Made by a program: the position numbers and the translations under genes. From Ylistrum balloti (Eukaryota): a stretch of DNA of 64,000 bases. The stretch spans positions 248,001 through 312,000 of the forward strand of contig NW_026781989.1 in assembly GCF_031769215.1 (NCBI RefSeq), given 5' to 3'. Below, one piece after another: positions 1 to 64,000 of this stretch; position 1 is the first letter of the stretch, and every line of letters starts with the position of its first letter. The notes under the pieces were generated by a model. That model saw only the letters and a program-made list of their open reading frames with translations. It did not search any database and was not told where the DNA came from.

Positions 1-59
1 ATTACAAGGGTCAGTGTATATTTTGTTGTTTAATTGCAAAGAAATCAGGACGACTAAAA

Positions 60-854
60 CGCGTATGGAATGTGTCTGCGATAATGGTGAACAAACACTA
101 TGGTAATATTATGTAAGTAATGAAATGATGAATGGGGAAATAAAGGTTATATACCATCATCAGTGAAGTACAAACTTAAGACCATACAATTCTAAAAAAG
201 GGGTATGATATTCCGAAAAGAATTGTCGACCTTCTATACTTTTTGCGAGAAAATACGGATTTACAAATCGGTGTATCTGATCTCGTAAAATTATCTTCGG
301 AGCATTGTGGACGAAACATGCATATGATCACCAATACATGAAAGGCCGTCTAAAAGAATATTTTGGAAATGATGATATGATTTCTGAAATGAACGGAAAG
401 CAAAACATTGTGACATTAACATCAACTGCAAAATCCAATTATAAAAGATCAAAAACAAATGACCAAGAGGAAGAATATATGTGATATCATCAAAACTGCT
501 GCAGCTTTGACAAGAGAAGATGTATGTGTATTCTACCACCTCCATGAGTGGTCAGGGAACATATTAGATGTGATCTAGTATAAGTGGAAAATCAAGGGTA
601 ATAGACTTTTGCCAATCTACACAAAAGCCGCCCTTGCACCACAGACAGAAACTTCTAAAAATCCTCCATTTCTACTCCAGCCGCATTGCGACACGATGAG
701 ATGTTCCTGTCGCAAGAATGAAATGTTCTGTTTCACTGCGTGCTCAAAATGTCGCCTTCTAAGTTGTTTAAATACTGAAAATATCATTGAGAAGAATTTG
801 TTTGCCTCAGTTTTTGACAGTCAGAATTTAATCACTAAGTTCATCCTACAATAA
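60..854 (+). mobile_element. Decayed, internally deleted DNA-transposon ORF with C-terminal CXC (tesmin/TSO1-like) cysteine cluster; superfamily unassigned
   Basis: Frameshifted pieces MKGRLKEYFGNDDMISEMNGKQNIVTLTSTAK (~337-435) and DIIKTAAALTREDV (~483-525) are followed directly by CDTMRCSCRKNEMFCFTACSKCRLLSCLN (ORF 609-854). These resemble the N-proximal and C-terminal motifs of long invertebrate CXC-tailed transposase-like ORFs. The long middle section is missing. Confidence 0.55.
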
Positions 855-1931
855 GTTCTAAAATTAGTGGTACATCATAAACGTCCTAAATAATGATAAA
901 TACGGACATTGCAGAAGTATTGTACGGTCATCAGATGGAAAATACTTTTAAATAGTCTTTTATGTCATAGAAAAAACTTCTGAAAGTTCATTGACCACAT
1001 ATATATTTATAAACATTTAGATTATCAGCATTGTGAGAGGTTTCCTTCCAATGTTTATTGTCGTGATGTGTAAAATTCTGTCTATCCGTTGTATTTCATG
1101 AAATTAAACATATAAAAGTGCATTAACCACTTACATTTTCATCACTTTATTCCATTTTGGAAGGGATGGATTATTTTACCTGTATTCTATATGGCATTTA
1201 TCTATCAAAAATGAATTGAAGAAAAGCTTTGTTTGATTTTTGAGGTTTGATCTATTCGTGGCTATTACAACTCTATATATAAATACCATTGCAGATAAAG
1301 TTCGTGTGTAAAACTGTTTCTTTTCATGTTGCCGTACTAGTCCTATTGTGGGTTTATGCATTTGTAGATAATAAAAGTACTTTACCACGTCTTATCTGGT
1401 ATAACATTGTCACTAGTGTGAGCCAAAGAGAAAGCTAATTGCCTAACCTACAAGTTGTTATAAGCACCAGACGTGAATTTTAGAAAACGCGTGTTTTATC
1501 CGTGTATTGCGATATATATTAAAACAGTACGACACCTCGGTTCGTATATTTTGTAAAGCCTTTCTCAACATCAACATCTATTTCCACAAATAAGTGGAAT
1601 AAAACAACATAACATGAAAAGTTCCCATCAGTGATGTCATCCTTTCGTTTCAAATAAACTTTTTAAAATCTCAGATAAAAAGTGCATGGATTGTTGACAG
1701 CGAAAATGAACATGTTATAACAATTCAGCAAAGTGTTTAACAAGTATGAGCGAAGACACATTACGAAGAAATTTAGATAAGCCTGGTATACGTTTTAAAG
1801 CGCAAGGGTAAGCAGGTCTAACCGGTTTTAATAGCGAAAAAAATTAATATTGGCAATGGAACTGAATTGCCTAACTATGTATTAACAGATATAACCGAAT
1901 ACACTTAGACATTTGTACTACAATATTCTAC

Positions 1932-2125
1932 CTTATATCTATGTCGTTCAGTAATCCTTCACTTATGGCGTCTTCCATGGCTATGGTAAAGGCACTTGCT
2001 GTCCGCTGAAATGACATGCTGTACGTTGGCGTACCATTCATCCATAACATGCCGATAGTAACATTAATTCCATTCGTTTGACTACAACATATTGTAAAAA
2101 GTATATACAAAATCGTCCAAGACAT
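1932..2125 (-). CDS. First coding exon of a natriuretic peptide receptor / receptor guanylyl cyclase-like (ANF_receptor ectodomain) gene; the rest lies left of the window
   Basis: MSWTILYILFTICCSQTNG looks like a signal peptide. It is followed by INVTIGMLWMNGTPTYSMSFQRTASAFTIAMEDAISEGLLNDIDI, which matches the first beta strand and helix pattern of ANF-receptor ligand-binding domains. The exon ends in a phase-2 donor AAG|GTAGAA at 1932/1931. Confidence 0.65.
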
Positions 2126-2388
2126 TTTTTCTTCTCTAACGTGTCTGTATAATTTTTTATCCAATATCGGAAATGATGCAGAGCTTGGAGAGGATCATAT
2201 ATGACAGGAACATTTACATGCCGATAGTAACATTAATTCCATTCGTTTGACTACAACATATTGTAAAAAGTATATACAACATCGTCCAAGACATTTTTTC
2301 TTCTCTAACGTGTCTGTATAATTTTTTATCCAATATCGGAAATGATGCAGAGCTTGGAGAGGATCATATATGACAGGAACATTTACAT
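2047..2388. repeat. Near-perfect 169-bp tandem duplication covering the 5'UTR, start codon and signal peptide of the receptor gene
   Basis: acatgccgatagtaacatt...caggaacattt occurs at 2047 and 2216. I see one substitution (tatacaaaatcg vs tatacaacatcg). Confidence 0.95.
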
Positions 2389-2479
2389 CCGCGGCTTTAT
2401 GTCTATAATGATGTTTTACAGTATTGTTGAGTGTTGCGTTCACGGGAAGGTATTGGCGGAGATGGATGTCTGTTACATG

Positions 2480-2520
2480 TTATTGATTGGCTAGTGGTTA
2501 GTGTTTCTACACCAATCATA
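2480..2520 (-). promoter_or_regulatory. Paired CCAAT boxes, candidate promoter of the receptor gene
   Basis: attgattggc at ~2482 and accaatca at ~2511, about 360-390 bp upstream of the ATG at 2125. Confidence 0.3.
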
Positions 2521-4263
2521 CGTTGGCGCAATTAAAGTTTGTTGTCGTCATGACAATAAACAAGTTTTGAAATAATCATTATTTTCAAACGATTGAAAAT
2601 TAATTTGAATAAATGGAAAGTCGTTGATACCCTTGATTCCATCTAGTGTGCCAATGGACATGATCAAATGCATCAAAGTTTATCTAAAGGCTTATCAAGG
2701 TCATTTTCGGCCATGCTGATGATTTCTAAGAAAGAATTACCCTCGCATTAATAGCTATAGCATATTGAAAGATCTTGCCATAAAATTAAGACAAATTCAT
2801 TCATCAGGGTTTAAGACGTTCTTGTTACGAGGAACGTTCCAGTTGACCTTCCCGGAGATGTAGGCGTATTTTACATATGTGGTAGAATACCGTACAGAGT
2901 AGAAATCTGCGAATGGTTGCACTATTCAGAATATGCACATGTACTTGACATTCTTTTGAAACCAATCGGGTATATGAGAGTTTAGAAATTTGTTGAATTA
3001 TGGGACTATTGCACCACCATCTAAGTTTTGGCATTTCTTTCGGTCAATTCTAGTTTCCTTCAGTCGCTTTCTAGGCTTTAGAATTTGTTCTCTCAAGATG
3101 CAGTTTATTTCTTTTTCTGACTCTACAGTAAATCAATCTACATTTGTCTTGAAATACAATAACCACTTTTGTGTCTTTGCGCTATCATACAGAATATGAT
3201 TGTCAGGAGCTAATCAATGGAAAGGTCTTTTGGTATATCAAAATCCAAGTTCCATTAATTCCACATATAGAGTGTACAGTATCAAAATAATGTGTAACAC
3301 TAACACTGAATGGTACTACTAAAACTCCCAGAACAAAGTGTGGATTGAGAGTTGGTTGGATATTTCGGGTATAACTTTCAACAGAATATTAAGATTTATC
3401 ATGACCATAAAGAAGTATAGAAGTTGTGATAGAATAAGCTTATTCCGTTCAGTGTTTGTAGCATATTTAGTTACAAGAAAATGCTACAACAGCTTCATTA
3501 AGACGACACACTTAGTACTTTGCATTTGCTTGTACATGTAATTAAATATGTTGCAGGTATTGTTCTGAAATTAAAATTAAATCCTAGTATTGAAGTCTGG
3601 CTTCAGTGTTCATCAATGGTTAAAGTGAATTTTTAATTGTTAACACTGAAAAACAAGGAATTTCAAAGCAAACATTAAGTGTTACAGATATCAATCAGAC
3701 CTGTCTTAACAAATCTTCAGTTGTCCAAACATTGTTTACTTTATATAGCGAATCTTCACTAATGCTGGTTAACTCTGACCAGGCTTTGAGTCACTGGGGC
3801 CAGCACTTGCCAAAAAAATACATGATTGTTATTGTTGGTATAGTTTTGGGATAAAAGAGTCTACAAGAGTTGAAATCAAATTGCTCAAATTGACTTTACA
3901 CTTTCCTTCATCCAACGAGTAGTGAACAGTCGACAAGATTCAGGAATTTGCTCTCTTTGCTTGGTAAGTGAAATAGATGTTTTCGAAAGCTCACAAAATA
4001 CAGTTTTAAATTGCAGTTTGTGTTAAAGATACCAAGCTGATGAATGTCGTTAGTTTTAATGAATTTCAGTATGTATCATAATTATGCTGACTTGTTATTA
4101 TGCTCGTGTGTTTTTTTGTTTTGTTTTTTTCATACCGAAAAAAGACCATACGTAACTAGTGGCTAGCTATATTTTTGTACCAATTTTGTAAATATAAAAA
4201 ATAGTTTTCATATATTTTTACAATGAGGTGACTTTTATGGGGTCCCGTTTTAGTATTTATCTT

Positions 4264-4534
4264 CAAAATGTGATATCAATAATTCGAGTTAGTTATACCA
4301 ATAATTCTCGACATTTAGTTATATCATTCATTCGAATTCGTGAGAACGATGATTCAGTTAATGATATGAATGCTTTGAACTATTGATGTAAAAAGATAAA
4401 TGATTGATATCAATAATTACGGGCATTTGTACATGTCATTAAATCAAATAAGTGATGACAATGATACATTCGATTATTGATATCAATTAATAAGTAACGA
4501 TTTCAATTATTCGAAATCGTGATATCATATTTTG
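4264..4534. mobile_element. MITE-like element with imperfect 24-bp terminal inverted repeats
   Basis: caaaatgtgatatcaataattcga (4264-4287) matches the reverse complement of 4511-4534 (caaaatatgatatcacgatttcga) at 20/24 positions. gatatcaataatt recurs internally. Confidence 0.5.
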
Positions 4535-5526
4535 TCAATTTCTGATTCAAGTAAGACATGTCCTACATTAGATATCAGAAAACAGCTGCGTGGGTTTTGG
4601 ATGGGTATATCATGAACTACAAAAAACCAGAGTGTACTCTGTTCATAATCCACTTCGTAGTTTCTCCATATGCCTTCTTTAAATGCCTTTATAACGTATT
4701 GAATATTCTTCAGGTTAACCCTTTATCAAAACATGTTTGTACACAATAATTATCCACTTTATGGAAAGTTTATGATAATATATTAAGTGTTTACGTGTGC
4801 GCAACAACAACACTTATAAAATACTTATACACGTAGCAGTGAGAACAGACTTGAAACATCACAGAAAATGACTTTTTGAGTCTGAGCGTATAATCTTTAA
4901 TGGAACCTAGTGGTATGAATAAGGTCTGATGATCTCATAACTAACGTTGATGTCAACATGTCTAACGTGACTTCATCTACGTCTTAGCTTAATCGTCGTG
5001 GATTTTGCCATCAAACGATTATTTCCATATATCTGTAAAGCTTGTAATTTGGTTCAGATTTAGTCGATAGAGTACATTTGTCAATCAGATTTAAGTACAG
5101 TTAGAAGGTTGATCTCGTTTATCCAGAATCTACGATAAGATAATTTTAGCACTGATGCGGTAAAAGTAGGATTCTGATTTGTGACAACAAGCACGTTTCA
5201 GGAAACCTGTTTTATATACCTAATGCAATTTCATTGTATTTCAAAGACTAAGCCGATCCATTAGTCCTTAATGGTAACCTTTTACTTTTTTTTAATTTAT
5301 GAAGTGATTGGTTCAATGGATGAATTCCAACGTGACATGCAGGTTACGGAAAACGAAGGGGATATTAAGTCCACCAGCACCAGCAGTGTCCACCTACTGC
5401 TATCTAAAGACACACAAGTGAATAGAAATAGAATAATCAGTGCCATATAAGGAATTTAACAATACCATACAGCTGGTTCCTCCCTCTTTAACTCACCATT
5501 GATGCTTAAGGTTTACCTTTCGAAAC

Positions 5527-7576
5527 CTAGAAGGCGACTAAAGAAAACCCAATGTGATCTGGGGAAAAAACCCAACAACAAACCCAAATGGGGATGTGTA
5601 CGGGCTTGTTCCAAAGTTCAATAATTCTGGTACATGTGTATGATCTGAAACCATTTGAATGAATTCAAATTTATCATGCTGGTTACAGGAAATCTTGGGA
5701 ACTTAAGAGATTAACAACAGTGTTTATCACTGGATAGCTGAAAAACTGCATCAAAGATACAAAATTGAATAGCAGTTAGTAAATAAGACACGCGATCAAC
5801 TTTAAATAAATACGGTCGACATTATTGCGAATAAGAATAAATAACAACCTGTCATAGACTACCTATCATAGACTTGATATGCGGTGTTGAAGGGCTGTCC
5901 TCAAAAAATGTAGATGACAGGGTTGTAGAATTTTGATGATTGCATTGTAATATATTGAACAGAGTAGAGCAGTATTACCTTTGAAAACCTCCTCACTCCG
6001 ACCTGAGTGTGCAATTGATACCATATTTGGTCTGAGAAAGAAGGTAAAACACTCTATTGTTTTGTTTGCTTTCTGCGAGAAAGGAGCGGCAGTCAGGATT
6101 GTGATGAAGAAGTAAGACGATATTGTAACAATACCACCACATATACACAATAGGCAATCAAACATATTTGTTTGTTACCGGCATTGGTTTCACTGTACAG
6201 ATACGCCCATTGAGATTTAGTTCATGAAACGGATGAGCATGTCAATATGCCGGAAAGGCATTAACTATTGCCATAAAATGGCCCCTGAAAACTCAGACTG
6301 GGATAACATGAAACTGGCATACGAAAATAATCCACGCATGGGGGTATGTTATGAGTGAAAGATATATACTATCTGAATATGGTTTTTGTATAAGAAATAG
6401 GCGACAATATTGGAAGACAACAACCGCTCGTTATCTCAAAACGATGAAAATAACTTTTATGGAAACAAAATGTTCCACATTTTGAATGCAGTCCCAGCAC
6501 AAAAAAAAAGTTCTCACTATGTGCTTAATAATCATCCATTTGTCTGCAATGACGCTTTTTCGTAATTTATCTCAAAAAGTTCCTATTTCAATGTTTAATG
6601 TGCATGCTTAAATCAACTCATGAGTGAGCGAGTAGAGTACGTGTTTATAATCAGATATCTTAATTGAATTTTTTTAATCCTTCACGTGTTTCTTTGAAAC
6701 TTTCGATTTACATTAAATCTAATTTTGACATTCTGGACATGACATGCTCTAAATCGTTGCGTGCTTTTGTTCGTTAATTGTCAATTGTAGACAAATAACC
6801 ATGTCCAGGTCTGTTTGACTTCTGTGAATATGTCTTTGCTAAATCGTAATCTACAGACCGAAACATACGTTGCAAGTAACATATACCTGAAAAAGTGATC
6901 CTCAAATGTCACGTTTGTTTTTGTTCTTGATGTTGAACTCTCTTGTTTTGGTGTATACAGTAACTGTTGACCGACAAGAATCCAAAGCAAACTGATTACA
7001 TCTATGTTTAATTTAACAGACAAGATTAATTAAATCACACATTACATTGTGAAAATGTCATTACCTTTATCCTTACCAACGCAAATATTTGCGATGTAAT
7101 TAATTGAATTGTCATTTCTTTTCATGTGAAGTAATTAATCATTTGCAATGGTAGGATAACATCACATTTCATAGCTATTACATGTAGATGGATTTAAAGA
7201 ATTCCACTGATGTATCATAAAATCTCACAAGGCTACACATGAAACAACATTCTATGTAAATTCTGACGTTACAACTTACGTCTGCAGTCTGTCTTACAAC
7301 ACAACTGTAGATTAATAGAGTGAAACGTGCATGTAATACCCTTTGGTATTTATTATGTCTTTAAGCTACTTGACGAGATGATAATGAAACTTGTGTATCT
7401 ACGGTTTCTGGACCAGGTGGCTTACTGTAAGGTTTTAAATTACCTTCCCAGTTCTGTATCCAGGGATAATTTCTTCCCAGCATAGTTTTGCACTTGTACC
7501 AGCTCGCTTCATTCTTAGTTCGTCCTTTAATGATAACATAAGAGATTTAGCATTTTTGTTCCATCTCAAATTCGTC
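5527..7576 (-). CDS. Candidate orphan gene fragment: four phase-consistent exons, unknown product
   Basis: Exons 7576-7444, 6963-6887, 6031-5979 and 5558-5527 have GT-AG boundaries and join in frame: TNLRWNKNAKSLMLSLKDELRMKRAGTSAKLCWEEIIPGYRTGKLLYTPKQESSTSRTKTNVTFEDHFFRPNMVSIAHSGRSEEVFKDHIGFSLVAF*. No family recognised. Confidence 0.3.
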
Positions 7577-9039
7577 CTCAGTGTTAATGGACGAAAAAGT
7601 CAGAATTAATTGGGGCGAAAATTTCCCGTTATATAGTAGTAAAAGAGATATTGTATGGATCTTGGGGAGTAACTCTTCGTTTACACCTGGACTTATAATC
7701 TTTGTACTTTTTCAGGAGTTTCCTTGTAGGAAGGTGCGTATGATTGTAATACTAATTGAACACGACTTGCTAGCATTTCGTCTATAAAAATATTGGATCA
7801 TGTAAATATAAGGTTTCCTATGTCAATGAACAAACATATCTATTTTTATCATATACACGGATTGTAAATGCGTAGTCAGACATGGAAAAGTAAGTACATT
7901 GTATGTGTTATCTAAATATACCTTGATATAATCTTAGTATCGGGGTCCAAATATGCAGACATGCCTTTCATTTTATATAACATATATTCAAATATCAATT
8001 ATTCAAAGAATGAAAAAAAAATTAATTTAACCCATTTCGAAACGGAATCCAACGTAGCATAATATTAGTTCTGTTATTTTATTTAATGAAGTTCGGAACG
8101 AGGTCATATTCAACCTTTGTTTTCTGTTTTCATCATTTGTTTAATATTGGTTCTATTGTTACTTACAGAGTTATTGCTGAACATCAATGAGGTATGGAAT
8201 CAATTCGTAAAAATGCAGGCATGTGGCTTTCAAAATGAATCTCACAAATTTTGGCGAGACTACAAATTTTGAACCGCCATTGAGCGGCCTGGTAACTCTT
8301 GGGTATTCACTTCACAGCATCCTGTATTTTGCCGAGGGAAAAATTTTGAAAAAAAATCACGGCTCTTTATTCAAAACCTTTATTTGAACTAATGGTAAGA
8401 AGAGCTCTCTAACCCGTTGTCAAATCAATATGGCGGAATAAAGTATCACGAAACTGTTACGAAAAAAGGTGGACTCACTTTAATTAATTATTCCTTTGCG
8501 GGATCATTATTCCCACTATGTTTGTTTTATCTTAATTAGCTATGACATGATCGTTAACTGTAATAAAACTAGTCGTAACAGAGGTAATTATATACCTAAT
8601 TCACCACAAGGTATAAAGATGATCAAAGAAGAGCGAGACAAACAAATTCCAATTAATTTCCGATATGATACTACGAATTAAAGCTCAATCACAAATTAAG
8701 TATGATTAGAAATGTTTCCAAACATCCTCTTTCGTCACTGGAATACCTCCTATGTCTTACAGACCATATACTGTGTAGACGTATTGATTTTAACTGTTTT
8801 CCTGAATAGATATCTCTTTTACTCCTAAATTTATATTTCGAGATTACAAGAAAAGCCTTAATAACGCAGAAATTCTTGATCTGCTAAGTAAAGCATAACT
8901 AACCTAAGTTCTCTTGTCATATGTACAAAAAAAATCAAGAAAATACCAACATGGCAACATAATCATTATTCAAACTCAAATTCCATACAACTAAGGCAAA
9001 ATAAGAACAAATGAAAAATGTACACGGAGACTCCAGAAA

Positions 9040-10700
9040 AACTAGAAGGAGAATAAGACCGGGTATTCCGGAAGAGTAGGAGTCTTCTGCTTCATCGACG
9101 ACACCCGCCATGTAAATCTTGGTCAATCCAAGTAATTAATGTCACGTTCTGAAATGGGAAACGGTATACAACAATGGAACCAACAGGCAACAGAGCATCA
9201 AATACGTCAAGCTTCGTGTCGCGCAGAATCTTTCTCAATGAGATCACTATAGTGACCATAGAATTTCCCTATAATTTCATCAACCTACATCTTTTGAAAC
9301 CTTGTGTCACGAGTTTTTTTCAGTTTTCAGGACTTCTTGCACGGAAATCGTGATAATGGGAACAGGTCATTGAATATCAAATCAACTGTGACATGTAAAT
9401 ATCATAGGCTGGAGATGCAGGGATAATGCTGTACGAAAATGGAATATTAACAAAATAAACAACAACACAATACCGACAAGTAGTAAAATTTAATTCAGAC
9501 TCTAGATCTATGAAACGAGGATAAACCATGAACTAAAAAACGTTTCCTGGGAGAAAAAAATTACGAAGTTCTTGTATTAGTAATGTCAAGTCCACAACTT
9601 AATTAGGATAAGGAACCAGAAGAAATTCTTACGAGGTCTTAACATTTTCAAAGTCATATCCACCAGGAAATATATTATTTCTTAACTAGATTATTATAAT
9701 GATCACACACCTTTCTCGTCATCTTCATCAACCAGCATGTCTCGAAATTTCTTTCTTGAAAATTTATCATCAGCTATAGACATCTTGTAATAATAATAAA
9801 AATGTTATCGGGAATAAACCCTCGAACACGGAATCAGCTGCGACAGGTTATTACCGTGTGTTAGAAAAGCAAGGATGACGTTGTCTAAAAGCAGACAGTC
9901 TTAACAAGGAAGTCGAATCATTACGCTAATGACAAAGCTTGGTGGAAAGCTGTCCGTGTTTGTTCCGTTGTAAGGAAAAGAATCAAGACAAACAGCTTAC
10001 GTAGAAGAGTATGTTGTGTCCTTGGTTTCCGGTTTCAGATGACAGGATTCATAATTTTCCTGTTATTTAAAGACAATACATCATCGGTATATCTAAAAGT
10101 GAAACTGAATGACTTATCAAAATCTCCGTGAACTTGATGAACCAAACACAAGTCAACAAAGAAAGGGGCACAGTTTGTCCCCATAGGTATTGTTAATAGC
10201 CGGTTAGAAGGTTACTATCAAAACCTTCGAAGACTTTTCAAACTAAAAAGGCGATAGATAATGTTTCACGATTTCGTCCATCGCATGTTTTTTCTTCTTA
10301 GACTCCGTAAATTATTCTCCAGCATAGTTTACAACTTTATATATTTGTAACGTCGTTCGCCTTTCTTTAAAAAAGAGGATCTGACAACTAGAGCAAAAAT
10401 GTTACTTTGGATTGGAATTGGGTACGGTATTGTACAAGATGTTTTGATGTAAGAGATGAGTTTAGAGAAATTCTCATGTAAATAGTATCACAGTAAGACC
10501 CTTAATCTGATTTAGTTCTATGAATCATAGTATATGCTTTGATAAACGTTTGGATTGACAGTTTTATAATAATCGATTGACTTGTTTTCAGTTTAATGAG
10601 ACCAATTAAAATATCACGTTACGTGTCTAAATAACACAAGGTATTTGTCTACACTATCTATAAAGTCAATTTACCGACTCTTTCATTCATTGATAACCTT
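9040..10700 (-). mobile_element. Decayed Penelope-like retroelement (RT domain plus 3' end)
   Basis: The minus strand encodes KKGERRYKYI (~10340-10370), IPMGTNCAPFFVDL (~10150-10190), SFSFTFRYTDDVLSLNN (~10065-10115), ETKDTT and NLSQLIPCSR, with many stops and frameshifts. A 3' motif ggcgggtgtcgtcgatgaagcagaagactcctactcttccggaatacccg (~9060-9110) resembles the abundant bivalve PLE terminal repeat. Confidence 0.8.
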
Positions 10701-11989
10701 ACTTTTTGTGAGACCAAAAATAATCGACATTAACAGATTTTTCCCTTGTTTTCAGATTACTGAAATTATGTTTTTTAGACGGAGTTTTCAAAGGTAATAT
10801 ATATTCGCTTTCGTTTCTTTACATTTAACCTAGTTTAATGATCAATATTTATTAAGCACAATTTATCATATTCTTCTTTCATCGTTGTAATCTGATTTGC
10901 TGATAATTATTGTACACTGACGACAAAATCTTATATTTCCATTCTTCAGCTTGCTGTAGAATACGATTCCAAACTTTTTCAAATACATAATATATCACAT
11001 CACTTTAATTCGGTTCTCCCGGGAAATATATAATAAAAGTAGATTTAATCATTTTTTCAAAATGTTGATGCCAAATTCGATTATATTTTAATTTGGTCTT
11101 GGTTACGGCAATTTCATTACTTCTATTGGTTGTTTATGTTACTATATATACATGTAGCACCTATTCTGACATTGATTGTTCATCAAAACAAACTCATTCT
11201 TAATGGTTAAGCACCAGCCTTGTAATTAATTCTTAAATTATCATGTAGTTTGACGTAATGATTGAAGAATATCAGCTTCAAGGGAAAGAAAGGAATGAGA
11301 TCCAAAAATAAATCCGGTATCTGAATTTTATGGCTTAGTCACATAATCTCGATAATGTTAATATTGAAAAATGGATCGGTAATAGAAATTAGGCCCAGTG
11401 CTAAGTGCTGGTGTGTCAGTAATCACCATACATTACAACGCTCCCTATAATACAGTTAATATAAATGGTTGCTTCAATTTGTCATTAATTGGATACCAGT
11501 ATCGACCGATAGGTATACCGTAGTGACCGTGGAATATTAACAAACCATCGCAGTGAGACTCGTTTTCATGGTAGCTTGACTAAGAGGATAAAATCAGAGG
11601 AAAATTATTTACACGTTAAAATTTTCCATGAATAATTTGTTACTATGGAAATATATTGGACAACATCAATATCACAGAAATACCATAAACCTGGCATCTT
11701 ATTTAATCGTTAGAAATGGAAGACAGCTACTCGTAAAATTGTGGTTATATAGTGTAAGTGAGCATTGTTGAACACTATATAACGAACCTATAAACTTTTT
11801 TATGAAAGTGGTGATCACTGGAGAGTTTTCAATCATTGTCTGTACTGACAACTGTAGTCCTGTATGTTAGGTGTTATCCTGAGCAAGGTACAAAACACAA
11901 CAAATGCAGGAACTCTAAGGAATTCCGTTTTACTTTTTATCTATCTAAGTAATATTACTTACACGATTAGGTATATTACAAACTACGTA

Positions 11990-13100
11990 GGTGATATCAC
12001 TCTAATAAAACGATATCGTCTATTCATAATAGTGATATCACGTATTCATTACAGTAATATCACCTATTCATTACAGTTTCATCACCTATTCATTACAGTT
12101 TGATCACCTATTCATTACAGTTTGATCACCTATTCACTACAGTAATATCACCTATTCATTACAGTAATATCACCTATTCACTACAGCGATATCGCCTATT
12201 CATTATAGTGATATCGCCTATTCATTACAGCGATATCGCCTATTCATTATAGTGATATCACCTATTCATTACAGCGATATCGCTTATTCATTATAGTGAT
12301 ATCGTCTATTCATCATAGTGATATCGCCTATTCATTACAGCGATATCGCTTATTCATTATAGTGATACCGTCTATTCATCATAGTGATATCACCTATTCA
12401 TTACAGCGATATCACCTATTCATTACAGTGATATCACCTATTCACTACAGTGATATCACCTATTCATTATAGTGATATCGCCTATATCACCTATTCACTA
12501 CAGCGATATCGCCTACTCATTACAGCGATATCGCCTACTCATTATAGTGATATCGCCTATTCATTACAGCGATATCGCCTATTCATTACAGCGATATCGC
12601 CTATTCATTATAGTGATATCACCTATTCATTACAGCGATATCGCTTATTCATTATAGTGATATCGTCTATTCATCATAGTGATATCGCCTATTCATTACA
12701 GCGATATCGCTTATTCATTATAGTGATACCGTCTATTCATCATAGTGATATCACCTATTCATTACAGCGATATCACCTATTCACTACAGTGATATCACCT
12801 ATTCACTACAGTGATATCACCTATTCACTACAGTGATATCACCTATTCATTATAGTGATATCACCTATATCAACTATTCACTACAGCGATATCGCCTACT
12901 CATTACAGCGATATCGCCTACTCATTATAGTGATATCGCCTATTCATTATAGTGACATCACCTATTCATTATAGTGACATCAGCTATTCATTACAGTGAT
13001 ATCGCATGATAAATAGGTGGATTCACTATAATGAATAGTGCTACCATCATTTAAAATAAATAGGTAACATCACCATAATGAATTAGTGATATCGCCAAAA
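11990..13100. repeat. 22-bp minisatellite (consensus tcacctattcattacagtgata) with an internal 10-bp palindrome; degenerate inverted units at 13020-13100
   Basis: Roughly 45 tandem units containing GCGATATCGC/GTGATATCAC. The right flank contains cactataatgaatag, the reverse complement of the unit. Confidence 0.95.
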
Positions 13101-24752: not shown

Positions 24753-27700
24753 ATGAAAGTTCAACTGGATATCAAGATGGAGGACAACGAATTAGAGGAT
24801 CTATTGAAAGAAAGACTCAATTTAAACAATATAGCATTTGTTGAGAATAGAAATGGATATATTAGCGAAGGAAAGGTGTTTCAAACGGAAGATGGAAGCA
24901 GAATCTTTGTCAAGGTAAACCGGAAGCAAGGGGTAAGTATATATTATGTAGTCCTTTCAATCTGTTCATATAGTGTTAGCAATGGTTTACAACTGACAAG
25001 TGTTCGACCATAGCGGATTTTATTAATATATTGTTTCATAGTTACACAACTGCACTTTGCGCACCTTTAAACATCATTCCAACGTCAATCTTCAAGCAGT
25101 GATTGAATAATACTTTACTCCATCATCTTGACCTGTTAATAAAAGCACTGATCAATATGATTGTAGGACTTTAGTTTGATGGTAATGCTGACCGAAATCA
25201 AATATCCACAAGGCTGGGAAGCCCAGGGATAACGGTGGATCCCAAACGCTCTGATCACTTTTCTTCTACCTGCAGAATCTTTGATTGGTTTGTACATCTA
25301 CCGTTTATCAAGGTCTAGAAAGGACGTATTTGGAGATAAAATACAGCAGTGAACGTTGGGTTTTTTTAAGCAATGAATGGATAAAAAAGTAACTCCCTTT
25401 GCATATACTTAAACAGATGTTTACAAATCCACTGGGCTTATTGAGTAAATAACCGTCGATTAGAGATATGGTCACCAAAGGTTTATAGTAACTGGTCTGT
25501 TGTTACCTGTTCCTGAAGTGATTTAAGTCACAAGGTCAATAACCTCATTCGGTTATTGATATGGTACAGGTCCGTTTGTAGTAAATGGTTTGCTAGAGAA
25601 CTTTCTAAAGTAACTGATTGGCAAGGATACTGTCCATAGTAACTGATTCGGTAAAGAACATTTGTGGTCACAGACTTTCTAAGAACCAGCGGTAACTGAT
25701 TTTGTAGAGAGAAATCTTTAATAACCGCTTTGGTAGGGAGCCTTCTATAGTAAATATTTACGTAGAAAGTGTTATGTGTTAAGTAATTTGATAGAGAGCA
25801 TCTTTAGAGAACATTTGTAGTAAGTACTGAGGTATATGATATGGTAGAGAGACTTCTGTGGTAACTGATCTGGTAGAAAACCTGTATTACATAATCTGCT
25901 AGAGGACCTCCTGTGTTAGGTAACCTGGTAGAGAACCTCCTGTGTTTGGTAGGCTGGTAGAGAGCCTCCTGTGTTAGGTAGGCTGGTAGTGAACCTCCTG
26001 TGTTAGGTAGGCTGGTAGAGAGCCTCCTGTGTTAGGTAGGCTGGTAGAGAGCCTCCTGTGTTGGGTAGGCTGGTAGAGAGCCTCTTGTGTTGGGTAGGCT
26101 GGTAGCGAGCCTCTTGTGTTAGGAAAGGCTGGTAAAGAACCTCCTGTGTAAGGCAACATGGTAGAGAACCTCCTGTGTTAGGTAACCTGGTAGAGAACAT
26201 CCTGTGTTAGGCAACCTGGTAGAGAACCTCCTGTGTTAGGCAACCTGGTAGAGAACCTCCTTGTGTTAGGTAGGCTGGTAGAGAACATCCTGTGTTAGGT
26301 AGGCTGGCAGAGAACCTCCAGTATTAGGTAGGCTGGTAGAGAGCCTCTTGTGTTAGGTAGGCTGGTAGAGAACCTCCTGTGTTAGGCTACCTGGTAGAGA
26401 GCCTCTTGTGTTAGGTAGGCTGGTAGAGAGCCTCCTGTGTTAGGTAGGCTGGTAGAGAGCCTCCTGTGTTAGGTAGGCTGGTAGAGAGCCTCCTGTGTTA
26501 GGTAGGCTGGTAGAGAGCCTCTTGTGTTGAACCTCCTGGTAGGCTGGTAGAGAGCCTCTTGTGTTAGGAAAGGCTGGTAAAGAACCTCCTGTGTACGGCA
26601 ACATGGTAGAGAACCTCCTGTGTTAGGTAACCTGGTAGAGAACATCCTGTGTTAGGCAACCTGGTAGAGAACCTCCTGTGTTAGGCAACCTGGTAGAGAA
26701 CCTCCTGTGTTAGGCAACCTGGTAGAGAACCTCCTTGTGTTAGGTAGGCTGGTAGAGAACCTCCTGTGTTATGTAGGCTGGCAGAGAACCTCCTGTGTTA
26801 GGTAGGCTTGCAGAGAACCTCCAGTATTAGGTAGGCTGGTAGAGAGCCTCTTGTGTTAGGTAGGCTGGTAGAGAACCTCCTGTGTTAGGCTACCTGGTAG
26901 AGAGCCTCTTGTGCTAGGTAGGCTGGTAGAGAGCCTCCTGTGTTAGGTAGGCTGGTAGAGAGCCTCTTGTGTTGGGTAGGCTGGTAGTGAGCCTCTTGTG
27001 TTAGGAAAGGCTGGTAAAGAACCTCCTGTGTAAGGCAACATGGTAGAGAACCTCCTGTGTTAGGTAACCTGGTAGAGAGCATCCTGTGTTAGGCAACCTG
27101 GTAGAGAACCTCCTGTGTTAGGCAACCTGGTAGAGAACCTCCTGTGTTAGGCAACCTGGTAGAGAACCTCCTGTGTTGTACCTGGTAGAGAACCTCCTGT
27201 GTTAGGCTGGCAGAGAACCTGCTGGTAGAGGGCCTCCTGTGTTAGGTAGGCTGGTAGAGAGCCTCCTGTGTTAGGTAGGCTGGTAGAGAGCCTCCTGTGT
27301 TAGGTAGGCTGGTAGAGAGCCTCCTGTGTTAGGTAGGCTGGTAGAGAGCCTCCTGTGTTAGGTAGGCTGGTAGAGAGCCTCCTGTGTTAGGTAAGCCTCC
27401 TGTGTTAGGTAGGCTGGTAGAGAGCCTCCTGTGTTAGGCAGGCTGGTAGAGAGCCTCCTGTGTTAGGTAGGCTGGTAGAGAGCCTCCTGTGTTAGGTAGG
27501 CTGGTAGAGAACCTCCTGTAGCAAATTACTTGACAAAGAATCTTCTGTATTAAATGATTGGACAAAAACAAAAATCTGTTGTAAGTGATTTCGTAGAGAA
27601 ACTGCTAGCTGATTTGATAGGGAATCATCTGTGGTAGAGAACTTACCGTAATAATTGCCTATGTAAAGAACATTCTGTAGTAACAGATTTGGTCTGTGGT

Positions 27701-30700
27701 TACTGATATGATAGAGAATAGTCTTTGATAACAATTTGGCGGAGAACATTCCTTTTATAACTGATTTGATAAAGAACCTTCTCTGTCAACTGATTTGCTA
27801 GAGAATCGTCTGTAATAACTGAGTTGGTAGGGATCTTTCTGTAGTAACTTACTTGATAGAGAACCCATTAATTGGAATACATTTCATTTCAGGCACGACT
27901 AATGTTCGAAGGAGAAGTTGCTAGTTTGGAAGCACTGAAAAACACAAATGAAATTCGAGTGCCGAACCCAATTAAAGTAAATACATTCACACAAAAACAC
28001 AAATCCTTTATTTCTCACTGAAGTCTGTTACCGGTGAAAACTGGCAGTTGCTATGTATATGATATTATTTACCGTTGCGCTGCTACTGTGTAGTCTTAAG
28101 AAAGCAGTGTTTATTGCTGGATCTTGAAATACATAACTGCAGGTAATGTAAACCAATTTATATAATAGTGAATTATATTGAAAATGATAATGTAAGCATC
28201 AAATTGCTTTCCTTGAGCATTCCTGGACATCATAAGTGTTAACTGGAAACCGCAAATTCAGTATTCAGCATTTATCCATTTGGCATTCGCACATTCAAAA
28301 ATATATTACTATGTTTTGTAAAACAATCAATTACCCCTTTTCTAATTATGATTTTTTTCTTGTCAGATCATGAACATTCCGACTGGAGGTTCTGCACTAG
28401 TTATGGAGTTTCTTGACATCACTGAGCTTTCGAACCAGCAGGCAGCTCTTGGAGAGAAATTAGCACGGTAAGGTTCCTATGTACTGGGAACGGTACATTT
28501 TGCCAATAAAGATTGACAACACACAAGCTGTTCTCAGTGAATTGTAAAAGATCAAAGAAATACTAGACAAATCGTTCGTATGATATGTACGTGACATCTG
28601 TCTAAAAGAACTCACATAAGTTTTCACGTGATATACTATTGTTATCTGAAAGTTTGTAAAGTTTTTTATTCATTTATTTGTTGATGCCATTATAAACGAT
28701 GCGAAACAAATGAGTAATTGAGACAGGATAATTATATGAATGATGAATCATATTTAACACACCATGGACGTGTATTTAATACACTCATCTCATTCTATTT
28801 AAAAAAAACCAGTCATATTATGTGATATCCCTAAAATATTACTATCGACACTGAGAGCAAATATATTGATCTTTTCTTGCGCGGTGCCTTAATGATCAAC
28901 TTAAATTTCTGATGTCTTAGGTATTCACTCTGTACATAATATTTTTACCACAAAACAAATACGTGAATGATCATTTTTCATAACAAAATGTCGTCCAATA
29001 CTGGGTTGTAATTAATATCATGTAACTCCAAGACGATAATGAATATTGAAATATTTCAAATTTCCCATTATCAACATTTTGTAAGAAACATCTCACTTAT
29101 GCGTAAATCAGACGTTGAATGTTAAAGGATCATTTCTAATCCGCGCGAGCTAGCTTATGATTTTACTGTAATGATTTTGATTTTTCGGGATAGACAAGTT
29201 TCATAAATCTCAAATAAAATCGACACAAATTAAACATAGAGACCATTCCACACTTAGAATGAAAAAAATTGATAGTTTAAATGTCGATATAGTTACAAGT
29301 CGAAACAACAAAATGTATACATCTGTGCTGATTTTGTGATAGAATAGCCAGTCACAAGTGGGATTGAAGTTGTGTCTATCAAACTATTACTTCACATGTG
29401 TTACAATCATAATACTTTCAAGTGGAAAATTTTGTAATATTATTATAACTTCTGAATCACAATCAAATTATTGATCTGTAGGTTACACCTGCACAATGAC
29501 AGATTACGACGTCGGGCCAAGGCAACCGAATGTACAGTAGGGGAATACGAACGAAGTCCGATAGCCGTAGAGAAGTTTGGATTCGACATGGCAACCTGTG
29601 TCGGCTTTCTGCCTCAACCTGTTTCTTGGTCGGAAAACTGGACGGTAAAACATGATAACAGATTTATCTTTTTGTATACAATTAGTATTTATTTTTCAGA
29701 CCATCCAAACCTAACGAGAAGTTGCCAATACATTTAAGACACTTCAAGATGAATTAACTTATCAACGTAAGCGTAACAAAACCTGAAGCTCAATCAATTT
29801 ATCGTATTTAAAGCTTCATTGATATGACAATTGTCCTTAAACTTCTGAAGACAAAAAGATCTTACGATGTTATGTAGTTTCCTCTGATATAACAAGTTAA
29901 GAAAAGAAACGAATTCTCGTAACAACGTAGCAAATGCCCTATTTTGAAGACAGCTTCATCATCATGAGAACAATTAGAATATGAGCATATGTATCTGCTA
30001 AAGCGGTATTATATGTATGTATCGGTTTTATCTGCCACTGATCAAAATTGATTGTACATTAATCAACATCCCGGTTGATATAATAAGCTGATATATCTGT
30101 AACATTCCTTGCTGCTTCGAATTTAGAAAGAAGATCTTGGAAGAATGTGGATATTGCTACTCCCGATGTAGATTTCTTTCGATCACTGACGAAACCTAGA
30201 AGGACCGAAAAGCTGTATGATAGAGTGTGATTCACTACGTGTATTTTGATCTATTTTATTCAATTCTTAATATGTTTTCAAAGGTGATCTTCATTTTTCC
30301 GTGTATTGTACAATTTTCCTTTGACCATATACAATGTTTAAATTTTTGTTAGCTCGAAAGTCAATACGGTAGTTGAAGAAAGTAAATCAAAATTGCATTC
30401 ATTATATCTACCCTTGATTACATAAAGATAGATGTAGTAACGAACCAGTGCGAAGTGATTAAATAGGTCAGACAACGCTATGAAGTAATTGAAAAACGTG
30501 CATCCTTATTTCTATATACAGTGAGATATCGCTTAAAATCCGGTTCATAATTGAGACCACCTCGCTTTTACGACTATTTAATTTCAACCCTAAAACATGT
30601 ATATGTCTTTGTATCGTTAGCTTATCAGTTAAGATCACTGCACTATTTAGAGCATCTTAGACCAATTTTGGGTGTAATCAGAGCATTAACCAGTCATAAA

Positions 30701-33700
30701 TTCTCCCATAAGTTACATACTACGTATTCTACTGTCAAATTTACAACTCGGTCAATATTACATAATGTTTAATGCTATAAAACTAACATACCGATTTTCG
30801 TGAATGTGGAAAATATGGACAAAATTTGTCGAAAGGGAAGTCTATTTGGTCATACTCATTCTTGAGACCACCTCGCTATTAAGACCAACTTTTGTACGAT
30901 CCCAAATGTGGTCTTAATAGCAAGGATTCACAATATTCATTTACATATATTTCCTACACTCGTTTAGCTAACCATTGTATTATAAAATCTTTGTTCCAGA
31001 CCTACTTTTCCAATTTACTGGACTATCGGATTGGATTAATTGAAAAGCAAGCTTCATCGCCTGTTGATACAGTAAGCTCAATGATTTGAAATATTATATT
31101 CATTTTAATAAAAGATTTATATGAAATACATCTGTAATTCAATTGTTTTCAATTTTGTAGATACTCTTCTGAGCATAGAGTAATTAGTAAAATAGAGAGA
31201 AAATTGTGGAAGTTTAATTTTGGAACTGATACATCTCTACATACAGATTTATTTATCCTTTGTTTTCTTGTTATTGATATTATGTACTCTCGATCGCCTC
31301 CTTGGTTTCAAAGTTTAGGACTTTTATATCACTGACGAGACAGAAAAAGGAAACAGCTATATGATACAGCGTTTGATCAACAATGTGTTTCTGCTGTATC
31401 TGATTCTAAGTATTGAAAAAGATTATCAACTTTCATGTTTTTGTACAACCATTGTAAAGTCCGATATAGGTACATATAACGTAGTATTAGTATGGCTCCT
31501 TTTGTGTATAATATTAGATAATTCTTAACTTCCATACGCTAGCTGCTGATACCTCTTTATTGATACATGTATTGGACCCTGAAAATTAATACAACTAACT
31601 GTTATTACATGATCACCAATTTAACTACCACTGCAACACAATATAATGACATATCTAAATCATTGCAGCTACAATATAGAATATTGAACATTTTTCTGGT
31701 TGCTTCCCTTATATCACGCAAGTTTTCTACATGTTCTTATGGTAATAAATGTAGTTTATTTTAGCGATGAACAATACATGTAAGTCAGTTATTATATAAA
31801 AACGTTTCCGTAACATATATCTTTACATAACCGTAAATCGCTTTTTATTACTTACGTCAACATTGCGTCTTCTGAAACTATATGATATGGCCGCTAACAG
31901 ATGCTGTAACCCTGCAATAAAATGCCTTAGAAAAAATGACTTTCTTCAGAAGGCTTACCCAAGTTAACATTTGTTAAACAAATAGATGTTTGCATTCAAA
32001 ATATCATGTTACGGGTGACTGAAGACAGAAAATTCCATCTGTTTCGTTACGCTGTAACTGCATCAGATAGGGACATGTAGACTTTTTCTATTCATCCCAC
32101 AGAGTTTCTGCTGACGTGTTAAGCACTTTATTAGTAGTTGTTTCATAAGGGTATTTTTATTTGGCTAGTTTTGGTTCCTGTTGGTAAACTAGCTTACTTT
32201 GTATTGATTAGGAGTATTCTTTTCCTTTTCCAGGTAAATGCACACAAAATGCGCGAACTATGGACAGAGATTCTGCTTCTTTTGCCCGGACACTTTCGGA
32301 ATATCGACATCAAACCTTCTTTACTACATGGTGACCTCCATGTTTTCAACTCTGGGGAAACCAAACATGATGGACCAGGTTAGTCTGACTTTGAAGCAGA
32401 TAAGATACATTTTACAAACACAAGATACTGGCAATACCCGCGTATAATCACGGGACATAATTCCGGTCTTAATGCTATTTGTTGATTTGTTTGTTGTGGT
32501 TTTATGTCGCTCAAACTAAGGTCAAATGTGAACTATAACCTCAGGACGATGAAGCAATGCCGTGTACGCCTCTGATTAGAATCGAAAAAGATATTTGCTT
32601 ACATGACTACTAAACAACCATGTAATTGAATCTTCTCGCTAAGTGATAGGTAAAGACCTATATGCCAGTAACTTCTGAATGACACAGTTGAGTGACCTCA
32701 AAACATCTCGTGGTGAGGCAACACATATATCCAACTGAATAAGTAACTCGCTTTATTGCTCGCTTCATTATGGAAATGCAACAGACAATGTTTAAGTGGT
32801 GAAAAGCTATGAAATTATAATATATATTATAAAAAATGTTTTTTAAACTTGGTATTAGTAACATTTGTATATCTTTTCATTATAACGCTTTAAACTGAAT
32901 ATCTATAAAATTCACGTTAACATCTTACATCACAACTGGATCAAATTTACAAAAAATAATAATAATAAACATCGTGTGTCACAGGCTAAAACCTGATCAC
33001 ATTTCAGAATAAGATTATGTATTACAGACTGCAAACTCATCAAACTCAGGATAAAACCGTGTATTACAGACTGCAAACTGCTAAAGTATTATTAAATTTC
33101 AGAATAACATTATGTATTGCAGACTGCAAACTGACCATACTCAAGATAACATCATGTATTACAGACTGGAAACTTATCAAATTCAGAATAACATCGTGTA
33201 TTACAGATTGAAAACTGAACAAATTTAAAAAATCACGTGTTCTAGTCAAAACATTGATCAAATACTCTACAATATCGTATATTTGACATTAAATCTGCTT
33301 TCAGTAATATTCGATCCAGCTTCCTTTTATGGTCATTCAGAGATTGATCTTTCCGTGGGATTTGTTTATCCTGGATTCAACCAGCAGTTCTATGATGCTT
33401 ACTTTAAGTTAATACCCAAGGCACCCGGATTTGAAGGCAGACTGGACCTCTATATGTTAAATCAGATATTGAACTATTGGTATGTACAAAATATCTACAA
33501 TTATTAGTATTTTTTAATCTTAATACGGATCTACCAGTGATATTTTTATCAGTTACCTGTTACCTGCACTGTTTTAGGCTAAATAACGATTTTCATACAC
33601 GTTTAATTTTACATATTCTTGTATCTATTTAGTTTTAATATATCATGTAAATCAGTCTTAAAGGTTTGAAATATTGGTTTTAAAATCATTTTATGATACT

Positions 33701-33877
33701 TCAATAATAGTAATGAAATCAGCATCGTTTTCGTTATCTTTTAAGACTGACGTCATATTTAATACATGTATTATGTATCTGTGTTATATGTCTTGTAGGA
33801 ATCATTTCGGTCCTAAACAGTGCCGCCAACGAACTATTGATTTGATGAAGAAAATTACAGACACTAAACCACAATGA
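24753..33877 (+). CDS. Diverged fructosamine-3-kinase-like paralogue, 8 coding exons, 332 aa
   Basis: Exons 24753-24932, 27893-27976, 28367-28467, 29482-29644, 31000-31071, 32234-32378, 33305-33479, 33799-33877 (999 nt, open, GT-AG). Phases are identical to the upstream gene, and exons 2, 3 and 7 have identical lengths (84, 101, 175). Motifs: [59 protein letters not shown]. Confidence 0.9.
25600..27865. repeat. 29-bp minisatellite (ggtaggctggtagagagcctcctgtgtta / ggcaacctggtagagaacctcctgtgtta) with degenerate flanks, in intron 1 of the FN3K paralogue
   Basis: Homogeneous core at ~25900-27520. Degenerate gtaactgatttg(g/a)tagagaa units on both sides. A ~440-bp super-repeat marker aggaaaggctggtaaagaac sits at 26121, 26566 and 27003. 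Confidence 0.97.
32965..33230. repeat. Degenerate ~41-bp tandem repeat (about 6 copies)
   Basis: Recurring tcagaataacatcgtgtattacagactgcaaact motif in intron 6 of the paralogue. Confidence 0.8.
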
Positions 33878-36349
33878 TAGTGAACGAGGTTTTCAAACAC
33901 CAACGTTAAAAACCTGACCTGTCATGAATATGAAAGTTGACAAATATTGATTATTTTATTATTTAATGGGGGAGGGGGGAATTAATCAATATTTGTAAAC
34001 ACAGTGGAAGGTAATATATTGTAGTCATGGCTACCTGTATGTATAATATTTTTTTTAAATGCAAGTTACATTATGTTTGGCTAAAATGTCATTTTTTAAA
34101 AAAAAATGTTATGTTTCTAAAGTGATATCGTATTGTGTATTCAGTTTTGTGACTCCATTCGGCAGTCTCGTATGTGATTGATTATTTGGTTTTAATTATT
34201 TATCACGTGTTATGTATTTGATTTCACTGCATACAATATAGATGTGATTTTTATACAGAGTATTGATTAACTCTCCCTCGGGCAGAATTTCATAGTTGTT
34301 AAATTCTGAGAAGTTAAACTCCACAGACACTTTTTATATCAGTACTATATTCTAATACGATGATAAAATGATGTAGTTAAAACACTTCCACCAAAACATT
34401 CCTTGCGCAATAAGAAAGTGATGCACTGATGTCTTTTAAGCAATAGAATATATGCATTTGAGAACAAATACCAACAGAGTGACAACATCAGTGCCCTTTT
34501 TCTCTTGCTATTCCAAGCCGAGGAGAGCTAATAGCAAATATGTCACAGAAGACCTGCGGAAATAGTATTTAACACAAAACACGGGGCAAATGATAATGTT
34601 AATTTAGCCACACCATAAAAATATAAAATACCATCTTTCTCGTGGTCGTTATCTTCTACTTCGCATGTAGAATTGCGCCAAGCAGTATGTATTGTAGTAA
34701 TACGTCCATGTATTCCTGTCTGCATGAGAACATTGTATACCACAGGGGGCTTGGTTGTGGAATTTCGAGTAAGTATGACATCAGTTAATAAACACATCCG
34801 CACAAATTCAGTCATTATACACATTTGAAACCGTATGAGAATTTGGGGAATTGATACATTAAAAAACTCTTTTAACTTTTTGAGAATTTTGGATATTGAT
34901 AAAATCGATACCCCAAGGTTTCAGAGTGTGTATAAACACTGGATTTATGTGTTGTGATTATTAACTGATGTCATGAAAATCCTGAAACCGAACCCCTGTG
35001 ACCATGACCATCTCTTTGAAACACCATTAAGCTGAAACTTAGTAGAAATGTTTAGTAACTTATGTCACTTTTTTGGAAACGAAAAAATCTTACTATGACC
35101 AAAAACTTATCCCAACATACAATTGGAATTCTGAACCGGTTTCAATAGGCACTATCCCATACTTGTTCGCAATACCCTCACTACAATCCCAATGCTCAAG
35201 TCTCTAAGTCCCATGTTAAGGCCCATTGGAACACCTTGCCTTTATTTCTGTCCCCTATACAAGCCATTTCATGACTATGACCTGAAACGACTCTAAATTT
35301 AAGAAGCACGTTTTAGTATAAATTTGATAATATTTACATTATATGTTAAATAACGAATCATACTGCGTCCATCTTCCAGGAATCCTCAGTGATGGTGGCG
35401 AAAAAAGTAGGACAATCTAGAATAAGGAAAGAAAAAATAGGCATGTTTACAAACATGTACAATGTGCATATGTAATGCGAGGAAAATTAGATCAACCCTT
35501 GCACCTGTTCTCTTCGTCCATAAAAATTGAACCCGGTTGTATGTAGGTGTACAAAATATATAAGAACAGAATGATATGTAAACCACAGGTTAATAAACAA
35601 CGGACTGAAGAATACTGAAATTTAACCAGCTGTTTATTACCTTGTTTACGTCTTAAAGAAAATCTAGGCAAAACTCGTTTGAACCGGATCTTTAAATATT
35701 GCGTGAGATACATCAAGCTACTTTCAATGGACCCGGTGTAGAATGTAATTTATTTCACCCCGACGTGGCACTCTAGGTAAGCTTTATCAAAATTAAGTAA
35801 GCCAGATTACAACCAATACAGGAACTGCGTACCATCAGTAGCTTGTCATGATTTATCATCCAATCAGATCTAACACGGTGCGGTATGTGATGACGTGTCA
35901 ATTGCGGTTCCGCAATATCACGTGACCTCAGCCCGGGGACATGTGCGGGTTTTTACAACATTACACCTAAGGCTGAAGCATAACATTTCTAATTAAACAG
36001 AAATGGATTTTAACATATATGTTAGGCTTCACAAAGGCATATCGTGAACAGTAATATCGCATGACAATTGTGGTTTGACACATAATTTTCCTGGGTCTAA
36101 ATGCATAAACTATCATTCAAAAAACAGTGTTTGAATGATTTAATAAAACTACACAGCTGTCATGTCATGCAATTTCATACGAGACACTTGATGCAAAGGA
36201 TGTGGTGACAATGAAACCAATTCTATCTCAATTCAAGATATACTGTTTCAAATCTGAAGATACTGCACGTGATATGAGTAGTGAAGTTTACGTTTGAAGA
36301 CCTAGTTTACCTATATAAATGCCCTACAGCTGCATGCCGGTTCGATCAA

Positions 36350-36800
36350 TAATTCGATTCAAATATATTTTATTGCCATAACCATCAGCAACAGGATTGG
36401 GCACAAGTTATTGCGACGTTATTTAAGCTTTCTCCCAAAACAAACAACATTTACAACAAAGAGGCTTAAAATATATTACTAGATTAAATGAAATGTGTAC
36501 ATTTCTAAATATTAAATAAATGTTTACAGGCAGATTTTCATGTCCAGAAAGAAGTAAATCTGAATTCAATACCAAAGCTAAATTAAGGAAGTGTCGGTAA
36601 CTATAAGGAACGTGTCTAATGTAGATCAGTATTTGTTAATTTGCAGCTTTAAGACATGCGTAATAAAAATATAGTTGCCATTTTTAATTTTTTCTTGTTA
36701 TTTTTTTCCATGTATACTATTTTACAGTACAAAGCATTACAAGTTTGAGATCCGTATTGCTACCGGGAGTGTAGCTAGTATATGCCTTGAAACACTTACA
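36350..36800 (-). mobile_element. Decayed 3' fragment of a CR1/L2-type LINE
   Basis: The minus strand encodes DLLLSGHENLPVNIYLIFRNVH (RT C-terminal LLxG motif, like LLWGNPDL...IVSAVQEYI in the 48-51 kb LINE). It is followed by gagaaagcttaaataacgtcgcaataacttgtgcccaatcctgttg...gcaataaaatatatttgaa, which resembles the 3' end at 46713-46820. Confidence 0.6.
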
Positions 36801-39800
36801 GATGTATATCAGTGTTTGGCTGGCATTAATATCGTAAGAAAAATTAGAAGCATTAATTATAAAGTCTATTTTTATACCTTTTTTGAAACAAGTTACGTAT
36901 ATCCTAATTGCTGTTGTCCTGGTTAGGCATTACCATGTTTAGTACTTCTCAAGCGTTTTACTGAAAGCGTTTGTAAGTATAGAAGTTATTTGACTGGCGG
37001 AAGATTTGGTCCTTTATGTTATTTTGAGGACACAGTTATTATCTAGCGTAGAAAACATTCGAATACAGACTGTTAATGGTATTGGCTATTACTTGATATC
37101 TGTCTCTAGAAAACACTGCAGGACAAGCCTGGTTATCTTAACTTGGCCTTTACACGAGTTTTCCTAAGTTTATACAATAACAAATCTGTTTACTCGGTAG
37201 TGAGAATAGATAACGATGGTCGTATTCGATGTTGGACTTAATAAGAGATAAAACCCAAACTGGATAGCTTAAACCATTGAACGATGTTCCTCCAATTTAC
37301 CAAATACAATTATATAAACTAGCAAAGATAATATGATTTTTATACTGCATCAATGTCTTTTTGCAATAAAAATGTCTATGACCAGAACAAAATCTGTTCA
37401 TATTATTGACCTTGACCCAAGGTCAATAATACTTCATAATTATAATTATTCTTAAAGTTCTAGAATAAACCAGTATTCTAATCTGAATCATAAACCTCTA
37501 GAATCGTAATATTATTGTTGTGTTGCAACCAGGAAATTTGTAAGATTCGATAAGTCAGAGATGAGTCAAAGATCTACATTTTGGAAGGATCCTTTTCGAA
37601 GTTATTGATCCTCTTTTCGTCTCGCTAAGGTTGTGTATAACAATAGTAGAAATATATGACATTGAATTATGTCCTACTTCAGGCAAACATCAAATGAGTA
37701 CATCCTTATATCCTACCCTGAAAGGAAGAAATATTGAAAATTTCACAAAATATTTTGGATTGAAAGTAGGTTTTTTATTTCTCTGATGGACAATGAGGTG
37801 ACAGAGGATGACTTAAAAAGTATATCACAGCAAGATACAAAACAAATCTCATCCCTATAAGTCAGGTACATCATACATAAACCTATTCCTGTGCACAAAG
37901 AGCTTGGTCCATCTTGGACCATATAATCCAGAAAACAAGACTTGCTACACCATCATATAAAATCTGGAAATATTTCTGAATTATCTGGACAAAGTTGGAA
38001 ACTCTCTTACAGTAAAGACACATAATAACTGAAAATATTGGCTAAGTTTCACAGTCTTAGAAGACTAGAATTCTAAAATTTGTTCATTCACACGTGACAT
38101 CAAATACATTTTCTCAGACTTTCTAATGTTTAGTTACAGTTTCAATCTAATCTGTAAATAAAAACCCAATTCTGAAATTTCCCAGTGATATACACGTTTT
38201 TTCTCAAAATAATTTTTCATTGGTTTATAAACAGGTCTTGAACTGTAAGTACAATTATCTTCTCTGCTTACAAACTTGCCTGTACTACAGCATATGGTTT
38301 ACCTAAAGTCTGACATATAACACTGCATAATATCATGTTTACAATTTGCTACTCAGTAACAGTACATTATTTCTCCATTTTTGTTATTTAATTTTTATCT
38401 CTTTACAAAATCACACAAGCTCATTCTCCACTAGCATACAAAGTTATGCTGACAATCAACATCATTTCTGGCTTTCTATATCACCATAGTTATTGCACAC
38501 ATATATATAAATATATATTTTTTGTCTAAAATGTGTAGGCAATTTTCAAAGAATTTCTTAAAAATTGCCAATAACGCAAAAAAAAAAAAACTGATGATAT
38601 ATGACAATCTTTGCTTAATTTCTACCTGAACCTATAAACTGGTGCTTGATATAGGGCATATCAGTTTTAGTGACAAAATGGTTTTTATTTTCTTTCTTTG
38701 TTTTCATACCAAATTATGCTTAAAAACATCTTAAGCCTCTTTCAACAAGTGTAATACAATAGGCAGCTACTGTACATTGCTTTATAACATATCAGCAGTA
38801 AGTGAAATAATATCAACATTATATATCATTGTTTATAAGTAAGTTGCTGTTACAAATTTTCAATACATACCTGTATAAATTAAGCATTTATGTTTTCTCA
38901 CCTTTCACCAAGAAAATGGTACAAAATTATTTCACTACACAATCAATCAGTAGGAATAATATTTGAACTCTTTTTGTCTTATAGAATGGAAATAAATATT
39001 AAAATATTGAAAAAATAACATTAACAAAATTGTTTACTGTTTACAATTCAGAATCTTATATTTCAAATGTCATTTAAAAACCCGAATTGCCTTTCAGATT
39101 AAATAAATCCAGTAAATGCAAATAGAAAGGGTTAACACTTACAGCTATACTTTCTGTTAGGGTTAAATATACTTACAATATTTACAAATCCATTTGTTTA
39201 AGTTTTTCCAGGATATGAAAATCAACTGTCACCACAGAATATATTATATATTCCAAAATATACAGTACATGAAAAAGTTACAATTGAATCATAATCTCCT
39301 ATGAAATCTTTCTATATTTTTATACACATAAATGACATGCTGTCATACCCAAGCTCTCCCTTCAGTAAATACAACAAATTTCACACCATCGAAAAGCTTC
39401 CTCACAAAACAGATCTATCTATATCATATTACTACACAGAACATATTATATACTGTGTATATAAATAATCAATGAAGTTGTAGTTTTATCAATTTTATTC
39501 TTACATACAACACTCACACAGACAGGTATATCATTGATCAATATCTGTGAATCATTCATTATTATCAGTCATTTTGAGGAGGCAAAACACAATTTATAGC
39601 ACTTTTACTGAGTACTATATCAACAGAAGCACACATCATTACTGATGTATAGTAGGTTTCATTCTAGGTACATCCAAACTTAACATGTGACATTCATATC
39701 TTGCCAGATATAAAAACAGAGGACTAAATTCTATCAATTCTTAAACCTAAATGAAAAAGGCTTATTTGCGGTAAAATATGGTATATGCAAAAATATGTCT

Positions 39801-41679
39801 AATCATATAACCAACATTGTGTCCCATTTATGAAATTGAGGCATATAGAATCATAAAGGTTCAATAAAAATAAACCGATGAGTTCATACAATATTTTTTC
39901 TGGTCAATTTACAATAATTTATTAATAACTCCCCTTCAGTAACTCTTGAGATTTAGAAAAAAAAATCTGAGTTATTAAAAATACAAGACAAAGGTTGATG
40001 AATTTTAAGTTTTTCAAACATAATTGATTTCCATTATGCTTTTTATCTAAACATGTGAAAATATGATCTAAAAATATAAGAAATATTGTCTTGAAACCCA
40101 AAAACTTTCATTACAATTACAATAAAGTAAAAAAATATGATTAGAACATTAAGACTGACTGATAATTTCCCCTTTCATTTGTAGATTTTATACTTGAAAA
40201 GCGTTTGATGAATTAGATGATGACTATGACACAAAATAAGGAAATTTCTATAAAGACAACTACTTACCATCAGGAGCACCTGAACTACACTGACGCTGAA
40301 GTTGGTTACACAAAAAGCACTTTAATATTTAAAATGAGCAAAAAATGATCAATTCTAAAATTCCTCAAAGAATTCTGAAATCTACCATAGCTCTATTTAT
40401 ATTGAATATCAGGCATGGTATCTGAATACTTTGTGTATATTTCTCAGTTAAACTCCATCTTATATAAGTGACTAAACAATAGCAAACATCAACAAAAAAC
40501 AAGGAAAACAAAATTGTTGCCAGGATTGCTTTCTTATATCAAACTGATTATCAGCTATAGCTAAATCTAGACCTCCTTTCCATCTTGAACTTCCATTAGG
40601 AAGGCACTTCACAGAATTTATGGTTTAAGTTACTAAATATTTCAAGATATTTTTGTAAAGTATCCTAGTCTCGGATAACAAAGCATTTAAATACCAGTTT
40701 TATAATGGTTTTTATAACGTGTTTTTTTTTTATCAATTTTCTTTATTCTCCACATAGCAATAGCCTCACACAAGTGGAGTAGAAATATCTATTTTTATCT
40801 TTTATGAACAACAAATCAACAAAATCAGAAACAGAATAGCTATGGTAAGCTCATTACCAAATGACATTTCCCTGTTGTAACCATGACGAAAAGGTGTGGC
40901 ATTAAACTAGAACTGATAATGGACTGGTTTTACTCACAACACAGTCAAGATTATAAACAATGATAAATCAATAGTACAAAGCCCACCAAAATTTAGAGAA
41001 GTTAAACACTTAAGTGTCATTCACAGCAACAAGGAAAAAACAATTTGTAATATCTTTTTTTTTAAGATTCTAAATGTTTTGACATGTGACAATGTTTGAG
41101 ATCAAACATAAAAAAACACTACACATTTCATTCTATGCTAACTAACATTGACTTATGTGCATTAGTTCTGGGATGATAATACAATATCACTTCTGATATT
41201 TGAAACTGACAGATGGTAACTATTATACACCACCCATAACACAGAAAAATAACAAAAAGCAGTAATATTGTGATTTTATATAATTCATGTAACAGTACAT
41301 GTATACTGTTTTCTTTTGTTTTTTTTTCTCAATAAATCCTAAACCTGTGTGAAGGACATGATAATCCACATGCACAATCATAAAAGATCTCACTAAGTTT
41401 TTTTTATCTTGATGTCTACATCATGCTTAGGAGAGTTTTCCTCTAATTGAAATCAGTACATGTTCAATTTGTTTCCTTACTTTCTCAATCAAAATCTAAT
41501 TAGGCAGCAGTGAATACAGTTGCCCATATAAGAATACACATATAGATTTGATAAAATAATATGGCACCTGGTTGAGACAAAAAATGTAACAGAAAATGTT
41601 GAATGTCCGTCACCAGATGACAGTGATAGAATGTAGTCCAGCCACAATGAGATTTCAACCTTGCTCCACTACTATCTCT

Positions 41680-43990
<2,311 letters not shown>

Positions 43991-46712
43991 CTATCAACTG
44001 AAAGTAGACAGAAAGGTTTTTATGTCTGTCAATTAGACTTTTACATCTTTAAATAAACTGTAGTGGCAGCACTATATTATCTTATCACTATACATTGTCT
44101 TTCACACTGCATTGATCAACAGCCATCTTATGAGAAACTATAAACAAGATATGCTGAGACATTTTTGTTATATAAAAAGTTCCATTCTAATTCAAAATCA
44201 GTCCAACTACAGATGTATGCCTACAGTAAGCCTGTGGTCATACCTAATTTGGATTTCATCAAACATCTTTAATCAAAATATCTCTCTTCTTTACAGCAGA
44301 TAAAGTCAAAATATGATAAACATTTGAAAACTATTAGACTCCCAACAATAATATTGATCCTGCCAAGGAGCTTAGAGGAGCATGTATAGTCAAGTGAAAG
44401 CCAGTTGAAGACACTGGTTTGTAAAGACGTGAAGCTGGAAGTTACACTCACTACCATCCAGACATTAAACTTCGATTAACAGGTACTATTTCAACCCCTT
44501 CAATGAATATACCAGCCATTATAATATCTATCTTGCCTATCTATTAATCTTAACAAAATCAGTTTACATGGCACTACCACAGGTGTCTGGTGGGCTATAT
44601 CTCCTTATAACATATGCTGTGAATGAGTTTTTTTTTAAATGTGATATCATGTTATATTTCAATATAAAGGCGATGAAGGAACAGCAAATTATTAAAGTGC
44701 TGAATATCCATATTGTTATCATTAATTAATTAATACATGTAATACATGAATCTTCCGTACAATTTCTGTCTTAATTTCGTCACCATTAGGCACATAAAAG
44801 TAATAATATTTCCTTTTAGACAGCAATTTACAAATTGAGATGAAGACAAAAAAATCAACTGATTATAAATAATCAAATTTCTTTAAATTTATTATTTTAA
44901 CAGACATATATAACACAAATTTATTGATTTCTTAGCACTAGAAAATTCGACAATACATAAAAAAGAAATTTTAATTATAGACAATTTACACTTTATTTAC
45001 ATATGCACCAAAGAGTCTTTTTATATAATAAATTAAGAAAACAATGGATAGATATTCTGAACCGTTCGGACTAATCATAGATATCAAATATGTGAACACA
45101 AATTTTAAAAGGATTTGTCATATCGTCAGTAAATTTACGTAAGCTAGCTATATGTCAGAAAGTTAGTCAAATTCATCAATCATTTTGCAGACCTTGCTAC
45201 ACCACAGACTTACGAGCACATCACATATGTTTTATATTCGTTTCTGGCTCAACCAATGTACTTAACAGTGTGAACGTTGAGCCCTTGTGTTGTTGTAACA
45301 CTTAATGTTGTGGTTTTGATTAAATTACAAACGCTGGGGTCTCTTGACTTCAAGCAAAAAGCACATAGATATACAATGAGGTAGGACGAGATCTGAGAGA
45401 GCCTTATTACCGGTCAACTGATTACAAAACGTCCATCAAGAGACTTTTTTTTTTTTTTTTTTAGCTTAACGTCCTTGTTCCGGTTATAACCGAGCCTAGG
45501 ACTCCATCAAGAGACAACGTCGGTTTATTATATATAATCCATGACACGGCCGAGTGACTTCATAACGATCGACTTTACTGAACCCGATGGGCTCCTAAAA
45601 CAATCTATGGCCGTGATTATCTATATATAATGGACAGAAAAGCCATTCCTGATGACCTATTTCCTTCCTTCTGTAGACTGTGCCCGTGGACATTTTGGAA
45701 ATGTAGAAAATATTGTTTATGTAGACATTTCCGAGTTAGCCATTCATGTATTTGATCATAATGCTTATCTAATTTGGAATTAAGAAATAATAACGACAAG
45801 AAGAAATGTCTAAATATGAAGCATATGGCCTGCCTACCTGTGATGTTTTCGTCCGATCCTTCCTCTGTCAGACTCAACCGCAACTTCCTGTCCCCAGTTT
45901 ATCAACAAAGACACGTCAGGGTTTAGTAAGGTGCCCGGATGTCAACATCGCCGACCCAAAGAATATTGTGCGCCAAATTCAAATCCAGCTCATACCATTT
46001 GTTTTGCACACCAAACTAAAACAGAAAACAACAATTAGTTAGCTTACATTGTATTTTAATCATCATTCCCAGAGATGGACAATAGTATTCCTGATACTAT
46101 GGGGAAAAAAACTACGTAATATAACGGAATTTATACATATAAAGTCGAACGGATTACCGCGTATTCTTGAAGTATGAAAACACATCATTTTATTTTTCTT
46201 AGTTCGCAAAGCTTGATCTACCTCTCGTTTTGGACGAACCATAACAAACATTTTTATGAAAACAAATAGACGACATTGCTCGTAGTTCCAAATGCAAGCG
46301 GCAATTTTTTTTCAAAAACGATAAACAGATTTTTTTTATCACACGTGCAGAAAAAAAAATCGTTTCTATGCCCAGAATCAGTCTTATTCATATGCAGCAC
46401 GGTCCCTTAAATCGCCAACAACAAAAACTAGATATAAAATAATAAAGGTAGCTAATTTTTCGAATACCAAAATGTTTTGAGTTTTTTTAACGCATATTCA
46501 AGATCACGATAAAGATGTAGATTATTTTTTATAACACTCAAACATTTAGAACTGCGTGACAAATTACCAAAAACCCGCGAATACGTGTTTCATCGAAATT
46601 CTATTAAACAAATACTTAAAGAGAAGTAAAAATTAGTACTTGAAATAGTAGTATCACATTGTGAAAAGAAACCCGGACTTCTAGGATCCATCTGCTGTAT
46701 AGATGAATAATG

Positions 46713-49700
46713 TTTAGTTTAAACAATATTTTATTCAATGTTTAACATTTAGATATACATATAATTCAAATCTTAACTAAGAGGATTTGGTAACAAGCTT
46801 AAAGCTTATGTAAAACCATCTCCTAAAATGTTATACCATTCACATATCGACAGAGTGGTCCAACTAAAAAGGAATGCTGGTGGCAGCTATAAAATTACAA
46901 TCCGAGTACTGATCATGTGTTTGAAATGTAGTCGCGTGCAAATTAGATATGAGTTGTTTTTAATTCCCTATATTACCTCTGAACTGAAGAGTGCAGAGAG
47001 TATAGAATATTATAAGATATAACATAACATTTGGTATAATTAAGCATAGATACATAGTAAGTACAATAATAAAGTATATAGGTACATAATAAGATAGTTG
47101 TACATGCACATGGAGAAACCGACCTTATAATGTGGGAAGCATAATGATAAATTGGTATTAATACATTTGAGTAAGTAAAATATTGTGCAAGATATGCACT
47201 GTAATGATAATTTTGTAGGCCCACAGCACACAGGGGTTGGGGATACCCCTACCAGCAAGGTGTTGCAGGCTCTCAATTTTTTCACAAAAAATATAAATAC
47301 ATTATGCCATGCACATATATCATCATTTTAAAGCCCAATTGATGCATGCATTGGGTATAGTCATATTTGCAATTTGTAAGAATATAAGTGTAGTACACTA
47401 TACAACATCATTATGCAATATAATGATAAGTTTGTAGGCTCACAGCACACAGGGGTTGGGGATAGCCCTACCAGCAAGGTGTTGCAGGCCCACAATTTTC
47501 ACAAAAGATGTAAATACATTATGCCATGCACATATATCATAATTTAAAGCCTAGTTGACGCATACATTGGTTATAGTAATATTTGCCATTTGTAAGAATG
47601 TAAATATGGTACAATATGGCGACATAGCAATCATAAAAAATAATAGGTACAGTATTTGTAGTGAAGGTAAATCATTATAAGTATATAATATGTCCATACT
47701 AAGGGCAAGTATATTATATTAACTAGGGACTAAATTTCATATTACTGATACATGTAAGTACTTTGCGGATACCGTTAAAGTACGTATATGTTACGTTGGT
47801 AAATAATGCGTGAATGGATATCTACATTCAACTAAAGGCAAATATAGTATTTCTACGCAGTTTAGAGCGAGTATGGGTAAGTAATTTATGATTAAATTGG
47901 TAAGAGGTACAAGATTTGCAATGAAAGTACATCGTGACCAAGTGATTGAGAACGAGATTGTTGTTAGAGTAAGCACAGTCAAGTTATTTTTACAAATGGA
48001 AATGGATACGATCATGCAAATCGTTCACTTTTCATTATATATTCTTGAACAGCTGATACGATTTCCTCGTTTTGCTGTATAGTTAAATCGGGATTTCCCC
48101 AGAGTAGACATTCAGTATTTAAATCATAATTGAGTGCCCAAATGTATTGTTCTCTTATGTTTGTGTATTTTTCACAAGCAAATAAATAATGAAAGTTGTC
48201 TTCAATATAACCGCATGTACAAAAAGGATCGTCGCTAATGTTTTTCTCAAAGAGGTGTGCTTTTAAGCTGCTACATAGTAGTCTAAGTCTCGAATGGTAT
48301 ATTTGGGCTGTTCTGTTTCCATAGGATCGGTAACTAGGCGATTTACCTTTGTCTCTATAAAGATAATGTTTAAGGACAGACACAGAGGGGTTTTCTCGTA
48401 TAGTGGTAGGTAGATTGTTCCACAAATGGACAGTAGAAGGAAGGAAGGAGTTTTTGTAGAAACTGGTATTAGTTTTAATGGTAGATAAATGATTCGATTG
48501 TCTAGTTCTCATATTATGTATTTCGGAATTTCTCCGTGGAAGTATATTAGAAAGAGAAGACGGAGTATGGTTATAGACCATGTTGTGGAGCTTGATAATC
48601 TTATGTTTTTTCCTGCGTTCTGCTAATGTGTCCCAACATGTATCTTTATATAACAATTCTATACTTACCAATTTTGTTGCTCCAGTAACAATCCGTGCTG
48701 ATTCCTTGTGAATAGATTCTAGTTTATTAATAAAGACAATTGGCAAAGAATCCCAAACAACATCAGCATATTCAAGGATCGGCAAAATATATGAGAAATA
48801 TATACGTTCTAACGTGCTACGGTCAAGAACAAATTTGAGCTTCCTTAGGGCAGATAACCTTTTGGACGCCTTCAAGATAATACCGTCAACATGATTAGTC
48901 CAACTTAAATCTTCATTGATATATACACCTAGATGTTTGTGTGTTATTACTTGATTGATATTTGTGTTATCCATACTAAGTTGTGGAAGGATAGATTTTG
49001 AAGATTTCCTACTGATTAGTAACGACTCTGTTTTATTTGCATTAAACGTAACTAGCCATTGATTAGCCCAAGCATGAATATTACATAAGTCATTATTTAA
49101 TACGTTGGCTGAGTTAATAGCGTTGTCTACTACGAGATAGAGGGTAGTGTCATCTGCAAATAATTTTATAATACTAGCAATGTCAGAAACTATATCATTG
49201 ATAAAAATCAGAAACAATAAGGGTCCTAAAATAGAGCCCTGTGGAACCCCAGCTTTAATTGTACCATAGTTTGAAAATTCACCGTTTACCAAAACTCGCT
49301 GTTTCCTATCAGAAAGATAACTTTTGAACCACCCTAATAGCGTTCCCCTTATGCCTGCTTTATTTAATTTATAAAGGAGTCCCTTATGCCACACCCTATC
49401 AAAAGCTTTACTTATATCTAGGAAAATAACCTGCACCTCCTTCCCACAATCTAAAGCTTTACCAATATCATTTGTAATAGTCAATAGTTGATTTATAGCA
49501 GAATCACCTCTTCTAAAACCCGACTGGTGTTCGGTGAAAAAAGAAGAGTCTCGTAGAAAATTATACACATGTTTAAAAACACACCTTTCCATAACCTTTC
49601 CTATTATACTAATAAGGGAAATCGGTCTATAATTTGAAACTACACTAGGGTCGTCTTTTTTAAATATAGGAATAACATTAGCCATTTTCCACATTTCGGG

Positions 49701-51526
49701 ATATGATTGATTCGACAGTGATTTGTTAAAAAGACTACAAAGAGGCCCAATTAACTGACGTTTACCTTCTTTTAAAAATTTCCCACTTATTAAGTCAGGC
49801 CCAGGTGCTTTAGACGCGTCAAGTATACTAATAGCATCAGAGACGTCCTGCTGTGTAATAGTAATATTTTCTAGTATGATAGTAATATTGTCATGATTAA
49901 CTGGAAGGGGTCGATGTAAGTCGTTAAGTTCGGTCTGTTGAATAAAGTAGTCATTAAGAATAGTGGCTTTTTCTTTATCATCAATGTACTCTTGACCATT
50001 ATAAATGATCATAGGTACGTCAGTAGTTTTACATGAAAAGTTAGTTAATGAGTTCAAGACTTTCCACCAATTTTTAGAAGAGTTAGGAGTGGTTTGAAGG
50101 TAAGATGATATTTTTTTGTAATAATTACTTTTCGCCTGCCGAATAGCATCAACACATGTATTTCTTACTTTTCTGAATGTTTCCCAATGAAGTGGGTTCT
50201 GTGTAGTCTTGGCTTTTGCATGAATTCTTTTTCTAGTTCTGATCAATTTACGTATATTATTGTGCATCCAAGGCGGGTCAGCTTTTCTTATTGTGATACA
50301 TTTGTTTGGTATTGTCTCTGAAGCTATTTGAGTAATTGTTTTTGTAACATAATCTGCATCGAGATCTGTAGATAATGCTTCTGTATCATTCCAGGTAATG
50401 TTATTTAATTTCTCACGATAATTGTTAAAATTGCAATCTTTGTATAACCATATACGACGTTTGGTGCATTTACAGTTCGGTGGGCGTTTGAATTTCAGAT
50501 ACGCATATATAGGACAGTGATACCTTATATTACTTTTCAGAAAAGGATCACCTACATGGGATTGTTCAACAATACCATCATTGCTAACGAGAAACACATC
50601 TATTAAGGATCTTGAGGTTTCTGTGAAATGTGTTGGCTCATTTATTAACTGCTTTAAAGCGAATTGGTTCATAATATCTTTAATTACACTGTTATACGTG
50701 GATAGAATATTGTCATTCAAATCACCAGTAATAAGAATGTTTGTAATACCTGTACTAAATGCAAGTTCTATAGAGTAATGGATTAAATTCCAAGTTTGGT
50801 CGTTGATGTTTGGGGGGCGGTAAAAAGTGCCAAGTAGCAGTTTATGAGATTTCAAATGTAATTCTAGCCATACACTTTCAACATTCCTGACCTCGAGATC
50901 TTTACGCCGTTTGACAATGATGTTTTTCCGAACATAGACACCGCCACCAATTCGCGTTTGTCTGCTTTGACAAAAAGGTGGATAAAAATGGCCGTGAATG
51001 AGATCATCAGACGACTCGTTTGAGGGGTTTAGCCATGTTTCGGTAAACGCAAGCACGTCAAAAGTATTCAGTTCAGTAAAAATACATTGATTTTATCTAC
51101 GTTATAGTGAACAACACATAGTTGGACCTGGATTGCTTTCTACAACAATTGAACAAGAAGATCATATAAGACTACAAGAATGTCTAATAGTAAAATGAAA
51201 GTAAGTAAGACATACCAATTCTGACTTACTTTATGTGGATGTACCTTTTTAGGACCTCTAGTGATTACACCTATACCGTATAGGAAGATACAAGTGATAA
51301 TGGGTAAGGCTTTCCATCCAAAGTTAAGTACCAGGTTTACTGCCAGTACAGTAATTGGATCTAAGCGTTTGTGTAAGGGTAATGTTAGGGATTTGTCATA
51401 GAAGGCGCCGGTAAGAGTTCGGTGGCTTATTACGTCACTCGGCATCAGGTAATACCAGATACGTAGGAGAGGTAAGTACTTTTAAACACAGCGCCTTCTA
51501 CGCTTGAGAGTTCAAATATAATTTTC
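46713..51526 (-). mobile_element. CR1/L2-group LINE: APE-RT ORF, ~1.3-kb 3'UTR, candidate 12-bp TSD
   Basis: The 1014-codon ORF is at 48012-51056. The 3' end aataaaatattgtttaaactaaa is at ~46713-46735. AGATGAATAATG is present at 46701-46712 and 51527-51538. A broken upstream part of the same ORF begins at ATG 51445. Confidence 0.9.
48012..51056 (-). CDS. LINE ORF2 (apurinic endonuclease plus reverse transcriptase), N-terminus disrupted
   Basis: APE motifs AFTETWL, GGGV, GTFYRPP, ITGDLN, SLIDVF and YHCPI; RT motifs KAPGPD, YRPISL, FLDISKAFDRVWH, GVPQGSILGPLLF and FADD; C-terminal CTCGYIEDNFHYLFAC. The ORF opens on a GTG just after upstream frameshifts. Confidence 0.95.
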   Translation of the reverse strand: MLAFTETWLNPSNESSDDLIHGHFYPPFCQSRQTRIGGGVYVRKNIIVKRRKDLEVRNVESVWLELHLKSHKLLLGTFYRPPNINDQTWNLIHYSIELAFSTGITNILITGDLNDNILSTYNSVIKDIMNQFALKQLINEPTHFTETSRSLIDVFLVSNDGIVEQSHVGDPFLKSNIRYHCPIYAYLKFKRPPNCKCTKRRIWLYKDCNFNNYREKLNNITWNDTEALSTDLDADYVTKTITQIASETIPNKCITIRKADPPWMHNNIRKLIRTRKRIHAKAKTTQNPLHWETFRKVRNTCVDAIRQAKSNYYKKISSYLQTTPNSSKNWWKVLNSLTNFSCKTTDVPMIIYNGQEYIDDKEKATILNDYFIQQTELNDLHRPLPVNHDNITIILENITITQQDVSDAISILDASKAPGPDLISGKFLKEGKRQLIGPLCSLFNKSLSNQSYPEMWKMANVIPIFKKDDPSVVSNYRPISLISIIGKVMERCVFKHVYNFLRDSSFFTEHQSGFRRGDSAINQLLTITNDIGKALDCGKEVQVIFLDISKAFDRVWHKGLLYKLNKAGIRGTLLGWFKSYLSDRKQRVLVNGEFSNYGTIKAGVPQGSILGPLLFLIFINDIVSDIASIIKLFADDTTLYLVVDNAINSANVLNNDLCNIHAWANQWLVTFNANKTESLLISRKSSKSILPQLSMDNTNINQVITHKHLGVYINEDLSWTNHVDGIILKASKRLSALRKLKFVLDRSTLERIYFSYILPILEYADVVWDSLPIVFINKLESIHKESARIVTGATKLVSIELLYKDTCWDTLAERRKKHKIIKLHNMVYNHTPSSLSNILPRRNSEIHNMRTRQSNHLSTIKTNTSFYKNSFLPSTVHLWNNLPTTIRENPSVSVLKHYLYRDKGKSPSYRSYGNRTAQIYHSRLRLLCSSLKAHLFEKNISDDPFCTCGYIEDNFHYLFACEKYTNIREQYIWALNYDLNTECLLWGNPDLTIQQNEEIVSAVQEYIMKSERFA

Positions 51527-52119
51527 AGATGAATAATGAAAAGTTTCACAAAAATTGTATACATGATCAGTACTCGGATGTAATGCATTCCAATAACAAA
51601 AGCAATGAAAACAACAAAGTGTATGTACATATAAAGAAACATATGGAGACATTTTGCACCATGGATTTGAGATAAGGTAAGTATTCAATATGTACATGTG
51701 CAGCAAAGTTGGCTAGCAAACGTTCAGAGTAATAAGATTGGTTTCGGTATGTAATATCAATATTTAATTATTAGTTAAAGTTAGTTATAGATATAATGGT
51801 TCCTATAATAATGTCTATTATTGAGTGATAGCATTTCTGATCGTTTTCGAAATTGGTTCGCATGAATCTGATTCAAGTATATTTATTGAACAAGAGATCA
51901 AGCACAAGTTACTGTCATTTAATTTCACATTCCCCAATATACTTTTGCATGGAAAATAATTATTCTTATGTAAACATGCGTACATTTATGTCTACAATAA
52001 TCATTAATATCAAAATTAAAATCTGTCACTAGACCTCACTGAAGGACAGCGCATGTCTGAACATATTTTGATTAAGGCCCATGGTAAGAAACCAAACCAA
52101 ATTTAATGCAGAAATAGTC

Positions 52120-52400
52120 TAAGGTTTCTGACATACAGAATTCTATTTTCTGATACCAGAAAATTATTTCATGGAAGAAATAAATTTGAATTTTCAATAT
52201 CAGAAGATATCTGAAATATATTTATAAAAAAAAATGAATGAATTAATTAATTAGTTGATTAATGGATAAAATATCATGCTTTGAATTTAAGCAAATGTGT
52301 TCATATGATTTTCTGATATCAGAAAATTTGTTTGTATTCTAATATCCATTAAATGAATTTTCTGATATTAAAAAATGATAAATGAAATCATTTTTTTTAT
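52120..52400. repeat. Degenerate repeat rich in the TTTTCTGATATCAGAAAA palindrome (MITE-like remnant)
   Basis: ttttctgataccagaaaa (~52147), ttttctgatatcagaaaa (~52309) and ttttctgatattaaaaaa (~52358). Confidence 0.45.
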
Positions 52401-52759
52401 ATTTAAAATAAAAATACGATTTCAGTGGAACGTTGTTGAGAATATCATAATCAGAGACTTGAAGTTAAAAGATGAGGTGCCTGTGGTATAATAAAGTTTC
52501 AATCTATATTGGAATATTTCATTTTCATTGTTTCTACAACTGAAAAGATGTCCCTATTTTCCTCTCTTACTACACGGAGGATTTATTCCGGAACCATATA
52601 CCGGATCTTCAACTAGCATCCTCCCTCGCGTCTTGCTCACGTGTATGCTTGAAAATTCGCGGGAAGGGAAAAACCGAGAGTTTGGCAGAAGGCAGGAAGA
52701 GTTCAGCACGTGTGATTTGTTTACAGTATATATCCTTAGCCTATCGTCAATATTTTGAA

Positions 52760-55700
52760 ATGGATCAGGAAGACGAATATTATACGGTTTGTTTCTAGAC
52801 CATTAGGTAATGTTTTGATGCATGAAAATGGTGTTTGTCATAAACAGATGATTTTAAACGTGTGCTTCTTCGACGTAGCAAATTGGGTGAGATCTATCTC
52901 AGAGCTACAACCACGACAGAACTAGTTTTACATGTATTTGGTACGAGCAAGGCGAGTATTGATACTAGCACAACATAGGAATTATCTTCAACATTCTTCA
53001 TTTATAGTAATTTTGTAACATGCATTACACCTCTCCAGGGGTTTGGTACCAAATGTTTTTCCCTACTCTACAGATGGTGTTTGTAATCCTCCCTACTCCA
53101 CATATGTACCGATAATGCTATATGGGTCATAGCACGCATGTCTATGTGTGCTAGGACCATATTGTCATCGGTCTGTTACAAATATCAACACGCATCTCAG
53201 TTTTTGTGTTCATGAATCGCTATCCCTAGAAAAATCGAAGACTCCAGCTCCGCCGTTCACAGTTATCAATGGTATCTTCCTGTGCTGCATTCACTTATAG
53301 TCTGTAATTAGCATTTACCACCTGACTCACAGGTACAAGCCTCGTCTGTCAACACTAAGCCTCAATTCTCCATACATACATTATTCAGTTCTATGATTTT
53401 TAAAGAATTGAACCCGGGACCCCCGGCTTATGAGTCTTGACGCTCAAACTCCAGTAAACAACTCGTCTTCAATTGGTGGTAGGGCATGGCTAACTACTAT
53501 TCTGGGGTCCGTACATGGACGTCAATGTAAAAGAGGTCATTATTGACTTCAATGCCTCAGCGAGGAATCGATTCTGGGACCCCGGACTTACTAGTCAACT
53601 GATCAAGCTAAAAAGAAGTTCTCTCTAGCTGTGTGGTATATTGTGGCTTGTATTTTCTAGGGTGACATATATCAACCTTAAGTTTCTCTGTTGATATTTT
53701 GTTGGCATTAAGATTATATTGCTTTAAAGCTCAGTTTCTGTAATGACAAAACAAAGAACTATGTATCTTAACAAATTAACTTTTCCAAAGTAATGTTGAT
53801 TTTGCGATGATCCAACCTAAGGACAACTTACAAAATTTTGCTACGTGACAATTTAAGTCTTGAGTTCATTTGATACTATCATATTTTACTCTTGAATAGA
53901 ATAAATATATCAGGGACAGTGAAATAATGAATATAGGAAACAGATTAATATAAAATAGTCTTCTTTCTTGTAGCAAGAAGAAGTTGCTGTTCCCTTGAGG
54001 GAACCCCTCAACTTGAGTGAACTACGGAATCCTTTAAGTGAAGGTCAAAGTTTTCAACTGCGAGAAGATTTCATGGCAGCAGGTTAATAATCTGAAATGT
54101 ATATGTTGATCTGTAAATGGTAAAGGCATTTGTTCACTTATAATACATCAATAAAACTGCAGACATTGTGGCATCAACTGGGCAGGACAAAAGCACTATC
54201 TGGACTACTTGGTCTGAAGCATCCTTAGGAAAAGTGAAGTCAAGTTTGCATGAATATTGGTTCTAGGCTCTCTGGGGCCTGAGAGATGGGGCCTCAAAAG
54301 GGGAAATTTTGCAAGTACTTTAAAATCCTATTCCTCGTGTAGAAATGAATGGATTTTGCCAAAACTTGTTGTGAAGTATTCTTTCCTGAAGGGAAATAAA
54401 TCTTGTATAAATGTTAGGTCTGTCCCCACTGAAATCAATCATTTATAAACATTTGATCTCTCAGGCCCATGGGGCAGTAGAGTCTGGGCCAATAGGCGAA
54501 ATTGAGTAAACTCTTTAATATCACACTTCTCCTAAGGTATGAATGAATGTTGTCTATTTTAGTTGTAAGCATTCTTGGAGGAAGATGAATCAATATTTGG
54601 TGAGAGGGGTGGGGCCCAATAGGGCAAATAGAGTAATTTCTTTAAAATCCAACCACTCCAGTAGGAATGATTGGAATTTGCACAAATTTGGTTAGAAGTA
54701 TTATTGGATGAAAGAATATATAGTTTGTGTCAGGATTGGTTCCCAGTCCTTAGGGACCTGAGGAGAATATTTGATCTGAAGCAGTTTTGGGTGAAGGGGA
54801 ATCAGTCTTTTGTAAATGGGAAGTCTTGACCCCCTTGCGAGAAAAGGGCAGTGTCCAATAGGAATAATAGAGCAAATTCTTTAAACTCTACTCCTCCTGT
54901 AGGAATGATGGGATTTTACCTCAGTTTGGTCAAAAGTATTCTTAGGTGAATGAAAATCAATTCTGTAAAAACATTGAATTTCAGCCCCCTAGGATGGGAG
55001 GGATGGGCCCAATAGAGTAAGTAAGTTCTTAACAATCCTTCTTCCATACAAGTATATTGACTTCTGTTTTAGCACAAGCCTGGAACTCAATTGGATAATT
55101 ATATCAGAAATTATTTGTCATCTATGATTTTTTTTATTAATTGGCTGAATAGCTTAATAAACCAGGTGAGCGGTGCAGGCTCCTTGACCCTCTTGTTTAT
55201 GTTAAACCTGTGGTGATGTTATCATATAACTTAGGGAGCCAAGCCAAAATATAAAGAAATTGCATCATTTAAAACCAAATGTTGTTTCTTTTTAGATGAA
55301 AATCTGACCAGCAATGCCTATTTTGAACCAAATGATGTTCTAAGGAATTGTTACGTTCCTGATGAAGATGACAATGACACTGATGAAGAGGATGGAACTT
55401 GCCCATTTGAAAAAATGGCAAAGAAAATGGTGAAGCTTATTGAAGATGGTGGTGTTGTGAAAAAAATACTTACACATGGAGCAGGCAATGTTATACCAGA
55501 AGGGTCTATTGTTACAAGTGAGTTACAGTCGAAACATTTCCTTTAATTTTATGATTGTAATGACTTCCTTCTTGAATACGTAGGCTTTTGCAGTTTTGAA
55601 TCATAAAATTAATGTTAGATTATTCTGCCTGATTTTGTAATAAGATATCTGTTCTACCTGAGGGAACCCTTGTAAGTTGCCGTGGGAAAACTGGGAGTTG

Positions 55701-58700
55701 AAATATGTAGCAGATTGATGTTAATATTCCAATTCTTTGATGATTTTATCACAAATGTGACAAAGAAGAAATTATTTTGATTTTCCAGTTCACTACAATG
55801 GCTTTTTGGAGTATTCAGACGAGCCTTTTGATTCCTCACGTTTGCGAAGTGCTCCAGTCAAAAGACAATTAGGAAAAGGTAAAAAAGTTGTCAATGATCT
55901 CTGATGATTGTTTTGAAATCACTGTTCTGTAAATAAAATGCCTGTTTCCACTCAATATCTTGAATTCCATTGGTCTGATAAATCACACACTTCTCATGCA
56001 GTGTAATTGTTATTTTTGGGTTGCTTTCAAGTTACATTTTGACACAGTAACTCAAGTTCCACTCAGTAACTCACATTCTGCTGTTCTGATTGATCTCTAA
56101 AAGGACAAAACTTCCCCGTACAATCAACCAATCGGAGGGATTGGTATTGTGTAGCCATATTCAGAGATTATTATAACTAATTATGAACAAATTTTGGACA
56201 ACATTAATTGGGTATTTGTTTATATTAAGATATAAATGGGAACAACCAGCTGGACCACTTTGACATCACAATACAGAGGTAGCAGCAGGAAATGGTGTTG
56301 TTATCAATATTGATAATAGAAACATTTGCTTTGGAATTATTCATTTTACTAACATTCCACAGTAACAGTCGCATACTGCTTCTTTATACTTCAGGAACAA
56401 ATTAAGGAATTATGTTGCAGACATCAGACTTGCTTTTATTTGTACAAATTATCACATGGTCAGGATTTAAGTGGATTATTAGTATCAGAGGTTGGTGTCT
56501 TTCTAACCATTCCTTTGTATGTTACAGGTCAGCTTGTGGAAGGTCTAGAAATAGGAATCTCAACCATGAAGAAAGGAGAACTGTCTAGATTCATTATAAC
56601 CCATGATTATGCATTTGGAAAACTTGGATGTGCACCTCGAATCCCACCTGAAGCAACTGGTATGCACTGCATATTTGTTGTATATCAAGTCTTTATGCTG
56701 TAATTTTCTGATATTTCATGGATACTGTTTTTAGGAGGTAATTTTAATGGTTATCTACACATGATGTTGATTCATCTGATAATTATATGACTTATATTTA
56801 TTAGTTTAAGCACCTGATTGATGCTTATGAGTATAAACATGTGATTTTTATTTATCAGTCAATTGATATAATCTTTATCACTGTTTGTCTATATAAAATG
56901 TGATATCTCTCTGTTAAAGTGATGTATGAGGTGGAGTTGATGAGTTATGTAGAGCATGCTGGTCTGGATGAGTATAACTTTCTAACTGAGGTAAGTTAAG
57001 GGATTTGATCAACACCCATGCCACATCACATTAACTAAATCCAGTATTCTAGTCACAGTGTATACTCATTCATTTTACTTGCTCTTATACAAGCTTATGG
57101 TTAAATAAGTAGTGTTAAAATTTGATCAAAATTGCAAAGTGAATTTTTCTATTCTCTTTCTTAGATTTTCCAGCTCCTTTTCATCTGAATCTTATCATAA
57201 CATTTTGCTTGATTTATTGGTGATTCTGCAATACATAATGATATACAATTCTAAATTCATTTCACTACTTAACATGCAGGATTTTACTTCTTTTTGATGG
57301 CACTATTGTTTGTGTAAATGAGTGGTCTCCCTTAGTTTAGAAAATTATGACGATTACATATCATAAAAGAAATATTTTCCACTTAAAAGTCTCTCAGACT
57401 GTCACTCCTGCATTTCTAAGTTAAATTTATAAGATAAAATTTTGAAATATCTGTATATTTTAAATGGAATCGATATTGATTACCTCAGATGCTTCCTGTG
57501 TTATGTTACCATGCCAACTTTTTACTGTATGAGGTTCAACAGCATTGTTGTTGGAATTTTACCTAAAATTGAAGAACATTGGACTTTATTGAATAAAGTC
57601 ATTCTCTTTCAGTTTTTCATTCTTGAGGAAAAAAAATGTTTTCAGTTAGTTATGTTTTCGATTAGTTAGACACATGTGTTCATTAGCTCACACACATTAT
57701 TGTTAGTAATATTAATATTTTTCATATTAGAGGAATTACTCTCTAATTTGTGACTAATCTTTTTGATTGAAGGGGGAGCTGAGCCATCGTTTTGCCGATT
57801 TTGTTGAAAAGATAAAATATTTTTCTTTTCCAAGATATAATTCGTCAGCTTTATTGTCCATAATAATGAAAAAAAAAGTTTGAACAAATTTTGTCTGAAA
57901 CATTACTCTTGATATAATGCATGGACATATGGTGAGTGTATGACTTACATGTACTTATTTAAAAATCCATTTGGGATTAATGATGGAAGTAGCAAGTTTG
58001 CATTAAATGTTACTTAATGCATAGAAATCTTTATTTATTACAGGAAGAAAAACGAAATTTGAAATTTGATCAGCTGAGGAAAGTCTACATTGAAGAAAGA
58101 CAGGTGAATTATTATTGACAAGATGATAAGATCTCGGGCATCTGATTTTCATAAAAAATACTGCTCCAGTAACTAAATTTTTTGTTCATGCAATATTGTG
58201 TGTTATTTGATGCACACTTTTTATTTTTGGACAAGACTGGAAGATCATAGAGCCCTGAACAATTTGACACAAGTAATGAAGGATTAAGGCACATAATGTC
58301 TGTAATATATGTTTATAAATATATAATATAGGGGAGAAATATTACATTTTCTTCTGTAAACATCGCATCTAATTTCACTTCATGTTTTAAGACAATATTG
58401 ATCTATTGCTGTGATACCCGTGTATAGAGAAAGAAATTGAAACTTGATTAAAAAATAATTAGACTGCTGGCGAAAAAAGAAGCATGATGGGCATGCATGA
58501 CACAGCCTTATGTTGTACATTTGTTGTCCTCAGTCCTAGTGCATATAGTTAGTGAACTCAAAATAAAAAGGACCTTCCTGAATTCACTTGCTGCAAGCAT
58601 TAAAACTAGTGTGTCAGTAAATTATTCATATTTTTGGAGCACGTCCTTTTATAATACTTAAAAATGCAAATTGTGTAGCCTTTAAAATTTTACAATGTTT

Positions 58701-61700
58701 ATTTGTAAGAAAAGAAATTTGATTATAAATTAATTTGCCAAATTTGTGAAACACAGAAGTAACTTTTTAACTGATAGCAGTGTATTTTATTCTATTTTTT
58801 CAGCATGGAAAACAGCTCTTTGATGCTGCCCAATATAAGAAAGCATTCCGACATTATCGCAAGGTAAAATACCTACAGTAGTTCACATAAACAGTGCATT
58901 TTTTAAAAATTTGTATATATTGTTAATAGAACACATAATGATCTCTCCGGAATAAACTTCAATTGTGAGTATTAATTGTTGATGGCATCAGAATATACCA
59001 AAATCTTTCGTCAGTCTGAGCAAAATAAAATATAAAACAAATTATGGTGATGAAAATAAATTTGATTTGGAGGATCAGAGTCACCATCACCCCCAAAGTT
59101 ATAAAGATTACACCAGCAAGGCAGGAATATACCAAGTATGGAATATTCACATAAGATAACTGACATATTAATCAATTAAGCAATTGTTTGTTTCAATTTG
59201 TTATTTTTCCATTTTATATATTGGATAAAGAAGCCATTCACCTCTAAAAAAGTAGATTACTGTTGGTGTATTGGCTGAAATTTGCATTGCTGTATCAGTA
59301 TGCAGAGTATTGTTTGAAAATATTGCTACAGAGTGAACCTTGCCCTTTACATTATCCTGAATGACCTTGACATTGCTAACTTATCCTTAAAGACCCTGTT
59401 ATTTACTGACTTACTCCTGCATGACCTTGACCTTTACTGACTTATCCCTGAATGACCTTAAACTTTGATAGTTATTCCTGAATGACCCTTACCATTACCA
59501 ACTTTATTTCCAAAGGTCTTTGCCTTTTTTTACTGATCCTTTGACGACCTTGACATTAATGAACTTATTCCTGAGGGACACTGCCTTTTATTGTGTTAAT
59601 CCTGAATGACATCGACTTTCAATAACTTATTCCTGAATGACCCTTACAATTACCAACTTATTCCCAAATGACTTTGCCTTTCTTACTGATCCTGGGATGA
59701 CCCTGACCATGAACTTATTCCTGAAGGACACTTCCCTTTACTGACTTGTTCATGATGAACCTTTTCCTTTCTTGTTTGTCAATATAAAAAATATGCAGTT
59801 TTAATTGATTTCAGGCAGCCACTGTTCTGGAGGAGTACCACCTTAAAGATGACGAGGAGGAAAGAGAACAGCAACAGATGCTGCTCAAAATGTACCACCA
59901 CATGGCTGTCTGCAGCAGCAAATTAGCTAATCCAGGTCGTTGTATCAACTACTGTAAAAAAATGATGGAGATCAACCCCAAAGATGTCCATGCATTCTAC
60001 TTTTATGGAAAGGTAGACAACTGCAGACACTGGCAGAATTTTCATATGTGTTTTCTCTCAAGATTATCTATAACATAAACACCCAGTTGTTATCAGTGTA
60101 ATAACACACATGAAATCAGTTGTGTGATGAAAACTCATTTAGCAACACCTAGCAGAACTTTTATTGACTGAAAGTTCTTACGGTTTAAATTGTGATGTCA
60201 CCATAGATATAGAGATTCGGAGTGAGAATATCACCAATTTTGATCTTAATTAATTTCTGATAAAATGATTTTTTATGAATTCTTGCTTATGTATTTGAGT
60301 CACTTGAACCAGAACCATACATTTGTTTCCATTTTATATGAGATACAGGAAGATGTTTTGGTTTGATATTTCAGTCCCTGCACCAGCAGCAGGAGTTTGA
60401 TCGAGCCCGTGACTACCTGGTCAAGGCTCAGCGCCTGGAGCCAAATAATTCCAGTATTAATGAAGAGCTGGTGAAACTAGAAAGGTGAGTTATTTCAATT
60501 TATCAGTCTATTTAAATATTTTAAGAAAAAGAAATATATTGCAATATTTTAAGTATTTTTGAGAAGTTTGATTATGGCAAAATTAGCAACCTGATTAATC
60601 AACAAACACGGGATATAGGTTTGAGGATTCATGACTGTGCTGACAGCTGAGTATACCTGACCTTTCACAGAACACCTGATTTTCCATTAATCATGACCTT
60701 GTTCCCAAAACAAGTTTTACCATCAAACTGTAAGATTAAATTTTGATGTTGAGTAGTTTTCTGAAAATGGAAATGATTTTGTACAATAGTATTCAACAAA
60801 CTTGTCACAATTTGTTTCAACGGTTTGTTCCAAATACCATTCTTTTGTGCAATATGTATACAGGTACACTTGGCAGATAAACTCTCTAACAGGGTTTAAG
60901 AGAGATTCAGTTAAATGCAGGTTATAGGGAAATTATACAGTCAAAATAAGCGATATGAAGCTGGTCGTGTTTAGTATTGGTTAGTTTGCCAGTTGGTTCT
61001 ATTTTCGTTAACCTTGGTTTTTTTTTTTTTTTTTTTGAAACACGACATTACTTCTTTGATTGACCAAGATGTACATATGGATGCAAAAGTTACACTTCCA
61101 GAACACCATGTATTTTTATCCTTGTACTTTTTTCAGTATAAATTTTAACCTAGTCTCCTCAAATAAGATTCTGTTGAAATTTCGGTATTTTCTTATTTCA
61201 TTTAAATTAATATTTCAGTAATTTAACAGTGTACTGCCCAAAATATGTTTGGTAATATTTGATATTACTGTGCATTTAATTGGAATATTGTTCATTAATT
61301 TCCGTTTTATATAGGTATGCCTTATTGAATGAAAACTTTCTCATTGATTTGAAGACATTACTGTCACACCTTACAATTTACAGTAATATGAAGAAACACA
61401 AAGTTATGGAAGCAGATATGTATTCTCGGATGTTCTCTAAACCCAAGGGACGGACGCCTAAAGGTAAGATTTTGTTATTTGATTTGAGATTGAAGCTTAC
61501 TGTTTACCCTCCTGCTTCTGTACTACCACATTTTGCTCTCTGGACTTATAACATATACTTCACATTTAATATTGTATTGAACATGTCCTCAAGATACAAA
61601 ACTAGAGTAAATGATATGTGTGTTTATATAAAGTCACTTAATAGTTGTTTTACAACAGTTGGACGAGGAAACCTTCCAAGCTATTTTGTTATTGAATGTT

Positions 61701-63908
61701 TGATAGCACTTTGTTATAAAATCATTTGACAACAATTTCAAAACAAGGAGTACAGGAGATTATTAGTTTTGAGACAATTTATCAAATAATGAGGTCCTGA
61801 AGAAGCCCGGGAGGGCGAAGCCGGTAGACGGTATTAAATGAATACAAGGAGCAACCACTCTGCAGACTGTTGTGATTGATACTTATATTCAGATAATGAG
61901 TATTTAACAATATCTAGTTATCCCAATATAAATACACTTTGTCACAGGGGAAAAAAAATTGAAAACAATCAATCTGTTTTAGCTTTGTTGTTTCCTGTTT
62001 TAGATATATTATTTGGTTTATTTTGTAGAGAAGGAACAAGAAAGCAACAAAATAAAAGAGAAAGAAAACAAAGCTTATGATTGTTCTCCAGACTGGGCCA
62101 ACCTTGTGAAGACCAAGCTTACGTAAGTATAATAATACTGATCCGGCCTGCACGTGGAGCTGTAACACATATACACAGGGGTTTCCATCTGTTTCCAGGC
62201 ATGCAATAAACTTGTAACACAATGTGAGCTAGAACCAACACAACTCAGTTCCTCCATAGGCTCTGCTGAAACTACATGCCACAGGCATTTGCACATAGTT
62301 TATATAGTCTGGTAGTATTAAGACAGTGTATTTCAATGTATTTACTATAAATTGACACAATTAATAACAATTGTAAGTGTTTGGTCGAATTATACCTCTT
62401 CATCAACTCTTCTAAATTAGATTAGTTTACGTACATTGGATTCGATTGCCTTGTTTTGCCAATAGTTATATGATTGAATTCTTTGATTCTAGGCTCCTTT
62501 GTTATTGTTTCATAAACCCATGTGGTATGTGACACGAAGGAGTTTCTGAATTTAACTGTAATAACATTGGAATATGAAATAATTTCTAAAAGCTTGGTGG
62601 CCCTATCTATCAAGTGATTTAAGAAGAACATTATATTAGTATCGGAGTAGTCATGAATACAAAAGATTTAGCCCTTGCTACTCAGTCTTTGCAGTTTTAC
62701 TTATACTTGGAGATGGCTTAATATAAGATTTATAATCTTGTTGCCAGATCTGTTTTCAATTTTATAATTTGTGTATGTGTATGTTGTAAATGAAAATCTG
62801 GAAATAAAATATTGTTTAAACCAAACCTATACTTGCATCTGAATCCAAGACGAGAGTAATTTTGTTGTGAATGAATTAAACTTTTATTTCATCGTTAAAA
62901 TAATTTGATATGAACAAACCTCTTCATATTGGTGTCAGATTTCAACCTTATTGATACTATTCCATAGGGAGTTCTGTAATGACTCAAGCCAGTCGGAGAT
63001 GCCCTTTCCCTCATACAATTTCACACTGGGTGAAATAGAATGTATTCTGGAGACTGCCATTGAGTTTGGATTGGATGCAAAGGAGGTTGGAAGTGTAAGT
63101 AAAATACACCTTCTGAACTACATAAGTGGTTAAATGTCTGTCTTTATAAAGAAGCGTTTGTTTTAAACAGGGTTTAATTAGTTTTACAACAGAATTGAAT
63201 GAGATGTACATCTTTACAATATTACATATATGTGAATGAAACCAAACAGGGGGCATTAAAGTGTTTAAGATCTGTTTTAGGTACTTTCAACAGTTTTCTT
63301 TTAAAGGGGCACGATCATCGGCCTCCATGAGTGTGTACTTTCATGTTTGTATTTCCAGAACATTTCGCTCATAAAATGTATTTAAGGTCTGTCAAGATTT
63401 GTGCAGTATGAAGGAACATGATATACCAAAAGTAGATCTCTGCAACCTGTAACTTTGCATTGGAATTTGGGCATTTGTTTAGTGTCCATCTTGGAGTGAT
63501 GTGTAAAAGTATGTTGCTTTCACACATGGGTGGTCATTTATACTAGTTATGGTGATATGTCAATATGATTCAGACTTTTAAGTCTTCAAATGTAGAACAT
63601 GCATGTGTCATTATTAAGAGTCTGTCTAGTTGTATTTAACATAAGGGCACAAAATATAATTCCCCTAACTTTGATCGATGTACAGAAAGATAGTCACACT
63701 GCTTGGAGATTCTTATCTGTCTCACCCTGAGCAAAGTCTAGGGTTGAATAGTCCAGGATTTCCTCGGGAGTCTAGAGCTAATTGTTTTGTCCTTTTTAAT
63801 CCTAACCTTGATCATTTTGTAAATGGTAAAGAAACATTTTTATTGTTCTGATATCTCTTAACTTTTCAGGGTCAAAGTTATCGGATAAAGTTGTACAAGA
63901 AGTCATAG
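52760..63908 (+). CDS. FKBP6: FKBP6 / shutdown-like inactive PPIase-TPR co-chaperone (piRNA pathway), 14 coding exons, 472 aa
   Basis: Exons 52760-52786, 53974-54082, 55296-55517, 55789-55878, 56528-56659, 56920-56990, 58044-58103, 58804-58863, 59815-60012, 60375-60484, 61384-61463, 62029-62122, 62968-63094, 63870-63908 (1419 nt, open, GT-AG). Features: N-terminal PLREPLNLSEL and acidic tract; FKBP domain VHYNGFLEYSDEPFDSS...GLEIGISTMKKGE...YAFGKLGCAPRIPPEAT, with Leu at the FKBP12 W59 position; TPR region ending RARDYLVKAQRLEPNNSSINEEL. Confidence 0.9.
53400..53620 (-). mobile_element. Two tRNA-like (SINE head) fragments in FKBP6 intron 1
   Basis: The minus strand reads gagcgtcaagactcataagccgggggtcccgggttcaattc (~53405-53450) and gactagtaagtccggggtcccagaatcgattcctcgc (~53560-53597). 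These are anticodon-arm/T-arm-like, without complete acceptor stems. Confidence 0.45.
54230..55198 (+). mobile_element. 5'-truncated Helentron-type element carrying degenerate ~130-240-bp repeats, in FKBP6 intron 2
   Basis: aatagggcaaatagagtaa.ttctttaaaatcc recurs at ~54490, 54619, 54858 and 55010. The 3' end caggtgagcggtgcaggctccttgaccctcttgttt (55163-55198) has the same form as the 18.4-kb element. Confidence 0.65.
59330..59760. repeat. Degenerate ~30-bp minisatellite in FKBP6 intron 8
   Basis: Recurring ttattcctgaatgaccttgac(a/c)tt(t/a)actgac motif. Confidence 0.8.
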
Positions 63909-64000
63909 AAATTTTAGAAAACAGTTCAAGGAAAATTTGTCAAGATTTTTGGAGTGTTGGAGCAGACAACTGTAGATGTTTTCCAAGCACAGAAGATCTA

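Follow-up and report, generated by a model that had tools for sequence, protein, structure and literature searches.

FN3K is, to our knowledge, the only known enzymatic route that removes early glycation adducts from intracellular proteins, and it is pursued as a drug target through the deglycation of NRF2. Vertebrate FN3K acts on fructosamines and ribulosamines and FN3KRP on ribulosamines and erythrulosamines only, and the two genes are chromosomal neighbours.

In structures of human FN3K, the substrate site is lined by W219, F252, H288 and Y296; W219 serves as a gamma-phosphate sensor and is described as unique to FN3Ks, the carbons of the sugar rest on the Cys151-Gly152 turn, the ketosamine nitrogen is hydrogen-bonded by H288, whose replacement by Phe (H288F) strongly lowers activity, and the DMF site is lined by Y296 and F292 (PMC11754801). 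Mutants of the human enzyme are dead (D217N, W219F) or hyperactive (W219H), the latter keeping its specificity for glycated protein (PMC11754801). The P-loop cysteine C24 gives HsFN3K and AtFN3K redox sensitivity and disulfide dimerisation, and bacterial FN3Ks without it show activity and do not respond to redox agents (bioRxiv 10.1101/2020.01.13.904870). Our literature searches found no studies of FN3K in scallops or other bivalves.

Gene structure and protein family

The window, that is, the whole stretch of 64,000 nucleotides of Ylistrum balloti DNA that we analyzed, contains two FN3K genes in tandem, both on the + strand, to which all coordinates below refer. The upstream gene (15545..21588) is a canonical FN3K/ketosamine-3-kinase of 309 aa in 8 exons (15545-15703, 15914-15997, 16395-16495, 17248-17401, 17564-17614, 18717-18858, 20427-20601 and 21525-21588), with GT-AG at every intron; its product shows every canonical motif and matches P0270, 'ketosamine-3-kinase-like [Ylistrum balloti]', residue for residue. 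The divergent gene lies 3.2 kb downstream (24753..33877) and likewise has 8 exons (24753-24932, 27893-27976, 28367-28467, 29482-29644, 31000-31071, 32234-32378, 33305-33479 and 33799-33877) with GT-AG at every intron, an intact reading frame of 999 spliced nucleotides with no internal stops, and a TGA stop at 33875-33877. Its 332-aa product is identical to P0152 (XP_060064718.1), and the gene is already annotated, as "fructosamine-3-kinase-like". The two proteins share 44% identity, and their genes share the exon start phases 0,0,0,2,0,0,1,2 and the lengths of three internal exons (84, 101 and 175). The spliced model and its identity with RefSeq thus bear out what the earlier note had proposed from the letters of the DNA, an open gene of 332 codons with the 8-exon phase pattern of its neighbour.

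Exon 5 of the divergent copy (31000..31071) has 72 nt where that of the canonical gene has 51 nt, which results in a 7-residue insertion. An alternative candidate for this exon at 31964-32014, of 51 nt, with AG/GT borders and weak similarity, was rejected because the Pecten orthologue places exon 5 at 31000-31071. For the same reason, an A>T change at 31976 in contigs of another individual, which could be read as a null allele, is an intronic SNP and not a nonsense mutation.

Both proteins belong to Pfam family PF03881, with scores of 191.1 bits for the divergent copy (residues 34-319; cutoff 22.4) and 232.2 bits for its neighbour, while an NCBIfam profile search gave no matches. The AlphaFold2 model of the divergent protein (pLDDT 95.7, pTM 0.92) confidently predicts an FN3K-type bilobal kinase-like fold. 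It superimposes on human FN3K 9cxo_A with a TM score of 0.95 and an rmsd of 2.0 A; the top-ranking PDB structures are FN3Ks without exception (9cxo_A, 8ue1 with TM 0.91, 6oid, 3jr1 and 3f7w), whereas APH-type kinases reach only 0.5-0.65.

Active-site comparison

Residue positions are given in human FN3K numbering, mapped by alignment, unless a position in the scallop protein is stated. Besides the family and the fold, the divergent copy has K41, E55, D217, N222 and D234 in common with human FN3K (PDB 9cx8, 9cxm, 9cxo and 8ue1), and the full set K41, E55, H215-G216-D217, N222 and D234-P235-A236 is kept in all four pectinid orthologues. Lys54 of the scallop protein (24912..24914) corresponds to K41, the ATP phosphate-binding Lys of FVK (PMC11754801). 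The catalytic loop HGDLHVFN (32327..32350) keeps His232, Gly233, Asp234, which is the catalytic base D217 of the human enzyme, and Asn239 (N222), and Asp252 of the DPA motif (D234) is kept in the segment 33313..33372; N222 and D234 are the ligands of Mg. The P-loop residues G23, I25 and G28 are also retained, as are D217, G152 and N287 on the substrate side together with H291 and F292. The kinase chemistry is therefore as intact as the earlier note had read it, with the Lys of IFVK, the Glu of MFEGE, the HGD motif, the Mg-binding Asn and the Asp of DPA all in place.

Compared with human FN3K, to which it is about 42-45% identical, the divergent copy carries, in addition to the 7-residue insertion, the replacements C24Y, C151V, N158V, W219H, G221F, F252Y, G253P, F283N, H288Y and Y296Q. 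Tyr36 (codon TAT, 24858..24860) stands at the position of C24, where GGGC has become RNGY, and Val162 and Val169 replace C151 and N158 in the aligned segment 29600..29623. Within HGDLHVFN, W219, S/G220 and G221 have become His236, Val237 and Phe238, and in the VYPGF segment (33313..33372) F252 and G253 have become Tyr270 and Pro271. The NQILNY segment (33460..33477) replaces F283 by Asn301, N284 by Gln302, Y285 by Ile303 and H288 by Tyr306 and keeps N287; in HFGPKQ (33803..33820), Y296 has become Gln314 next to the retained H291 and F292. Every motif change quoted in the earlier note is found in the translated gene model, and its pocket numbering (W219, F252 and H288) agrees with the human structures (PMC11754801); C24Y and the exon-5 insertion come in addition to the changes it listed.

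The replaced positions are 95-100% invariant among 177 canonical animal sequences. In the 173 non-pectinid animal FN3K and FN3KRP sequences, the human residue is found at N158, H288 and Y296 in all 173, at C151, G221 and F252 in 172, at W219 and G253 in 171, and at position 24 a Cys occurs in 167, which confirms on this sample that the motifs are nearly invariant, as had been claimed. Across the four pectinid orthologues the new states are themselves largely conserved, in line with the expectation of the earlier note: His at 219, an aromatic residue at 221 (Phe or Tyr), Val at 151, Tyr at 288 and Gln at 296 occur in 4/4, Tyr at 252 and Pro at 253 in 3/4 each, and position 24 holds Tyr or Leu. 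Canonical animals show 95% or more conservation at 82 columns, of which the four orthologues all retain 64 and all differ at 15; C24, C151, W219, G221, G253, F283, H288 and Y296 are among these 15. By a crude test, the changed sites are not significantly enriched in the ligand-contact segments (8/15 versus 21/67, Fisher p=0.14).

Phylogenetic distribution

Orthologues of the divergent gene, intact and with canonical splice sites, are present in Pecten maximus, Mizuhopecten yessoensis and Argopecten irradians in addition to Y. balloti. In all four genera the canonical gene precedes the divergent one on the same strand, with gaps of 3.2, 20.6, 12.3 and 3.7 kb, and exon lengths are kept by paralogue (163/72/145 in the divergent copies versus 154-160/51/142 in the canonical ones); exon 5 in particular measures 72 nt in all four divergent orthologues and 51 nt in all canonical copies. 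The divergent copy was not found outside Pectinidae in a library of 1.84 billion proteins or by a word search: in the former, the divergent clade forms one cluster among 883 significant representatives, and in the latter only four 90% clusters reached at least 70% identity, the other listed matches lying at or below 47%. The proposal of a lineage-specific paralogue thus stands in the form of orthologues in four pectinid genera, although its range is that of the scallops (Pectinidae) and not of bivalves generally.

In the tree, the scallop pair falls inside the mollusc clade. The stem branch of the divergent clade measures 0.95-1.25 substitutions per site and the branches within the clade are short, a pattern consistent with rapid early change and later constraint. 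Our first tree placed Lottia as sister of the divergent clade (97/94), and the shared C24Y, W219H and F252Y could be taken to indicate an old mollusc-wide paralogue; when Patella was added, Lottia grouped with the canonical Patella gene (98/98), so that its changes are convergent and not orthologous, and we rejected the first placement as long-branch attraction or convergence. With Patella included, the divergent clade lies in a mollusc polytomy. An AU test of the topology in which divergent and canonical pectinid copies form one clade was borderline (p=0.044) on a data set that contained the Lottia artefact.

Evolutionary constraint and transcription

Purifying selection acts on the divergent gene as strongly as on the canonical one: NG86 gives dN/dS values of 0.09-0.14, and the maximum-likelihood omega is 0.142 versus 0.143 for the canonical gene. 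These values are approximate because dS between genera, at 1.1-2.0, approaches saturation; between the two paralogues dS is saturated (pS ~0.9). The Y. balloti locus turned up in a single sequencing run, of DNA and not of RNA, from a second individual, which shows one SNP, a synonymous one, in 634 exonic nucleotides against 33 in 3867 intronic nucleotides. Full-length spliced mRNA contigs of the Argopecten orthologue occur in four RNA runs (SRR19746222, SRR19746223, SRR19746226 and SRR19746227). The three signs of decay named beforehand, namely a dN/dS near 1, a lack of expression and disablements in relatives, therefore have their opposites here: dN/dS far below 1, correctly spliced transcripts, and the same intact exon structure in four pectinid genera.

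Functional interpretation

Since the residues of phosphate transfer are kept and most of those that hold the substrate are replaced, the divergent protein probably remains an active kinase but acts on a different target. We consider it probable, on the basis of sequence, that the gene, so far found only in scallops, arose when the canonical ketosamine-3-kinase gene was duplicated in tandem and encodes a functional small-molecule kinase of the FN3K family with a predicted preference for a different acceptor; its product is most likely a catalytically active kinase with a changed choice of acceptor and with no redox cysteine in the P-loop. Such an enzyme would bind ATP-Mg and transfer phosphate to a hydroxyl group of a small acceptor positioned next to Asp234, with the His at the W219 position contacting the gamma-phosphate, a substitution that raises turnover in the human enzyme. 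As the P-loop cysteine is absent, it would be expected, unlike canonical FN3Ks, to be free of gating by disulfides and redox state. Its acceptor pocket would have been re-lined and then fixed: H288Y would abolish the imidazole contact to the ketosamine nitrogen, and the remainder would be altered by Y296Q, F252Y, G253P, F283N, G221F/Y, C151V and N158V. Given this re-lining, a preferred acceptor other than protein-bound fructose- or ribulose-lysine is expected, the likeliest being another sugar-derived adduct or a polyol-like metabolite. More tentatively, the paralogue may have left glycation repair altogether. It would then be a new small-molecule kinase whose catalytic centre is constitutively 'on' (H219, no redox cysteine) and whose acceptor is not a ketosamine but a compound abundant in scallops or peculiar to them; osmolytes, metabolites of the opine type, derivatives of free sugars and algal compounds taken up with the diet are candidates.

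Other readings of the locus fare differently against these data. That the gene is a decaying or neutrally drifting duplicate, open by chance in this assembly, could be argued from its mere 44% identity to its neighbour and its long stem branch, but the intact relatives, the omega of 0.14, equal to that of the canonical gene, the depleted and synonymous exonic polymorphism and the spliced transcripts refute it. It is highly improbable that the protein is a pseudokinase that has lost catalysis and serves in binding or scaffolding: the glycine-rich loop is indeed degenerate (GGGC to RNGY or RNGL) and the FN3K-specific Trp is lost, yet K41, E55, H215, G216, D217, N222, D234, P235 and A236 are kept in four genera across a dS above 1, the P-loop retains G23, I25 and G28, and a His at 219 raises the activity of human FN3K.

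The least improbable alternative, though we regard it as rather unlikely, is a subfunctionalised ketosamine kinase that still phosphorylates Amadori/ketosamine adducts at O3 and differs only in kinetics, in its preferred ketosamine, in the use of free versus protein-bound substrate, or in the tissue or stage of expression. Its kinetic version would be an enzyme made hyperactive in nature by H219 and lacking the redox cysteine, and its preference version would resemble the division between vertebrate FN3K and FN3KRP. The sugar-side contacts D217, G152 and N287 are kept, bacterial enzymes show activity without a P-loop Cys and independently of redox conditions, and a ketosamine could still be the substrate, in that Tyr at 288 retains a hydrogen-bonding group that could bond an amine and human W219H, though hyperactive, stays specific for glycated protein. 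Against it, at least eight positions around the acceptor, invariant elsewhere, have been replaced and then fixed. Among them are N158, which is invariant, C151, on which the sugar rests, and H288, whose change to Phe severely impairs human FN3K. The vertebrate paralogues FN3K and FN3KRP have different substrate ranges although both keep all of these residues. The neofunctionalisation proposed in the earlier note is accordingly retained in part: the clustered pocket changes are held under constraint and without frameshifts, although W219H alone leaves the specificity of the human enzyme unchanged (PMC11754801).

The FN3K acceptor site is almost frozen across animals, and the scallop clade represents a natural experiment in which it was rebuilt and then fixed, held across a synonymous divergence of more than one substitution per site with the chemistry residues untouched. 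The scallop copy combines a natural W219H, the loss of the redox cysteine and the loss of the amine-sensing His288; once characterised, it would show the range of FN3K specificity and allow the roles of W219, H288 and C24 to be probed in a natural background, and a new activity, in metabolite repair or as a small-molecule kinase, might come to light. Should the copy turn out to differ from the repair enzyme in kinetics alone, its interest would be modest.

Similar replacements in other lineages

The vertebrate FN3K/FN3KRP pair likewise arose by a duplication into two retained paralogues, independent of that in scallops, but both vertebrate proteins kept all pocket residues, most of which the scallop divergent copy replaced. 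Homologues from Thermobifida fusca (3f7w) and Lactobacillus plantarum resemble the scallop copy in having a residue other than Cys at position 24; bacterial homologues share only about 21% identity with it, and in the representative-library sequences that were examined, part of which are probably bacterial, W219 and pocket residues of the H288 type are mostly retained, unlike in the scallop copy. The His219 of the engineered human W219H 'super-kinase' is natural in scallops, and it also occurs naturally in the FN3K of Lottia gigantea (LOTGIDRAFT_121864, P0213), together with C24Y and F252Y, and in a ketosamine-3-kinase-like protein of Conger conger (P0217), both of which, unlike the scallop copy, keep H288, Y296, C151 and N158.

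A tandem pair of FN3K-family genes

The window, AT-rich animal DNA without assembly gaps, carries a tandem pair of FN3K-family genes, both on the + strand: a canonical gene of 8 exons and 309 aa upstream (15545-21588) and a divergent gene of 8 exons and 332 aa (24753-33877). A tblastn search of the whole 64 kb with either protein found no third copy. Every intron of both genes is GT-AG, neither contains an internal stop, and the proteins are 44% identical. The 8-exon phase pattern that the earlier note described as common to both genes was confirmed (phases 0,0,0,2,0,0,1,2 in each), as was, by the spliced model, the length of the divergent protein; the internal exons of 84, 101 and 175 nt are also equal in length. 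Residue for residue, the two models match the Ylistrum balloti RefSeq proteins 'ketosamine-3-kinase-like' (P0270) and 'fructosamine-3-kinase-like' (P0152, XP_060064718.1), the divergent gene being already annotated automatically under this generic name.

Three minisatellite arrays, all large, occur in this region: a 22/44-nt unit upstream of the canonical gene (12012-13005), a 41-nt unit (~29 copies) in its intron 6 (19139-20335), which makes a spurious 400-aa ORF, and a 29-nt unit (~45 copies, GC 48%) in intron 1 of the divergent gene (25896-27519). At 48012-51056 (-), an intact ORF of 1014 aa encodes an endonuclease/exonuclease/phosphatase domain and, after it, a reverse transcriptase (Pfam PF03372 and PF00078); it is the ORF2 of a non-LTR (LINE-type) retrotransposon and apparently undamaged.

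Catalytic and pocket residues of the divergent copy

Human FN3K numbering was transferred via a primate orthologue in which the motifs fall at the published positions. The motifs that the earlier note quoted for the divergent gene are all present. The divergent copy retains K41, E55, H215, G216, D217, L218, N222 and D234-P-A, together with G152, N287, W289 and F292, and carries the replacements C24Y, C151V, N158V, W219H, S/G220V, G221F, F252Y, G253P, F283N, N284Q, Y285I, H288Y and Y296Q. The replaced residues, claimed to be nearly invariant across FN3K/FN3KRP, are indeed 95-100% invariant in 173 other animal sequences (H288, Y296 and N158 in 173/173 each; W219 in 171/173). A conservation of at least 95% across 177 canonical animal sequences is reached by 82 alignment columns; 64 of these are kept by every one of the four divergent orthologues and 15 are replaced in every one, namely G18, C24, G36, V76, C151, N158, F167, D186, W219, G221, I248, G253, F283, H288 and Y296.

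The assignment of W219, F252 and H288 to the ketosamine pocket agrees with human FN3K structures, in which the site for the amine part of DMF is lined by W219, F252, H288, F292 and Y296 (PMC11754801). There, H288 hydrogen-bonds the ketosamine nitrogen (H288F is strongly impaired), and the Cys151-Gly152 turn forms a platform under the sugar. On the sugar, D217 binds O3' and O4' (the D217N mutant is inactive), with N284 and N287 in contact with O4' and O5'. Contacts to the gamma-phosphate come from W219, after a flip (the W219F mutant is inactive), and from the Cys24 backbone (PMC11754801). A crude test found no significant enrichment of changed sites in ligand-contact segments (p=0.14). As read from the alignment, the informative pattern is the split inside these segments: residues of phosphoryl transfer are untouched and those on the acceptor side replaced.

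W219H arose independently in the FN3K homologues P0213 (Lottia gigantea LOTGIDRAFT_121864), P0066 and P0217 (Conger conger). The Lottia protein combines C24Y, W219H and F252Y, and the eel paralogue W219H and G221N; this recurring co-occurrence suggests that the positions are functionally coupled.

Orthologues and origin of the duplicate

With exon 7 as query, an exhaustive profile-free search of 1.84 billion cluster representatives returned 883 significant matches to FN3K relatives, and a single one of these, P0001 of Pecten maximus, belongs to the divergent type (84% identity; all others at most 64%). In a word search with P0001, the divergent type occurred, among the matches listed, only in four scallop genera (Pecten maximus, Mizuhopecten yessoensis, Argopecten irradians and Ylistrum balloti; 70-76% identical), and all other FN3Ks among those matches reached at most 47%. 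Orthologues in other bivalves, which the earlier note had proposed to seek, are thus present in Pecten, Mizuhopecten and Argopecten, and the type is absent from all other molluscs sampled. The canonical gene is the immediate upstream neighbour in each of the four species, on the same strand and at a distance of 3.2 kb in Ylistrum, 20.6 kb in Pecten, 12.3 kb in Mizuhopecten and 3.7 kb in Argopecten, with no called gene in between where visible. Exact spliced alignment of the proteins to their own loci gave exons of about 160, 84, 101, 163, 72, 145, 175 and 76-79 nt for the four divergent orthologues, and of 159, 84, 101, 154-160, 51, 142, 175 and 64 nt for the canonical ones, except that the Mizuhopecten canonical model has its last exon split (60+4 nt). 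In Pecten maximus, a predicted gene for 422 aa (L003:74-1342), without a Pfam match, lies ~8.7 kb upstream of the canonical FN3K.

In maximum likelihood trees (LG+C20+F+G4), the divergent proteins form one clade (support 100/100) nested in the mollusc group, its stem being very long at 0.95-1.25 substitutions per site versus 0.27-0.45 for the canonical pectinid stem. A sister relation of Lottia to this clade was lost once Patella was added, the Lottia protein grouping with the canonical Patella gene, so its C24Y, W219H and F252Y are convergent. Because the two genes sit in tandem and no other sampled mollusc has the divergent type, we favour an origin by duplication on the scallop stem, with a burst of change that later gave way to constraint. 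A pectinid-specific duplication was borderline in the AU test (p=0.044), and the divergent copy may instead have an older origin with later losses.

Expression and selective constraint

The divergent gene is expressed (as its Argopecten orthologue), constrained and equipped with a complete catalytic apparatus on a predicted FN3K fold. The complete, uninterrupted Argopecten ORF with UTRs is found in four Logan contigs (source runs SRR19746222, SRR19746223, SRR19746226 and SRR19746227), one of which matches the locus in eight blocks corresponding to the eight exons, and hence represents a correctly spliced mRNA. Pairwise Nei-Gojobori dN/dS is 0.09-0.14 in the divergent clade and 0.11-0.12 in the canonical one; dS is 0.7-2.0. 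The ML omega (GY+F3X4) is 0.142 versus 0.143. The orthologues are intact, with the same exon lengths in the four genera. The three signs of decay named beforehand, namely absent expression, a dN/dS close to 1 and disabled copies in relatives, are therefore all contradicted, and a decaying duplicate is unlikely. Between 29400 and 33900, the window and a second Y. balloti individual (DNA run) disagree at 34 positions, a single one of them exonic (634 exonic nt) and synonymous. Contigs from this individual also have joints of the 'opposite strands' kind, at 31471/31697 and 31536/31674, in intron 5 of the divergent gene (31471-31697); candidate explanations are an inverted repeat, a small inversion polymorphism and an assembly hairpin.

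Predicted fold and function

The AlphaFold2 model of the divergent protein (66-sequence alignment) has a pLDDT of 95.7 and a pTM of 0.92, and Foldseek places it closest to human FN3K (9cxo_A, TM 0.95, rmsd 2.0 A; 8ue1, TM 0.91), followed by plant and bacterial FN3Ks, with aminoglycoside, macrolide and choline kinases well below; Pfam assigns PF03881 (191 bits). By homology and predicted fold the protein belongs to the FN3K family; judged by the defining features W219, H288, the aromatic lining and C24, it is not a canonical ketosamine-3-kinase.

In its own numbering, the divergent protein would bind ATP-Mg through K54/E68, N239 and D252 and use Asp234 as the catalytic base, with gamma-phosphate sensing passing from W219 of human FN3K to His236; a pseudokinase is unlikely. 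Cys24 of human FN3K mediates disulfide dimerisation and redox sensitivity, and bacterial homologues with a non-Cys residue there are active and redox-insensitive (bioRxiv 10.1101/2020.01.13.904870). Since the divergent clade has Tyr or Leu at this P-loop position, the inhibitory disulfide dimer should not form. The acceptor pocket would have lost the amine-reading His and the Cys under the sugar, and gained two Tyr hydroxyls, a Gln, an Asn and a bulky aromatic in the catalytic loop.

The observation of a divergent FN3K copy is solid, and its reading as a kinase of changed specificity is plausible: given the rebuilt pocket, altered acceptor specificity is probably to be expected. The main rival, to which we give a minor share of the probability, is a subfunctionalised ketosamine kinase; the human W219H mutant is a 'super-kinase', several-fold hyperactive and still specific for glycated protein (PMC11754801). 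A full-text literature search for FN3K with scallops or bivalves found nothing. The closest analogy to the scallop pair is vertebrate FN3K/FN3KRP, in which, unlike in the scallop divergent copy, the pocket stayed intact.
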